Below are positions 1-64,000 of a stretch of DNA of 64,000 bases, piece by piece. Source of the DNA: Candidatus Pacebacteria bacterium CG2_30_36_39. GTDB lineage: Bacteria; Patescibacteriota; Microgenomatia; UBA1400; PJMF01. Position numbers and translations under genes: made by a program. Each line of letters opens with the position of its first letter. Position 1 is the first letter of the stretch. Under the pieces are notes generated by a model. The model was not told the origin of the DNA and made no database searches. It saw only the letters and a program-made list of their open reading frames with translations. The DNA is taken from the NCBI GenBank assembly GCA_001873435.1, contig MNZB01000004.1, forward strand, positions 14,030 to 78,029, given 5' to 3'.

Positions 1-817
1 CTCTAAAATAAAAAAATATTCAGCAATAACCTCGGCGCTCATCTCCTCTGTCATGGAAAAATTCTCCCAAACCTTTATTGCTTGCTCTTTTTGTGCTTTA
101 GTAAGTCTTTGCCATGAGGTTAGCGGCAAATGGGGATCATTTATTTCTACTTTTTCCCAAATAAAATATGTAGTTTTATCTTTTTCTTTTGACTGATAAC
201 CATCTGAACTATATGCCCTTGGATCAATCAACCAAGTATAGTGATATTCTCTTGAATGATTTTCCAACCCAGGAAAACTAGGTACATAATTTGACTCTTC
301 ATCAACAACATGTTTAATTACTTCCATATCAATACGAAAAAACGGATAACGCGGTATTAAAGATATGTCTTCATTTTGAATAGCAAAAATTTCTGGCAAC
401 TCCTCTTTTAAACCCCTCAATAAAGCAGCATTATATCCCTCAATCTTCACTTCCAATTTTTCTCTGAATGAAGCTCCACCAAGTTTGCGACGACGCTCGC
501 GACCATCATTAAAAACTTGTTTTTCTTCCCTAAGCAAAAAAGTCTCTCCGTCTTCATTTTGAGTATAGAGATAAGCACCAACTTGCTCGATACGACGAAC
601 TAATTTTCCCTCACTAGTAACATATAATTCTGCATCACCTTTTTGTATTTCTAAAAAAAGTCTTTCAATTGGCTTAGAACCAGAGGTAATACCCCATTGA
701 GAAAAATCAATTCCATATTGAGTTAAACAAGCTTTCAGATCTTCTAAAGTATTAATTGTGGGAGCAAATTCTCCAACCTCCTTATGATCTCCTTGTAATA
801 ATTCAGTTGCTACCATA
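1..817 (-). CDS. hypothetical protein, N-terminal part (start codon at 817; gene continues beyond the window start)
   Basis: Own translation of the minus strand from the ATG at 817 gives an uninterrupted frame (MVATELLQGDHKEVGEF...FREKLEVKIEGYNAALLRGLKEELPEIF...) running off the window. No family recognised. Confidence 0.4.
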
Positions 818-834
818 TGTTAATTCTAATCTAA

Positions 835-1791
835 TTACTTCAAATATTCAGCCAAATCCCATTGAGCCAAACCCTTTTCCTCAAACAAACGCTGCATCTC
901 AATATTCCAATCTTTTAAAGATAATTCTTGTCTTTTACTAAGAATTGGATGTTCAGAAGGAATTAAAATATTTCCATTTTGAGAAAAACGCTCTCTTAAT
1001 TTTTCTAATTTTAGTTCAGATGGAAACAGGATAATTGCTCTAGTTGAAAAATCATTTTTCCTAGGACAAGTCAAATATTTATTAATCTGATCAAAATCAG
1101 CGGTTCTATTTTTCCCATCCCAAATACTATCACCACGGCGATTAGCTACATCAGAATAAATTACTTTATCAGCAGACATTCCATGCAATATCTCAATATG
1201 TTTTCCAGGAGATAAATTATTTAGTCCCAATTCAGGAACAACTACATCACGAATAAAAAAATTATCCAAAGAAATAAGAACTATCCCGCCCAATTTTATT
1301 AAATCAGTCACAAAACTAGCATCAGAAAAATTAGTTAAAACCAATCCATCTAAACCAAATCTTCTAGCCAAAGAAATAATATATTGATGATATGCTTCAC
1401 CAGATTCATAATGGAAAGAAGGCAAACCCTTTTTGAAGTCACCATTAACAATATCACCAGAATCATTTAAATGACTCAAAACACCAGTTAGATAAAAATC
1501 AGCCTGAGTTAAAGCTTCATTGCCAAAACCAAAAGTTCTTTTTCCAAGCAAAATATTAATGGCAACCATTGCTGCAGTAGGCAAACAATTAATTCTGGCC
1601 AACATATCATCTGGAGTTTCTTTTAACTTTTGTAAGCCACGACTCTCCAATAATTTAATATCAAGATCGGCGACAACTTTACCAAAATCATCCTTTGCTT
1701 CAAACTGACAAATATATAGAGATGGGTCTAAAAATCTTCCAACAAATTCATTTGTGTAAACTAATTCTGTTGGCAGATCCTCTTTAATCAT
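835..1791 (-). CDS. peptidase C39-like (BtrH/C39_2-like) domain protein
   Basis: Motif NCLPTAAMVAINILLG resembles the catalytic-Cys block of C39-like peptidases (nCGp.s.aM.l.y.g). A later His block (HQYIISL) follows. Family assignment is by motif only. Confidence 0.45.
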   Translation of the reverse strand: MIKEDLPTELVYTNEFVGRFLDPSLYICQFEAKDDFGKVVADLDIKLLESRGLQKLKETPDDMLARINCLPTAAMVAINILLGKRTFGFGNEALTQADFYLTGVLSHLNDSGDIVNGDFKKGLPSFHYESGEAYHQYIISLARRFGLDGLVLTNFSDASFVTDLIKLGGIVLISLDNFFIRDVVVPELGLNNLSPGKHIEILHGMSADKVIYSDVANRRGDSIWDGKNRTADFDQINKYLTCPRKNDFSTRAIILFPSELKLEKLRERFSQNGNILIPSEHPILSKRQELSLKDWNIEMQRLFEEKGLAQWDLAEYLK

Positions 1792-1797
1792 AGTTTT

Positions 1798-2355
1798 CTA
1801 GCTTCTCTTAAAAAATTTATCAGGACTTTTCTCAACTTCTCTAGCAAAAAATAGTGCTAACTCAAAATTCTCCTGCTCCGCTGCTGGCATCTTAGACATA
1901 AAAACAGGCCTACCAGCCAACAAAAGTTCTTTGGAACCAGCTCTATCATTTTCCCAAGCAATATAACGCAAAGCTAGTCTGAATAAATCACCACTAATAC
2001 TAAGAGGCAATTCAATATATGAACCATCTTTGAAACTAACTCTCTCATGCTCCTTACTTCTATCTAAATCTGCCAATAATTTTCTTCCAGCCCCTAGGGT
2101 TAATTCTAAAGATAAAAATATATCTGTTGATCCAGATGAAATAGGTAATTCTTTTCCAACCTGATCATGGGTATAAACCATGGCCCGATAACCCTGCTCG
2201 TCTGGTCTAGTTCCATTGGTTGATAAAACAGTGACTTTCCAAGGAACCATATAATGATATTTTCCAGTTTCCTGAAGATTAGTAAGTGCCTCTATTGGCC
2301 TAACTCTACCGGAATTAAAAAGAAATTTTTCTGGTTTTTCTTGAGCTGAATTCAT
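1798..2355 (-). CDS. hypothetical protein
   Basis: 185-aa ORF immediately downstream of the C39-like gene and probably co-transcribed. No recognisable motif. Confidence 0.4.
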   Translation of the reverse strand: MNSAQEKPEKFLFNSGRVRPIEALTNLQETGKYHYMVPWKVTVLSTNGTRPDEQGYRAMVYTHDQVGKELPISSGSTDIFLSLELTLGAGRKLLADLDRSKEHERVSFKDGSYIELPLSISGDLFRLALRYIAWENDRAGSKELLLAGRPVFMSKMPAAEQENFELALFFAREVEKSPDKFFKRS

Positions 2356-2383
2356 AGAACTATATTATATCCCATATTTCAAA

Positions 2384-3445
2384 TTATATGTTCAAAATAT
2401 TACTTATTACCTCAATAAACTTTTTATTTATCTTTCTAGTCCTAGGACTCACTCTAACAAAATCATTACCCAAAACTGGAAAAGCCGTACCATTCACCAC
2501 TGAAACATTTAAATCAGCTAATTTTTCAACAAAATCATTAGAAGAAAGAAATAATGGTGTAACTTTTACCAATAAATTATTTGCCTCAGAATCAACAACC
2601 TCAAAGCTCATTTTTTTTAATTCTCTTGTTAAAAAACATCTTTCTTTAACCATAAATTTTCTTGTTTTATTCATAAACACTTGGTCATTTAAAGCAGCTA
2701 TCACTGCTTTCTGAGCAAATTTGTTAACCGCAAAAGGCTGGGCTATCATCTGCAACAAATTAACTCCTTGTGGGTTAGCAACACAAAAGCCAACTCTCAG
2801 ACCAGCTAAGCCAAAACCTTTAGAAAAAGTTCTTAAAACAATTAGATTATCAAAATTAGCTACTTCACTAATTACCGATTCACCACCAAATTCGATATTA
2901 GCCTCATCTACTATTACAAAGGCTTTGGTATTTTTAACTAATTGCAAAATATCTTTTTTAGCTAACAATTTACCAGTTGGATTATTGGGGTTACAAAGAA
3001 ATATTATTTTTGTCTCCTTAGATATTTTTTCTTTTATATCAATTAAATCTATAGAAAAATCACTCGTCATTGGTGATTGAATAACAATTCCACCAGCCAA
3101 AGCCACTGACTTCTCAAACATTGGAAAAGTTAGAACTGGAACAATAGCTTCTTCTCCTTTTGACATAAGAACTCTAGGTAAAAGCTGAATCAACGACTCA
3201 GAACCATTGCTAATAAAAAAGTTTTTTAAAGAAAGCTTAAATCTTTGAGCCAAATCAACCCTGATTAGATTACTATCTGGATCTGGGTAATCAAAACAAT
3301 CTATTTGAGTTATTTCTTTCATAACCCTAATTACTTCTAAAGAGCAACCAAGTGGATTTTCACTCAAAGAAAGATCAATAGCTTGTTTGTTGCCAAAAGC
3401 ATAAAGAGTTCTAAAACTAGCTGGAGGGAGAATAAGGTTTTTCAT
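2384..3445 (-). CDS. hisC: class I/II PLP-dependent aminotransferase, histidinol-phosphate aminotransferase-like
   Basis: Motifs ENPLG, FLCNPNNPTG, VIVDEA and RTFSKGFGLAGLRVGF (PLP-lysine region) are typical of HisC-type aminotransferases. The ORF track starts at a TTG (3457); the in-frame ATG at 3445 (MKNLILPP...) is preferred here. Confidence 0.7.
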   Translation of the reverse strand: MKNLILPPASFRTLYAFGNKQAIDLSLSENPLGCSLEVIRVMKEITQIDCFDYPDPDSNLIRVDLAQRFKLSLKNFFISNGSESLIQLLPRVLMSKGEEAIVPVLTFPMFEKSVALAGGIVIQSPMTSDFSIDLIDIKEKISKETKIIFLCNPNNPTGKLLAKKDILQLVKNTKAFVIVDEANIEFGGESVISEVANFDNLIVLRTFSKGFGLAGLRVGFCVANPQGVNLLQMIAQPFAVNKFAQKAVIAALNDQVFMNKTRKFMVKERCFLTRELKKMSFEVVDSEANNLLVKVTPLFLSSNDFVEKLADLNVSVVNGTAFPVLGNDFVRVSPRTRKINKKFIEVISNILNI

Positions 3446-3454
3446 ATTTTTCCA

Positions 3455-3480
3455 CAAAAAAACCTCCCTTAGGGAGGTTA
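3455..3480 (-). terminator. hairpin ACCTCCC-TTA-GGGAGGT with flanking A/T runs (terminator-like on the minus strand), just upstream of the aminotransferase start
   Basis: Perfect 7-bp GC-rich stem at 3462..3478 preceded by an A-run on the plus strand, which reads as a U-run on the minus strand. No obvious upstream minus-strand gene for it to terminate. Confidence 0.3.
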
Positions 3481-3610
3481 AATAATCTTGAAAATGGTTT
3501 TAAACTTTATGCCACCACAAAACTACCTAGCTCCCGAGGAGAGGTATACCACCAATGATATTGGACGGTAGTTTGGCTACACATAATATTCAGTATTATA
3601 TCCCAAATAC

Positions 3611-4273
3611 TTGATGTTACAATGTTTACCTATGGCAAATAATAATATTGGATTCAAACAAACAATTGAATGGTACGAAGCACACGCTGAAGAATATGCA
3701 CAAAAGGTAGCAGACAAACGCGATAGCTTCTTACTTGATAGATTTACAAAGAAACTCCCAGCTAAAGCCAAAATTTTAGATGCTGGTTGTGGAGCTGGAA
3801 GAGACTGCATGGCTTTGGCTGAAAAAGGTTTAATACCAACTGGCTTAGACCTTGCTGGTAACTTAATCAAACTGGCTAAAAAACACCAGCCAAAACTAAA
3901 TTTTATCAAAGGCAATTTTCTAGATCTGCCATTCCCAGACAATAGCTTTGATGGTGTTTGGGCCAATGCTTCCTTGGTTCATTTGGAAACAATTAAAGAA
4001 GTTAAACAAGCCTTAAAAGAATTTAGAAGAGTAATGAAACATAATGGCATTGCCCATATCTTTGTCAAACAACAACCTGGCGAGAAAAAAACAGAAGTTG
4101 TTGCTCACGGTCATTCTGATGATGTAGCTCTATTCTTCCGTTGGTTTACCAAAGCAGAATTAAAGAAACTCTTACAAGAATCTGGTTTTACAATTTTAAG
4201 CATTGAAGATAATTATTCCAGAAAAGGTGGACGCAAAAACATCAAATGGATTGCGGCCCTAGTACAGAAGTAG
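3611..4273 (+). CDS. class I SAM-dependent methyltransferase
   Basis: Motif I ILDAGCGAGRD, an acidic post-I residue, and a Methyltransf_11/25-like layout. Start could be a later Met (3632). Confidence 0.8.
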   Translation: MMLQCLPMANNNIGFKQTIEWYEAHAEEYAQKVADKRDSFLLDRFTKKLPAKAKILDAGCGAGRDCMALAEKGLIPTGLDLAGNLIKLAKKHQPKLNFIKGNFLDLPFPDNSFDGVWANASLVHLETIKEVKQALKEFRRVMKHNGIAHIFVKQQPGEKKTEVVAHGHSDDVALFFRWFTKAELKKLLQESGFTILSIEDNYSRKGGRKNIKWIAALVQK

Positions 4274-4284
4274 TCTTTAAAAAA

Positions 4285-5034
4285 TTAAATAACTAATCTA
4301 GCAAATATTGGTAAGTGATCAGAAACATCTGTTTCAATTATTTTTATTTCTTCTACCACAATGTTTTTTGTGCCAAAAATATAATCAAGTCTCCAGTTGA
4401 GCTCATTTTCTGCAAAACCATCTTTATCAAAAGGCTTGGTGGTCCAAGTTTTCTCAGAAAAATCTGGACCAAGATGTTTTAAATTATTTAAATTATTTAT
4501 TGAATTTATCAAAAAAGAATCTGGAGCAGCATTGAGATCTCCTGTAAAAATAAAGCTTTGTTTTTTCTTTTTCAAAATTTCTAATAAATTATTTGCTTCA
4601 TTCTTTCGCTGTTCAGTCATTTCAAAAAAAGGCGTATAAGACAAATGAGTTGTGCTAAAAATAATTCGTTTCCCTTCTTTTTCAACTGTTAGTTCAACAT
4701 AAACCCTACCTTCTTCAGCTGCATTAACAGGATTAGTTTTGGGTGGTTGAATATATTCGAATCTCTTATTTACAATTGGTAGTTTGGAAAAAATAGCATT
4801 ACCCTGAGTTTCTTTTTCTGGTCTATTTGTCCAACTTTCTGAAACTTGAAAAAAATATTTATAGCTCAATTTATCAGCAATATATTTTGCAGTATCCAAT
4901 GGAGGTTGAAGTTTTGAATGCTGAATAAATTCCTGAGCACAAATTACATCAGGATTTAATTCTTTGATTAATTGAATAATTTTATCAGGGTCCTCTTTGT
5001 ACCAAACATTCCATTGTAAAAGCGATATTTGCAT
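4285..5034 (-). CDS. endonuclease/exonuclease/phosphatase (EEP) family protein
   Basis: N-terminal LQWNVW, DVICAQEF, internal TGDLNAAPDS and C-terminal SDHLPIFARL are EEP hallmarks. Confidence 0.8.
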   Translation of the reverse strand: MQISLLQWNVWYKEDPDKIIQLIKELNPDVICAQEFIQHSKLQPPLDTAKYIADKLSYKYFFQVSESWTNRPEKETQGNAIFSKLPIVNKRFEYIQPPKTNPVNAAEEGRVYVELTVEKEGKRIIFSTTHLSYTPFFEMTEQRKNEANNLLEILKKKKQSFIFTGDLNAAPDSFLINSINNLNNLKHLGPDFSEKTWTTKPFDKDGFAENELNWRLDYIFGTKNIVVEEIKIIETDVSDHLPIFARLVI

Positions 5035-5102
5035 AATTTATATTTTAACAAAACTAAAAAAACTAATTTTCTCTTCACTCAACACACTTATCATAGCAAA
5101 AT

Positions 5103-6467
5103 TTACTCATCAATAACTGAAGTACTTATCTCTGGAAGTTGTAAAATATCAGCAAACATCTCATCCAAATACTCTCCTGTATGAGGATTTATTGCATTAT
5201 GCAATTCATTTTTAACTGTTTGCAACATTTCATTTGCCTCCACTGTTAAACCAGCATCTCGCAAATGCTCTAAAGCCTGCCTAACAAATAACATATTTAT
5301 TCTCCCAGAAGTACCTGGACTATCAAAAAAGGTGCCACAGCTAATCATTGCTGCCATAGCTGATGCCTTGGCAGCCAATAAAGAAGTTTCTGGATCACTA
5401 CTACCACCTTGATACATAAAAATATGTTCAAAATCATCAATTAACTTACTATTATAGTCATCTACTTCCATACTTATTATTCTCGTCATAACCTCATTTA
5501 ACTGACTTACTGCACTAGAAAAATTTGCTTTCCAACTACCATTGAAACCAGCATCACAAGGACAAGCACCATGCCACCTTATCAAATCTCCATGAGGACA
5601 ACTCCAAGCTGTTCTTTCCCGTAAATTACCTTCCAAAAAATCTCCTTCACCCCAGACACTCATTGCCTCATTAATACCCAACATTGCTACTCCAGCTTCT
5701 GGCAAAGCAGTCTCCATTAAATATCTCAAAAACATATCACCAAATTTAAAATGATGACCAAAAGTTTCTCCGTCCGTAAAAGCTATCATTGGCAAAGTGG
5801 CTGGTAAATTATCTAGTCTAGGAAATATCACTTCATCTGCAAACTGATTTGCATTTTCTTTTTTATGGTGAGCTAAAGCAGAAGAAACTGGTCGATCAAA
5901 AGCTAATAATAAAAACTGCTTACCATTGGGAAGAGGAATTTTCACTGGCCGATCATCAATCTCTTTATTGGGAACATCGATTTGTTCAGGAGCACATATT
6001 ACTCCGATATAACCAAATTCAGAAAGAACTTCTAATGTTTCCATATCCAAAGCCGTCTCTGGTGCCCAAAACCATTGTGGCAATTGCCCTGCTTGTTCAG
6101 CAAATAATTTTGCTCCAGCACCAATTAAAATCTGTTTGTCTCCATAAGAAAGATCTGGCAACAATACATGAAGATAGGGATCTCCAACTCCTCTTTCTTT
6201 CAAAGCTGATTCTAAATCAGGCAAAGATTCTGGAGATATATTTTCCATTTCTTTACGCATAGTCGCAAAGAAATCAAATGAAGAAAGCTCTAATAAGCCA
6301 GCTTGAATCTGTGGAACATAGCTTTCTCCAGCAATTACTCTATTCCAATCAACACCATATGGATCTGTCTGAATAGATTTAACCCGTTCGTGAGCTCCTT
6401 TTCTAGGAGGTTGATAAAAGTGCTCACCGAGAATCATGAAACGTTCTTGATTGTATCGAGCCATCAA
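5103..6467 (-). CDS. glycoside hydrolase family 57-like protein
   Basis: GEHFYQPPR (GH57 region I HQP-type), WAPETAL (WxPE nucleophile region) and TDGETFGHH (DGE acid/base region). Also a Cys cluster CPHGDLIRWHGACPC. Confidence 0.65.
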   Translation of the reverse strand: MMARYNQERFMILGEHFYQPPRKGAHERVKSIQTDPYGVDWNRVIAGESYVPQIQAGLLELSSFDFFATMRKEMENISPESLPDLESALKERGVGDPYLHVLLPDLSYGDKQILIGAGAKLFAEQAGQLPQWFWAPETALDMETLEVLSEFGYIGVICAPEQIDVPNKEIDDRPVKIPLPNGKQFLLLAFDRPVSSALAHHKKENANQFADEVIFPRLDNLPATLPMIAFTDGETFGHHFKFGDMFLRYLMETALPEAGVAMLGINEAMSVWGEGDFLEGNLRERTAWSCPHGDLIRWHGACPCDAGFNGSWKANFSSAVSQLNEVMTRIISMEVDDYNSKLIDDFEHIFMYQGGSSDPETSLLAAKASAMAAMISCGTFFDSPGTSGRINMLFVRQALEHLRDAGLTVEANEMLQTVKNELHNAINPHTGEYLDEMFADILQLPEISTSVIDE

Positions 6468-6506
6468 AAATCAAGCATATATTTATTTGAAACAATTTAA
6501 AAGAGG

Positions 6507-7778
6507 TTAATGCTTTAAAGCTTCTCTTTGTTCAATGCTGTGAAAAATTAAGATCACCAAAATCAAAGGAAAAAATGCCATTAAAGCAGTTTTATGTGAA
6601 CCAAAATTATCCAAAGCAAAACCAATAGCTGGAAACAATACAATAGAAATAATATTGCGCACAAGACTCTCCAAAGAACCAAGAGTAGCACGCATATTCT
6701 TTTGATAAAAATATTGTTTGAATGGACTCATGATTGGAGAAATTAATGAACTAAATGAGAAATAAACTACAAAAAATATTAAACCAGCAATAGGACCAGA
6801 AACAACAAATAAAGATGTTAAAACTAATAATCTAGCAACCATCATGATTTCCAAATATTTTTTTTCTGAAGAAAATTTCTTACTAAAATATTTAGGTACC
6901 AAACTAAAAACTGCCCCCATCAAAGAACCCAAGGCAACCATAATAGGTAAATTTCTTACATCCAATTTAAGATCCAATAAAAATGATTGATAAACTACAT
7001 CTGAAAAAAATAGGTTTACCACTTCACTAAAAATACCAACAAATAATAATTTTTTAACAACTGGATGAGAACTTGTATATTTAATTGCTTGTTTAGAAAT
7101 TTTAACTGTATCAGCAAAATTCTTTTTTAAAGAAAAAGTAACTTTTCTGGTTTTTTCTTTCAAACCAGAAAGAATCATGGCACCAACAAAATAACCCACA
7201 CAACCAGTTAACCACAAAAAATCTAAACCCTGGTGACTCTGACCAAAAACAAAATATTGAGTAGTAGCACCAACTAAGTACAAAAAGATAATTGCATTTA
7301 AATTTGAAAAAGCAGTAGCAAATTGATAAACAAACTCAAAGGTTGAATAAAACTTATTAATCAAATCTTCTCTTTTAGCTTTTTTGGCAATGTCGTAAGG
7401 TAAAGACTCAAAAGCTCCAGAACTAAATGTATAAGCAATTCCCTTTAAACTAAAAAGAAACCACATCATCCAAGGCTCAGTAATAAAGAAAAATAAGCCA
7501 AAAATTAAAGACTGCATCAACCAACTAACTTGAACAGATTTTCTTTTGCCATATAAATCTGCAAAAACTCCAGTTGGAATTTCTGCGATTAATAAAAATA
7601 ATGATTGCAAAGACAAACCAATACCAACCTGAGTTGCTGAAAAACCTTTGGCAAAAAAGAAGGCCATAATAACCATATCAATATCTGGAATAGAAACACC
7701 TGTTCCTAAACCTAAATAAATAGGGTTAAAAAGCTGCCATTCTTTTTGCTTAAAATAATTTTTTAGCTTCTTAAACAT
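6507..7778 (-). CDS. MFS-type transporter (host-like composition), last gene of the atypical operon
   Basis: About 12 hydrophobic segments. MFS loop motif GVFADLYGKRKS (GxxxDrxGrR-like). Only a 7-nt gap to the upstream gene. Confidence 0.65.
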   Translation of the reverse strand: MFKKLKNYFKQKEWQLFNPIYLGLGTGVSIPDIDMVIMAFFFAKGFSATQVGIGLSLQSLFLLIAEIPTGVFADLYGKRKSVQVSWLMQSLIFGLFFFITEPWMMWFLFSLKGIAYTFSSGAFESLPYDIAKKAKREDLINKFYSTFEFVYQFATAFSNLNAIIFLYLVGATTQYFVFGQSHQGLDFLWLTGCVGYFVGAMILSGLKEKTRKVTFSLKKNFADTVKISKQAIKYTSSHPVVKKLLFVGIFSEVVNLFFSDVVYQSFLLDLKLDVRNLPIMVALGSLMGAVFSLVPKYFSKKFSSEKKYLEIMMVARLLVLTSLFVVSGPIAGLIFFVVYFSFSSLISPIMSPFKQYFYQKNMRATLGSLESLVRNIISIVLFPAIGFALDNFGSHKTALMAFFPLILVILIFHSIEQREALKH

Positions 7779-7785
7779 AAGATTC

Positions 7786-8226
7786 TTATCTTACACAAAT
7801 TCGAGCAAAATGAATAATCATTTCCATTTCTTCAGTAAGCTCTAAGCCTTCTCTAGTTTTAACAGCAAATCTATCATCTTCGGCAACAATTGAAATAATT
7901 TCTAAAGTAGCAGTAGTGAAAAACTCACAACCAACTCCATTTACTAAGTATTCCAAAATATCCCAAAGTCTAATATTTCTCTTATCCCATTCCAAATCTT
8001 GGCCAGCCAAAAAATCTTCCTCTGCTAAAGCTAAAACATCTCTAGCTCCTTCACTTAATTGACCTGATTTGTTTTTTAACTGATAAATAATCAGCATGGC
8101 TGCAGCGCAACTAGCGGTATCAGTTGTGAGCATATGACCACATACATGATAAAGCAAATCGCAGTTACATTCCTCTGCTTGTTCTTCTGTTTCTAGAAGA
8201 TGTTTTGGTTTTTTTTCGTCAGACAT
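7786..8226 (-). CDS. hypothetical acidic Cys/His-containing protein
   Basis: 146 aa, acidic. EECNCDLLYHVCGHM could be a metal-binding cluster. Same strand and tight spacing with the operon genes. Confidence 0.4.
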   Translation of the reverse strand: MSDEKKPKHLLETEEQAEECNCDLLYHVCGHMLTTDTASCAAAMLIIYQLKNKSGQLSEGARDVLALAEEDFLAGQDLEWDKRNIRLWDILEYLVNGVGCEFFTTATLEIISIVAEDDRFAVKTREGLELTEEMEMIIHFARICVR

Positions 8227-8237
8227 AATATCCTTTA

Positions 8238-10151
8238 TTATTCTTTTTCTTGCTCATTAATAAAAAGTGCTACAGCACAGCTATCAGAATCAGCCGCTAA
8301 AGCCTGGGCACATAATTTTTCTAGTTCATTTAATTGAGAAGTTTGAATTCCTTCGTTTAATTCTTCGTCAGTAACATAAGTTGGAAAACTCATTGGTTCA
8401 GTTAGCATGAATCTTTCAGTATGAGTACTTTCGATTGGTTGAAAAATTTCTTCTGGACTTTGCAAATCTTTAAGCATTGCCTGCAAAATCTGCATCGGAC
8501 CTTCATGAGTAGAAACAACAACCTTCATTGATCTACCAGTCTCCTGATAAAACTGATTAACTGTTTCTAGTAAATCAATCATAAAAGACAAAGCTTTGAG
8601 ATGTACAAATGAGAAATTTTCACCACCAGCTATGGCATTAGAAAATGAATGCAAAACTTCTTCACCATATTCACTAGCTTTGTGTCCAACTCCAACTCCG
8701 AATGAACGCTCATTTAAACGCCAATCTCTAACAATAGCTGAAACTGGGAACGGCTCACCAATTGACCATAAAGCAACATCAATAGTTGCTAACGAAGAAG
8801 TTCTACCTGATGAAATTACTAAATCTGGAGCAGTAGTATCCCAAAGCTGAGTAGCAATATCATATGAACGTTGAGCACTTCTCTTGGCAATAGTGTCGTC
8901 AAGAATTCCATCGTTGGTATTAATTACACCAGGAAGTTTGCCAGCTCTTTGAGGAGTACTGTCGCCATTGCGAACTAAAAGCAAGTCCAAACCTGCTCCA
9001 TAATTCCAATTAGCTAATAATTCTTGATAACGAGTTCTAAGTTCATCAATACTTGGAATTAGTTCAAGAATTTCTGCTTTTTCTGGATTACTAGCAGTAA
9101 CAAAACTTGGTTCAGAAACTAATCTACCCAACTTACTAGGATCTCTTTGATTAACCCTATCTTTAACATATCCAGCTTGAGTTTCTTCATCCGCATTTTG
9201 AGCAGAAACAGAAACATCCTGAGTTAAACGATTGGTTTCCCAAAGTTTGAGAGCTCTTTTTTGATCTTCAGTTGGTTGATAATCTGGTTTTTCAACTGTA
9301 TGAGCACTCATAATACTTTCTACTTCGATACCATTTGGAAAAGAAAGTACACCAGTAGCATTAATAATAGGAGTAACCTCAGTTTGAAAATATCTAGTAC
9401 CATATTCTTGTGCCCAATAAAGCAAACCTGAAGTAAAAATTAAACGAGTGCCTGGTTTTAATTTGGCATCTTTATAAACTTCATGTTCAAGTAAAACTTT
9501 CTCTAGATCTTCACGCCAATTACGAGCTAATTTTTCGATTTCAGCTGGAAATGATTCCACACGACGAGCATCACCTGCTACATCATCAGCTTTAATACCT
9601 TCTATTTGAGCATTGAGTTGAGCACCATTAAAATCATCCCAGCCATCTATTTCAACCCACATGGGACTCATACCAGCAACTGGACCACTACCCCATACTT
9701 TGCCAGCTGGAGAAACATCTCTATTAGAAATGTCTTGATAAACTCCGGCGTGAGTGATTTTTATTCCACCATCTTCGGTAACTACAGCCATAATAGCTGT
9801 TTCACCTTCAATAGCGTATTTAACACCATGCAAAAGCTCTAAGTCGTTAAGATCTAGTCTTCCTTTTGAATTTGGTACTAATGACCAATCTGGAGGAAGT
9901 GGATCTTCATAATAGGTACCATCTGGAAGAGTTGTAGGAGCTGAATTCCATTTCAAAGTAAAAACATGATCTGGAGTCCATTCACTAAGAGGCATGACTT
10001 CTTTGATCTCGCCATCTTTTGCCACTGCAGCTACTAAGCCTTTTTGTCGCAACTCTGCTTCAAAAGCTCTTTTTTCTTCTTTGTTTGTCCAATCTACTCT
10101 TTCGAGAGAAAGATCAAATTCTTGACGTAATCTACTTATTTTTTCTGCCAT
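8238..10151 (-). CDS. hypothetical two-domain protein; C-terminal phosphoglycerate-mutase-like (histidine phosphatase superfamily) domain with RHG to RNG substitution
   Basis: C-terminal region aligns block by block with dPGM: LLLVRNGDSTPQ vs LVLVRHGESQWN, SSGRTSSLAT vs TSVLKRAIHT, PVSAIVRDWRLNERSFGVGVGHKASEYGEEV vs [33 protein letters not shown], and VVVSTHEG vs IIAAHGNS. The N-terminal 380 aa are unassigned. Confidence 0.55.
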   Translation of the reverse strand: MAEKISRLRQEFDLSLERVDWTNKEEKRAFEAELRQKGLVAAVAKDGEIKEVMPLSEWTPDHVFTLKWNSAPTTLPDGTYYEDPLPPDWSLVPNSKGRLDLNDLELLHGVKYAIEGETAIMAVVTEDGGIKITHAGVYQDISNRDVSPAGKVWGSGPVAGMSPMWVEIDGWDDFNGAQLNAQIEGIKADDVAGDARRVESFPAEIEKLARNWREDLEKVLLEHEVYKDAKLKPGTRLIFTSGLLYWAQEYGTRYFQTEVTPIINATGVLSFPNGIEVESIMSAHTVEKPDYQPTEDQKRALKLWETNRLTQDVSVSAQNADEETQAGYVKDRVNQRDPSKLGRLVSEPSFVTASNPEKAEILELIPSIDELRTRYQELLANWNYGAGLDLLLVRNGDSTPQRAGKLPGVINTNDGILDDTIAKRSAQRSYDIATQLWDTTAPDLVISSGRTSSLATIDVALWSIGEPFPVSAIVRDWRLNERSFGVGVGHKASEYGEEVLHSFSNAIAGGENFSFVHLKALSFMIDLLETVNQFYQETGRSMKVVVSTHEGPMQILQAMLKDLQSPEEIFQPIESTHTERFMLTEPMSFPTYVTDEELNEGIQTSQLNELEKLCAQALAADSDSCAVALFINEQEKE

Positions 10152-10152
10152 A

Positions 10153-11139
10153 TTATTTGCCCAATTTTTCAGCGTTTAAATTTGTAAAGTAGGTAAAATA
10201 ATCACCATCCAAAGGAGCATTGGTAGGAACAAAAGTTTCCTCAGTTCTAGCCACAGTCTTTCCAGGAATAACTGTCTCAACAACTTTATTTTCAGCTAAC
10301 TTCATTACACTTCTGGCAGTGAAACTTGGCATAATAGCTGGATCGATTGATCTAGCACCATCATCTTCAAGTAAAATTTGACCTGTTGATAATAAAAATG
10401 GCTTGCCTTCAACAATTCCTAGTTTGGCTAATTTTTCTGGAGAATAATTACCAACCCATTTGCCTAAGCGTTCACCCCAAAGCTTTAAAGAATTAACTTG
10501 AGCATTTGGAGTATGTAAAGCAACTTCACCTGTTTGGTCATAAACCCAATATTCCATTTCGATTTCGGCAATTTCTGACCAATCATTTACTTGAACCCAA
10601 GTAGTAGATAAACCAGAAGATCCTCCATTTTCAATACCACTAGTCCATGTTTTATATGTTCTGCCGGTATCATCTAAACGAGGAGTTCTATCACCAAAAT
10701 CAACCAAGGTACCAATATATAAAGGCTTCATTACTCCATTTTCTAGAACACCAACCACAGCTGCCTCAGCCTCTAAAACGTATTGTTTTTGACCCTCAAT
10801 CATACAAAGAGCTTCTGTTGAAGCAGTATCGTGAGCTTTTGGCAAAGGCTCGATATGAGGATTTGGTTTTGAAGTAGCAATATTAAAATGCATTAAATAT
10901 CCATGCTCTGGCAAAAATTCACCTCGAGTTTGATATTGCAAAGAATCATCACTACCTACCACCAAAACTATATCTAATGGCTTAAGCAACTCTTCTAATC
11001 TGCGATGTAAATCTGGTCTAGAAAATAGTTGAGTAGCTTTTAAATGAGATAAATCAATTTCTTTGGAAATTAAATCTATTCCAGATAATTTTTCATCTTT
11101 TTCTAGAAATTCTAAATCGATAATGATTGTTTCTTTCAT
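10153..11139 (-). CDS. hypothetical protein (acidic, Trp-rich)
   Basis: 328-aa ORF with a 1-nt gap to the downstream gene, in the operon. No recognisable motif. Confidence 0.45.
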   Translation of the reverse strand: MKETIIIDLEFLEKDEKLSGIDLISKEIDLSHLKATQLFSRPDLHRRLEELLKPLDIVLVVGSDDSLQYQTRGEFLPEHGYLMHFNIATSKPNPHIEPLPKAHDTASTEALCMIEGQKQYVLEAEAAVVGVLENGVMKPLYIGTLVDFGDRTPRLDDTGRTYKTWTSGIENGGSSGLSTTWVQVNDWSEIAEIEMEYWVYDQTGEVALHTPNAQVNSLKLWGERLGKWVGNYSPEKLAKLGIVEGKPFLLSTGQILLEDDGARSIDPAIMPSFTARSVMKLAENKVVETVIPGKTVARTEETFVPTNAPLDGDYFTYFTNLNAEKLGK

Positions 11140-11163
11140 ATAATCGTTCCTTTTAAGAATTCT

Positions 11164-12795
11164 TTAATGAGTTCCTGAGGCGACTCTTTGAGCGTGAACA
11201 GCCATTGTGTCGCTAGAATTTTGTAATGAACCAACTACGTTTACGTACTCTGGCAATCTCATTCCATCTCTGTGTCTATCAACATCGTGGAGAGTACCAA
11301 TAATACGACCACCTGGTTTAACTAACCTACTGGCTTCCTCAAAAATCTTACAAACTTGATGTCCACCTTCACAACAATCAGCAGCTGATGTTTGAACAAC
11401 TACCATGTCATAAAGTGGTTCTTCATAAAATTCACCAATTGGAATATTACCCAAGTCTTCAACGTTGCGGAAACGAACGTTCATAGCACGCATACCATTT
11501 AGAGCCTGCATGATGAAAGCTTGCTTACCTCTACCATGACTCATGATGTCAATACGACGAAGTGGATTTTTACCATCCTTGGCATTAGCAGCAGATAAAA
11601 TATTTGCTTCTTTATGACAACCAATGAATAAAACTCTTTGACGAGGATTTTCTCTTAGTTCGGCTAGAGCTTCAGCAATATTAGAGTCAGGAGTATGATC
11701 TTGTTTTCTCCATTCCTCATACTTTTCTTGGAAGAGAGATTCTACTTTATTCCAATCTAAAGATAGAACTTCAGCAGTATCTCTAATTCCTAAGGCACCT
11801 AAAACAAAAGCTTTTAATGGATAAAAGGTATTGTGACCAGCATCAGTCACTAAACTATAATCTCCAACCCAACTATTTACTTTAGCTTGAGCTGCAATTA
11901 CTGATCCCTCTCCAACATACATAGTTCTATAAAGAACTTTGGCTTCTTTAGCTACCCAAGCCCAATCACCAATAGTGACACCTGGGAAACTAGTATATTG
12001 ACGGACACGAGCAAGTTGAGAAGGTAGATCGGCTGGATGTTCTTGAGTAATAAAGTAGGCTTTTTGACCAACCCAAGCATTATCACCAATTTTTAAAGTT
12101 TCACCACCTTGTACGTTAAAGGCACCGCCAATACGAGCATAGCGACCAATAGAAACTCTAGGAATAGCACTCATTGGACCCATTGAAGAATCCATTTCTG
12201 GATGAGCAGAAGTGTTGTAACCAGAACTCTGAAAATGAGTAGGAAGAATAGCTTCAAAACCACGGCCAACATCAGTTGGAAGCATTTGTGAGCCACCTCT
12301 TAGCATATCAAAACTTAATGGATTGCCACTTGGACTAATTGTTTTTCCAGATTCTTCCAAAGGATGGACATGTAAAATAGGACCAGTAGTATCAATATAA
12401 AAATGTTCTTCTGGTAAGTTAAAAGCTGCTCTGAGTTCTCCGAGTTTTTCTTTCCAAAGAGCTGCCATGGCAATTTCATCGGTAAAGGTTTTAGCTTTGC
12501 TACCAATTTTCTTTAAATCAGCACAGATCATGGCCCAAGCATAGGCTGGGGTCATGTCACCCAAATGCAAAGCACCTTGAACAAACATTGCTACTTCAGC
12601 ATCAAATGGACGAGTGTATTCTGCCGGTTGATGCTCTTCAAAAACTACTGGTCTAGTAAGACCAAGTTCTTGAGCTAATTTCATTTGGTTGGAGGGATCA
12701 CGGTCGATAATTTGACCCGCAGGATTAATAGCCAGGACTTCACCTTGGCCTAATCGTCTATGAACTTCTTCTGTGTGTTCTGCCTTTTTTGCCAT
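11164..12795 (-). CDS. hypothetical multi-domain protein: N-terminal unknown domain, central left-handed beta-helix (hexapeptide-repeat) region, C-terminal class-I methyltransferase-like fold
   Basis: Hexapeptide-like periodicity in SIGRYARIGGAFNVQGGETLKIGDNAWVG...VTIGDWAWVAKEAKV...VGEGSVIAAQAKVN. The C-terminus has VLFIGCHKEA (degenerate motif I), YDMVVVQTSAAD (motif II-like) and LVKPGGRIIG (motif III). Start taken at ATG 12795 (MAKKAEH); the track starts at an upstream TTG. Confidence 0.5.
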   Translation of the reverse strand: MAKKAEHTEEVHRRLGQGEVLAINPAGQIIDRDPSNQMKLAQELGLTRPVVFEEHQPAEYTRPFDAEVAMFVQGALHLGDMTPAYAWAMICADLKKIGSKAKTFTDEIAMAALWKEKLGELRAAFNLPEEHFYIDTTGPILHVHPLEESGKTISPSGNPLSFDMLRGGSQMLPTDVGRGFEAILPTHFQSSGYNTSAHPEMDSSMGPMSAIPRVSIGRYARIGGAFNVQGGETLKIGDNAWVGQKAYFITQEHPADLPSQLARVRQYTSFPGVTIGDWAWVAKEAKVLYRTMYVGEGSVIAAQAKVNSWVGDYSLVTDAGHNTFYPLKAFVLGALGIRDTAEVLSLDWNKVESLFQEKYEEWRKQDHTPDSNIAEALAELRENPRQRVLFIGCHKEANILSAANAKDGKNPLRRIDIMSHGRGKQAFIMQALNGMRAMNVRFRNVEDLGNIPIGEFYEEPLYDMVVVQTSAADCCEGGHQVCKIFEEASRLVKPGGRIIGTLHDVDRHRDGMRLPEYVNVVGSLQNSSDTMAVHAQRVASGTH

Positions 12796-12853
12796 AATTC
12801 TCTCTTTTCTCCCCAATTAGTAATATTTGAGCAGTGCGAGAAGAAAAAAAAGG

Positions 12854-12898
12854 ATTATAGTCCTTTCATAATGAATTGTCAATACTTTATATAGGATA
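12854..12898 (-). promoter_or_regulatory. near-consensus sigma70 promoter (TTGACA-17-TATAAT) with upstream TATCCTATA element; drives the 11164..6507 operon
   Basis: Minus strand reads TATCCTATATAAAGTATTGACAattcattatgaaaggacTATAATcc. The -35 is at 12877..12882, the -10 at 12854..12859 and TATCCTATA at 12890..12898. Confidence 0.55.
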
Positions 12899-13233
12899 TA
12901 TATATTATCAATACCAGATCTGAAAAAAACATAAAAATAAATTATTACAAGATCTTTGAAAGACTAATAGTAATGTTTTTATTAAAATATAAGTCTATCA
13001 ATTATTTGTAAATAACAAAATAAAGGCCCATAATGAGAGTGTTAAATGTTTTCTACAGTAGCGTTCGCACTCGCTTATGGAATCATCTAACAAAATCCCT
13101 GCCTCATGGCAAGAAAGGAGACCATCATTGGAAAACTTCATTTGTCACCAATCTTTGCTTCTTGGTAATCCAAAACAAATCAATTCAGCATGCATGGGAG
13201 AGAACACAACGCCTCCCCCTATTTTCATATAAC

Positions 13234-14349
13234 TCAACTATTTATTATTTTTTCCCAACTATATTTTTCATTACCAAAATGCCCATAAACAGCAGTCTGC
13301 TTATAAATTGGTTGTTTTAAATTTAAATAATTAATTGTTCCAGCCACAGACAAATCAATTAGTTCTTTGGCAAATTTTTCTATTTTTTTATCACTAACTT
13401 TGGCTGTGCCAAAAGTCTCTATCTCCAACATAACTGGTTTTTGTGCTCCAATAAAATATGCCAAACGTACTTCAGCTTTTTTAGCTAAATTATTTCCAAC
13501 AATATTTTTAGCAATAAACCTAGCTGCATAAGCACCAGATCTATCAACTTTACTAGGATCTTTACCAGAAAATGCTCCCCCACCTACCCTGGCAAAACCA
13601 CCATATGTATCTACCACTATTTTTCTTCCAGTTACTCCAGTATCTGAGGCTGGACCACCTATATACCAAGCCCCAGTACCATTAACTACTAATTGATTTT
13701 TATTAATTGAAAAACCATAAAATTCTAATACTGGCAAAACTACTTGTTGATATAAATCATTTTTTACATCTACAAGTTTCATACTCTTTTGGTGCGGTAC
13801 AGCCAAAACTACTTGGACAATACCAACTGGTTTATCATTTTCATATTGAACACTAACTTGAGTTTTTCCATCTGGCCTAAGATATGAAAGTTGCTTACTT
13901 TCTCTAACACAATCTATTTTTTCAGCCAATTTATGTGCTAACTCTATTGGAAGTGGCATAAGATTTTTTGTGTCCTGACAAGCATAGCCAAACATCATTC
14001 CCTGATCTCCAGCTCCAGCACTATCAACTCCTATGGCAATTTCTGGAGACTGATTGTGAATATAGACATTTATTGGAGATAAATTAGTAAAACCAAGGAA
14101 CCACTTAGTAAATCCAAGTCTCTTGATTTCTTCTCTGGCAATTAATTCATAATTTGGTTTTTCACCAAGACAAGTAACTTCTCCAGCCATCACCACTTGA
14201 TTTGCTGTTACTAGGGTTTCTACAGCAACCCTTCCATTAGGATCCTGCTTAAGAACAGCATCAACTACTGCATCAGATATTTGATCACAGATCTTATCAG
14301 GGTGACCAGCACAGACTGATTCTGAAGTAAAAATATATGATTGTGGCAT
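13234..14349 (-). CDS. metK: S-adenosylmethionine synthetase
   Basis: GHPDKICDQISDAVVDA and other MetK blocks. Start taken at MPQSY (14349) because GAGGAG lies 9 nt upstream; the upstream in-frame Met at 14367 lies inside the RBS. Confidence 0.95.
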   Translation of the reverse strand: MPQSYIFTSESVCAGHPDKICDQISDAVVDAVLKQDPNGRVAVETLVTANQVVMAGEVTCLGEKPNYELIAREEIKRLGFTKWFLGFTNLSPINVYIHNQSPEIAIGVDSAGAGDQGMMFGYACQDTKNLMPLPIELAHKLAEKIDCVRESKQLSYLRPDGKTQVSVQYENDKPVGIVQVVLAVPHQKSMKLVDVKNDLYQQVVLPVLEFYGFSINKNQLVVNGTGAWYIGGPASDTGVTGRKIVVDTYGGFARVGGGAFSGKDPSKVDRSGAYAARFIAKNIVGNNLAKKAEVRLAYFIGAQKPVMLEIETFGTAKVSDKKIEKFAKELIDLSVAGTINYLNLKQPIYKQTAVYGHFGNEKYSWEKIINS

Positions 14350-14351
14350 AA

Positions 14352-14503
14352 AAAAAACTCCTCTCAATAATTAAGGAGGAGTTACTTATTTTTTTTGCCT
14401 ATTTCGGCCACATCATTCCCCCTTAAGCGAACTAGCACCGTATCCTTTGCCAAAAGGCTCGGTTGCTGGACAATGTATAAACATTGCCACTCTTGATGTT
14501 GAG
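14352..14503 (-). promoter_or_regulatory. SAM-I-clan (S-box-like, possibly SAM-I/IV variant) riboswitch leader with terminator hairpin overlapping the metK RBS and start codon
   Basis: Minus-strand RNA CUCAACAUCAAGAGUGGCAAUGUUUAUACAUUGUCCAGCAACCGAGCCUUUUGGCAAAGGAUACGGUGCUAGUUCGCUUAAGGGGGAAUGAUGUGG contains the S-box signatures AUCAAGAG, GCAACC and GGUGCUA plus a closing P1 (CAACAUC/GAUGUGG). It is followed by AACUCCUCC-uuaauuauuga-GAGGAGUU-UUUUUUUU(AUG). P2 is a simple hairpin without the classic GGAGGGA/GGCCC kink-turn, so the subtype is uncertain. Confidence 0.55.
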
Positions 14504-14538
14504 AAAAATTATATCAGACTAATATTTATTTGCACAGC

Positions 14539-15762
14539 TTAGTGCTGAAGAACGTTATGAATTTTTGCTTTAACCTGCTCGATTAAACTAGGATCTTTGA
14601 GATATCTGGCTGCAAATATAGCTGTCAAAATTAAGGTAATTGCTCCAAATAAATATGGTGACTGAGCACCAAGCTCTGCATAAATAATAGTACCGACAAT
14701 AGGACCAATCATACGAGCAATACTACCAACAGATTGACTAATACCCATAATGTTTCCTTGCTCATCGTCTGGTGAAAGTTTAGAAACCAAACCAGCAAGA
14801 ATTGGATTAGAAATACCATTAGCAAAAGCAAGTAAGGTAATGGCAACTAATAAAAATGGAATATTACCACCAAATGCTACCAATAATAGAGATATTGCCA
14901 TCATTAATATTCCTATTACTACTATCTTATTTTCTGGAATTAAACGAATTATTCTCTTGAGTAAAAATAGCTGGATAATTATTCCAACCAAACCAAGATA
15001 AGCAAAAAGATAACCATTTTGTTCTGCAGATAAATGCAGAGTATGTTCGGTAAATAAAGCAAATGTTCCTTGCAATAAAGAAAATGCTAACATCATAAAA
15101 AAGCTGATAGTGACAACTATGCCAACGTTGGGATGAGTTAAAACCTCATAGATTTCTTTAAAACTAAAAAATGCTCTTCTCTTTTTTTGAGGCAATATAC
15201 CTAAAATCTTTTTTTCTTTAATTGATTCTGGCAAGTAGAAATATGTTAGAACTGTGGCTATTAATGAAACCCCAGCAGCAACATAAGCAGGGACTGAATA
15301 ACCAAAACGAGACAGCAAGCCACCGGTAGCCGGACCAAGAATAAAACCCAAGCTCAATGCCGCCATTAAAAAACCCATTCCTTGGGTGCGATTCTCTTTA
15401 GAGGTAATATCTGCTACGTATGCTTGAGCAGTAGAAATGTTTCCACCAGAAGCACCATCAATAATGCGAGAAATAAATAATAGTGGTAGTGACTTGGCTA
15501 AACCCAAAAGAATAAATGAGATAGTAGTTCCGGCAAGAGAAAAAATAAGAATTGGTCTACGACCTACTTTATCTGAAAGCTCACCTAATATAGGTGCTGC
15601 CAACAACTGAAAAAGTGAGTATGTAGCAGATAATAAACCGATAGCAATAACTCCAGCACCCAAACTTTCAACATAATATGGGAGTAACGGCAAAATAATT
15701 CCAAAACCCAAAAAGTTGGTAAAAACAATTAAAAAAATAATCCACATTCTTTTATCAAGCAT
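14539..15762 (-). CDS. MFS multidrug-efflux-type transporter (DHA1/TetA-like)
   Basis: The N-terminus LGFGIILPLLPYYVESLGAG...LFQLLAAPILGELSDKVGRRPIL is the classic MFS motif A. Twelve predicted TM helices. Confidence 0.85.
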   Translation of the reverse strand: MLDKRMWIIFLIVFTNFLGFGIILPLLPYYVESLGAGVIAIGLLSATYSLFQLLAAPILGELSDKVGRRPILIFSLAGTTISFILLGLAKSLPLLFISRIIDGASGGNISTAQAYVADITSKENRTQGMGFLMAALSLGFILGPATGGLLSRFGYSVPAYVAAGVSLIATVLTYFYLPESIKEKKILGILPQKKRRAFFSFKEIYEVLTHPNVGIVVTISFFMMLAFSLLQGTFALFTEHTLHLSAEQNGYLFAYLGLVGIIIQLFLLKRIIRLIPENKIVVIGILMMAISLLLVAFGGNIPFLLVAITLLAFANGISNPILAGLVSKLSPDDEQGNIMGISQSVGSIARMIGPIVGTIIYAELGAQSPYLFGAITLILTAIFAARYLKDPSLIEQVKAKIHNVLQH

Positions 15763-15865
15763 ATGTTTCTCTAAAAATAAGTTTTCGGAAAATAATAAAT
15801 CTTAGGTAAGTTGATCCGAAGACAGCATTATACAGCGTCTATATTTGTAAAAATAGTGATTAAGA

Positions 15866-16657
15866 TTACCATTTAATTTTAATTAAATCAGATAATTCTT
15901 TTTTTGATTCTTTTGATGTTAGATCAAGACTCACTGGAGTAACTGAAATGCGTTCATTTTCCAAGGCATTAAGATCTGTGCCATTTGGATATCCCTTGGT
16001 ATTGGGTGGGGAACCTATATGTCTATATTTTTCTCCTTGCTTTGCAAAGAGCTTGCCATACTTATCTCTAGCAATATCAGTAACTTCACAAGGAGTATTC
16101 ATATCAGCTGCAAAAGGAATGTTGACTGAAATTAAATCAACATCATCCTTTAAATTTGCATTAATAGTAATTTCAACTAATTTGGCAGTGATCTTGGCTG
16201 GATTTTCATAAATATGATAAAAAGCTCGATCAAAATAATTAATTTCTTTATCATGATCCCAGGTTAAATGCAGTGATGATGCCAAGGCTTTTGTACCATC
16301 AATGGCTGCTTCCATTGCAGCTCCGGCAGTTCCAGAACTTAATATTCTTCCATGTCCAGCATTAAGACCAATGTTTATTCCTGAAACAACAAATTTTGGT
16401 CTACTAGGAGCTAAATCATAAAGACCAAGCTGTACGCAATCAGCTGGAGTACCACTAACTGCATATACTTCAAATTCTTCTAGTTTAACCTTATTTACTT
16501 CAAGGTCGTTGTAGCAAGTGATTGCCTTTCCCTGCCAACTTCTCTTGCGATCTGGAGCAACAGCAATTACATTAAATTTTTTTGCTAATTCCCTGAGTAA
16601 AGGATAAAAACCTATAGCTTGATATCCATCATCGTTAGTTAAAAGTATGTCGATCAT
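15866..16657 (-). CDS. surE: 5'/3'-nucleotidase SurE
   Basis: N-terminal MIDILLTNDDGY is the SurE signature. Length about 260 aa. Confidence 0.9.
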   Translation of the reverse strand: MIDILLTNDDGYQAIGFYPLLRELAKKFNVIAVAPDRKRSWQGKAITCYNDLEVNKVKLEEFEVYAVSGTPADCVQLGLYDLAPSRPKFVVSGINIGLNAGHGRILSSGTAGAAMEAAIDGTKALASSLHLTWDHDKEINYFDRAFYHIYENPAKITAKLVEITINANLKDDVDLISVNIPFAADMNTPCEVTDIARDKYGKLFAKQGEKYRHIGSPPNTKGYPNGTDLNALENERISVTPVSLDLTSKESKKELSDLIKIKW

Positions 16658-16677
16658 AATTAAATTATAGTCTAAGT

Positions 16678-17346
16678 TTATTTGATAATAGTTAATAAAT
16701 CAGTAAAAATTAAATTAATAATCTGTTTTTTTTGTTCATTAGTACTGTGAGTTGGAATTTCTGGAACCAACATTCTTTTTCCAGGTTTATATAGTTGTAC
16801 ATATTCGCTTAAACACCCCATGGCTTCTTTGAAACCAGGTTTATTAGTTGAAAAATATCCATTTACAAACTCAGTTCCAAGTTCTGGATCTTTTGGGTCA
16901 TCAATTCCATTTAAAACATTAATATTAAAATCATTTAACTTTTCAACAAAAGATTGCCACTTACTATTTTCTATCTCTCCATTGTCATATAAATAAAAAT
17001 CCTTATATTCAACGTCCTCATGAATAGATAAAAATGTTTTGAAATCAAATTGATTTATTATTAAAAGATTATCAATAGCTTCTTGTTCTGTTGCATTTTT
17101 TAAAAATTGACGGTTAAGATCTAAATTATTAATATTTCTTCTGGTTTTTTTCTCAACGGCAGAAGGACTTACTTTGGCTACATAAATAAAATCTGGAAGT
17201 TCTTTATAATGATTTTCAATATACTCCATAGTTGGCTCAATAACTCTCCATTCATCTCCATGTGTACCAGTATGAATAAGCAGCTCAGGATTTTCACCTT
17301 TTTGCCAATATGTAATCAGTCCAAGTTGTTTATTTTGTAGTTCCAC
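16678..17346 (-). CDS. M14-like zinc carboxypeptidase / AstE-AspA family hydrolase
   Basis: HTGTHGDEW (HxxE zinc ligands) and NLDLNRQF (DxNRNF-type signature). Confidence 0.6.
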   Translation of the reverse strand: MELQNKQLGLITYWQKGENPELLIHTGTHGDEWRVIEPTMEYIENHYKELPDFIYVAKVSPSAVEKKTRRNINNLDLNRQFLKNATEQEAIDNLLIINQFDFKTFLSIHEDVEYKDFYLYDNGEIENSKWQSFVEKLNDFNINVLNGIDDPKDPELGTEFVNGYFSTNKPGFKEAMGCLSEYVQLYKPGKRMLVPEIPTHSTNEQKKQIINLIFTDLLTIIK

Positions 17347-17367
17347 TTTTTATGTTTCTTTCAATTT

Positions 17368-17664
17368 TTATAAAGCCAAACCAAAGCTTGGATCTTTCGC
17401 ATAACGATAGGCAATTGATTTTACTTGATCTGTTGTGTCGGCGACTGTTGCCACCCACTTAGGCCAAATTCTAATATTTGGATTTAATCTAGAAGTTCTT
17501 CTATTAAATTCTTCCTCAGGAAATTCTCCTATTAATTTGACAATAATTCTGTTGCCTATTATCCCATCTGGAACAATGTTTTCAGTAAAACCAATTTCTC
17601 GTAATAACCTAATTAGTTCTTCAGTTTTATGATTAACTATTTCTGGATTATAAGTTTCTAACAT
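17368..17664 (-). CDS. hypothetical protein
   Basis: 98-aa ORF in the co-directional gene run. No motif recognised. Confidence 0.4.
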   Translation of the reverse strand: MLETYNPEIVNHKTEELIRLLREIGFTENIVPDGIIGNRIIVKLIGEFPEEEFNRRTSRLNPNIRIWPKWVATVADTTDQVKSIAYRYAKDPSFGLAL

Positions 17665-17697
17665 TAATTAATTTATTCTAATAAAATATTAAATATT

Positions 17698-18144
17698 TTA
17701 CTGCCTTAAATATTCACGATAAGCAGCTATTATTTTTGGTTGATCAAACGGTAAATCATCTAGTCTTGGATCATCTAGATCAACCCAAGCATAATCACCA
17801 ACATATTTGGGATTCATTCTAACTTCTTCTGTAGTTTTTGCTTTACATGAAAAAGCAACTGTTTCATCAACTAATTTATCATCGCTGATGGGAATTCTGA
17901 CTAATGGCTTAACATCTTCAATATTTAAACCAGTATCTACTTTGACTTCATCATAAACACCTTCTTCTGGTGTTTGACCAAATTTTGCAGAAGCACCAGT
18001 GCCACTAGGAAAAGCCCAACCAGGATTTCTTTTAATTCTATAAACCAATAAAATTTTACCCTCGTCATTTCTCACCACAGCAGCAATAACCTTAAATTTT
18101 TTATTTTCAGTTTCTTTATCTTTGATTTGTACAAATTTTTCCAT
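17698..18144 (-). CDS. NUDIX-like hydrolase (divergent Nudix box)
   Basis: VIAAVVRNDEGKILLVYR...GWAFPSGTGASAKFGQTPEEGVYDEVKVDTGL resembles GX5EX7REuXEExGu, with substitutions. Confidence 0.45.
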   Translation of the reverse strand: MEKFVQIKDKETENKKFKVIAAVVRNDEGKILLVYRIKRNPGWAFPSGTGASAKFGQTPEEGVYDEVKVDTGLNIEDVKPLVRIPISDDKLVDETVAFSCKAKTTEEVRMNPKYVGDYAWVDLDDPRLDDLPFDQPKIIAAYREYLRQ

Positions 18145-18149
18145 ATTTT

Positions 18150-19019
18150 TTAACCAGTCTTTTCTTCAATATCTTTTTCTTTTGCCTTAATCATATAACC
18201 ACCAAACAAACCAACCGCCCAACGCTTTAAAAAATCCTTTACTGACATTGTTTTAGACATACCTCCATTATGATTACTGGTCTCAGGATCATCATAGGTA
18301 ACTATACCATCTTTTACTCCAGTTAAAATAATTTCATGGAGAGTATTTTTGAGAAGACTGGATTCAACAAAACAAACAACAAAACAAGCAAATTGATCTT
18401 GTGTTTCTCTAGCTACTTCTTGCATCATCTTTACTAAATCAACAAAGTCACAACCCATAAATTCTTGACTGGAAAAATCTATTTCTGGAAATTGAGAAGC
18501 AAAAGATGAAGTGTTAACTAGTTTTAAAAAATTAATAAAATCATAGTCTCTTTCTCCTACAGCAATTTTTGATTTTTCTGTTTTACCAACATGAATAAGA
18601 GAAGACGAAAGCTGATGTTCAGAAATATTTACTTCATCGGTCAAACAACCTAAGAAAGTAGTTGCGTTAGCTACAGAACAAGATCTTGGTTCTTCTTGAG
18701 TAAAAATTCTTTCTGGAACTAAAATACCGTCTTCTTCCCCAATAGTTTCTTCACTAACTCTTGCTACTAGCTCAGCATCTTCACCAACTATTCTCATTCT
18801 GTTTAAGAAATCATTTCTTTGGGCATGTGGATTTGCTTCAATTTCTTTAATAATTCTGGGAAGCAACGATCCATTGTGACGTGGAGTCTGGATGACTTGA
18901 TCTATTTCTTTGGCAGCAGATAATAACCAATTTGGTATATCAACTTCTGCCAGAGGCTCTCTAGCTTTCACTATTTTAATTACTATTTCACCAGCATTCA
19001 TATGTTTATCATAAGACAT
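18150..19019 (-). CDS. C39-like (C39_2/BtrH-like) peptidase domain protein
   Basis: Cys block PRSCSVANATTFLGCL and His block HEIILTGVKDGIVTYDDPE (compare GHyvvvtGyd...DP). Confidence 0.45.
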   Translation of the reverse strand: MSYDKHMNAGEIVIKIVKAREPLAEVDIPNWLLSAAKEIDQVIQTPRHNGSLLPRIIKEIEANPHAQRNDFLNRMRIVGEDAELVARVSEETIGEEDGILVPERIFTQEEPRSCSVANATTFLGCLTDEVNISEHQLSSSLIHVGKTEKSKIAVGERDYDFINFLKLVNTSSFASQFPEIDFSSQEFMGCDFVDLVKMMQEVARETQDQFACFVVCFVESSLLKNTLHEIILTGVKDGIVTYDDPETSNHNGGMSKTMSVKDFLKRWAVGLFGGYMIKAKEKDIEEKTG

Positions 19020-19059
19020 TTTAGAAGCTGATCAACAATGAAGATTTTTTATCAATAAA

Positions 19060-20112
19060 CTATTTTGAATTAATATGAGCAACACTCTCACCTTGGGCAG
19101 CTAGCGAAGCAATTGTGAACTGTGCCTTATTCTGAAATTCTTTTATATTCTTTGCTCCAACATATGACATTGCACTGCGCAAGCCACCGACTAAATCATT
19201 TATAACCCATTCTGCTGATCCCTTATATGGAACCATGGTCATAATACCTTCTGCACTACGGAATTCACCCACTTTAGAACCGTTATCTTTCATGTAGTCT
19301 TCAGAGGCTTGGCCACGAGCTTTTTTAACTCCACCCTCAACCTCACCAGGAGTTTCTCCGGTGCCAGCGAGCATAGACCCAATCATAATTACTCTAGCAC
19401 CAGCGGCCATGGCTTTGGCAAAATCAGCTGGCTTTTTGATTCCACCATCAGCAATTATTTCTAATCCAGAGGATACAGTTTCAAAAACTGCTGATAATTG
19501 CGGAAAACCAGCTCCGGCTACCAAACGAGTGATACACATGCCGCCACCGCCAACACCAACTCTGGCAATTTTGAGTCCTGCTTTTTTGTAGGACATAGCT
19601 TGATCGTAACTCACAATATTTCCAGCTATAACAGTAATTTTTAATTTACTTTGAATTTCAGCAGCTGTTTCTACAATGTTTTTCATTCCACCATGAGCAA
19701 CATCCAGAAGAAGAGCTTTGACACCTAATTTTTTAAATTGTGTTGCATCATTTAAAGCATTTTTAAGACCTATGGAATAAATAGCTTCAATTTTATCTTT
19801 TTGCAAACGACTACAAGCTTCCAGTGCTTCATTTATAAAAACTCTTGGCATAAAAGTTAAACCACCCAATCGGTGCATTAAACGTGCCATTTTTTCACCA
19901 CTTATGGTATCCATTGGTGCAGTAACAATCGGTTTTTGTAAATTGAATGGACCAAATTTTACAGATATATCCGTTTCTCTTCTAGAATCAATCTCAGTTA
20001 AAGTTTGAGGAACTAATAGAACATCATCATAAGTAAGACTTGCTGGATGTGTACCACTCAGCTTTGGCCAAGTTTCAGTTTTTCCTAGTGAATGATAAAA
20101 ATTTAAAGACAC
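19060..20112 (-). CDS. IMP dehydrogenase / GMP reductase family enzyme (no CBS insert)
   Basis: TIM-barrel IMPDH blocks: catalytic Cys loop GVGGGGMCITRLVAG, GGIKKPADFAKAMAAGARVIMIGSMLAGTGETPGE. At 350 aa with no CBS pair, it is GuaC-like or a CBS-less IMPDH. Confidence 0.85.
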   Translation of the reverse strand: MSLNFYHSLGKTETWPKLSGTHPASLTYDDVLLVPQTLTEIDSRRETDISVKFGPFNLQKPIVTAPMDTISGEKMARLMHRLGGLTFMPRVFINEALEACSRLQKDKIEAIYSIGLKNALNDATQFKKLGVKALLLDVAHGGMKNIVETAAEIQSKLKITVIAGNIVSYDQAMSYKKAGLKIARVGVGGGGMCITRLVAGAGFPQLSAVFETVSSGLEIIADGGIKKPADFAKAMAAGARVIMIGSMLAGTGETPGEVEGGVKKARGQASEDYMKDNGSKVGEFRSAEGIMTMVPYKGSAEWVINDLVGGLRSAMSYVGAKNIKEFQNKAQFTIASLAAQGESVAHINSK

Positions 20113-20373
20113 TAAAATTTAGTATAAAGGAAATTAATTACTAATGTAAACACAAGTATTTTTTACTCGTAAAAATAATAATAAGACAGTATAATAATCA
20201 AAGTATATGAGAAAAAAGAAATCAAGAAAAGCCAACGAGCCAAATAAAAATAAAACAACTGATAATAGTAATTCTTCTTTACCTCAATTTAATCAAAAAA
20301 TTAATCAAAGAAACTTTAGAGCAGCAAGCATTTTTATGCCTCGCAGACCAAAATAGAGTCTCAAAAATAAATT

Positions 20374-20760
20374 ATGTCTAGCCAAGACCTAATAAAAAAA
20401 GTAAAGGGCGGGTTGCTGATTACCATCGGTTTTATTCTTTCGCCCCTATCATGGTGGAATGATTTGGTTGTTAATTTCCCTCTTTCATATATTATTGCTT
20501 TACCAATTGGTTTAATTAACCAATCATTTTTCTTACCTGCGTTTATTGCTGCATACTGGCTAACAAATATATTGGGACTGTTGTTTATTCACTTGGGCAG
20601 TAAAAAAATTGTTGAAACTAATGAACAAAAAAATCAGTTCAATGTAGAAGTCAAAAAAACATTATTCTGGAGTTTTCTTTACACAATATTAATTGTTGTT
20701 TTAATTCTAACCGGAATTTTAACAGTTCCCACAGAATTGCTAGATAAAATAAGTAAATAA
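20374..20760 (+). CDS. small integral membrane protein
   Basis: 128 aa with three to four hydrophobic helices. No family recognised. Confidence 0.45.
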   Translation: MSSQDLIKKVKGGLLITIGFILSPLSWWNDLVVNFPLSYIIALPIGLINQSFFLPAFIAAYWLTNILGLLFIHLGSKKIVETNEQKNQFNVEVKKTLFWSFLYTILIVVLILTGILTVPTELLDKISK

Positions 20761-20766
20761 AAAAAA

Positions 20767-21045
20767 TTATTTACGCTTGCCCCATTGCCAACGTGGTTTT
20801 TCACCAGTTTCATAAGTAATGTATATTAATAACAAAGTAAGCAAAATAATTGGTAATAACAAACCAAAAAAACCCTTACTATAAACGACTTCATTGTCTA
20901 ATAATAAAGTTAATAAAAATATCAAAAGCATATAAACTGCTAAAACTAACCAGCCCTGCCAGGTTATTGGAAACCAACCCCAACCATATAATTTTCTTCT
21001 AAACCATAATTTCTTTTTTGGAGCAAGTTTTTTGCTTTTGGACAT
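20767..21045 (-). CDS. small membrane protein, basic termini
   Basis: 92 aa with two hydrophobic helices flanked by K/R/W-rich ends. Confidence 0.4.
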   Translation of the reverse strand: MSKSKKLAPKKKLWFRRKLYGWGWFPITWQGWLVLAVYMLLIFLLTLLLDNEVVYSKGFFGLLLPIILLTLLLIYITYETGEKPRWQWGKRK

Positions 21046-21159
21046 TTTTTAATTATAGCAATATTTCAATCAAAAATTGTTATACCTATTTTTTCTTCTA
21101 ATTGTAATGAAATTGCTTGATACTAGGCTTAATTTCTTTTCAAGGTATAATATTGCCAG

Positions 21160-22140
21160 ATGGAAGGCACTAAAAGAAATCAAAACAATCCAGAAAATAA
21201 AGCAAGTGATTTAAGTAGAAAAGACTTTTTAAAACTGATAGCTGCTTTAGCCGCCGGTACTGCTGGTGCTTTTTTATTTTCTAATCTTCCTGATACAAGA
21301 AAATTTGATGTTTGGGAGAACGATTTGCCAGAACCAATTTTGGGAGCAAAAAGATTCTTATTAATTGGTGATGTTCACGCTGGAGATACTAATGATAGTG
21401 TCAGACAAACAAATACTAGATCTGCTGAAAATCTACAAAATGTAATTGACCATCTTGGAAACTATCCATTTGACCTACTCATTCAAATGGGCGATGTAAT
21501 CAAAGAAGGTAAAAATGAAGCTAGAAATATAGAAAATTACGAAACAGTAATTGATATATTGAAACAATTTCCACATCAAACAATTAATCTTTTAGGAAAC
21601 CATGATTTATGGGGAATTTCCCCTGAAAATATAAGTGCTATTTATGGAAGAAATAACTTGAACTCTCCTTACGGTGTACAGCAATTTGATGATTTTCAAA
21701 TTGTCTGGCTCGATGTCATAGCAGAAAAAAATATTCATGGTCTGCTTCCAGAAGAAAGAATTGATTGGTTGAAATCTATTATTTTTAGAGATACTCCAAC
21801 ATTTATTTTTTCTCATTATGCTCTGTTACCACAAGACATTTCTGAAAGTTATTATTTTGGAGGTGACTCAGCACAGACGGCATTTGGAAATGGTGAAAAA
21901 GTTTGGCGAGCTTTAGAGGGATTACCAGTTCATGGATTTATAAATGCTCATATTCATGAAGGAAAATATTCTAAAGTCAATAATACTCACATGATTACAA
22001 TTCCAGCTTTCGTAGAAAATACATTTGCAAATACCAATGAAAATTCTGGAGCATATTCAATTATGGAAATAACTTCCCCATACGAATGGTCTCTTAAGTC
22101 ATATTTGGGCAATACCTGCTTAATGGATATCACTATATGA
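21160..22140 (+). CDS. calcineurin-like metallophosphoesterase with Tat-like (RK variant) signal
   Basis: LSRKDFLKLIAALAAGTAGA signal; LLIGDVHAGD, MGDVI and LGNHD metallophosphoesterase motifs. Confidence 0.75.
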   Translation: MEGTKRNQNNPENKASDLSRKDFLKLIAALAAGTAGAFLFSNLPDTRKFDVWENDLPEPILGAKRFLLIGDVHAGDTNDSVRQTNTRSAENLQNVIDHLGNYPFDLLIQMGDVIKEGKNEARNIENYETVIDILKQFPHQTINLLGNHDLWGISPENISAIYGRNNLNSPYGVQQFDDFQIVWLDVIAEKNIHGLLPEERIDWLKSIIFRDTPTFIFSHYALLPQDISESYYFGGDSAQTAFGNGEKVWRALEGLPVHGFINAHIHEGKYSKVNNTHMITIPAFVENTFANTNENSGAYSIMEITSPYEWSLKSYLGNTCLMDITI

Positions 22141-22166
22141 CCAAAAAAAATAATGAAAACTATTAT

Positions 22167-22691
22167 TTAATTTTGGCGATATCTATCGGCGACAATTTTA
22201 AGTTCTTTTAATAATGATTCAATTGGTTGTTTATGGTTTTTCAAAAATGTTATTGATAATGAGTGAGCGCTATATTGAATTAAGCTAGATTTATCTATTG
22301 CAGATTCACCGTGTAATTCACGTCTATACTTAATTACTTTTTTTTCAGCTCTTTCTTTTAATTCCAGCCATGCTAATTTACCAGCATCTTCTGAAGATCT
22401 AACTGAGCCCCAAAGCTTTCCAATAATTGGAAACTTCATCACCGCATCCAAAAAGCCTTCAGAAATTTCTTGACTATGAAAAGCCTCAGCTGCCCAATAC
22501 ATCGCAAAATATGCTTGCCAAAGATCTTTTTCTCCATCAGCAAATCCTGTTAAATTGGTAATATCAAATTTTTCATCGAATTTTTTTGCTTCACTAATTG
22601 CTGAAGATTTAAACCAATCAGCTTTAGCTCTATCAATATCAGATGGCTTTAAGATCGATTCTGGTTGATTTTCTTTTTTCAATGACATCAA
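22167..22691 (-). CDS. hypothetical protein
   Basis: 174-aa ORF. No recognisable motif. Confidence 0.4.
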   Translation of the reverse strand: MMSLKKENQPESILKPSDIDRAKADWFKSSAISEAKKFDEKFDITNLTGFADGEKDLWQAYFAMYWAAEAFHSQEISEGFLDAVMKFPIIGKLWGSVRSSEDAGKLAWLELKERAEKKVIKYRRELHGESAIDKSSLIQYSAHSLSITFLKNHKQPIESLLKELKIVADRYRQN

Positions 22692-22737
22692 CTCAATTAT
22701 ATCTTAAGTTTAATAATATCCATTCTAAATAAGTTAA

Positions 22738-24690
22738 TTAGTCAATTTTAACTGGAAGAACTTCAATCGAAAGTTTTATATCTTTACCTAAGTCCAAATA
22801 TTCATCTGCTGATTTAGAGTTTTGATACATCAAGTGATAAAAACGAGCTTTGATTTTTAGAAGTAAGCTAATGGGAGGCGTAATAAAAAGTTTTTTTCTA
22901 GTTACATGAACCAACCAATTTTTTTGATTATTATCAATCTGGATATCATCGCGCAAAGAAAGTGCCTGTAAAGATTTTTCTACATTTCTCTCTTCCATAA
23001 AACCATAATTTATTCGTACTGCAATAATGCTACCTTGCTTTTTATCATCATAAAATCTGCGAATAGTAAAGCGATCTTCCTTGTAATAAGGAACAGAATG
23101 ATTATCAACTGTAACAAAAACAATATGATGAGGTAATAGTCCATAGCGATCAAGCAAAACATCAAATAATAAAGAAATTTTATGCTCTAATTTTTTAGGA
23201 CCAAATGGAGTCATAATAATAAAAGATTTTGGCATTTGTTGTTCAGCTTTTTCTTTCATACTAATTAACTGGTTGATTGTCATAGAAGAATATTTTTTGT
23301 ATTGTTGGTAGCTCATTTTTTTACCCCAATGCCATGTATTCATGATTACCATAAAACCGGCACCAATTAATAAAGGAATATAACCACCATCTAATATTTT
23401 TATTGAATTAGTAATTAGAAAAACCAAATCAATTAAGCCTAGCGGTAAAAAAATAAAAAATGTTTTAATAATAGACCAATTCCATAAATTACGAGCAATA
23501 TAAAAAATAGCAATTGTCGTTATCAACATTACATAAGAAACTGCTAGTCCATAGGCAGAAGCAAGGTTTGAGCTAGATTTAAAAATCAAAACTAATAACA
23601 AACAACCAATTAATAGAAACTGATTTACTAGAGGTAAATAAATTTGACCACTATGTGCTCTATGCGTATGAATAACTTTAAGATATGGGATATATCCCAA
23701 AGCAATCCCTTGGGCTACTAAGGAAAAGGCTCCTGTAATCAGTGCTTGAGAAGCAATAATTGCAGCCATAGTAGCGATAACTACCATAGGAATTAAGCCC
23801 CATTCTGGAACCATACTAAAAAATACATTGTGATTAATGAGAGGTTTGTTTCCAAGTAAAAAAGCACCCTGTCCCAAATAGTTAATGATTAATGCTGGAA
23901 AAGTTAAGCCAAACCAACCAAGCCTAATTGGTAATTTACCAAAATGTCCCATATCGGCATAAAGAGCTTCTCCACCAGTTACAACCAAAATAACAGAACC
24001 TAAAACTAAGAAAATAGTATGTAAATTATGAGAAAATAAAAATTTAATTGCATGGTAAGGGTTGAATGCTTGCAAAATTTCAGGGTGAATGAATATCTGT
24101 TTGAATCCAAGTAGCATTAAAGAAAAAAACCATACTGCAATAATCGGACCAAAAAGATTACCTATCTTAGCAGTTCCCTTTTGTTGAATCATAAATAAAG
24201 CTAATAAAATTGTGATAGTAATAGGCACTATATATGGTTCAAAGGCAGTAGTAACAATTCCCAAGCCTTCGATTGCTGAAATAACTGAAATGGCTGGAGT
24301 AATAATGCCGTCTCCCAATAAAAATCCCACAGCCAATAAAAGAAGAAAGCTTGTGGCTGCAATTCCCTTTTTGCCGATTCCTTTAACCAAGGAAAGTAAA
24401 GCAAAAACCCCACCCTCTCCCTCATTATCAGCTCTTAAAACTAAGACAATATATTTAAAGGCTATAATAATTATTAAAGCCCAAATAACTAAGCTGATAT
24501 AACCTAAAACGTTAACCAAATCTCTTCCAGATTCTCCCAAATGGTGATTTATTTCTTTAATAGCATAAAGAGGGGAAGTTCCAATATCACCAAAAACAAC
24601 GCCCAATGCTCCTAAAGAAAGAAGAACCGTATTTAACGATTTATTACGAATGAATTTAAACATAAAAAAAAATAAAAAAATAATTAACAA
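22738..24690 (-). CDS. kup: KUP/HAK/KT potassium uptake transporter
   Basis: The N-terminal LGALGVVFGDIGTSPLYA is the Kup signature. Twelve TM helices plus a C-terminal cytoplasmic domain. Length 650 aa. Confidence 0.9.
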   Translation of the reverse strand: MLIIFLFFFMFKFIRNKSLNTVLLSLGALGVVFGDIGTSPLYAIKEINHHLGESGRDLVNVLGYISLVIWALIIIIAFKYIVLVLRADNEGEGGVFALLSLVKGIGKKGIAATSFLLLLAVGFLLGDGIITPAISVISAIEGLGIVTTAFEPYIVPITITILLALFMIQQKGTAKIGNLFGPIIAVWFFSLMLLGFKQIFIHPEILQAFNPYHAIKFLFSHNLHTIFLVLGSVILVVTGGEALYADMGHFGKLPIRLGWFGLTFPALIINYLGQGAFLLGNKPLINHNVFFSMVPEWGLIPMVVIATMAAIIASQALITGAFSLVAQGIALGYIPYLKVIHTHRAHSGQIYLPLVNQFLLIGCLLLVLIFKSSSNLASAYGLAVSYVMLITTIAIFYIARNLWNWSIIKTFFIFLPLGLIDLVFLITNSIKILDGGYIPLLIGAGFMVIMNTWHWGKKMSYQQYKKYSSMTINQLISMKEKAEQQMPKSFIIMTPFGPKKLEHKISLLFDVLLDRYGLLPHHIVFVTVDNHSVPYYKEDRFTIRRFYDDKKQGSIIAVRINYGFMEERNVEKSLQALSLRDDIQIDNNQKNWLVHVTRKKLFITPPISLLLKIKARFYHLMYQNSKSADEYLDLGKDIKLSIEVLPVKID

Positions 24691-24812
24691 TATATGGTTG
24701 TATAAAGATACAAATCAATTATAGAAATTGTATAGAAAAGCTAACCAATAAGTTTTTATTGTATCAAATTAAAAATAAAAAAACTATTGTAACCAAAAGT
24801 TTCAATTAAAAT

Positions 24813-25286
24813 TTATGAAAAATTTGCAACTAAACGACCAACAAAATTGGTTATTATAATAACCAAAAAACTAATAAATAAGTGTTCGCTAATTACTTTA
24901 ATTGGATTTTCATTTTGTTCTTTTGCTAAAAAATAATTGAAAATAATCAAAGAAAATACTCCCCACAAAATACAAATTGCCACGGCATAAAATAGTGGAA
25001 GAAATAAGAATGGAAGAATAAAGATCAAAGCAGAAATAAATTTAGCAAAAAATGTGTAATAAGTAGTTAACCAAATTTCTTTATTTGTGTGTACATTTTC
25101 TGATTCTTCAGAAATATGAATACCCAATGCATCTGAAAATGCGTCAGCTATGGCAATGGTTAAAATACCACCAAGAATAGTCATTCTCGTTGCTGATCCA
25201 GCATGCAAACCAACAATTAAACCCAGAGTAGTAATTATTCCTGAAGTCAAACCAAAGCTTAAACCAGTTTTAAATGAATGGGTCAT
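24813..25286 (-). CDS. VIT1/CCC1-family-like membrane protein (short form)
   Basis: GLSFGLTSGIITTLGLIVGL and AIADAFSDALGIHISE resemble the G..DGLVS and AGA.SMA.GEYVS blocks of VIT-family transporters. Tentative. Confidence 0.4.
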   Translation of the reverse strand: MTHSFKTGLSFGLTSGIITTLGLIVGLHAGSATRMTILGGILTIAIADAFSDALGIHISEESENVHTNKEIWLTTYYTFFAKFISALIFILPFLFLPLFYAVAICILWGVFSLIIFNYFLAKEQNENPIKVISEHLFISFLVIIITNFVGRLVANFS

Positions 25287-25412
25287 ATAAACACATTGTA
25301 AATTACCATATAAAAAAAATTAGTACCAACTGGTTGAGTTGTTAAAATTTAATACTAATGAATAATTAAGATTATTTATATATACTTTATATAAGTTAAA
25401 GGATAGGTTGCT

Positions 25413-26408
25413 ATGCAAGAAACACTCAATGAAAATATTCCACTCTCTGAAAGATTAACTCCACCTGACTATAATCAGCATTTTCAATCATTGGTCGATT
25501 TATCCCCTAATTATGGTAAAAAACCAGATAAAATGTGGGCTAGAGTTCTTAGTATTTTTGGTGCTGAAGATCCAGAGTTAACCAAAGATAGATTAGATAG
25601 AATTTCAACTTTTTGGCAAGAATATGAGAAACATGTCGATGTTGCTCTCAGACTTGAACACGCTATTTCTTTACCAGGAATACCAGATGGTGAAAAAAGA
25701 GTGGCTAAAGCATATTTAGATGATTATGTAGCAGCTTTAGAACCAGCTATTTTAGCTTTACAAGCATTTGTTAAGGCTAAACCAGAAGAAAGAACTTGGG
25801 AAGATAATTGTTTGCCTATTAGCCAAGCAATTATTGATTTTAAAGATGCTGATTGCGGTTATTATGAAGAATCAATTATTGCTCTACTAGAAGCTATTTC
25901 TAATCACCCAAAGAGATTGGATGCCAGTGCAATAATGAGAAAAATAGCTCAAAATGCAATTATTGAGATCTGGGAAACTGTCAATTACTACCAATTAACT
26001 CAACAAGTGGAATATGAGAGTGATGATGAAGAAGATGTTTTAGAACTTGGTGATACTACATTAGATGATTTAGAGATGGAAAAAAATGAGTTTGTTGCTG
26101 GTTTGAACAAAAAAAATTGGAATGAAAAAACTCTTAAGGACAATCGCAAAGCTCTATTGAGACTAAAGAGAGCTATGGATGATGAGGATTTTACTGATGA
26201 GGTAAAGTTGATTTGGGCAGCTGTTCAGGGGAAGACTAAGAGAATTATTTTGGAGGATGATAGTACTAGAAAATCTAACGCTATTGATGTTGTTATTGCT
26301 GCAGAAGAAATTTTTCAATCTCTAAAAAGTGAAGGTGTTATTGACTGGGAGCCAGATGAAGAAGAGTCTGATGAAGACGATGACATGGATGATCCAGAGG
26401 ATGAGTAA
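25413..26408 (+). CDS. hypothetical acidic protein with poly-D/E C-terminal tail
   Basis: 331 aa. The C-terminus is EPDEEESDEDDDMDDPEDE. No family recognised. Confidence 0.45.
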   Translation: MQETLNENIPLSERLTPPDYNQHFQSLVDLSPNYGKKPDKMWARVLSIFGAEDPELTKDRLDRISTFWQEYEKHVDVALRLEHAISLPGIPDGEKRVAKAYLDDYVAALEPAILALQAFVKAKPEERTWEDNCLPISQAIIDFKDADCGYYEESIIALLEAISNHPKRLDASAIMRKIAQNAIIEIWETVNYYQLTQQVEYESDDEEDVLELGDTTLDDLEMEKNEFVAGLNKKNWNEKTLKDNRKALLRLKRAMDDEDFTDEVKLIWAAVQGKTKRIILEDDSTRKSNAIDVVIAAEEIFQSLKSEGVIDWEPDEEESDEDDDMDDPEDE

Positions 26409-26410
26409 GA

Positions 26411-26965
26411 TTAAATTCTTAGTGAACCACGAAATCCTCTGACTCCATAGTAAGATTGAGCTCCATTATGATAGATGAAAACATGGTTGTAGCGTCGATC
26501 AGCAAAAATGGCACCACCTAGTTTTCTGATTTCCTCAGGTGTCCTTAGCCAGCTAGATGTTTTTAGGTCAAAGTTTCCTAGTTTTTGCAGTTCTCTATAT
26601 TTCTCTTCTGTTAAAATTTCTATACCCATGTTCTTTGCCATGTTAATGGCGCTGTCTTTTGGTTTGTGTTCTTTTCTTGCATCAAGTGCTTCTTGGTCAT
26701 AGCAGATGTTTCTTCGTTCTTTGGGTGTTTCTTCTGAACAATCACAATATATGTATTCATTGGTTTTTTTATCGTATCCAATAACGTCTGGTTCTCCACC
26801 TGTTATTTCCATTTCATTGAGTGACCATAGTTTTGTTGGGTTGGCTTCAAATTTTGTTTGTACTTTGGACCATTCAATTTTTTGATGGCGATGGATGTTT
26901 TTTTCAAAGCGTATTTGCAGTGTTTTGAGTAGTTCTTTAGTTTGTTCTAGATCTAGTTTTGACAT
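26411..26965 (-). CDS. hypothetical protein (DUF4256-like, tentative)
   Basis: 184 aa, EITGGEPDVIGYDKKTNEYIYCDCSEE. Recalled resemblance to a DUF family only. Confidence 0.4.
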   Translation of the reverse strand: MSKLDLEQTKELLKTLQIRFEKNIHRHQKIEWSKVQTKFEANPTKLWSLNEMEITGGEPDVIGYDKKTNEYIYCDCSEETPKERRNICYDQEALDARKEHKPKDSAINMAKNMGIEILTEEKYRELQKLGNFDLKTSSWLRTPEEIRKLGGAIFADRRYNHVFIYHNGAQSYYGVRGFRGSLRI

Positions 26966-26985
26966 AATATTTAATCAATATTTTA

Positions 26986-27954
26986 CTACTTACACTGATA
27001 AGGATCATTTTCATTGACCATGGTCATGCAAACACAACCTAATGATAAGCAAACTGCTTTTTGCAATTGGGGCTGTTTCTCTATAATCAAAGAGTTGTTC
27101 ATTACTGCTGATAAGCCAACCTCAAAAACATTTCCATAATTTATATCTTCTCTGGAAAAACAAGGATTCAACTCACCCTTTGGATTAAGAACAAAATGAG
27201 TGGTTCCCATGTCACAGTTAATATTAGTAACTTTTTTGCCTGTAATAAGATCTAAACAGGCTTGGACATATAATGATAAAGAAGGTTTTTTTAATTTATC
27301 AATCCAATAGCTGAATCCATCAGTCATAACCTGTTTTTCATCTTCGCTCATAAGAGTTAAATCTAAAGGTTTAACTCTTGAAATATTGGGGTTTATTTCT
27401 GCTGGATCAAGCCATAGATTGAGGTTATTGTCATAACAAAAATCTACCATTTCGCGAATAGAGGAAATGTTTTTTCTAGTGACTGTCATCATTATTTCAA
27501 TTGCCATTGTTGGAGATTTCATTTTTAATAAACGATTTATTCCTTCTATAACACTAGTTGTTTTTCCTCTTAGGTAATCATTGGTTTGTTCGTCCAAAGA
27601 ATCCAAAGAAATAGAGACGCAATCCACTCCCAAACTAATTATTTTTTGGCAGTTTTCTGTTGTTAATAAAACACCATTGGATAATAAATCAACTTTAAGT
27701 CCTTGTTTTTTAGCAGCTGCAATTAAAGTAAATATGTCTGGATCAGTTAAAGCTTCTCCGCCAGTAAAAACAATTTCATCAAAGTATTCTGGAATTGAAT
27801 TGAATAATTCTAGTTTTTTTTCAATGGGAATTTCTATGGTTTTAGTTTTTTGCTTTAATGCTGTGTTGTAGTAACAGTATCTGCATCCGAGATTACATTT
27901 CTCAGTTTCTACCCAATATAGTTTTCTGAGTTTTTTTGGGTTGTTTGCGGGCAT
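26986..27954 (-). CDS. radical SAM enzyme with C-terminal SPASM/twitch-like Cys cluster
   Basis: CNLGCRYCYY (CxxxCxxC) near the N-terminus and GGEALTDPD. The C-terminus has CLSLGCVCMTM...CK and CDMG...NPC cysteines. Confidence 0.8.
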   Translation of the reverse strand: MPANNPKKLRKLYWVETEKCNLGCRYCYYNTALKQKTKTIEIPIEKKLELFNSIPEYFDEIVFTGGEALTDPDIFTLIAAAKKQGLKVDLLSNGVLLTTENCQKIISLGVDCVSISLDSLDEQTNDYLRGKTTSVIEGINRLLKMKSPTMAIEIMMTVTRKNISSIREMVDFCYDNNLNLWLDPAEINPNISRVKPLDLTLMSEDEKQVMTDGFSYWIDKLKKPSLSLYVQACLDLITGKKVTNINCDMGTTHFVLNPKGELNPCFSREDINYGNVFEVGLSAVMNNSLIIEKQPQLQKAVCLSLGCVCMTMVNENDPYQCK

Positions 27955-28108
27955 TATATAATTTTGAATTATATAGAAATAGATAAATTAAAACCAATGT
28001 AAAACAAAAAAATATATATTAATAAACTATTAAAATAACTTTTTTTAAGATATATTTAAACACAGTTTTAGTTGCTAATAAGGTTTAATTAAATAAGAAA
28101 GAAAAATC

Positions 28109-29068
28109 ATGAGACATCTTATTTCACTCAAAGAAAATTCTGCTGCTGAACTATTAGAGATCCTGTCTATTGCCGAAAAACTTAAGAAGCTTGGGAATGC
28201 TGGTAAAAAAATAGATTTACTTAAAAACCAAACTTTGATTATGTTATTTCAAAAGAGCTCTACTAGAACCAGGCTTTCTTTTGAAGCGGCCATGACTGAG
28301 CTTGGTGGTCACGCGATTTTTCTTGATGCAAAAACAACTCAATTTAGCTTAACTGACTTTAAAGATGAGATTAAGGCTGTAATGCGCTATGGCAGTGTTC
28401 TTATGTTTAGAGCTATGAAAGTAGCTGATGTGGAATTGGCAGCTAAACAAAATCAAATTCCAGTAATTGATGCTTGTAGTGAGAAATATCATCCTTGCCA
28501 AGCTTTGGGTGATTTATTAACTATGAGTGAAGTGGTTGGTGGGTTGAAGAAACTGAAAAAAATTGCCTGGCTTGGAACAGAAAATAATGTTTCTAATACT
28601 TTGAAGTTGGCTTGTGCTAAGTTGGGTGTTCAAGTTAGTTTGATTGCTCCGGAAATTAATCAAGCTAGTGTGGACCAAGAACTCAATGAGTTGGCCGAAA
28701 AAACTGGTTTAATTACTCATACCACTGATTTAGAAACTGGTTTGACTGATGTGCAGTTCATCCACACTGATACCTGGATGGATATGGAGTTTTTTGATCA
28801 GGGTAAGGTTAGAGCAGAATTTCAAACTGAGTATGAGCGTAGAAAAAAGGTGTTATTGCCATTTCAAGTGAATAAAAAATTGCTTGATACTTATTGCCCT
28901 CAAGCCAAGATTATGCACTGCATGCCTTGTCACGTTGGCTATGAGATTAGTAGAGATGCTATTGATCATCCTAACTCAGTTATTTTTGATCAAGCTGAAA
29001 ATCGTTTGCATATTCAAAAGGCTATTATTATTTGGTTGTTGGGATTAGAAAATTTGGTTTGTGTTTAA
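28109..29068 (+). CDS. ornithine-carbamoyltransferase-family (ATCase/OTCase) protein
   Basis: SSTRTRLSFEAA (STRTR), HPCQALGD (HPxQ), HTDTWMDME (compare TDVWVSMG) and MHCMPC (HCLP-like). Confidence 0.75.
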   Translation: MRHLISLKENSAAELLEILSIAEKLKKLGNAGKKIDLLKNQTLIMLFQKSSTRTRLSFEAAMTELGGHAIFLDAKTTQFSLTDFKDEIKAVMRYGSVLMFRAMKVADVELAAKQNQIPVIDACSEKYHPCQALGDLLTMSEVVGGLKKLKKIAWLGTENNVSNTLKLACAKLGVQVSLIAPEINQASVDQELNELAEKTGLITHTTDLETGLTDVQFIHTDTWMDMEFFDQGKVRAEFQTEYERRKKVLLPFQVNKKLLDTYCPQAKIMHCMPCHVGYEISRDAIDHPNSVIFDQAENRLHIQKAIIIWLLGLENLVCV

Positions 29069-29120
29069 AAAATATCTTATGCTTGTTGCTGATAAAAGCA
29101 AAATGTTATGATCGCTACAT

Positions 29121-29519
29121 ATGATTGAACATAGAAAAAAACGAAGAGAAGAAATTCCAGGTAAAGTCCAACAGGCTTTTGATAGGTTTTTTGAGATGGG
29201 AGTTGAAGCTCAAGACTTAGCACTGCCTTTAATTGAGGAGGCCACCATTCAAAGAGGCAGATTTTTTCCCAAGGGAGAAAGAGGTGTTGCCAATTTTAGA
29301 GCTGAACGAGCTGAGGGTTTGTGGGAACAATATATTTTGAGTTTGGGTGATAAACTAGCCAAACAACTTGACTCCTCATACTGGCCGGGTCATGGTGCTA
29401 ATAGTGAAGCAACTAATAGAAGTAGAAATATGTTGATTTTGATGCTCAAGGGTCAAACTGGTGATACGTTATTACAAACAAAAGAGCTGATTGAGCTTGT
29501 GCTTGATAGAAGAAGCTAA
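29121..29519 (+). CDS. hypothetical protein
   Basis: 132-aa ORF. No motif recognised. Confidence 0.4.
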   Translation: MIEHRKKRREEIPGKVQQAFDRFFEMGVEAQDLALPLIEEATIQRGRFFPKGERGVANFRAERAEGLWEQYILSLGDKLAKQLDSSYWPGHGANSEATNRSRNMLILMLKGQTGDTLLQTKELIELVLDRRS

Positions 29520-29551
29520 GTTTTTAAATAAAAAATAATTGATAAATTAAT

Positions 29552-29875
29552 CTAGATTTTTCCTAAAAAAAGTAAGGCTAAAATTACAGCTGTAATAATT
29601 GCAAAGATGCCAACTGTTTTGGCAAAGAAATCAACTGCTTGCTTTTTCTTTCCTTCAATAAAAAGCTGAAGTGGTTGGTAAAAAAATAGAAATGCCATCA
29701 CTGCAACTGAGAGAGTAAGCATAAATAGCATCATGATTGGAGCAAAAAAGGTGTCTGGCTTATCTCTTAATGGCTGGGTTACCAAGGTCATGACCGTAAC
29801 AACTAAGATGATATATGCCGAGGCGCATAGGGCGTTGATAAGTGGTTTTTTAGTCATACTTTGATTATACGCCAA
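29552..29875 (-). CDS. small integral membrane protein
   Basis: 107 aa with three hydrophobic helices. Confidence 0.45.
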   Translation of the reverse strand: MAYNQSMTKKPLINALCASAYIILVVTVMTLVTQPLRDKPDTFFAPIMMLFMLTLSVAVMAFLFFYQPLQLFIEGKKKQAVDFFAKTVGIFAIITAVILALLFLGKI

Positions 29876-29910
29876 TACTCATTTGATATTTTGTTTGAGT
29901 AAAAAAAACG

Positions 29911-30717
29911 TTGATATATAATAGCAACCTCAAATATATGTCTATTACAAAAGATCAATTGCGATATGTAGCATTAGATGATCAGGGTGCTGGCAGATGT
30001 GGCATTGGAGAAGCAGCTCTTGGTCATTTTTTGGGTGAGAAAAACACTGATTCTCCACCTAGTTTGGTTAGTCCAAATCTATATTCAAATATTATTAGGG
30101 CTGGGGTGAGACCACCGGAGTCTGGAAGAGCAGATTTACATCCCCTAGTAACTGACTTAATAAGGAATCGGTTGGGTATTGAGTTTATTGATAAAAAAAT
30201 TCACTTGCTTCAAGAAGCTGATATTAGCGCAAATACAATTGTTTTGGTTTTAACTACTGAGCTAAATTCAATTCCAGATTATGTGTTGCAACAAGCCTAC
30301 GATGTACTTCATGCTCCAATTATGGATCCATTTCCAAATTTGGAAAATGATTTAGGATCAGTGGCTACTCAAATCTATTTTTATGCTTTGTTGCTTTCGT
30401 ATGTTGTTGAGAATCATTTTGAGGAGTTGGGAGTGTCTAGGGATGAGAATGGAAAAATACTTCCTCGTGCTTTATTGGGTTTTCATCCAAAAGAATGGGA
30501 ACAAGAGTTTTTTGCAGATGTATTTGGAAGGGGTTCATTTAGATTTCCAGCTTCAGGAATGATAGTTCCATTGGAGTCTCAAGGGGTTGGCGCTGAATTT
30601 GATTATACTTTGGGCAAAGTTCCGCCAGAGCAAAGGAGCAGATCTTTTTTTGAGGATGAATGGGGTGAGACTCCGTCCATGCTTAAGCCATACTCTGTTA
30701 TGTCTCAAAGGTTTTAG
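29911..30717 (+). CDS. hypothetical protein
   Basis: 268-aa ORF. No motif recognised. Confidence 0.4.
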   Translation: MIYNSNLKYMSITKDQLRYVALDDQGAGRCGIGEAALGHFLGEKNTDSPPSLVSPNLYSNIIRAGVRPPESGRADLHPLVTDLIRNRLGIEFIDKKIHLLQEADISANTIVLVLTTELNSIPDYVLQQAYDVLHAPIMDPFPNLENDLGSVATQIYFYALLLSYVVENHFEELGVSRDENGKILPRALLGFHPKEWEQEFFADVFGRGSFRFPASGMIVPLESQGVGAEFDYTLGKVPPEQRSRSFFEDEWGETPSMLKPYSVMSQRF

Positions 30718-30800
30718 GTCGGTTTAATAAATAAAATATTTTTGGTAATTTTTAAAGTTAAATAATATTAATTCATTTTCTAAGGTAGAATTACTCTCTT

Positions 30801-32423
30801 ATGTTGCTTGATGCTTCTAATCTATCAAAATCAATTGGTGCAAAATATCTTTTTAAAGATATTTCATTTAGTATTACTCCTGGAAAGAAGGTTGCTTTAA
30901 TTGGTAGGAATGGGAATGGAAAGACTACTCTCCTGAAAATATTGAATAATGAAGATCATGATTTTGAGGGAAACATAATTACTGCCAAAGGGATTAGGAT
31001 TACTTTAACAAAGCAAGAACATATTCACAATTTAGATCAGTCTCCCCTTGATTATGTTATTAGTAGTGTCCCCAATTATTTTGAGTACAAAAAGATTATA
31101 GAGGACTATGAAAATGGTCTTGGCACAGATCTTAATAGGTATCTAAAAATATTGGAGTATTTTACAGAAAAAAAATTATTTAATCTTCCAGAGGCAGTGC
31201 TTAGTACTTTGTCTGACTTTAATATTCCACTTGAGTCTTCTCATCAGCCATTAGGGAATCTTTCTGGTGGTCAAAAACGATATGTGGAGATGACTCGCCT
31301 GATGTTCTCACAATCAGATTTGTTGTTGATTGATGAGCCTACCAATCATTTGGATTATCTTGGTAAGGAACGTTTCATTTCTTGGATGAGGGGTCTTAAG
31401 CAGACTGTTGTTGTTGTGACTCATGACAGGGATGTTCTTAGGTATGTTAATAAGATTTATGAGATAAAAGATAAGAGGCTTGAGACTTTTAATGGAAATT
31501 ACGATCACTATATTTCTAGGAATTCTTCAGAAACACTAAGTTCTGTTAAGGACTATACCAATCAGCTAAATCGGTTGAAGGAAGCAAAGAAAAAAGTGGA
31601 ATGGGGTTTGCAGATGCGTGCTAAAAGTAAGGCTTGGAAGACTCGCTACGATCATTGGTCGAAGGATTATGAAAAGATTAAGGCTGAGACTGTTAAACCT
31701 TCTTTTTGGATTGATCAGAGTTCTGTTGAGAATCTCGATAAAAAGGTTGTTGATTCTTATGATAAGTATAAGGAGAAGAATATTAAGATTAATATGGTTA
31801 CCCAGAGAGAGCGTGGTGCTGGGAGGTTGATGATTAGAGATTTGTCGTTGGGTTATGATAGGCCGATTTTTTCTGGTTTAAATTTTTCTTTAAGAGACAA
31901 TGATCGTGTTTTGATTAAGGGTGTGAATGGGGCTGGGAAAAGTTCTTTGGTTAAGACAATTTTGTCTTTAGCTAAAAATGAGGTGCCTGTGGCTAGTATT
32001 TTCCAAGGTCAGATTGTTCTTTCAGATCATGTTAGGATTGGTGAGTATCAGCAGGAGATAGATAAGAGATATTTGTCATTGCCTTTGGCAGAGGCTGTTA
32101 GATCTGCTTATCAAGAGAAAAATGTGTTGATAGCAGAGCAAGAAATAAAGAGTTTGTTGGCTCAGTATTTGTTTAATCCGACTTTGGATTCTCAGCAGTT
32201 GATAATGAATTTGTCTGGTGGGCAAAAGGCTCGTTTTCAAATAATTAAGATGTTGGTTGATAAGCCTAATTTATTGATTCTTGATGAGCCAACTAACCAT
32301 TTGGATTTGCCTTCTATTGAGGAGTTGGAGAATGCTTTGGTTAAGTTTGAAGGTTCTATTCTTTATATTTCGCATGATACTTATTTTATTAAAAAAATAG
32401 GCGGGAAGATGGTTGAGATATAG
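30801..32423 (+). CDS. ABC-F family ATPase (two tandem ABC domains, no transmembrane domain)
   Basis: Walker A GRNGNGKTT and GVNGAGKSS, signatures LSGGQKRYVE and LSGGQKARFQ, Walker B LLLIDEPTNHLD and LLILDEPTNHLD. Confidence 0.9.
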   Translation: MLLDASNLSKSIGAKYLFKDISFSITPGKKVALIGRNGNGKTTLLKILNNEDHDFEGNIITAKGIRITLTKQEHIHNLDQSPLDYVISSVPNYFEYKKIIEDYENGLGTDLNRYLKILEYFTEKKLFNLPEAVLSTLSDFNIPLESSHQPLGNLSGGQKRYVEMTRLMFSQSDLLLIDEPTNHLDYLGKERFISWMRGLKQTVVVVTHDRDVLRYVNKIYEIKDKRLETFNGNYDHYISRNSSETLSSVKDYTNQLNRLKEAKKKVEWGLQMRAKSKAWKTRYDHWSKDYEKIKAETVKPSFWIDQSSVENLDKKVVDSYDKYKEKNIKINMVTQRERGAGRLMIRDLSLGYDRPIFSGLNFSLRDNDRVLIKGVNGAGKSSLVKTILSLAKNEVPVASIFQGQIVLSDHVRIGEYQQEIDKRYLSLPLAEAVRSAYQEKNVLIAEQEIKSLLAQYLFNPTLDSQQLIMNLSGGQKARFQIIKMLVDKPNLLILDEPTNHLDLPSIEELENALVKFEGSILYISHDTYFIKKIGGKMVEI

Positions 32424-32461
32424 ATTAAGTATAAATAACAAATTTATAACTTACTTTTCTT

Positions 32462-33148
32462 TTAATTATTGATATTTGAGAAATCCCTTTTTAAATGCTC
32501 TGGGAAATTAGGAATCTGTCTCCAAACTGTCCACTGACCCTCTGGATCATCCAATTTAATCGGACGTTTTTTAATAAAAGTTGTTATCTTATCAAGTTCA
32601 AATTTCCATTTAACATGCTGAATTACATCGCTGCCAATGTCTTTACTTCCGTCTCCACTTAAACGACATTTGTTAACTCTGCAATCATTTGGAACAATAT
32701 CTAAAATATCTTGAGCCATTTGTTCTGCTCTAAGATTATAAAAAAGCGTCGTAAGATTATTGATCTTATTTTCTTTATTTATAATTACGTGCATCCTCAT
32801 TTCTCCATCAGCAAATATTTCAACGCCTTCCAATAGCTGGAGTAGTTCTCCATGGTTGCTTACCCCAAAACCCATCCAGCCCCTCCCTTCATATTCAACA
32901 ACACAGATTCTATCACTGGCTCTAGCAATTCGTTGCCACTCCTCAGCTGTTATTTTACTTCCAGGACCATAAATCTTAACTTCTTTAGAGAACTCACTAG
33001 AAAGTGGTATTTCAAATTGAAGCTCTAAGCCATTTTGAGAAGAACTTACTAGTTTTGCATCATTAGATCCTTCTGGAACAATAAAACCCTGTTCAGCTTT
33101 GGTGTCTCTCATGTTTTGTGTTTCTTCAGGAGCCGTTGTTTCTAACAT
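32462..33148 (-). CDS. hypothetical protein
   Basis: 228-aa ORF. No motif recognised. Confidence 0.4.
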   Translation of the reverse strand: MLETTAPEETQNMRDTKAEQGFIVPEGSNDAKLVSSSQNGLELQFEIPLSSEFSKEVKIYGPGSKITAEEWQRIARASDRICVVEYEGRGWMGFGVSNHGELLQLLEGVEIFADGEMRMHVIINKENKINNLTTLFYNLRAEQMAQDILDIVPNDCRVNKCRLSGDGSKDIGSDVIQHVKWKFELDKITTFIKKRPIKLDDPEGQWTVWRQIPNFPEHLKRDFSNINN

Positions 33149-33273
33149 ATGAAGAACACTATCTCAAATATTAGTAATAAAAAGCAACTAGAAAGAAAAT
33201 GATGGTTATAAGATAAAAATATCTATTAGCCACGACAGAATCAAGGAGAATAACAATAATTGATAAAACAATT

Positions 33274-33924
33274 TTATGGTTGGATATAAGCAAAATATTT
33301 AACAGCTATTAAATTTAGATCATTATCAACTAACCAATTAGTAAACATATCAGTTGAACTATTTGGTTTGACCAAAACATTAAAAAGTCTGGTCTTGCTA
33401 TTGTATTCTAATTTAAAAGACTCTGTTTCGACAGGCGCTATGCGTCTGAGCTCCCAAATTTGATCCCACATCATCATTTCTTCAGCTGTTGTGCCAAACC
33501 CAAGGATTGCTCCTGTTGAAATGGGTAGTGCTGGAGTAGGTGTTGCAATGCTGGTCGGTTGTACAGTGGGAATAGCAGTTGGAACAGCGGTTGGAGTTAG
33601 TGCTGGTGTTGGTGTAATGGTCGGAACAACAGTTTGCACCGTTACAATCGCTAATGTTGGAGTAACTACATTTATGGGAGTTGGGGTAATCACAGAAATG
33701 GTTGGGGTAGCTTCTAGGTTTTTAGAATTGACCAAAAGTGTGGATAACTTGCCGCCTTCTATATTATTTTTTTGTGGTTTATCAAGAATTGATAATTCAA
33801 TTTCTTTTTCAGTATCTTGTGGTTGGTCTGGCTTTTTTTCAAACACAAAATAAATAAACAATAATGTAGTAATAATTGCGCATGAAATAATTAAAAATAG
33901 TCCTAGTTTTTTTTGATTATTCAT
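33274..33924 (-). CDS. membrane-anchored/secreted protein with Thr/Pro-rich low-complexity linker
   Basis: N-terminal hydrophobic anchor. About 80 aa of TPT/PTP/AIPT repeats. Confidence 0.5.
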   Translation of the reverse strand: MNNQKKLGLFLIISCAIITTLLFIYFVFEKKPDQPQDTEKEIELSILDKPQKNNIEGGKLSTLLVNSKNLEATPTISVITPTPINVVTPTLAIVTVQTVVPTITPTPALTPTAVPTAIPTVQPTSIATPTPALPISTGAILGFGTTAEEMMMWDQIWELRRIAPVETESFKLEYNSKTRLFNVLVKPNSSTDMFTNWLVDNDLNLIAVKYFAYIQP

Positions 33925-33925
33925 T

Positions 33926-35035
33926 TTAAATACTATCAGCTCCTTGCGATGGAGGTACTACAACATAAACATCATTCTTTTGATTGCCCAAATCAAAACT
34001 GTAAGTTACGTTGTCTTTGCCAAGACAGTCATAGCCTTGAGAGTTGTTTCCCTTTGAAACGCATTCATCAATGCCAAAGTATGAGTCAACTACTTCAATT
34101 TTAGTTTGTGATGGTGATCCGTCTGGATTAAATTGGATAGGCGTTATATCAGTAATAGCAATGTAATGTGCAACACCGCCATTTGCCCCAAAGTTAGTTC
34201 CAACAAATAGTACTTCTCCATTTTCCAATAATTCTTCGCCTCTCCAAATGAGGTTGTTGTTGGTTGGTTCAAAAGTATAACCTAATTGATTTAATACTGA
34301 TTCATTCTTAAGAATATTTGTATCTTGATTGAAATATTCTCCATTTTCAAAATAATACTCACCATAATAAGTTTCTAAAAATGCTACTGGATTAATATTT
34401 GGGTTTTGTTGTTGAGCAATATATAAGGCTACCATAGCTCCACAGCTATGGTTCTCTGTCCATTCAGATCCCCACAATGGACTTGTTTGGTCAGGAACAC
34501 ACTTGCCTTCAACAGCCATAAAGGGTGCGACACAGTTTCCTGATGAGATGCCAGTGATTGTCGGAAGAACATAGGTGGTGGGGTTTGGTGAAACACTAGT
34601 GATGTCCACTGTCGTATCACTATTTCCTAAAACAGTTTGCTTGATTAGATTGGCCTGTTCTACTGGTACTAAAGAGCTAAAGCCTAAATCATTGTATTCT
34701 CCAGGCACTACCATATGAGTTCCACCTGGAAGAACTTCCCAATCTAAATAACAAACATTATTTACCCAAGCCCCTTTACCAGCACAGTTGCCTTGGGTTG
34801 TTGGTCTATTAAGATTTTCTTGATTGCCTAAATAAACGTTGTCTGTTGCTTGTTGACGTATGTCCTGATTTTTATTTAGCAATAAGATTGCAGTAATAAA
34901 AGAGGTTATGATAAATAAAAAGGAAAATACACCAAATATTATTTTTTTATTTAAGTTTAAATCACGAATATTTTCTTCTTCTTGATAAGAAGATGGGTTG
35001 GATCGATGGTCATTAGCTATTTGTGAATCAGGCAT
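33926..35035 (-). CDS. membrane-anchored extracytoplasmic C39-like peptidase domain protein
   Basis: N-terminal TM helix. Cys block NHSCGAMVALYIAQ and His block GVAHYIAITDI...VVDSYFG. Possibly co-transcribed with 33274..33924. Confidence 0.55.
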   Translation of the reverse strand: MPDSQIANDHRSNPSSYQEEENIRDLNLNKKIIFGVFSFLFIITSFITAILLLNKNQDIRQQATDNVYLGNQENLNRPTTQGNCAGKGAWVNNVCYLDWEVLPGGTHMVVPGEYNDLGFSSLVPVEQANLIKQTVLGNSDTTVDITSVSPNPTTYVLPTITGISSGNCVAPFMAVEGKCVPDQTSPLWGSEWTENHSCGAMVALYIAQQQNPNINPVAFLETYYGEYYFENGEYFNQDTNILKNESVLNQLGYTFEPTNNNLIWRGEELLENGEVLFVGTNFGANGGVAHYIAITDITPIQFNPDGSPSQTKIEVVDSYFGIDECVSKGNNSQGYDCLGKDNVTYSFDLGNQKNDVYVVVPPSQGADSI

Positions 35036-35133
35036 GGTTAAAGCAAATTAATTCTATAGAAAAAGTAAATTAAGAGCAATGATAATAATAGTTTGTCAAA
35101 AAATAAAAAGCGATGAGTTTGAGTAAGAAATGG

Positions 35134-35208
35134 ATGGCTCCCCCGGTAGGATTCGAACCTACAACCTTGTCGTTAACAGCGACCTGCTCTGCCATTGAGC
35201 TACAGGGG
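35134..35208 (-). tRNA. tRNA-Asn (anticodon GTT), CCA encoded
   Basis: Minus strand TCCCCTGTAGCTCAATGGCAGAGCAGGTCGCTGTTAACGACAAGGTTGTAGGTTCGAATCCTACCGGGGGAGCCA. 7-bp acceptor stem, anticodon loop CTGTTAA, T-loop GGTTCGAATCC. Confidence 0.85.
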
Positions 35209-35235
35209 ATTATATAAAGAACCTCAGTATTATAT

Positions 35236-36552
35236 CTATTCTAAGAAGTCTTGCAACTTCTTTCTGCGAGAAGGATGCTTAAGCTTTCTAAGAGCCTTAG
35301 CCTCAATTTGACGAATACGCTCACGAGTCACACCAAACTTCTTGCCCACCTCTTCAAGAGTCATAGTCTTATTACCCTGCAAACCAAAACGCATCTTCAA
35401 AACCTTGGCCTCACGATCTGACAAAGCACTAAGCACTTCCTCAATATTCTCACGCAACATCTGCTTACTAGTAGACTCATATGGAGAGATCTGCTTATCA
35501 TCAGCAATAAAATCACCCAAAATACTATCATCCTCACCATCACCCACTGGAGTCTCAAGAGAAGTAGTATTTTGTGAAATCTTTAGAATCTCACGAACCT
35601 TATCAGGCTCCATCTCCATCTTCTCACCAATCTCCTCGGGACTTGGCTCACGACCAAGATCTTGCATCAATCTTCTAGAAGTCCTCATCAACTTATTAAT
35701 GGTCTCAACCATATGAACTGGAATACGAATAGTTCTAGCCTGATCAGCAATAGAACGAGTAATAGCCTGACGAATCCACCAAGTAGCATAAGTAGAAAAC
35801 TTAAAACCCTTAGTCCAATCAAACTTCTCCACAGCACGAATCAAACCCTTATTACCCTCCTGAATCAAATCAAGAAAAGTCATACCACGACCAATATATT
35901 TCTTAGCAATAGAAACCACCAAACGCAAATTAGCATCAATCAACTGCTGCTTTGCCTCTGCACTACCAGCCTCAACTTCCTGAGCCAAACGAATTTCTTG
36001 CTCACGATTCAACAAAGGAATACGTCCAATTTCTTTCAAGTACATACGAACAGGATCTGCCACACCAGTACTCTTCATGCTACTAAGCATGTCTAGCTCT
36101 TGTTGTAACTCACCATCAACAACCTCTTCTTTTTCCTCAGAAACAGCCTCAAAAACATCGATATCAGCAACTACAATTTGATCGTAAAAATCATCAATCT
36201 GCTCTAAATAAAGTTCTGGCTCAACAAAAACATCAAGAATCTCTTCTTGAGTAACATAACCCTGTTTCTTAGCCTTAATAAACAAAGCATCAACCTGCTC
36301 TTGAGTTCTAGCAGGCAACTTCTTTTCTTCTTGTTGAGGACGAATCACAAAAGGCAAATCATTAGCAGCAGCCCTAACCTCTTCTTTAGTAGCAGGAGCC
36401 TGTTCTTCGATCTGCTCTGCCTGAAGCCTTGCCTCTTCTACCAATTTTTTACTAATCTTAGTTTTCTTGACTACTTCAGCAACCTTCTTAGGTTTTTTAG
36501 CTGCTTTATCAATATCTTTTTTATTAGTTTTGGGAGAAGATTTTGCGGTCAT
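35236..36552 (-). CDS. rpoD: RNA polymerase sigma-70 factor RpoD
   Basis: Regions 2 to 4 ([27 protein letters not shown], -35 recognition HTH near the C-terminus). Start taken at MTAKSS (36552). The longer ORF-track N-terminus is hydrophobic and is probably upstream read-through. Confidence 0.9.
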
Positions 36553-36605
36553 GAGATGTATAATTATACACATAAAAATCAATAGCGCCAGACTAAAAAT
36601 AGATA

Positions 36606-37613
36606 TTGTCAAATTCCCACAGAAACAGCCATATATACTTGTTTTTAATAACAAAACTACTGTTTAATAGACAAGTGCTAAAAAAAATCTGGTCACTTAT
36701 TCACCAACACGAACTACTCATTGGATTAACAGGATTTATTCTTAGCTTCCTCTACTATTGGTATAACCCAAACAAACCAATAACCTTATCTCACGCCATC
36801 CCTGGCCTTATCAATTGGTTCTGCGTCTTCCTCATCGGAGATTGGACCAACAGAATCCTAGGAGAAGGCTATGTTCTACCTCGTTATTGGCGCCAATACT
36901 TTAACTTTAAAGAAATTGTCTTAGCCAGCTTTATCATGAACCTCATCTCCGACATCACCGGCTCATGGCTCTTAAAACTCTGGTACTACCCACTATTCGA
37001 CAACCCATTACTCTACCTGCTCATTTTGGCCCCACTAGGCTATGTCCTCTTTGGCTTCATCCTTTATGTATTCTATCGAGCCATCAAACATCACTTTGAT
37101 TTTGCCATGAAAAAAGGTAGACTAAAAAAATCTCAACACCTTCTCTTTAAATTTTTAATTCATCTACAACTAATAGCAGGAATAATAGGCTTTGCTCTTA
37201 GCACCCAATACTATTACAACTTTGTGCAAAACAACCAAATTATTTGGTCAGCCTTCCACCAACCAATTAATGCTCCAGTACAAATCCAGTTCTTCATCAT
37301 GCTTTGGTTTAGTCTTTTCTGGATCTTCGAATACCTATGTTATAGAAACAAAAAAGAAACCCTAACCAGAGACCTAATAAGGGGAAATTGGTTACCAATC
37401 TGGGCAATCCTAGTTTCAAGCGCAGTCTGCATCAGCCTAGTAGAATTTGTAAACGCCCCATTCCAAATCTGGATTTTCACCAACTGGCCCTTCCAGGCAG
37501 CCAACTTCTTACACATCCCATTAGTAGCCTACTTAGTTTGGCCAACCCAATACCTACTGCTCCTATCCCTAATCAGACTCTTTGATAAAAATAATAGTGA
37601 AAACGTTTGGTAA
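36606..37613 (+). CDS. polytopic integral membrane protein, function unknown
   Basis: Many aromatic-rich TM segments. The track start is TTG. A downstream GTG (MLKKIW...) is an alternative start. Confidence 0.5.
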
Positions 37614-38393
37614 TTAACGAACTAAAGACCAATCCATAGTAGGAGTTAAAATCTCAGCATTCTTCTTACCAACCAAAACCATATACTCAAACATCACAGA
37701 ATTAGAACCATCCTTAGTTCTAACAGACCAACCATCTTGATCAGTGTAAAGATCGTTATCTCCAGCAATCACCTGAGCCTCCACACAAATCACCATACCC
37801 TCTTTAAGCTTTTGACCACGCCCTGGATCACCCCAAGCTGGAATCTGTGGCTCATCATGAAGAGTATGGCCAATACCATGACCAACATATTGCTCTGCCA
37901 CAGTAAAACCTTGCTCAAGACAAGTACTTTCCATTGCATCACCCAAATCTCCAGTAGTCTTACCCACCTTAGCCATACGAGCAGCCTTCAAAACAGCTGC
38001 CTTACCAGTTTCCATCAACAACTTATCTCCTACTGACAAATAATCTCCAATTACAACCGTAAAACAATGGTCAGTGTTATAACCATCTTTTTCCAAACCA
38101 AAATCCACTTTCACCAAATCACCTTTTTTCAAAGGAACATCCTTAGGCACACCATGAACCACCGTATCATTAACAGCAATACAAGTTGCATGTTTAAAAG
38201 GATTACGAGGACCACCTACACCAATAAAATTAGGTCTAACACCTGCTCCTGCACATAACTTTCTAGCCAAAGCATCGATCTCCAACGAAGTAACCCCTTC
38301 TTTAGTAAATTGATGGAGCTGCTTCAAGATCCCTGTCGATAAAAGACAGATCTCTTTATATTGATTAATTTCTGCTGGTGAACGCAAGATCAT
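37614..38393 (-). CDS. map: methionine aminopeptidase type I
   Basis: Pita-bread fold motifs (VCHGIP-like VVHGVP, HGIGHTLHDEPQIPAWG, metal ligands D/D/H/E/E). Confidence 0.9.
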   Translation of the reverse strand: MILRSPAEINQYKEICLLSTGILKQLHQFTKEGVTSLEIDALARKLCAGAGVRPNFIGVGGPRNPFKHATCIAVNDTVVHGVPKDVPLKKGDLVKVDFGLEKDGYNTDHCFTVVIGDYLSVGDKLLMETGKAAVLKAARMAKVGKTTGDLGDAMESTCLEQGFTVAEQYVGHGIGHTLHDEPQIPAWGDPGRGQKLKEGMVICVEAQVIAGDNDLYTDQDGWSVRTKDGSNSVMFEYMVLVGKKNAEILTPTMDWSLVR

Positions 38394-38402
38394 AAAGGTA
38401 TT

Positions 38403-39614
38403 TTACACCGTAAACATACCATCACGGTAAATAACCTTACTAGAACCATCCGCTAGGTATGCTGTAACAACCCGATCAGTAGTAGAAACCATATCTGTGT
38501 GTTCTGCAGAATTATTATATCCAAGCTCCTGCCATTCAACATCAGTTAATTTACTAGGATCTTCTAAGAAACAATCACGATAAGAATTACCAATAGCCAC
38601 ATGAGTATTGCCAAAAGGACCACCGATATTCTCATCAAACAAAGTCTCAGCCATAATATGAGTAATGCGAGAAGTACGTTTGTCTGTTAAAGAAAACTCA
38701 CCCAACTTATCAGCATTATTACTCTTTAACATCTCTTGTAAAAACTCATTACCCCTCTTGGCTGAAGCACTAACCACATGACCACGCTCAAATTTCATAG
38801 AAATATTATTCACAATATGACCATAACGATAGAGAGGTTGATTAAAATTCACCCAACCCTCTGTTCCACGCCAATCTGGAGAAGTAAAAATTTCAAAACT
38901 AGGAATATTACGTCCTTCACCACCCTTCCACTTACGTTTTTCACCAATCCTCACTCGCAAATCAATATCATCACCTTTAACAGTGACATACTCAATTTTC
39001 ATATCATCCAAAGCATGTTTAACTCTCTTTTGAAACTGAGCGATATTGCGCCATTCCTGAATTGGATCTGCCTTATCAAGGTAGCAAGCTTGAATAATTT
39101 GATCCCAATAATCTTCTAAACTCAAACCCACTTCCTTAGCCTTAGCCTCTACACCCCACAAGCCAATAGTCCAGGTATATTTACCAGCTTGTTCTTTGGC
39201 ATCCAACCAATCACGCAAAGCCTTTTTTGAATCACGAGCAGTAATGATTTTCTTAGGATTAACCCCAGCAAGCTCATCGGGATCTGGATCGGCTAAAATA
39301 CCCAAAGTATGGTCTATTAACTCCACTTGATTCTGATGATATTTTTTAGGAAAAAAACTCAATTGATCCTCATTAGCCAAGTTATAGAAATCGCGATCAA
39401 AACCAGTAGGTAAAAACTTCATCATTGGATGAGCACCTGCCTTTAACACCGCATTTTGCAATTCCAAACCAAGAGCCTTAGCAACATCTGGAACCACCAA
39501 TCTAACTACTTCTCCCGACTTAACTCCATTCCCAGAATTAAGCGCAAAATTTACTAATAAATCAGCATATTTCCTCAATATTTCCTGTGATAAAAATGGT
39601 GGTTTTGCAAACAT
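38403..39614 (-). CDS. M29-family aminopeptidase (AmpS/PepS-like)
   Basis: N-terminal LLVNFALNSGNGVKSGEVVRLVVPD and overall Peptidase_M29 architecture. 10-nt gap to map, so an aminopeptidase operon. Confidence 0.75.
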   Translation of the reverse strand: MFAKPPFLSQEILRKYADLLVNFALNSGNGVKSGEVVRLVVPDVAKALGLELQNAVLKAGAHPMMKFLPTGFDRDFYNLANEDQLSFFPKKYHQNQVELIDHTLGILADPDPDELAGVNPKKIITARDSKKALRDWLDAKEQAGKYTWTIGLWGVEAKAKEVGLSLEDYWDQIIQACYLDKADPIQEWRNIAQFQKRVKHALDDMKIEYVTVKGDDIDLRVRIGEKRKWKGGEGRNIPSFEIFTSPDWRGTEGWVNFNQPLYRYGHIVNNISMKFERGHVVSASAKRGNEFLQEMLKSNNADKLGEFSLTDKRTSRITHIMAETLFDENIGGPFGNTHVAIGNSYRDCFLEDPSKLTDVEWQELGYNNSAEHTDMVSTTDRVVTAYLADGSSKVIYRDGMFTV

Positions 39615-39707
39615 TACTAACCTCTCTCGTGTGTTACACTATGGCAGGGATTTTACCACGTAACAACCTAGAAAAAATGTAGTCATTTATACTAGAAAGA
39701 TCAGCAA

Positions 39708-40322
39708 ATGACCTCTGTCAAAAATATTTTTCAACCAACAACAGAAAATGAAATAGCTCCAGGCATTCATCGCACTAGCATTGATGGCCTCTTATATATT
39801 CAAAACAAACAATTCATTGACGATCGTGGCTTCTTTGCTGATATCACCGGATTAAAAAATCTAGAAAAAATTATTGGCAAACGCATGGAAATTAAACAGC
39901 TAAACCTAGCCTATTCACATACCAATGTCATTCGTGGCCTACATGCAGAGGGCTGGAACAAACTAGTAACCACATTTACTGGTAAAGCCTTTTCTGCTCT
40001 CGCAGATATACGTCAAACCTCACCAACTTTTGGCAAAGTAGAATACTTTATGTTTGAACCAGAACCAAATAAAGACCTCAGAACTAGTCTCTATGTACCA
40101 ATGGGTGTTGCTAATTCTGTTTGTGTCATTGAAGGCCCAGTATTTTACCATTACGCAGTCGATGCTTTTTATGATGAGCGAGACGTTTCTGGAGACAAAG
40201 CTCTTTCTTTATTTGACCCAGATCTTGCTATTGAATGGCCAATTCCTCGTGAACAAATGATTTTATCTCAAAGAGATGTAGATAGTTTGAGCCTCAAGGA
40301 AATGATTGCTCAAAAAAACTAA
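39708..40322 (+). CDS. rfbC: dTDP-4-dehydrorhamnose 3,5-epimerase (RmlC cupin)
   Basis: FIDDRGFF, RGLHAEGW, and the His/Tyr catalytic pair YHYAVDAFYD. Confidence 0.8.
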   Translation: MTSVKNIFQPTTENEIAPGIHRTSIDGLLYIQNKQFIDDRGFFADITGLKNLEKIIGKRMEIKQLNLAYSHTNVIRGLHAEGWNKLVTTFTGKAFSALADIRQTSPTFGKVEYFMFEPEPNKDLRTSLYVPMGVANSVCVIEGPVFYHYAVDAFYDERDVSGDKALSLFDPDLAIEWPIPREQMILSQRDVDSLSLKEMIAQKN

Positions 40323-42064
40323 TTAATTATTGGTTTCAAAATAGCTAATTCCTGAAATATTTCTGAAAAATTAAATTGTTGATAAAACTTTAAAAGCAAA
40401 TCCAAGTGATTGTCGTAACGAGAATATTTCTCTTGAATTTCAGTGGTTTTTAAAACATCAACATCTTTCGTAATTCTATCTTTTGCCAATGGAGTAATTT
40501 TCTGTACTAAAAAATATTCATTAAGCTTATTTAAAAAACTTTCCCAAATATTTTTATATTCTATTGAACTAGAATTATTTTTTTCAAAATTAAGCTCAAT
40601 TATTTGTGAACCAAAATTATTTTCTATTTGATGATCAATTAAATGAATGGTTGGCTCAGCATCTTGGGTATAAGTATAAAGACTGGATTCTAATAATTCT
40701 CCATCAAAATCACTAGTAATAAACTCAATTGAATATTTTCCTACTTCTGGTTTTTCAATAACCGTAAAAGCCATTGATTTGGCAGTAGAAATATTTTCTT
40801 CCCATTCTTTAGTCTCAATGAGTGTTTGTTCCTCATTATAAAATTTAACCAATACACTTGGATCATGAACAACAACAATGGCACTCAAATCAGTAAAACT
40901 TGGCTGAAAAACTCTTATTGATTGGATCGGTTCATGCTCATGTTCATATTTTTTTTCGAATAAGGGATCTAACAATTTGAACTCATTCAAAACCTGATCA
41001 AAACCATTTAGTACAAAAAAGTGACCAGGTATTTGTGCAATCACTGGCTGCTTAGCTGCTAAAAAAACCTGAGCAGCTTCCCGCCATCCCTGCTTAAGAA
41101 AAGAAAATTCCAGTTTTGGTAGAAGCACTGACTGAGCTTGATCACTTAATATTCTAGTTAGACGTGTGATCGCCCACCAATTAACCAAACCTTCTCCTAA
41201 ATATCCATCTTGCTGATCTATTAACCATTTATTTAAACTAGCTGGATTTAATTCTTCTCCAGAAAGAAATTCTGAAAATCCATGAAAACGCAAAACCATA
41301 GCAGCAGAAGTTAAAGCACATCCCCAACGACTAATTGTTGGCCTATCATTACCAACCCAAAGAGAGGCGCTATCATAAATATCATCACTCCAAAAAGGGT
41401 CATTTTGCCAAAAGTGAATGAGTGAAATTGACTCATCAGCTTCTTTATTTATTTGATTATTTTTTAAAATTGTCTTAACAGGAAAAACACTGCCAGGAGA
41501 CATTTTTATTCCCCAACTACCCACGCTAGCAATTTCATCATAGGTCCAGTCATAAAAATGAAACACTTCAACATTATCAACTAAGATACTCAACAGCCCA
41601 TTCTTTCTAGAAATACTTATCAAATAACTTTGCCCAATATTCCAATTAAAATTAATACCTCTTGCCAACATTTCTTGACCACCAATAAAATGATTTACCC
41701 ACAAAGCTCCAGCCGAGAAATGTAATTGATAATAGTTTTTGTTATCCACAAACCCCCAGACCAAATTATGATCAACACCAAACTGAGGAATTAAATCAAA
41801 CTGCCAAATAAAATCTTTAGTTGGTAAAAAATATTCTGCCTTTGTAATTAAAAAAGTTGGAGGAGTTACCTGGTCAGCTCTACCAGAAACAACTTCATTC
41901 TCGCTTCCTTCATTGCTCAACTCCCAAAACACACTAGGACTTAAATTAAATTCAGACCATTGAGTAAAAGCAAATATTCTTTCCGTAGAAAAAATAAATA
42001 TTAATAAATAAAAAATAAATACTTTAATAAAAAAATAAAATCTTTGCACCAAACAATTAAACAA
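40319..42064 (-). CDS. secreted C39-like peptidase domain protein (581 aa)
   Basis: N-terminal signal/TM. Cys block RWGCALTSAAMVLRFHG and His block IPGHFFVLNGFD...DP. Confidence 0.55.
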   Translation of the reverse strand: MFNCLVQRFYFFIKVFIFYLLIFIFSTERIFAFTQWSEFNLSPSVFWELSNEGSENEVVSGRADQVTPPTFLITKAEYFLPTKDFIWQFDLIPQFGVDHNLVWGFVDNKNYYQLHFSAGALWVNHFIGGQEMLARGINFNWNIGQSYLISISRKNGLLSILVDNVEVFHFYDWTYDEIASVGSWGIKMSPGSVFPVKTILKNNQINKEADESISLIHFWQNDPFWSDDIYDSASLWVGNDRPTISRWGCALTSAAMVLRFHGFSEFLSGEELNPASLNKWLIDQQDGYLGEGLVNWWAITRLTRILSDQAQSVLLPKLEFSFLKQGWREAAQVFLAAKQPVIAQIPGHFFVLNGFDQVLNEFKLLDPLFEKKYEHEHEPIQSIRVFQPSFTDLSAIVVVHDPSVLVKFYNEEQTLIETKEWEENISTAKSMAFTVIEKPEVGKYSIEFITSDFDGELLESSLYTYTQDAEPTIHLIDHQIENNFGSQIIELNFEKNNSSSIEYKNIWESFLNKLNEYFLVQKITPLAKDRITKDVDVLKTTEIQEKYSRYDNHLDLLLKFYQQFNFSEIFQELAILKPIIN

Positions 42065-42088
42065 TAAAAAACTGACTTTAATTAGAAA

Positions 42089-45000
42089 TTATTCAGCAGC
42101 CTCTTCATCAATAAAATCACCTGACTCAACCTTGATCTTTTTATCTTTTCTCTTCAAAACAGACACCAACAAAAACAACGTCGTTATTAACACAACAACA
42201 AAAGCTACCAAAGTAATCAACTCAGGCAAATAGAAAACAACCAATGTCCCCTTACCACTAACTTGCCACAGATTAGCCCAATTATTTAAACGATAGTGAG
42301 GTAAAAATTCATTACCACCCTTTACAAAACCCAACCATAAATCATCATAAGTCTGATCTAATCCCAAGTAACATTTTTCTCCCAAACATTGAAATGACAC
42401 TTCATGAATAGCATCGAAAGAAAGCTTATCTTCACCAACCTTAATCCTATTTAAAACAGCTTCTTGACCAATCAAACTAAGCTTTAATTGAGCCAACTGA
42501 TTGAGAGCTAATGGTTGTAAATAAATACCATCTATTTCATTCACACTCTCTTTGCCAAAAGACCTTGTTTCCCAATTTAAATAAAAGGAAGAAAAAGAAT
42601 CTTTACTAACCTGATTTAAAGTAATATACGAATCAAATACTTCATCCTGCTCCAAATAATCCTCGGCTAAAACATTAGAATCTCCATAATTAATAAAAAA
42701 CTTAGTTCCCCGACCACGATAGTTTTTCCCCATCAACCTCATCACATAAGAGTAGGAAGATGAAATATCCTTAAAACTATAACCATTGCAATTTACGGCT
42801 CTTGAATCAGCCTCATAAATTGCTCGACCATTTTCAAATTTAGTTTTTATCTCTCCTACTTGGTGATTAACACAATTAACTGAAGGATTTTGAGCCAAAT
42901 CCAACTTAATCACAGGGAAATATGAAATCAAACCAAGCTGCTCAATTTCAGGGGTTCGCAACACCAAATCTCTTTGAATAATCGCCCAATCTGGATCTAA
43001 TTCAGCAACTTCTATTGAATCGAATGAAGAACCTTTTGCCATTCCATTTTCATAAGAAATTTCGGTGGGCTTAGCAGCATATTCAATTTTAATTTTTTCT
43101 CCAACAACCAAATCCAAAACTGGATAAATAGGTTGGTTTTTATCAACAATAACCCCAAAGTTATTAAAGAAAATTACTATGCTATCAGCAACAAAGTTAT
43201 CTTCTAATTTAAACTCAAAATTCTCTAACTGAGGCAACTTAAGACTTTGCTCTCCCAAGACCAAAGTTGATTGAGGAAAATCCACAGACACCTTACCATC
43301 AGTATATTTTATGGCAGCTGGCACAAGATAAGAACTATCCTTATATCCTGGCATTAACAGCTCATACACAGCCCTAGGAACTTTGTTTACAACCTTAACC
43401 CCCAAATCATCAAATTGAAGATTTTTGGGATAGTGAGTCATTAATTCAGAAAAAGGAAACACAACATTTGGTGATTCACTGGTTAAAACATAATCACCCT
43501 CTTGTTGATATAAATAGTCTGTTCTAGTTCTATTATTATTAGCTTCAGCAAATTGAACCTTATTCGGCACCAAAATCTCTGTTTCTTTGTCAATAGCATT
43601 ACGCTCATAAATACTTAGAAAGTCCTTAGACCAAAGCTCTGAAAAGCCAGCTGCATGCAACAAAGCATGGTCAACAGCAAAGTCATGTTGGCGACTAGGA
43701 TCCATCCTAGTTTCATCTACAATCACCAAATCCACATTATATTTTTTAGCAATTTGAGCAAAATGATTGGCATTATAAGTATCAAGAGAAGTTTTTAATT
43801 CATAATAGAAAAAATCATTAGTTTCTATCCAACGATCAAAATCTCTCATTAGCAATGGTTGAGGGAAACCAAAAAAATTAAAACCCATACCTTGATAGCC
43901 ATTACCCTCACGTAAAAACTGCCAATCATAATATTCCCAACCAGCATGAGTAAATTGTGGTAACTGTAAAACTCTCAAGTCTTTGTCTAGAGTATTCATG
44001 TAATCAAACATTTCCTGATACTGAGATGGATATTTAATTTGTAGTTTTTCACTTAAAAAATGACCTTGGAATGAAGGCAATGAAATATAGATTATGATCA
44101 AAAATAAGCCGCCAATTATTGTGTTGGCAGCAAACAACCAAAGCTTTACTATTTTTTTACGAGAACACAAAAATATAGTAATTTTTTCAATTATTCCAAT
44201 AAATAATAAAATCGAAACAAAAGAATAAAGAATTGATAGCTTAGTAAATGGATTGCGAAAAGCCTCACGAAATGTAGCTGATTTATACAGCTTGTCGAGA
44301 ATTACGCTGGTAGGCAATAAATCTACCCAAATAAAAATTAGACAAAAAATATACATCAATAAAACAGCCCAGCGTTTCCAGTTTTTTTCTCGATCAAAAA
44401 TAATAGATAAACTACCTAGAATTGTTAAAATTCCCAAACCCTGCATTAAATATCTGACTAAAGATTTGTTTAAATGACTATCCCATTCATTAAAAATAAG
44501 ATCAAAGTTCTTGTTTTTAAAAGAATAATCCATCCAATTAAATAAATATTGAGTACCAGCAGTTAGGTTCTCAATAGTTCCAGATTCGCGAACACTCCAA
44601 ACAGACTCTGGTGCAAACAACTGATTATCACGGCTTTCTTGAACGTAGCGAGCGTTGTGAGAAACATAATATAAATTAGGTAAAATCCAGTAAGCATTAG
44701 CAAAAAAAGTTAGTAAGCCAACAAAAAAACTCATTTGAATCGCTGACCAAAAAGACCTTTTTTGCAGAGAAACAAAAAAGACATAAAGTAAAGAAAAAAC
44801 TACAGCCAAATAAAAAACGGTTTGCGTATGAGCGCTAGGAGCCATTAAAAACTGTAATAAAATAAAAGAAAAAACCGTTTTAATACTTACTTTATTAATT
44901 AAACTATGGAGATTGAGCAATAGAAATGGCAAGAAAGCAAATTGAATCGTAAACATCTCAAAGCTGATATAAAACTGTTGTAAAGTTAAAATATGTAAAA

Positions 45001-45433
45001 GATAAAAAACTGCGCCCAAACTAGCTAACCAATTCTTAAAATTACCAAGCTTATTGCCTAACCAAATTTTAATCAAATAAAAATACATACCAATGCCACC
45101 TAAAAGATACATTGAAAAAATAAAGACATATCTAATCAAATTAGCTGGTAATAAAATTTTTAATAAAAAAATAAACGGTAAACGTAAAATCTCTGCCGAC
45201 TGCCCCTGAGCAGCTGGACCACCCAATCCCTGATGTTCTACCCAGGCACCAAAAAATACTTGGCGAGCATAACGAGGTAAATCAAATTCTGCTTGGATAT
45301 TATCCCAACCAGAATAAATAGAGTTTGGATGGATATTAACTACAGCAATCCACAAAGCCACCACTACCACTAATAGTAGTGGTAATAAACTCAAAATTTT
45401 AGCTAATTTAAATTGCTGAAATAGCTTTTGCAA
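42089..45433 (-). CDS. large polytopic membrane protein with big extracytoplasmic domain and C-terminal TM anchor (possibly a GT-C/YfhO-like glycosyltransferase)
   Basis: About 14 N-terminal TM helices, a roughly 600-aa soluble region and a final TM helix plus acidic tail. TTG start. Family call is speculative. Confidence 0.45.
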   Translation of the reverse strand: MQKLFQQFKLAKILSLLPLLLVVVVALWIAVVNIHPNSIYSGWDNIQAEFDLPRYARQVFFGAWVEHQGLGGPAAQGQSAEILRLPFIFLLKILLPANLIRYVFIFSMYLLGGIGMYFYLIKIWLGNKLGNFKNWLASLGAVFYLLHILTLQQFYISFEMFTIQFAFLPFLLLNLHSLINKVSIKTVFSFILLQFLMAPSAHTQTVFYLAVVFSLLYVFFVSLQKRSFWSAIQMSFFVGLLTFFANAYWILPNLYYVSHNARYVQESRDNQLFAPESVWSVRESGTIENLTAGTQYLFNWMDYSFKNKNFDLIFNEWDSHLNKSLVRYLMQGLGILTILGSLSIIFDREKNWKRWAVLLMYIFCLIFIWVDLLPTSVILDKLYKSATFREAFRNPFTKLSILYSFVSILLFIGIIEKITIFLCSRKKIVKLWLFAANTIIGGLFLIIIYISLPSFQGHFLSEKLQIKYPSQYQEMFDYMNTLDKDLRVLQLPQFTHAGWEYYDWQFLREGNGYQGMGFNFFGFPQPLLMRDFDRWIETNDFFYYELKTSLDTYNANHFAQIAKKYNVDLVIVDETRMDPSRQHDFAVDHALLHAAGFSELWSKDFLSIYERNAIDKETEILVPNKVQFAEANNNRTRTDYLYQQEGDYVLTSESPNVVFPFSELMTHYPKNLQFDDLGVKVVNKVPRAVYELLMPGYKDSSYLVPAAIKYTDGKVSVDFPQSTLVLGEQSLKLPQLENFEFKLEDNFVADSIVIFFNNFGVIVDKNQPIYPVLDLVVGEKIKIEYAAKPTEISYENGMAKGSSFDSIEVAELDPDWAIIQRDLVLRTPEIEQLGLISYFPVIKLDLAQNPSVNCVNHQVGEIKTKFENGRAIYEADSRAVNCNGYSFKDISSSYSYVMRLMGKNYRGRGTKFFINYGDSNVLAEDYLEQDEVFDSYITLNQVSKDSFSSFYLNWETRSFGKESVNEIDGIYLQPLALNQLAQLKLSLIGQEAVLNRIKVGEDKLSFDAIHEVSFQCLGEKCYLGLDQTYDDLWLGFVKGGNEFLPHYRLNNWANLWQVSGKGTLVVFYLPELITLVAFVVVLITTLFLLVSVLKRKDKKIKVESGDFIDEEAAE

Positions 45434-45535
45434 AACATCTCATTGTAGAACAATATTGAGTAAGTTTTGTAGGCTCATTTTATTTTACAAACCAAAAGAA
45501 ACAAAAATTATTAATAATTATTACCTTTGGTTTGT

Positions 45536-45556
45536 TGGGGCGGTCTAGGACCGCCC
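45536..45556 (-). terminator. perfect GC-rich palindrome GGGGCGGTC-TAG-GACCGCCCC downstream of the GC-rich lipoprotein gene (no U-tract)
   Basis: 9-bp perfect stem 28 nt past the stop of 45584..46414. Confidence 0.4.
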
Positions 45557-45583
45557 CAACATGGGTATAACAAGGTGAGAAAA

Positions 45584-46414
45584 TTACGGAGCAACAACGT
45601 TGCTGGCAACCAAGGTCCATCCCGTCGCGTTTGTATGGCGAAGAATGGTCCAGGCGCCGTTGTTCACATCGAAGAAAACGACGTAAACAACTTTGCAACC
45701 CTGAAGTCCGCAGTTGTACAAGTGGCTGTTCGCCGCTTGCTGATAGATGTACGGCTGATCCATGAAGCCGCCAGCATTCTCTTTGACCTGATATTGCGTC
45801 ACCGTGGTTGCGCCAGGGTGATATCTGGAGAAGTTAACATCCAGATTCAGGTCTCCGGGTCCAGAATTGCGACCGCGGAGATAGATTTGCCATTCCACAT
45901 CCGGCTGGGGATTGGCGACAATCGAGTAGTTGCCAAACTTCATGACAACTCCAGCAGTAGTAGTCAGCTGGTAACCGCCTTCGTGAACGAATTTGGTTGC
46001 GGTGGCATTTTCCAACGACTCTTGCGAGTCAGGAGAAATGAGAGCCGCACTCGGATTGGCTTTGCGTTCGGCTTCGGTTTCGACGCCGACGACGCCGGGT
46101 TTGCCGCAGAAATCTTTACCGCCGGGAAGTGTGCAGACGTTTTCGTTGAAAACGCCATCTGCCCAACGATAAGCGGTGACCTTATAAGGGGCACCTTTGA
46201 TTTCGTAGCTCGGAGGTTGGATCTTGGCATTGCTTTGAGAAGGGCTGTCGTTTGATGGACCGCCTTGACCGGTGGAAACCGATTGAGTCGGGGCTACCGC
46301 AGTCACAGCAGGCTGTTCGCCGCCAGACATGTGGAAGTTACCGATATCAATGTTCCAGGGAGCGCAAGCGCTCAAAAGCACGGTCAACAACACTAGGGTT
46401 AGGGTCTTTTTCAT
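45584..46414 (-). CDS. lipoprotein, compositionally atypical (high GC, E. coli-like codon usage), function unknown
   Basis: MKKTLTLVLLTVLLSAC lipobox. RBS AAGGAG. GC-rich codons (CTG, GCG, CCG). A plus-strand shadow ORF overlaps it. Confidence 0.6.
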   Translation of the reverse strand: MKKTLTLVLLTVLLSACAPWNIDIGNFHMSGGEQPAVTAVAPTQSVSTGQGGPSNDSPSQSNAKIQPPSYEIKGAPYKVTAYRWADGVFNENVCTLPGGKDFCGKPGVVGVETEAERKANPSAALISPDSQESLENATATKFVHEGGYQLTTTAGVVMKFGNYSIVANPQPDVEWQIYLRGRNSGPGDLNLDVNFSRYHPGATTVTQYQVKENAGGFMDQPYIYQQAANSHLYNCGLQGCKVVYVVFFDVNNGAWTILRHTNATGWTLVASNVVAP

Positions 46415-46772
46415 CTTTCGTTACTCCTTGAGAGGTTTGATAGCAGTTTCGCCGCTCTAGTCCACGCTGGACTAGAGTCAGTTCACGCAATTAAAAACCA
46501 TATAAAAAGTTTCTAATTGCGCGAACCGATGGCTCAACTTCAAACTTCAAAAGAAGTAAAATTTCTCACTTGTTAAAGAGCGACTGAATTAACAGTCACC
46601 GTTGCTAAAAAGTATTTCGCTTAGAACATTCGTAGTGAATGAGTAGCGAGCAAGCTCTTCAGCCAAAAATCTTTTTATAAAAAACAAGACTTTTGGCTAA
46701 AGATCTGAAAGCAAAAAATTATTTTAATTAACTAATACTCTTGGTATATATATGTTTTTTTACACCAGGCTT

Positions 46773-46813
46773 AAGTATAGCACTAAAAGACCATTTTGTC
46801 AATGTTATAGGAT
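46773..46813 (-). promoter_or_regulatory. sigma70 promoter TTGACA-17-TATACT with upstream TATCCTATA element (drives 45584..46414 through a ~350-nt structured leader)
   Basis: Minus strand TATCCTATAACATTGACAaaatggtcttttagtgcTATACTtaagcctgg. Confidence 0.55.
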
Positions 46814-46845
46814 ATATTTTGGCTTATTTTATAATTAAAAGTTTC

Positions 46846-46875
46846 AGATCCCTGCCCATGTAAATGGACAGGGAT
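46846..46875 (-). terminator. hairpin GATCCCTG-N14-CAGGGATC downstream of 46892..47320
   Basis: 8-bp stem 17 nt after the stop. On the minus strand it is followed by TGAAACTTTT. Confidence 0.4.
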
Positions 46876-46891
46876 CTTGGCCAATTACGGC

Positions 46892-47320
46892 CTATGGAGT
46901 TGGTGTTGGGGTTGGAGTAAGAGTAAACACCGGCGTGAGCGTCGGTGGTGGTGTGGGTGTCCAAGACTGAGCAGTTGCAGTTTTTGCTGCCACCGCTATT
47001 GCCTTGTTCTCTGCCTCGATCTTTTTATCGATCTCGGAGATATCACCTTCAACCTTTTCGAGTTGAGCCTTTCCTTCTTCGATTTTTGCTTCGATCTCAA
47101 CTTTGCTGTCAAGCAAAATCAATTTCTGACAAATCAGAGGAAGTTCATCCTCTGGCATACTGGTGATTGAACCGAATTCATTTTCTCGGCCAATCACTTT
47201 TAATGCATCGTAGCAGGAGGCTGCCGCTTTTTCCTTTTCAGTTGCGAAAAGGCCGGAGCAGCTGCTCAACACAAAAATCCCTACTACTGCCAACAACAGG
47301 AAGATGTGAATCTTCTTCAT
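46892..47320 (-). CDS. small lipoprotein with coiled-coil segment and C-terminal Thr/Pro repeat tail, compositionally atypical (higher GC)
   Basis: MKKIHIFLLLAVVGIFVLSSC lipobox. A/E/K-rich heptad-like stretch. C-terminal TPTPPPTLTPVFTLTPTPTPTP. RBS GGAG. Confidence 0.6.
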   Translation of the reverse strand: MKKIHIFLLLAVVGIFVLSSCSGLFATEKEKAAASCYDALKVIGRENEFGSITSMPEDELPLICQKLILLDSKVEIEAKIEEGKAQLEKVEGDISEIDKKIEAENKAIAVAAKTATAQSWTPTPPPTLTPVFTLTPTPTPTP

Positions 47321-47403
47321 TGTTGCTCCGTCACTCCATGAGATTTAGATCCGTCACAGCGCAAGCGCTGTAACGATCCCCCTTCTAGAGAAGTGACCTG
47401 GTA

Positions 47404-47444
47404 AGTATAACAAAATAGATCAAAATAGTCAATGTTATAGGATA
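47404..47444 (-). promoter_or_regulatory. sigma70 promoter TTGACT-17-TATACT with upstream TATCCTATA element (drives 46892..47320)
   Basis: Minus strand TATCCTATAACATTGACTattttgatctattttgtTATACTtaccagg. The leader contains the palindrome ACAGCGC-AA-GCGCTGT. Confidence 0.55.
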
Positions 47445-47450
47445 AAAAAA

Positions 47451-48854
47451 CTATTTTCTTTTTAACTCATAGCCATATAAATGGCGTAAAAAGATAGCAG
47501 GAGGATCTTCTAATAAAAACTGCTGAAACTCTTGATAAAGGGCTTTGCGTTCTTCTTGATCCAAAGTGGTTCTAGCTTTCTCCAATAAACTATCAATACG
47601 AGTATTCTTGTAATTAGTAAAATTTGTTGATTGACCAGAATGCCAAAGGAAATATTGATCTGGATCAACTGGTGATTCCTGACCTATTAAGAGTAACTGA
47701 AAATCATTTGTATCTGGAAAACTACTAACTTTTAAGTTAACCTTAATTTCTAGAAAACCACAAAGTTCTTTTTCTTTTACAGCACTAGATTTCTGACAAT
47801 CGGCAACAGCTTTTTTACCTAGCTCAGTCCACTGTTGAACAATGCTTTCAGCATCTTTCTCAAAAGTTTGAGTCGTAGTTAAATAAAGCTCTAGTGGTTG
47901 TCTAGGCATATCGTCAAAAAAACGTTCTGTAGCTCTATTTAAATCTTTTTCATAATTCTTCCCACCCTCAAGATATGCCCATGAAGTTGGATCTATTGGA
48001 CCTCTAGCTTGAGTGCCATCGCGTGGACTCTCTAGACCGTAAGATAAGGCCTGTCTCACAGATTTGGTCATCAAAGGATCGGCATTATTAAAAAATACAG
48101 CCAAATATCTATCAGTATGAAGAATTGGAGTGCTTTCAACATTTTTCCAATCTTTTAGATCTGCAGGATCAGCTATATCTGGAATAATATCTATCTCTCC
48201 CTTTTTGAAAGCATTAATTAAATCAGTTTCTGTTAGATAAAAACGATAAACAAGCTTTTTATCTGGAGTTTCCACCACAAGCTCACTTAAACGATTACCT
48301 TTTTTAGTGTAATCTGCAATTCTATTTGGCCCAATACCAATAAGGGTTTGTCTAGAAAAAAACCATAGATATTTTTCAGTTCCTTGACGAAATACTGGTT
48401 CTGATAGCACAGATGGAAATGGAGAAAATGCGTCTGGTAATTTAAAAACTAAGTCATTGGGTGTTGCCACAGTTTCAACATCAACAAATTGATATTTAAT
48501 ATCTGCTGGCTCAACTTCTTTACCATCCTGCCAAACAACATCCTTTTTTAAAACAAAACGATATTGTTTACCATCATCTTCCACCACCCAGCGTTGAGCT
48601 AAATATGGTTTCGCTTCTTTGGTTTCGGTTATTTGAGTTAAGCCTACACTTAACTGATTTTTAATAGTCTGGGGTAAAGTATTGAGAGTGAAACTACCAA
48701 TCATCCCAATATATTCTTTTTTCTTGAAATTAAGACGATCTACTAGGAATGGAATAAAAAGAGAGAAAATAATAATTGCTCCAACTAATGAAGTAATTAA
48801 AATCGGGCCATGTTTTTTGGCATAAGCAGTTAGATACCAGTACAAACGTCTCAT
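47451..48854 (-). CDS. ABC transporter substrate-binding protein, family 5 (peptide/nickel type), membrane-anchored
   Basis: SBP_bac_5-like blocks (RFVLKKDVVWQDGKEVEPADIKYQF, PDQYFLWHS). N-terminal TM anchor. Confidence 0.7.
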   Translation of the reverse strand: MRRLYWYLTAYAKKHGPILITSLVGAIIIFSLFIPFLVDRLNFKKKEYIGMIGSFTLNTLPQTIKNQLSVGLTQITETKEAKPYLAQRWVVEDDGKQYRFVLKKDVVWQDGKEVEPADIKYQFVDVETVATPNDLVFKLPDAFSPFPSVLSEPVFRQGTEKYLWFFSRQTLIGIGPNRIADYTKKGNRLSELVVETPDKKLVYRFYLTETDLINAFKKGEIDIIPDIADPADLKDWKNVESTPILHTDRYLAVFFNNADPLMTKSVRQALSYGLESPRDGTQARGPIDPTSWAYLEGGKNYEKDLNRATERFFDDMPRQPLELYLTTTQTFEKDAESIVQQWTELGKKAVADCQKSSAVKEKELCGFLEIKVNLKVSSFPDTNDFQLLLIGQESPVDPDQYFLWHSGQSTNFTNYKNTRIDSLLEKARTTLDQEERKALYQEFQQFLLEDPPAIFLRHLYGYELKRK

Positions 48855-48918
48855 CTATCTCCTATTCTAGGGCAGAAACAATGATTTTGCCAAGAGAAAT
48901 AATAAGCTAGAAATTTAT

Positions 48919-49131
48919 TTATGCTATGGCAGCAATAGAAACAGCTGCAAAAAGAACAATGGCTACTATAGTTAAAATGAAAACCACTCGCTCTACACCT
49001 CGACGGGTGTGATAAGTTTCTCCACCACCACCCCAGGTTGAGCCTAGTCCACTACCTTGTGCTTGTAAGAGTATAAAAGCAGTAATTATTATTGCTAAGA
49101 TAATTTGGATTACCAATAAAGCACTATTCAT
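48919..49131 (-). CDS. secG: preprotein translocase subunit SecG
   Basis: 70 aa, two TM helices. Central LLQAQGSGLGSTWGGGGETYHTRRGVE matches the SecG Gly-rich loop. Confidence 0.8.
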   Translation of the reverse strand: MNSALLVIQIILAIIITAFILLQAQGSGLGSTWGGGGETYHTRRGVERVVFILTIVAIVLFAAVSIAAIA

Positions 49132-49199
49132 TTTTTCCTTTATTTTTTATCTTGCTGCCAGCCCAAATATTTTACAATTCAAACTGGCAGTCTAATTAG

Positions 49200-50798
49200 C
49201 TATTTTGTTTTTACTTCAGCTCTATTTTCTCTAATAACAGTAACTCTAACACTACCAGGAACCATAACTTTCTCCTGGATCTCGTCGCGAATTTTGACTG
49301 CTAAAACCTCCACATCATCATCTTTAGATTTTTCTGCTTCTAGTAAAACGCGTAATTCACGTCCTGCTTGAACAGCATAAGCCTGTTTAACTTCTGGATA
49401 TGAAGTAGCAATTAATTCTAGGTCTTCTAGACGTTTAATATATTCTTCATGGTTCTCATAACGAGCACCTGGTCTAGCGCCAGAGATAGCATCAGCTACA
49501 TAAACAGCCATTTGTTCTGGACCAGTAAAAGGTTCGTCTTCATGGTGTTGAGCGATACAATCAACTACTGCCTGTGGCATACCAAATTTTTTGGCAATAC
49601 GTACACCCAGAGCAATATGGTTATCATCTGGATCTTCAGCTACTTTACCAATATCGTGTAGCAAACAACCCAATTTAACTATATTTACATCTAAACCAAG
49701 TTCATGAGCAACTTTAGTACCGATTTTAGTTTCCTCCATGGTGTGAGTAATCATGTTTTGACCATAAGAAAAACGATATTTAAAGCGACCCAACATAGCA
49801 ATTAAGCCAGAGGGAAGATTATAAACACCCACAGCATGACAAAGTTGTTTACCAGCTTCAAAAATTACCTTTTCAATTTCTTTTTCGACTTTATCAACAA
49901 CTTCTTCAATGCGAGTTGGTTGAATGCGACCATCTTTAACTAGTCTTTCCAAAGAAATTCTAGCAATTTCACGACGAACTGGGTCAAAACAAGAAAGTTT
50001 TACTTCTGTTGGTGAAGCATCAAGATCCACATCAACACCAGTGCGACGTTCAAATGAGTGAATGTTTCTACCACTCTTGCCAATGATTTTGCCTTTGATT
50101 TCTTCAGAGGGGATATCTACGACTGATACTGTGTATTCTGCTACGTTATCAGTGGCACCATATTTCATAGCGTCAATTAAGATTTGAGCAGCTTTATCGT
50201 CAGCTTCTTGCTTGGCTACTTCTTCTTGTTCACGGATGTACTTAGCCATTTCACTGGCCATTTTCTTTTCCAAACCATCCATGAGCATTCTCTTGGCTTC
50301 ATCTTGAGATAGTTTTGAAACTTTTTGAAGATTTTCTAAGATTTTTTCTTTAGTTTTTTCAATTTCCAATTTGGTATTGGCAATTTTTTCTTTTTCTTGC
50401 TCTAGATAGTCTTCTTTGCGCTCTAGGCCAGAGAGACGGTCATCTAGGCGATCTAATTTATTTTCCAAAAACTTTTGTTGTTCTTCCAATTGTTTTTCAA
50501 TTTTGCGAGCTTTTTTCTCAGCTTCAGTATGAATAGCCATTGCTTCATCTTTGGCTTCAACAATAATTTCTCGAGCTTTTGCTTGAGCTTCACGAAGAGC
50601 AACCTGATTATCAACGCTTAGTTGAATAGGTCTAACTACCGGTTGAGCTTGTGGGGCAACTGGATTTTTGCTTTTAGCTGGCTTTGCCTTTTCAGGTTTT
50701 TTAGCTAATTTGAGTTGTGGTGCGTTTGCCTGAGGAGCTTTTGCTCCACTAGGAAGCTGTTCACCAAACAGCCTAGATAGATTATTAAAAAATGACAT
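49200..50798 (-). CDS. rny: ribonuclease Y
   Basis: N-terminal TM and coiled-coil, KH domain (GKIIGKSGRNIHSFERRTGVDVDLD), HD domain (LLHDIGK...HH). RBS AAGAGG. Confidence 0.9.
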   Translation of the reverse strand: MSFFNNLSRLFGEQLPSGAKAPQANAPQLKLAKKPEKAKPAKSKNPVAPQAQPVVRPIQLSVDNQVALREAQAKAREIIVEAKDEAMAIHTEAEKKARKIEKQLEEQQKFLENKLDRLDDRLSGLERKEDYLEQEKEKIANTKLEIEKTKEKILENLQKVSKLSQDEAKRMLMDGLEKKMASEMAKYIREQEEVAKQEADDKAAQILIDAMKYGATDNVAEYTVSVVDIPSEEIKGKIIGKSGRNIHSFERRTGVDVDLDASPTEVKLSCFDPVRREIARISLERLVKDGRIQPTRIEEVVDKVEKEIEKVIFEAGKQLCHAVGVYNLPSGLIAMLGRFKYRFSYGQNMITHTMEETKIGTKVAHELGLDVNIVKLGCLLHDIGKVAEDPDDNHIALGVRIAKKFGMPQAVVDCIAQHHEDEPFTGPEQMAVYVADAISGARPGARYENHEEYIKRLEDLELIATSYPEVKQAYAVQAGRELRVLLEAEKSKDDDVEVLAVKIRDEIQEKVMVPGSVRVTVIRENRAEVKTK

Positions 50799-50886
50799 AG
50801 TTTACCTCTTTCATATAAGTACTAACATATTTCTTTTCTCAAAAAAACATTTGAGAGAAAAGAGTTAACTTAGGATTTTGATATGG

Positions 50887-51103
50887 AAAAACTAGAGGAG
50901 TTTCCTCTAGACAGACGCGAAGAGCGATCGGGGACCGACAGGCTGATTTATTGCATTACTGCGAGTCATAATATTAATAAGTTTGTCCGATATATTCGAT
51001 AATTCTGTTTGCGTTTTTTCCATTTAGACTTAAATTTTTTCAAACTCAAGTCACTTCGCAAGTTACTGGCTGAGATTATATGCCCTCTTGGCACTTTAGT
51101 CAA
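50887..51103 (-). ncRNA. candidate ~180-nt sRNA or terminator-attenuated rny leader: consensus promoter (TTGACT-17-TATAAT) followed by intrinsic terminator
   Basis: Minus strand TTGACTaaagtgccaagagggcaTATAAT (-35 at 51098..51103, -10 at 51075..51080). About 180 nt downstream lies CTAGAGGA-aac-TCCTCTAG followed by TTTTTCC (50887..50910), 90 nt before the rny start. Confidence 0.35.
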
Positions 51104-51176
51104 TGAAAAACATTTTCAATAACTTAAAGTATAGGACTATATATCAATCCTTTTGGCACTTTTACACCTAATTTGG

Positions 51177-52235
51177 CTATTTTTTAGCTGCTTCCTCGCT
51201 ATTTTGGATAGATTCCCAGATTTTTTTCTCAATTTCTTTGCATAAAGGGTGATCTTCTATCAAGCGCTGTTTAGCAGCCTCTCTGCCTTGAGCAAGAACT
51301 TCTCCATTGTATTTAAAGAAGCTTCCTGATTTTTCAATCACTCCCTTTTCTACACCAATGTCTACCACATCTCCTTCTCTGGAAATACCGTTTACATCCA
51401 TATCAAATTCAGCAGCTTTAAAAGGTGGGGCCATTTTGTTTTTCTTGACCTTCACACGATGGCGGCTACCTACAATATTCTCACCTTCTTGGATATTACC
51501 AATTTTACGAATATCCAAACGCAATGAAGCATAAAATTTCAAGGCATTGCCACCAGTAGTAGTTTCTGGACTACCGAACATAACTCCAATCTTCATACGA
51601 ATTTGATTGGTGAAAATCATTAAGGTATTGGTTTTGCTTAGAGCTGCAGTTAATTTGCGCATAGCTTGAGACATTAAACGAGCCTGGGTACCCATTTGAT
51701 GATCACCCATGTCTCCTTCTATTTCAGATTTAGGAACTAAGGCTGCCACTGAATCAACAACAACTATATCAACTCCACCAGATCTGACTAGGGTTTCTGC
51801 AATTTCCAATGCTTGCTCACCATAGTCTGGTTGAGAAATTAATAATTCATCTAAATTGACACCAATTTTTTCTGCACGAACTGGATCCAAAGCATGTTCA
51901 ACATCAATAAAAGCTGCTACTCCGCCATGTTTTTGAACTTCAGCGATGGCATGCAAACACAAAGTGGTTTTACCAGAGGCTTCTGGACCATAAATTTCAA
52001 CAATTCTTCCCCTAGGAAAACCTCCTACGCCTAAGGCCATATTCAAAGCTAAAGAACCAGTAGAAACTACTGGGATTTTGGGCATATTTTTTAAAGATTC
52101 ACCCATTTTCATGATTGAACCCTTGCCAAATTGATGTTCAATTTGTTGCATGGCAATGCCAACAGCTTGATTTTTTCCATCTTGAGTACTGGTTAGATTA
52201 TCATTTTCTGAAGAAATGGATTTTTTTCGTGCCAT
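51177..52235 (-). CDS. recA: recombinase RecA
   Basis: Walker [11 protein letters not shown]1/L2 loops, IDVEHALDP, 352 aa. Unmistakable RecA. Confidence 0.97.
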
Positions 52236-52435
52236 ATTTTTCTTTCTATACTAATTGCGTATACCCACACATTACCCCAAACAATATGTCATAGCAAGTC
52301 GTGAATTATTGACTTGGAGAAGAATGTTTACTAACAAGAGTCTATAGGTAAAAAATAACAACTATATGACACGTTAAATAAACTTGTTATTAGTTTTCAG
52401 TAAGTTTTGATACAATCAGGGCACCCTAAAAAAAA

Positions 52436-52509
52436 CGGAGAGTGGCGCAGATGGCTAGCGCGCGCGCATGGGGTGCGCGAGGTCGCAGGTTCGAGTCCTG
52501 TCTCTCCGA
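52436..52509 (+). tRNA. tRNA-Pro (anticodon GGG), C1:G72 acceptor, no encoded CCA
   Basis: CGGAGAG-TG-GCGC-AGATGGCTA-GCGC-G-CGCGC-ATGGGGT-GCGCG-AGGTC-GCAGG-TTCGAGT-CCTGT-CTCTCCG-A. Cloverleaf is consistent. Anticodon loop AUGGGGU. Confidence 0.85.
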
Positions 52510-54143
52510 CAATCAGAAAAAAAGCCCTTTTTCTCAAAAGTAGCGAATGGTTCTTCTAATTGATACTTCGCTACTTTTTTGTTATTCACACGTAGGTTCG
52601 AGAAGATTTTTTCAATCAAATAATTTTTTCTACTTAGAGATTTGGTTTTGACGATCTCATCGGGCAATTTCTTAACTTGTTCGGTGAATTTAGAAAATGT
52701 CAAAATACTTGATTTGTTATTCTCAATCTGTTTTTCAATCTCAATTAATGCTGATTCAAATTCTTTGAGCTTTTTTCTATTTTCTTTCAGCTCTGATTCA
52801 TAATCTTCTCGTAGCTCTCGATCAGATATATCAAGTAGATACTTTTTGATTTTGATATTTTGCTGATTTAGACCAGCTTTTTGCGTAACAATTGATTTTT
52901 GTTCTACCCTGAGTAAAGCTAACCTATCTTTTTGAACCCTTTTAGACTCCTCTACATAATGCTCATATACCTCTTTTGTGGCAATGTTGGTATTTTTAAG
53001 AAAATCAACAACAAAATCTACTAAAACTCTAGCTCTAACGTGGTGTTGAACTTTTTTACCTGAGATATTTTTAAAAGAACATTTTTTGTTGTCACATCTA
53101 AAATAAAACTTGTTACCTTTGCTTGGTGAAGTGATTGAAACATACATTGTTTCACCACAATGATCACAAATAACTCGACCATTAAGTAGTCTACCCTTAA
53201 CATTCTTTTTCACTCTCTTGTCATATCTCCTCAAGAATGATTCTCTGTTTTTCTTAGTAATATTATTGATCTTGAAAAAGTGAGCAGGGCTAACTACTGG
53301 CACGAAATCAAATATCTCCATCAAATTAATAACCTTATCGCCATATCGCATTACCCCTGCATAAATTGGATCTGAAAACATTTCACTCAGACGTTTTTGA
53401 TCAAATGAATAGGGTTTTCTTTGATTTATCTTATTCGTTACTGGCTTAGTAAAATTATGTGTGTTGAGATACTCCTCAATTTCTCTATATATAGCCCCCT
53501 CAAACCTCATTTTCCAAGCTTCCCTGATCAAGACATAGTTATCACCATCGGGCTGTAATCGGTGCATATCGTCTTTAAAATAACCGTGTTTTGGTACTGT
53601 TAGCCAACCACCCTCTTCGGCTCTCTTATGAAGCCCTCTTTTTACATCTTTACTCAGAGCATCTGAATATTGTTTTGATAAAACAAAAGTAATGCCCAAC
53701 ATCACCTTGCCTGATTCATTATTTTCAAAGGAAAAAGAGGGAAATTTTAGATCCTTGATAATTCCTTTATCAAGCAGATCAATAATTTCACCTGCTTCTT
53801 TCATATTTCGAGCTAAACGATTTGGATGCCAAGCTAAAATACCTTGATACTTACCAGCCTTTACATCTTCAATCATTTTTCTAAACTTAGGACGAATATC
53901 AGGGTCTTTAGCACTCTCTTTTTCCTGAATATATGGCTCTATAACAATGAGCTTCTCTTTTCGAGCAAAGTTAAGGCACTCATCAATCTGGTCTGGAAGT
54001 GATTTCTCTTGTTTATCTTTGTCTTTTGTTGATCTTCGAGCATACAAAACATACTTGTATGATTTTGGATCATCTTCAACAATGGTATCTGCTTTTAAAT
54101 TTTTGAAGTATTCAAAAAAATCTTTTTGAGTAATATCAACCAT
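52455..54143 (-). CDS. large serine recombinase (resolvase/invertase catalytic domain + recombinase domain + zinc ribbon + coiled coil)
   Basis: N-terminal YARRSTKDKDKQEKSLPDQ (catalytic Ser), zinc ribbon CDHCGETMYVS...FRCDNKKC, 562 aa. The 3' 55 nt overlap the tRNA-Pro on the opposite strand. Confidence 0.85.
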   Translation of the reverse strand: MVDITQKDFFEYFKNLKADTIVEDDPKSYKYVLYARRSTKDKDKQEKSLPDQIDECLNFARKEKLIVIEPYIQEKESAKDPDIRPKFRKMIEDVKAGKYQGILAWHPNRLARNMKEAGEIIDLLDKGIIKDLKFPSFSFENNESGKVMLGITFVLSKQYSDALSKDVKRGLHKRAEEGGWLTVPKHGYFKDDMHRLQPDGDNYVLIREAWKMRFEGAIYREIEEYLNTHNFTKPVTNKINQRKPYSFDQKRLSEMFSDPIYAGVMRYGDKVINLMEIFDFVPVVSPAHFFKINNITKKNRESFLRRYDKRVKKNVKGRLLNGRVICDHCGETMYVSITSPSKGNKFYFRCDNKKCSFKNISGKKVQHHVRARVLVDFVVDFLKNTNIATKEVYEHYVEESKRVQKDRLALLRVEQKSIVTQKAGLNQQNIKIKKYLLDISDRELREDYESELKENRKKLKEFESALIEIEKQIENNKSSILTFSKFTEQVKKLPDEIVKTKSLSRKNYLIEKIFSNLRVNNKKVAKYQLEEPFATFEKKGFFSDCRRDRTRTCDLAHPMRAR

Positions 54144-54160
54144 ATCATCATTTTAAACCT

Positions 54161-54640
54161 TTAAGATGGTGGTGTAAGAGTGTAACCCATATTATCTAGT
54201 ATTCTTTGATACGCACCTAGTAAGTTATTAATTGTTTTTGGATCATTTTTAACACTCTCTATTGCTTGATTTTCGGCTTCTTTGATCTCATCTCGACTGA
54301 ACTCTTCCTTTGTTGCTCTGCTGTTTGTTGCAACCCATTGAATGAACTTGATCTGATCTCTGGTAAGTCCAGAGCCACCTGCTTGTTTGGTTTTAATCAA
54401 TTCTAATTCGTTGCTAACAATCTCGGCTACTACTATTGACAGGTGGTTTTGGGCTACCTCAATTCTTTCCGCAAATTCTGAATTTTCAGATTGCAAATCA
54501 TAGATGGTTGACTTTGGTATTTGGGCTTTAAGACAGGCTTTATTGATACTCAAACCAGCCTTTAAGTATGGTTCTAGTTTTCGGAAGAGTGTATCAACTT
54601 GTTTATCACTTAGGGCTGGTCTGCCTATATTTTGACTCAT
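54161..54640 (-). CDS. HTH DNA-binding protein resembling phage terminase small subunit N-terminus (tentative)
   Basis: GRPALSDKQVDTLFRKLEPYLKAGLSINKACLKAQIPKSTIYDL follows the GRP...e.i...G.s...c...gis..T pattern of TerS-type HTH domains. Confidence 0.4.
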   Translation of the reverse strand: MSQNIGRPALSDKQVDTLFRKLEPYLKAGLSINKACLKAQIPKSTIYDLQSENSEFAERIEVAQNHLSIVVAEIVSNELELIKTKQAGGSGLTRDQIKFIQWVATNSRATKEEFSRDEIKEAENQAIESVKNDPKTINNLLGAYQRILDNMGYTLTPPS

Positions 54641-54707
54641 ACTTTAATTATAAAAGAAATAAATCAGATTTTTCTGTTTTTGATGTGTTTATAATGCGTT
54701 ATAAAGA

Positions 54708-54740
54708 ATGCAAAAAGGGCTAATGTTTAATTAGCCCTTT
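54708..54740 (-). terminator. intrinsic terminator AAAGGGCTAAT-gttta-ATTAGCCCTTT plus U-run, after the Ltp gene
   Basis: Perfect 11-bp stem followed by TTTTTGCATTC on the minus strand. Confidence 0.6.
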
Positions 54741-54767
54741 AGTATTCGATTAAACAGATTGGTGATG

Positions 54768-55316
54768 TTATAAACCTACAGCATCAGCTCCATAACTGGC
54801 TTGTTCTGTTGTAAAGCCTTCAAACTCTAATTGATTTATTAAGCTTTCTCTTGAATAACCAGAAATATCTAGGTACGACTTAGCCTTTTTTGAGGCTTGT
54901 TCATTCCAATCAGCCCCAACTGCATCAACTGCATAAGTAGCATCTTCTGTAGAGAACTTTTCAAACTCTAGTTGTTTTATTAAGCCACTTCTTGAATAGC
55001 CTGAAATACTCAAATATGACTTTGCTTTTCTAACAGCATTTTTTTGAGATACAGTTTCGGAAGCATTACTATCTTCCGATTTGGTTGTGTCACTTTCTTC
55101 AATGACTTCTGTATTAGGTGATATGGTATTAGATTGGCTAGTTGGTGTATCACTACCACCAGAACTAGCTCCAATTACAATAAAGAGAAGGATAATTCCT
55201 AGAATACCAGTTAATATCGGGTGACGTTGTGCCCAATTACCCTGCTTTTCTTGACAATACGGACATTTTTTTGCTTTGTTATCGATTTCTTTTTGACAGC
55301 TACGACATTTTTTCAT
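54768..55316 (-). CDS. Ltp-family (host cell surface-exposed lipoprotein) superinfection-exclusion-like protein with N-terminal zinc ribbon and TM anchor
   Basis: CRSCQKEIDNKAKKCPYCQ ribbon, TM helix, Ser/Thr-rich linker, then two copies of AKSYL.ISGYSR.GLI.QLEFE.F..E.A.Y..DAVG (the Ltp repeat known from TP-J34-like prophages). Confidence 0.7.
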   Translation of the reverse strand: MKKCRSCQKEIDNKAKKCPYCQEKQGNWAQRHPILTGILGIILLFIVIGASSGGSDTPTSQSNTISPNTEVIEESDTTKSEDSNASETVSQKNAVRKAKSYLSISGYSRSGLIKQLEFEKFSTEDATYAVDAVGADWNEQASKKAKSYLDISGYSRESLINQLEFEGFTTEQASYGADAVGL

Positions 55317-55358
55317 AGGGTAACCCTTTCGTTGTTCTAATCTTGTGGTTAATTATAT

Positions 55359-55405
55359 AGCAAATTGGGTGTTTACAACATAACTAATCCAATGTCTACA
55401 ACGTG
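55359..55405. promoter_or_regulatory. operator-like repeat cluster between divergent Ltp and XRE genes
   Basis: GTGTTTACAACATAACTAATCCAATGTCTACAACGTGGTGTAAACAT: imperfect inverted repeat (GTGTTTACA / TGTAAACAt) and direct repeat TACAAC. Confidence 0.35.
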
Positions 55406-55438
55406 GTGTAAACATAGGAATGGCACAACAATTAGAAT

Positions 55439-55711
55439 GTGTCATCTGCTAAATATAAACCATCATTGTCTAAACCTGAACAAGATAAATTAAGAAAACA
55501 ATTTACTCGAAAATTAGCAATTCATCTCAGGTCTGTTAGAGAGGAAAAAGGTCTTACTCAGGAAGACTTGGCTTTTAAAGCTGGAATCAACACAGCTTAT
55601 TACAGCCATTTAGAGCGTGGTGTTTATAGTCCAACTATGTTTGTAATTTGGAAAATAGCAGAAGCTCTTAAAATTGATTTAGAAAATTTTATGAAAGGTT
55701 TTGACTATTAA
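55439..55711 (+). CDS. XRE-family (Cro/CI-type) HTH transcriptional regulator
   Basis: LRSVREEKGLTQEDLAFKAGINTAYYSHLERG is the canonical HTH_XRE. Confidence 0.8.
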   Translation: MSSAKYKPSLSKPEQDKLRKQFTRKLAIHLRSVREEKGLTQEDLAFKAGINTAYYSHLERGVYSPTMFVIWKIAEALKIDLENFMKGFDY

Positions 55712-55752
55712 GTAGCAAATACATAATTAATTCGGTGAGATTAATGTAGATA

Positions 55753-55890
55753 TTAATAGTCTAAGGTAATAACATCACCATCGTCACTTATAGCCTGATC
55801 ATCATCCAAATCTTGGCTGGGTTCATTATCTTGGTTGTCATTATCAACCTCATCAACTAAATCGGTTAAATAATCTTTTTGTGAGTTCAT
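55753..55890 (-). CDS. 45-aa highly acidic small protein (own ORF call, below the track size cutoff)
   Basis: Own translation MNSQKDYLTDLVDEVDNDNQDNEPSQDLDDDQAISDDGDVITLDY. Inside the integrative element. Confidence 0.3.
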   Translation of the reverse strand: MNSQKDYLTDLVDEVDNDNQDNEPSQDLDDDQAISDDGDVITLDY

Positions 55891-56133
55891 ATCACTATTA
55901 TAGCGTGATTGCTTGATATTTTTCTTCACTAATTTTTACATTTCCCTTGAAGTAATCTGTATAGTAATCAACAACTATTGATAATTCTGGTAGTTGAGAG
56001 ATGATGGTATCATAGAGAAGTTCGGGATAGCTTTCCCGTTTTCGACAAAACTTTTTAATCATATAGTTTTCATCCAATAAATTAGCTTTGGCTGGGTAAA
56101 AAGAGCTATAATGTCTTTTTTAAAGAAAAAAAT

Positions 56134-57897
56134 ATGATCTCTGTATTCAAACGTCTCTACCACTTCATTTGGCAACGCAAATGGCCATTCATTCTTGGCA
56201 CCATCCCAATGATGTCTTCTATGTGTCTATATAATTTGGCGCCATTTTTTGTCAAGTGGCTTACTCAAGCAGTACAAGATAACTCAATGGATCATGCTTT
56301 CCAATTAGTTCTTTTTTTTGGCTTAATTCTTTTTATCAGCAATCTATTGGAAAACATTGGTTACTATGTCACCGATAAAAATATGGTTGGTACCTCAAAT
56401 GACATTTCCAAAGCTGTTCTAACTCATATCCACAATCTAGACTTTGCTTATCACACCAACAAGAGCTCTGGCAAACTAATTAGCTTAATGAAAAGAGGTG
56501 ACGACGCTTTTTTTGCTTACTACGACATTATCAATCGCCAGTTTTTAAACTTAGCCATTAGTTTTGCAGTGATGTTCTTTGCCTTTGCTAGACTACGTTT
56601 TGACTACTTACTCTTTGTCATTTCGCTCATCGCCATTACTATTTTTGTTGCTTACTTTTTAATCAAATTCAATATTAAAAGACGTCAAGAATTCAATGAC
56701 GCTGACGACAATGTTTCTTCAGCTAGAGTCGATAATTTAGTTAATTTTGATACTGTCAAATACTTTGCTAATGAAAAATTTGAGCAGACTCGTTTTTCCA
56801 ATCTCCTCGCAATTTGGAATAAAAAGTTACAAGGCTATTTCTTCACCTTCCGTTATTTTGATGGCATTGTTGGCAATCTAATTAATTTTGCTTTGGTAGG
56901 AATTATGTTTCTTGCTGTTAGAGACCTGCAAAACCAACAAATTGTTTTGGCAGATTTCATGCTTGTAGTCACTTTTTCAATGACTCTTTTCCCAAAAATG
57001 ATGCAGCTACTTTTTAACTTGCGTGAACTTGCTAAAAAAAGCACCGACATCAGCACATATCTTGATTTGTTAGATGAAAAAATAACTGTTCCAGATCCAG
57101 ATCAACCACAAAAGATACAAAATATTAAAGGAGAGATTTCTTTCAATGAAGTTGGTTTTTCCTACGAAAACAAACAATCTGTTCTAAAAGATTTTTCTCT
57201 TAAAATAGAAAGTGGTGAGGCCATTGCTTTGGTTGGTTTTTCAGGAGCCGGAAAAACTACCATTGCTAAACTAATAATGCGTATGTATGACCCAACTAGT
57301 GGTCAAATTTCAATTGATGGCGTTGCTATTAATAAATTGCTCAAAAATGATTTGCGTAAAATAGTTGGAGTAGTTCCTCAAGATCCGCTGTTGTTCAACA
57401 ACACTGTTTACTTCAATATTGCCTATGCCAACCAAAAAGCCACTAAAGAAGAGGTTTTGGCAGCCGCTAAAGCAGCTCAAGTAGATGTTTTTATCAAAGA
57501 CCTACCAAATGGCTATGAAACCATAGTTGGTGAACGTGGTATTAAATTATCAGGTGGTCAAAGACAACGTCTAGCTATTGCTAGAATGCTTCTAGAAAAG
57601 CCTAAAGTTATTATCTTGGATGAAGCTACTAGCTCGTTGGATAGTGCCTCAGAGCAAATAATTCAAAAAGCTTTTTGGGACCTAGTTAGAGATCGAGAAA
57701 ATCCTCGTACCAGCATTATTATTGCTCACCGTCTTTCTACTATCATCCAGACCGATCGCATTGTTGTTATGAATGAAGGTCAAATCGCAGAGATCGGAAC
57801 GCACGAAGAATTGATTGAAAAAGATGGTGGTATTTACCAAAGACTTTGGTCTCTACAGCGCAATGGCTTTATTGGTGATGGAGAAAGTGATCAATAA
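56134..57897 (+). CDS. ABC exporter, fused permease and ATPase (MsbA/type-I exporter-like)
   Basis: Six N-terminal TM helices, Walker A GFSGAGKTT, signature LSGGQRQRLAIAR, Walker B IILDEATS, H-loop AHRL. Confidence 0.9.
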   Translation: MISVFKRLYHFIWQRKWPFILGTIPMMSSMCLYNLAPFFVKWLTQAVQDNSMDHAFQLVLFFGLILFISNLLENIGYYVTDKNMVGTSNDISKAVLTHIHNLDFAYHTNKSSGKLISLMKRGDDAFFAYYDIINRQFLNLAISFAVMFFAFARLRFDYLLFVISLIAITIFVAYFLIKFNIKRRQEFNDADDNVSSARVDNLVNFDTVKYFANEKFEQTRFSNLLAIWNKKLQGYFFTFRYFDGIVGNLINFALVGIMFLAVRDLQNQQIVLADFMLVVTFSMTLFPKMMQLLFNLRELAKKSTDISTYLDLLDEKITVPDPDQPQKIQNIKGEISFNEVGFSYENKQSVLKDFSLKIESGEAIALVGFSGAGKTTIAKLIMRMYDPTSGQISIDGVAINKLLKNDLRKIVGVVPQDPLLFNNTVYFNIAYANQKATKEEVLAAAKAAQVDVFIKDLPNGYETIVGERGIKLSGGQRQRLAIARMLLEKPKVIILDEATSSLDSASEQIIQKAFWDLVRDRENPRTSIIIAHRLSTIIQTDRIVVMNEGQIAEIGTHEELIEKDGGIYQRLWSLQRNGFIGDGESDQ

Positions 57898-57928
57898 TAA
57901 GAATTTGTGTATATTTACTAGAAAATAA

Positions 57929-57970
57929 TATCCTATAACTATTGATTAATTACATATTTTGTTATACAAT
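57929..57970 (+). promoter_or_regulatory. sigma70-like promoter TTGATT-17-TACAAT with upstream TATCCTATA element; ~195-nt leader to the GC-rich small membrane protein gene
   Basis: Plus strand TATCCTATAACTATTGATTaattacatattttgttaTACAAT. Fourth occurrence of the TATCCTATA-N3..7-(-35) arrangement. Confidence 0.5.
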
Positions 57971-58170
57971 GATAGATTCTGCAAAATAAATAAAGTTGTG
58001 TTATCGCAACACTTATTTTTGTTTAGTCTGCAGTAAGTTCTTTAAAAAAACTTGTTGTAATTATTCTTTGGCGATCAGCACTCAAGATATCTATTTTGGT
58101 ATTTTGAGCGCTGTTCACCAAGAATGGCCATCTTACCCATTCCGGGTGAGACGTAGATTTGGAGGAAGTT

Positions 58171-58380
58171 ATGAACTTCGCAATCCTATTCTTTGGCGGG
58201 TTATTGCTGATTGTGGTGGGCTTTGTGCTCATCTTGATCAACATGGCTAAAGCCAGAAAACGCGAGTCAACCGGTAAAACTATCGGCGGACACTGCGGCG
58301 GCATGGCAATTATGTTCGTAGGAATTGTCGTTACCCTCTCGGGAACGATTGGTTGGCTCATCGCCAACTTTCCTTTCTAA
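58171..58380 (+). CDS. 69-aa two-TM small membrane protein, compositionally atypical (higher GC)
   Basis: MNFAILFFGGLLLIVVGFVLILINMAKARKRESTGKTIGGHCGGMAIMFVGIVVTLSGTIGWLIANFPF. RBS GGAGG 5 nt upstream of the ATG. The track start is an upstream TTG. Confidence 0.55.
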   Translation: MNFAILFFGGLLLIVVGFVLILINMAKARKRESTGKTIGGHCGGMAIMFVGIVVTLSGTIGWLIANFPF

Positions 58381-58403
58381 CGAATTGCTCAACAAGTTAT
58401 TCA

Positions 58404-58436
58404 AAGCGCCGGGTTCTGCCTGGCGCTTTTTTTATT
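58404..58436 (+). terminator. canonical intrinsic terminator AAGCGCCgGG-ttctg-CCtGGCGCTT plus T8
   Basis: GC-rich stem followed by TTTTTTTATTT, 24 nt after the stop of the small membrane protein gene. Confidence 0.6.
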
Positions 58437-58514
58437 TCAACAATCAGAGATATAATGTAAGTATTAACAATAATCATAGCTTTTTTTGATATAGCTTGAT
58501 ATAATATAGGACAT

Positions 58515-58952
58515 ATGAACATTGAAAGTTCCTCAAAAACCTGGGCTGTAATTTTTGCAGTCTTAGTATTAGGTATCGTCGGTTATTTTGGCTACAAATT
58601 CTATTTTCCTCGCGAAGAAGAAATTGTATTTGAAAAAACCACAGAACCAACCCCTACCCCAGCTCCATTCCGTTGGGATAAATATCTTGGTGGCGATGAA
58701 GCAACAAAGAGTGGTGAAGTAGAAATTACCACCAAAGGTGGCGTAGCTGAAAAAGGTGCTTCAACAACTAAAGAAGTAAGTGTTACAGAGCCAGCAACCA
58801 CTAAAAAAGAAACTACTGTTACCGTAACTACTTCTACTAGTGAAAATGGTCAAAAGACAACCGAAACCAAGACATACTCTACAACTGATGAAAATTGGTC
58901 AATTGAAGTTAAGGCCGAAGCTCACGCTGAGTCTTCAAGTTCTTCAAACTAA
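58515..58952 (+). CDS. membrane-anchored Thr/Glu/Lys-rich low-complexity protein
   Basis: N-terminal TM helix, then a TTKE/TTE-rich region. 145 aa. Confidence 0.45.
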   Translation: MNIESSSKTWAVIFAVLVLGIVGYFGYKFYFPREEEIVFEKTTEPTPTPAPFRWDKYLGGDEATKSGEVEITTKGGVAEKGASTTKEVSVTEPATTKKETTVTVTTSTSENGQKTTETKTYSTTDENWSIEVKAEAHAESSSSSN

Positions 58953-58960
58953 TTAATTCA

Positions 58961-58992
58961 TAATTACTTTGTTAAATTCAAAAACCGTAAGC
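58961..58992 (+). terminator. intrinsic terminator (AAAACCGTAAGC-TTGC-TTGCGGTTTT plus T-run)
   Basis: Hairpin plus TTTTTTG right after 58515..58952. Confidence 0.5.
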
Positions 58993-59035
58993 TTGCTTGC
59001 GGTTTTTTGTTTCACAAACCTGTTACACTGATTAC

Positions 59036-59509
59036 ATGTTAAAAATAGATCAAATTGCTCCATTAGATGTTAAAGTCCTCAATCAATCTGGAGAAACGAC
59101 TTCATTGCGCTCGCTTTTAGGCAAATATATTGTGTTGTATTTTTATCCAAAAGATAATACTCCGGGATGTACTGTTGAAGCCTGTGGTTTTCGCGATGTC
59201 AATCAAGAAATTACAAAGATGGGAGCTACTGTGATAGGTATCAGCAATGACTCAGAAGATACTCATAATAAGTTTTCTGAAAAACACCAGCTGAACTTCC
59301 CATTATGGTCTGATCAAGAACATACTTTACTGGAAGCTTTTGGTGCTTGGGGAGAAAAAAATCGCTTTGGCAAGCTATACATGGGTATTATTCGCTCAAC
59401 ATTTATTATTGATCCAAGTGGAAAAATAATTAAGACTTGGGAAAAAGTTAAGCCAGAAAACCATCCAGAAGAAGTTTTAACATTCTTAAAAGAATATTTA
59501 AAAAAATAG
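59036..59509 (+). CDS. bcp: thiol peroxidase Bcp (peroxiredoxin, AhpC/TSA family)
   Basis: YFYPKDNTPGCTVEACGFRD (peroxidatic Cys in the TPGCT context plus a resolving Cys 5 aa later, Bcp-type). Start taken at MLKIDQ; the track start is an upstream Met. Confidence 0.85.
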   Translation: MLKIDQIAPLDVKVLNQSGETTSLRSLLGKYIVLYFYPKDNTPGCTVEACGFRDVNQEITKMGATVIGISNDSEDTHNKFSEKHQLNFPLWSDQEHTLLEAFGAWGEKNRFGKLYMGIIRSTFIIDPSGKIIKTWEKVKPENHPEEVLTFLKEYLKK

Positions 59510-59513
59510 AAAA

Positions 59514-60158
59514 TTATTCTAGAGGAAATTTTTCCTGTATCCATTTAGCAATTTTTTCAAAAGAACTCAATGGTGGTTTTTGTTGCAATAAAACCTCAGA
59601 TAGAATCTCAGATACAACCTCTTTTTTGTCTTTTGGCAAAACTAAGATTAGTCTGCCTGGGAAACGAATGGTCTCTATCATCAATAAAGTTGAGTCATGT
59701 TTTGTATCAAACCAAAATCTTCCTAGCTCTTCCCAATAATAAAGATTTCCCTCGACATTAATACCAAATGTAGTAATACGATGAGAAACTTCTGGTGGTG
59801 GAACAACAGCCAAAACATAATTGAGAAAGACTACTGAAAATACCATGGCAATTGGTAGAAATTGACCAGAGAAAAACAAAATTAAAGAAATTAATAAGGC
59901 TATAACTAAAACAGTAGTAAAAAACTGGCGATTTCTTTTACGAAATGGCCTACTAAGAGCCATCCATTCGTAAATCATTTTTTCAGGTACAGGTTTATAC
60001 ATTCCAGGAGCAATTTTGGACATTTCTGGCTCTGATCCACCAGAAAAACTTGGTTCTTCATTATCAAATTGAGCGTTTGGATCAAAATTCTCTACATCGG
60101 CTGTAGCTGAATTCTTACCACGTAAAAAATCTCGAACAATTCCCTGTGCTTTTTCCAT
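59514..60158 (-). CDS. hypothetical membrane protein
   Basis: 214 aa with two central TM helices. No family recognised. Confidence 0.4.
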   Translation of the reverse strand: MEKAQGIVRDFLRGKNSATADVENFDPNAQFDNEEPSFSGGSEPEMSKIAPGMYKPVPEKMIYEWMALSRPFRKRNRQFFTTVLVIALLISLILFFSGQFLPIAMVFSVVFLNYVLAVVPPPEVSHRITTFGINVEGNLYYWEELGRFWFDTKHDSTLLMIETIRFPGRLILVLPKDKKEVVSEILSEVLLQQKPPLSSFEKIAKWIQEKFPLE

Positions 60159-60233
60159 TGCTATTAATATACACCAATTTGCTGTTGCACTGAAAGTAGC
60201 ACCAGATGGTACAATTACTACCTAACATCTCTA

Positions 60234-60319
60234 GGAAGGGTCGCATAGTGGTTCATTGCACAGGTCTTGAAAACCTGCGGCTCACGCCATCGCGGGTTCG
60301 AATCCCGCCCCTTCCGCCA
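60234..60319 (+). tRNA. tRNA-Ser (anticodon TGA), long variable arm, CCA encoded
   Basis: GGAAGGG-TC-GCA-TAGTGGTTCAT-TGC-A-CAGGT-CTTGAAA-ACCTG-CGGCTCACGCCATC-GCGGG-TTCGAAT-CCCGC-CCCTTCC-G-CCA. Confidence 0.85.
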
Positions 60320-60336
60320 AATAAATAGGATTTTAA

Positions 60337-60797
60337 TGCGCATTTGGAGTATTCATCCCAGTTATTTAGATATCAAAGGCTTGGTCGCGGTTTGGCGAGA
60401 GGGCTTGTTAGCTCTTCATGTTTTATCTGGGAAAACAACTGGTTACACCAAACACCCTCAATTACAAAGATTTAAGGAACACTGTGCTCCAGTAGAAGTA
60501 ATAACTGCTTATTTACACGCCATTGTCGATGAAGCAGAAAAAAGAAATTATAAATTTAATCGTCAAAAACTCCAACCAATTAAGAAAGTAAATAAAATTA
60601 CTGTAACTCGTGATCAATTGGAATATGAAACAAAGCACTTAAAAGAAAAGCTGAAAAATAGAGATCCGCAAAAATTTATTGCATTAGAGCAACAGCTGAT
60701 CTTCTCTGTTCATCCTCTTTTTGAATTAGTAGATGGACCAGTTGCTAGTTGGGAAAAAATTGTTGTATACAAAAAAACAGAAAAAATATTTGAGTAA
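60337..60797 (+). CDS. pyrimidine-dimer DNA glycosylase-like protein (T4 endonuclease V/DenV family), tentative
   Basis: MRIWSIHPSYLDIKGLVAVWREGLLALHVL resembles the N-terminal block of bacterial DenV-like proteins (..HP.YLD..GL.A.WRE.LLA). Start chosen after the tRNA; the track ORF reads through the tRNA. Confidence 0.4.
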
Positions 60798-60842
60798 AAA
60801 TACTTTTTTTGCTTTAATTTTTTGTCATTACTGACAAAAATA

Positions 60843-61838
60843 TCAAATCGCATTAAATAAATAACCCATAAAAATAATGCCAATGATAGTAATGCCAAAG
60901 AAAACTATTAGTAGTTCTTTTTTCATTAATTTAGCTAGCATCAAACCAGAAGGAATCGATAGTGTGGTTGAAGCAGTCATAAAGGCAAGAGCAGTGCCCA
61001 TTGGCACACCTTTATTAATTAAGGCTTCTACCACGGGAATAACACCAATTGAATTAGTGTACAAAGGGGTACCAATTAGGACTGCTATTGGTACCACCCA
61101 CCAAGCTTTACTAGATAAATAATTAGCAACTAATGACTCTGGTACAAAGCCATGAATTAAGGCACCAATTCCAACTCCAAGTAGTACGTAAGGAAAAACT
61201 GTTTTGGTAATTGTCCAAACCTGACCTTGCCATAACTTTACTAGATCTTTAAAAGGGACTTTTGCATTTTCATACTCAGCTTCCACTTGCTTTCTTGATT
61301 TAAGCTTCAAAAATTCAGGTCTAATATATTTTTCCATGTTCATTTTTTGAATCAACATGCCTCCCAACATGGCAATTAGAATTCCTACAACGTTATAAAG
61401 CAAAGTCACTTGCAAACCAAAGATACTGGGAAACAAATACAGCGAAGCTTCATTGATTAGAGGTGAACTAATTAAGAAAGCAAAGGTCACACCTAGCGGA
61501 ATCTTCGCTGAAATGAAGCCTATGAATAGTGGAATGGATGAACAAGAACAAAAAGGAGTAACTACTCCAAGTAGAGCAGCTACTAAATAATCTAAACCAT
61601 AGAGACGACGCTTAGTGAGAATATCTCGCACCTTTTCCATGGGGAAATAATATTCTGTAATCGTCACGACAGTGTTAATCACAAACATCAACAAACCTAT
61701 CTTAATGACGTCATAAATAAAGAAGTTGACACCGTCTCCCAAATAAGTCTGAGCAGTAATTCCTAACCATTGATAAGTAACTAGATCTGTAAATTGTTGA
61801 ATGGGTGTGAAGATACTCATCCTAACAATTTTCTCCAC
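60843..61838 (-). CDS. predicted permease (DUF318/PF03773-type, CSC motif), ars-like cluster
   Basis: TPFCSCSSIPLFIGF motif, about 8 TM helices in two halves. Typical partner of ArsR plus the thioredoxin-like redox-active disulfide protein. Confidence 0.7.
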   Translation of the reverse strand: MEKIVRMSIFTPIQQFTDLVTYQWLGITAQTYLGDGVNFFIYDVIKIGLLMFVINTVVTITEYYFPMEKVRDILTKRRLYGLDYLVAALLGVVTPFCSCSSIPLFIGFISAKIPLGVTFAFLISSPLINEASLYLFPSIFGLQVTLLYNVVGILIAMLGGMLIQKMNMEKYIRPEFLKLKSRKQVEAEYENAKVPFKDLVKLWQGQVWTITKTVFPYVLLGVGIGALIHGFVPESLVANYLSSKAWWVVPIAVLIGTPLYTNSIGVIPVVEALINKGVPMGTALAFMTASTTLSIPSGLMLAKLMKKELLIVFFGITIIGIIFMGYLFNAI

Positions 61839-62157
61839 AACTGCAGATTTTAACTTTCAAAGATTCTTGGTTATATTCACAATCATCTGAGTATTTGCTG
61901 CCTGCTTTTTTAGTTTTGCCACTAATTAAAGATTTAATTTTTTCAACATCACCATTGAAGCCAGTTATTACGATCTGATCATCGATAGCTAAAACAGGAC
62001 TACTCATAGCTCCTAGCTCCACGATTTTAGTAACACCTTCAGGCCCAGATAGATACTCAACCTGTTTTTCTAAATTGAGTTCCTTAGCTGCTTTAAGTAC
62101 TACTTCATGTAATTTTTGACAGGTTGGACAACCAGAACCTAAAACTTGAATTTTCAT
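61822..62157 (-). CDS. thioredoxin-fold redox-active disulfide protein 2-like, with extra Cys-rich C-terminal tail
   Basis: MKIQVLGSGCPTCQKL (CPTC active site). C-terminal CEYNQESLKVKICSCGENC. Overlaps the permease start by 17 nt. Confidence 0.8.
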   Translation of the reverse strand: MKIQVLGSGCPTCQKLHEVVLKAAKELNLEKQVEYLSGPEGVTKIVELGAMSSPVLAIDDQIVITGFNGDVEKIKSLISGKTKKAGSKYSDDCEYNQESLKVKICSCGENC

Positions 62158-62162
62158 AAAAT

Positions 62163-62483
62163 TTATCTTTCTTCTATTATTTGAAATAATGCACGAGTAA
62201 TATATTGGCCTTTTTTTGATAAAGAGTAATAAACTCTTTGACCTCTTTTTTCATCACTAACCACACCGATATCTTTTAAATCTTTTAAGTGATGAGAGAC
62301 TAAACTTTGAGAAAAATCTACGTGCTCCATGATTTCACAAACACAGTGTTCACCCTTTTTCAAAATACACATTAATTTAAGACGAGATTGTTCAGCTACA
62401 ATTTTAAGAATTGAGGCTAAGTTTTCAACCTGTTTACCTTCTTTGGAAGAATTAGAACAGCATTTGTATGAACTCATATTCAT
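62163..62483 (-). CDS. arsR: ArsR/SmtB-family metalloregulator
   Basis: HTH SQSLVSHHLKDLKDIGVV, metal-site ExCVCE (EHCVCEI), 106 aa. Confidence 0.85.
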   Translation of the reverse strand: MNMSSYKCCSNSSKEGKQVENLASILKIVAEQSRLKLMCILKKGEHCVCEIMEHVDFSQSLVSHHLKDLKDIGVVSDEKRGQRVYYSLSKKGQYITRALFQIIEER

Positions 62484-62610
62484 ATATTATGAACTTGAAT
62501 CGATTGCTGTCAATAAATCAAATACAAAAATATATAAACACTTTAAACAAAAACTGAATATGCTAGGTTAATAGAAAAAACTTAGGTCATACAAAAATTT
62601 CAAGAAAACA

Positions 62611-63513
62611 CTAAGTTCCGTGTGGTAAAAATCCTACCAACTTTGCGGTTTCAATCAAACCAATAATTGCCAAAACTACAAAAGCTAAACTTCCCAAAAA
62701 TGAAATAACTGGCTGCTTAACCGCAGCAATAGTTCTCTTTGGTGATAAAAATAAAAAGATATTCAAGAGCATGTGTCCCAAAAAGACTCCAATAGAAAAT
62801 CCAAAGACATTAACTACATTAAAAAGAGGTATATAACCAGCGAAATCATCTAAACCCAAAATGAAAGGTACTGAAAAAGAAAGGAAAAACAAAGCCTTAA
62901 AACCTGTTTTTAAATCATTATCAGCAATAGAAAGACGTGGCACAATTTTATTCAATACCGGAGCTAAAGCACGATTGAAATTTGATAAATATTTTTCAAA
63001 TAATCTCACAAAACCAAATAATGCGAACCTATAATTTCCTTCAGCATCCTTAACATGATCTAAACCTTCTTCTGCTAGACGAAGCAAAACTAAAGATGCA
63101 ATTAAGATCATTGCTGCCATTAAAAATCTTACTTCACGAAATAAATCCCAAAGCAATAAAATGGCAAATGTACCAAGTGCATTACCAAAGGCCGTCCCTA
63201 TCTCGATCATAATCCTATTCTTCCAACCAGGAAATTTAGACATTAGGCGACCGATGAAAATAGCAAAATCAATTGATGTTTTTAAATAGATTGTCATTCC
63301 CACGGCAATATCAGTCCAAGAAAGATGAATTAAAATTTGTTCTCTAGCAATCACGAAACGATTTAATCCAAAAACCTCTAGAAACAATAGGCCAACCATG
63401 ACAAAAAAAACTACCACAGTAAGAATAAGTGGAATAATTTGATCAGGATAAAACGGCTGTTTTTCTTCAGGCATAACAGGGATTAATCTTAAACTTTTTT
63501 GAAAAATAATCAA
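62611..63513 (-). CDS. polytopic integral membrane protein, function unknown
   Basis: 300 aa with about 8 TM helices. No Cys pairs, so not CcdA/DsbD-like. Confidence 0.4.
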   Translation of the reverse strand: MIIFQKSLRLIPVMPEEKQPFYPDQIIPLILTVVVFFVMVGLLFLEVFGLNRFVIAREQILIHLSWTDIAVGMTIYLKTSIDFAIFIGRLMSKFPGWKNRIMIEIGTAFGNALGTFAILLLWDLFREVRFLMAAMILIASLVLLRLAEEGLDHVKDAEGNYRFALFGFVRLFEKYLSNFNRALAPVLNKIVPRLSIADNDLKTGFKALFFLSFSVPFILGLDDFAGYIPLFNVVNVFGFSIGVFLGHMLLNIFLFLSPKRTIAAVKQPVISFLGSLAFVVLAIIGLIETAKLVGFLPHGT

Positions 63514-63561
63514 GGAAAGTAAATATGTCGTGTTAATAAAACTTTAAAAAACTAGGACTTG

Positions 63562-63598
63562 ATGAGGATCTCCTTACAGAGACCCTCATCAAATTGCC
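63562..63598 (-). terminator. intrinsic terminator after the GC-rich lipoprotein gene (TTGATGAGG-N16-CCTCATCAA plus T-run)
   Basis: 9-bp stem; on the minus strand it is followed by gtcctagTTTTTT. Confidence 0.5.
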
Positions 63599-63616
63599 AA
63601 GTCTTATTCTTCGCTC

Positions 63617-63946
63617 CTACTTTTTGTACCAGTTGTTCACCAGGGTGATTTTGTCCACATGATTCACATCAGTGGTGGCAAATTTCTCCGTGCCATAGAA
63701 AAAGTTCGTGGTGCCTTGAACAACCGACACACAAGTGGAATCTCCACCAGTGTTATCGTTTGTACAGGACCACTCGCCATTTCCGAGGTTCGTCAGCGTC
63801 GCCACGGCGGTGCCGTTGGTGAGCTGGATGCTACTGTTGACAGCAACATCAATGGGAGTGGGAGCAATTGGAGTCGCTGGCGCGCAAGCGGCCAACAACA
63901 AGAGAAAGAGCGAAATGACCAGAATGGTCGGGAAAGGGTGCCTCAT
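63617..63946 (-). CDS. small lipoprotein, compositionally atypical (high GC)
   Basis: MRHPFPTILVISLFLLLLAAC lipobox. RBS AGGAG 6 nt upstream. GC-rich codons. Confidence 0.55.
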   Translation of the reverse strand: MRHPFPTILVISLFLLLLAACAPATPIAPTPIDVAVNSSIQLTNGTAVATLTNLGNGEWSCTNDNTGGDSTCVSVVQGTTNFFYGTEKFATTDVNHVDKITLVNNWYKK

Positions 63947-64000
63947 GAGCTACTCCTAAATTTTATTTGGGAAAGTTTTTTGACAACTCGCCCAGCCTAA

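Follow-up and report, generated by a model that had tools for sequence, protein, structure and literature searches.

A predicted autonomous transcription unit for a 69-residue membrane protein in a groundwater Pacebacteria species and its likely place in a GC-rich envelope gene class

Results

A gene with its own promoter, leader and terminator

The best explanation that we can offer for a 69-codon open reading frame (ORF) of a groundwater Pacebacteria species, and to which we give a probability of about 55%, is that it encodes a translated small membrane hairpin, made from an mRNA built for stability, and that it belongs to a lineage-specific class of envelope genes. All coordinates refer to the window, the whole 64,000-nucleotide stretch of DNA that was analysed. 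Judged by its sequence signals, the gene is a stand-alone transcription unit for a 69-residue integral membrane protein. The elements that the initial annotation had placed between positions 57929 and 58436 were each recovered where it had put them, and they exceed chance expectation.

On the plus strand, the 9-mer TATCCTATA (57929-57937) lies 4 nt upstream of TTGATT, the -35 hexamer of a sigma-70-like core promoter detected by promoter scan (TTGATT at 57942-57947, a 17-nt spacer and TACAAT at 57965-57970). In its extended form, TATCCTATAAC (57929-57939), this promoter box ends 2 nt before the -35 hexamer. The -10 element could alternatively be the extended TGtTATACA at 57960-57968, and the core promoter aligns with the TTGACW-17-TATACT of other box promoters. 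Exact copies of the 9-mer occur 4 times in the window for 0.61 expected, a count that was reached in none of 100 shuffles, and the composite 'ATCCYATA, 0-8 nt, TTGAY' is found 4 times for 0.19 expected. Transcription would start around position 57977, about 7 nt past the promoter. The promoter that had been proposed some 195 nt upstream of the gene is thus borne out by the box and the sigma-70-like promoter, with an inferred leader of about 194 nt.

Folding of this one sequence predicts four hairpins in the 5' leader (57978-58170, plus strand), at 57987-58025 (core at 57995-58010, followed by a T-rich run), at 58029-58059, at 58061-58127, where a long hairpin has about 27 bp, and at 58131-58151. 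The MFE of the leader is -63.4 kcal/mol versus -39.6±4.0 kcal/mol for shuffled sequences (z = -5.9, single sequence). When the leader was compared with Rfam covariance models, the best matches were unrelated miRNA and snoRNA models far below gathering scores, and a known riboswitch or leader RNA for this gene was ruled out by this negative search. At gathering scores, the only Rfam matches in the whole window are three tRNAs and a SAM-I/IV riboswitch located elsewhere, upstream of metK; the window, which is bacterial, also carries RecA, RNase Y and SecG.

The ribosome-binding site that had been described for this gene is present as a GGAGG Shine-Dalgarno (SD) sequence at 58161-58165 (plus strand), 5 nt upstream of the ATG at 58171; only 4 of the 31 GGAGG sites of the window are followed by an ATG at a distance of 3-11 nt. 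The ORF is followed by an intrinsic terminator (58403-58436, plus strand) made of a 12-bp GC-rich stem (58403-58429) with a 3-nt loop and of a T run that extends to 58436. With a dG of -15.9 kcal/mol and a stem of 81% GC, this terminator ranks first among the 202 hairpin-plus-T-run candidates found on both strands of the window, and its description as unusual for this genome therefore holds. The base composition of the region changes in a single step, from 22% GC over 57898-58059 to 42-48% from 58060 on.

Evidence for coding

The ORF (58171-58380, plus strand) has a GC content of 0.48 and a GC3 of 0.61, versus a GC content of 0.35 for the window and a GC3 of 0.26±0.08 for bulk genes, in agreement with the GC-rich codons previously ascribed to it. 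GC content decreases in the order GC3 > GC1 > GC2. The length of the ORF alone is a weak argument, an ATG ORF this long being obtained in 4.6% of shuffles of the GC-rich stretch (P = 0.046). A six-frame coding score, based on a codon model for which the three GC-rich lipoprotein genes of the window served as training set, gave +16 bits for the annotated frame, the sole positive value, and -7 to -73 bits for the other five frames. Synonymous codon choice fits that of the GC-rich lipoprotein genes, with an LLR of +0.40 per codon versus -0.35±0.10 for 22 bulk genes, about 7 sd apart. Translational selection was rejected as the source of the high GC3 because G-ending codons are enriched as well as C-ending ones.

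An ORF of 114 aa with a TTG start is open on the minus strand (58023-58367). It was not retained as a gene: its coding score is negative and its third positions coincide with those of the plus-strand ORF, an antisense frame that shares third codon positions being one that stays open opposite GC3-rich genes. Taken together with the predicted two-helix fold and the codon-38 variant described below, the SD/ATG geometry, the codon choice and the coding score make it probable that the 69-codon ORF is translated.

The coding sequence (CDS) also appears to be structured at the RNA level, with a folding z-score of -3.7, and the whole inferred transcript reaches -8.8. Among the lipoprotein genes described below, the CDS of U47 and U63 have z-scores of -6.6 and -3.4, and the sister coding regions cut into 300-nt pieces gave -4.2, -5.4, +0.2 and -3.5. 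The corresponding value for 43 bulk coding regions is -0.62±1.28, with a minimum of -4.0; one bulk CDS, at this minimum, folds as well as the 69-codon CDS. The coding regions of the class are thus shifted to strong folding, each single CDS value being only a moderate outlier.

A predicted glycine-rich helical hairpin

The two-TM protein with a KARKRESTGK loop that had been initially annotated is supported by two lines of evidence, namely the two hydrophobic stretches located on either side of this loop and the helices of an AlphaFold2 model (residues 2-32 and 38-66, pLDDT 77). The protein can be divided into TM1 (about residues 3-25), a basic loop (26-37), a GGHCGG motif (39-44) and TM2 (about 44-66). 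The loop peptide reads ESTGKTIGGHCGGMAIMF... and the C-terminus, ...GWLIANFPF, has no charged residue past TM2. Helix 1 contains glycines 9, 10 and 17, and helix 2 contains glycines 39, 40, 43, 44, 51, 58 and 61. Their recurrence every 4 or 7 residues along one face of each helix suggests that the protein packs with itself or with a partner. A strain variant (contig L089) has 3 differences from the window in 6,550 nt, two of which are adjacent and fall in codon 38, where they replace Ile by Cys and produce the sequence CGGHCGG.

A class of GC-rich genes with a TATCCYATA box

Four GC3 outliers were identified in the window or beside it: the 69-codon gene (0.61), U46 (0.58), U47 (0.46) and U63 (0.64). 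A common design is found in all four, with a box next to a near-consensus -35 hexamer, a long leader (about 75-350 nt), a strong SD (AGGAG, GGAG, GGAGG and AGGAG) and a hairpin terminator. The three other members encode lipoproteins, whose signal peptides end in Cys (LSAC, LSSC and LAAC). All three are located on the minus strand. U47 (46892-47444) consists of the box TATCCTATAACATTGAC at 47428-47444, a leader of about 75 nt and a 142-aa lipoprotein gene at 46892-47320. U46 (45584-46814) has a box identical to that of U47 at 46798-46814, a leader of about 350 nt and a 276-aa lipoprotein gene at 45584-46414; in both units the same 17-mer TATCCTATAACATTGAC is followed by 17 nt and TATACT. U63 is a 109-aa lipoprotein gene at 63617-63946 whose promoter, TATCCCATA-gt-TTGACT-17-TATTAT, lies beyond the end of the window (positions 2789-2833 of contig L097). 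The 69-codon gene resembles these genes in each feature checked, that is, a box 2-7 nt before the -35 hexamer, GC3 and codon choice, leader, SD and terminator, monocistronic organization and a product predicted to be targeted to the envelope.

The fourth box promoter of the window, TATCCTATA-7 nt-TTGACA-17-TATAAT (12878-12898, minus strand), is the only one that drives a gene of normal GC content, which encodes a cytoplasmic hexapeptide/methyltransferase-like protein (11164-12816). The gene set is not purely envelope-related, since the box also drives this one cytoplasmic enzyme gene. By motif check, most bulk genes have no SD, and in several of them a TATAAT-like hexamer precedes the start by a few nt. 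The TATCCTATA box is probably a protein-binding site common to a small set of genes. A literature search on promoter motifs of Patescibacteria and on GC content and gene transfer in Pacebacteria yielded nothing relevant.

Conservation of the class in related species

Orthologues of U46 are found in synteny, after an SBP_bac_5 gene, in two other species (L007 and L008), whose genomes have GC contents of about 43% and 50%, respectively. The box is kept upstream of both orthologues: in L007, it forms a 20-bp perfect palindrome, GTTATAGGATATCCTATAAC, that abuts TTGACA, and in L008 it reads TCCTATAATATTGACA. The GC3 of U46 in the window, L007 and L008 is 0.58, 0.52 and 0.56, versus 0.21, 0.47 and 0.66 for the flanking SBP gene. 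The U46 proteins are at least as diverged as their flanks (54/48/43% identity versus 58/60/75%), which argues against a recent exchange. The U46 leader is conserved as well: it contains a block GCTCTTTAACARGTGAG along with a hairpin of about 21 bp. Compensatory changes affect 10 of the 27 predicted pairs in the three sequences, and the leader matched no Rfam family.

A further unit of similar architecture was found in L007 beside its Bcp gene. The box is located there inside the TTGACA-17-TATAAT spacer, and the unit has a leader of about 190 nt, an AAGGAG, a textbook terminator and a product that is a 133-aa membrane protein (GC3 0.66). Homology with the 69-codon unit was rejected, because the likeness is limited to architecture and there is no similarity between the two units at the protein or DNA level. 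The palindrome at one L007 promoter and the position of the box inside the spacer at another hint at a DNA-binding protein. As judged from these comparisons, GC-richness is a property of the gene class and not by itself a sign of recent import.

A species-restricted protein

The 69-residue protein was its own sole match both when 5.8 billion cluster representatives were searched by word index and when 1.84 billion representatives were scanned in full with HMMER. With a query of this size and databases so large, homologues below about 45% identity are easily missed, and distant ones may therefore exist. The 90% cluster of the protein has two members. No family of Pfam, NCBIfam, PHROGs or PADLOC reached its cut-off. 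The best sub-threshold matches, Pfam DUF7139 (E = 7e-4, 19.7 bits for a cut-off of 30) and NCBIfam TIGR00304 (E = 2e-3, 18 bits for a cut-off of 33), are small archaeal or uncharacterised 2-TM families of similar size, but these matches span hydrophobic segments only, and neither family was recovered in the billion-scale searches. Foldseek comparison of the AlphaFold2 model with the PDB returned only generic helical hairpins (best E = 3). Likewise, no match was obtained by tblastn against plasmids or against 50,697 phage records, nor by blastn against E. coli genomes, and tblastn and blastn against all related loci examined did not reveal a further copy of the ORF. No confident match to a housekeeping small membrane protein emerged from the family or billion-scale searches.

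Within the species, six of the seven other contigs compared are identical to the window over 57898-58514 (617 nt), and the sole change in this region of the seventh is the codon-38 dinucleotide. The 24 contigs examined all carry one and the same gene sequence, no pseudogenised copy was seen among them, and the sequence is indexed in 57 blocks of the collection. The gene is surrounded by those of an ABC transporter, a 145-aa anchored protein, a Bcp peroxiredoxin and a 214-aa membrane protein. Relatives with an ABC transporter of 80-91% identity lack the ORF beside the transporter gene, and the DNA downstream of the latter differs from one relative to another (methyltransferase, UDG, cytochrome b5, CTP transferase or short-chain dehydrogenase). 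A scan of genome contigs based on Bcp retrieved only distant relatives (≤59% identity); the ORF is in neither of the two top matches, L009 and L010, and partial gene order is kept in L009 only. Scans of metagenome contigs with the 69-aa and 214-aa proteins as queries gave no confirmed match, and these scans also missed the JGI contigs of the species itself. By these searches, the 69-residue protein is a species-restricted ORFan of one groundwater species of Pacebacteria (CPR). The NCBI label of the protein, 'Pacearchaeota archaeon', looks wrong, because the neighbouring ABC transporter shares 89-90% identity with proteins that carry the label Candidatus Pacebacteria.

No repeat copy of the hairpins or of the unit was found elsewhere in the window, and neither flanking direct repeats nor mobility genes adjoin the unit. 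A repeated or mobile element was ruled out on the basis of this single copy in the window and of the lack of flanking direct repeats. A nearby integrative element ends 2.1 kb upstream of the unit and is independent of it.

Discussion

A proposed stable message for a small envelope protein

We propose that transcription of the 69-codon gene starts about 7 nt past a sigma-70-type promoter that carries the box before its -35 hexamer, and produces an mRNA of about 460 nt with a folded leader of 194 nt, a GC-rich structured CDS and a very strong terminator hairpin. By analogy with the ompA and lpp mRNAs of E. coli, which are long-lived, this message would be resistant to nucleases and persist in the cell. 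Translation of the 69-aa ORF would be SD-dependent, driven by GGAGG, and the product would insert into the membrane as a helical hairpin, its basic loop KARKRESTGK facing the cytoplasm and its two short ends lying outside, as predicted by the positive-inside rule. The glycine faces of the two helices may then pack against another copy of the protein or against a partner. The protein would be a small, co-expressed constituent of the envelope, with a structural or accessory role, and not a lytic or toxic peptide; we favour this view because the regulatory design of the gene is that of the co-resident lipoprotein genes.

In this scheme, the stable mRNA and the envelope role are suggested by the example of the sister lipoprotein genes and of lpp and ompA in E. 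coli. The 69-codon unit and these E. coli genes have in common a monocistronic organization for a small or abundant envelope protein, a strong promoter, a structured 5' UTR or CDS, and an SD and an intrinsic terminator that are both strong. However, they are not related in sequence, and the upstream box and the GC3 enrichment over an AT-rich genome are absent from lpp and ompA.

Alternative readings

The product had initially been considered as a holin-like or toxin-like peptide. It would in that case damage the membrane, either as a type I toxin, whose translation would be held off by the folded leader or by an unseen antisense RNA, or as a holin-like pore former. A small, very hydrophobic and glycine-rich two-helix hairpin, a long structured leader and an orphan distribution would all suit such a peptide, as would the position of the AUG in the whole-transcript MFE fold, within the 3-nt loop of a 6-bp local stem; in the centroid fold, by contrast, the SD is unpaired. 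Hok, TisB, Fst and TxpA resemble the 69-codon gene by their small hydrophobic ORF, long folded 5' UTR and patchy or orphan distribution. Nevertheless, most type I toxins have one TM and fewer than 60 aa, whereas the protein studied here has two TM helices and 69 aa, its gene is present in a single copy, and a consensus scan at threshold detected no promoter-like site on the minus strand between 57900 and 58500. The class II holins or pinholins, such as S of phage 21 (about 70 aa, two TM), are comparable in size and number of TM helices. In holins, the last TM helix is typically followed by a hydrophilic and highly charged C-terminal domain; the 69-residue protein has no such tail and no plausible dual start, and there is no lysis cassette, endolysin or phage context around its gene. 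The homology and HMM searches suggested for holin and type I toxin families gave no significant match: no holin family was among the Pfam matches, and the best PHROGs matches had E = 0.15 (unknown function) and 0.62. There is also a sub-threshold likeness, over TM1 and the loop, to the 2TM effectors of defence systems, with Pfam Saf_2TM (PF18303) at E = 0.035 and 14.4 bits for a cut-off of 29.5 and PADLOC PDLC00707 at a non-significant E = 0.081, but the protein is free-standing and has no sensor domain, and no defence genes are nearby. The gene sequence, furthermore, does not vary and is not pseudogenised in the 24 contigs, and the same regulatory architecture is found on ordinary genes: the leader, SD and terminator are also those of three lipoprotein genes and therefore mark an expression class and not a toxin. 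A membrane-damaging function is, in our opinion, quite unlikely.

We consider it somewhat less improbable, although still unlikely, that the GC-rich block of about 375 nt (58060-58436), which comprises hairpins, the SD, the ORF and the terminator, is a cassette recently imported from a GC-richer donor, which landed behind a resident promoter and encodes a foreign accessory membrane protein. The sharp composition step at about 58060, an SD-led and terminator-capped design that is atypical for the genome, and the lack of the gene in every relative examined, in which the DNA past the ABC transporter differs each time, can be read in this way. However, no donor or homologue was found, codon choice is that of the resident GC-rich class, and U46, which has a like composition and design, is vertically inherited and syntenic in three species; in addition, the unit has no flanking repeats or mobility genes and the integrative element upstream is independent of it. 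The unit could also be a structured non-coding RNA of about 460 nt in which the ORF is a by-product of GC-rich sequence. The folding of the whole transcript, the marginal significance of ORF length and the open antisense frame are compatible with this possibility, and GC-rich islands of AT-rich genomes are often RNA genes. It is nevertheless very unlikely, given the ideal spacing between GGAGG and ATG, the frame-specific coding score and the GC3 > GC1 > GC2 order, and a translation that yields a clean two-TM, positive-inside pattern; moreover, the three sister units unambiguously encode lipoproteins and have lipoboxes, no Rfam match was obtained, and the antisense ORF sits in the expected shadow frame. 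Finally, His41 and Cys42, at the cytoplasmic end of helix 2, could point to a small membrane protein that handles thiols or metals in connection with nearby redox and metal genes. The GGHCGG motif, the sole strain variant (Ile38 to Cys, giving CGGHC) and the vicinity of an ABC transporter tagged 'subfamily B, heavy metal transporter' by one source, of Bcp and of a cluster of ArsR, thioredoxin and ArsP permease are in its favour. This proposal, which we find hardly credible, has against it that it depends on one Cys, one His and one variant contig, that the protein does not resemble MerE, MerF, MerT or any other known membrane protein that binds metals, and that many relatives have the ABC transporter conserved but lack the 69-codon gene. 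The latter is not co-transcribed with its redox and metal neighbours, because it has its own promoter and terminator.

Significance for CPR bacteria

By itself, the 69-codon gene encodes one more orphan small membrane protein, of modest annotation value. The pattern of its class is more useful: a promoter box marks a handful of envelope-protein genes that have their own composition, translation signals and mRNA architecture. The genes with this box give a handle on the regulation and surface biology of CPR organisms that are not yet culturable. They also call for caution: when an AT-rich CPR genome contains a GC-rich island with signals like those of E. coli, this island need not be foreign DNA, a toxin or an RNA gene.

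A broader interpretation, which is tentative and for now doubtful, is that the TATCCYATA-box genes form a lineage-specific envelope set, possibly a regulon, whose mRNAs would have been selected to remain at about 50% GC (GC3 about 0.55), structured, with long hairpin leaders and strong SDs, while drift took the rest of the genome from about 50% GC to 35% and SDs and leaders were for the most part dropped there. Such a set could serve as a platform for new orphan envelope genes. If this interpretation is true, it would amount to a compositional homeostasis that is specific to a gene class and linked to a promoter element, and if this compositional stasis reflects selection on mRNA structure or stability, these genes would offer a clear natural case in which selection at synonymous sites overrides a strong mutational bias.

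Promoter and leader organisation of the GC-rich genes

Three GC-rich lipoprotein genes, U46, U47 and U63, encode proteins of 276, 142 and 109 aa and lie on the minus strand of the window, the first two within 45584–47444 and the third at 63617–63946, with the upstream region of U63 continuing in L097 (2789–3330). All three possess a TATCCYATA box adjoining the −35 element, a long leader, a strong Shine-Dalgarno (SD) sequence and a hairpin terminator. The U47 promoter is an exact repeat of the 17-nt promoter sequence of U46, and the location of U47 between the SBP_bac_5 gene and U46 was seen only in the species of the window when compared with the U46 loci of two other species (L007 and L008).

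The 5′ UTR of U46, 300–370 nt long, is kept in these three species (window 46415–46790, minus strand; L007 9835–10207; L008 4300–4587). Their comparison revealed a conserved block, GCTCTTTAACARGTGAG, together with a hairpin roughly 21 bp long; compensatory changes are present at 10 of its 27 predicted pairs. No match to this 5′ UTR was found in Rfam. It is, as judged from sequence comparison, a candidate cis-acting leader RNA of an undescribed kind. The window also contains a SAM-I/IV riboswitch (14381–14504, minus strand; 54.5 bits for a gathering score of 41.1), located directly 5′ of the S-adenosylmethionine synthetase gene (13234–14367, minus strand).

A unit built like that of the 69-aa membrane protein gene adjoins the peroxiredoxin (Bcp) gene of the related species in L007 (2280–2950). 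Its promoter harbours the TATCCYATA box within the spacer of TTGACA-17-TATAAT, and is followed by a leader of about 190 nt, an AAGGAG motif, a gene for a 133-aa membrane protein and a strong terminator. The GC content at third codon positions of this gene is 0.66, as opposed to a background of about 0.37. No sequence relationship was found between the 133-aa and 69-aa units.

Variation at the 69-aa locus and its surroundings

The sole variant of the 69-aa protein was found in the strain-variant contig L089 (2341–2550), where an AT-to-TG dinucleotide change at window positions 58282–58283 produces Ile38Cys and the motif CGGHCGG. This change accounts for two of the three differences between L089 and the window strain over 6,550 nt. 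The leader of the gene contains a short hairpin, GTTGTG-TTAT-CGCAAC (57995–58023, plus strand), with an A-rich run 5′ and a T-rich run 3′. It is located 100 nt past the stop codon of the ABC transporter gene, yet 3′ of the 69-aa gene promoter, and could be a terminator of the ABC transcript, an attenuator of the 69-aa gene transcript, or an element acting on the minus strand.

An insert of 3,530 bp (52513–56042), immediately following tRNA-Pro (52436–52510), is missing from contigs L001 and L003, which are otherwise 100% identical to the window; the junction shares 6 bp. The genes of the insert encode a large serine recombinase (52455–54143, minus strand), a 159-aa ORF, an Ltp-type lipoprotein (54768–55316, minus strand) and an XRE regulator (55439–55711, plus strand). 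This insert, which probably represents a small integrative element or the remains of a prophage, is unconnected with the 69-aa gene.

The NCBI record of protein P0001 (GCA_009992265.1) gives its source as ‘Candidatus Pacearchaeota archaeon’. Genes for RecA, RNase Y and SecG are, however, present on the contig, together with one for an ABC transporter showing 89–90% identity to Candidatus Pacebacteria proteins, and the taxonomic label is likely a mix-up.

Gene starts in the window

A motif check of many gene starts among the bulk genes of the window (for example 58499–58517, 1798–2380 and 15866–16680) found that most have no recognisable SD sequence and that several carry a TATAAT-like hexamer 5–12 nt 5′ of the start codon, these tallies being approximate as starts were taken from the longest ORFs. 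Together, the two features suggest, at the sequence level, that leaderless or very short-leader mRNAs are frequent in this genome.
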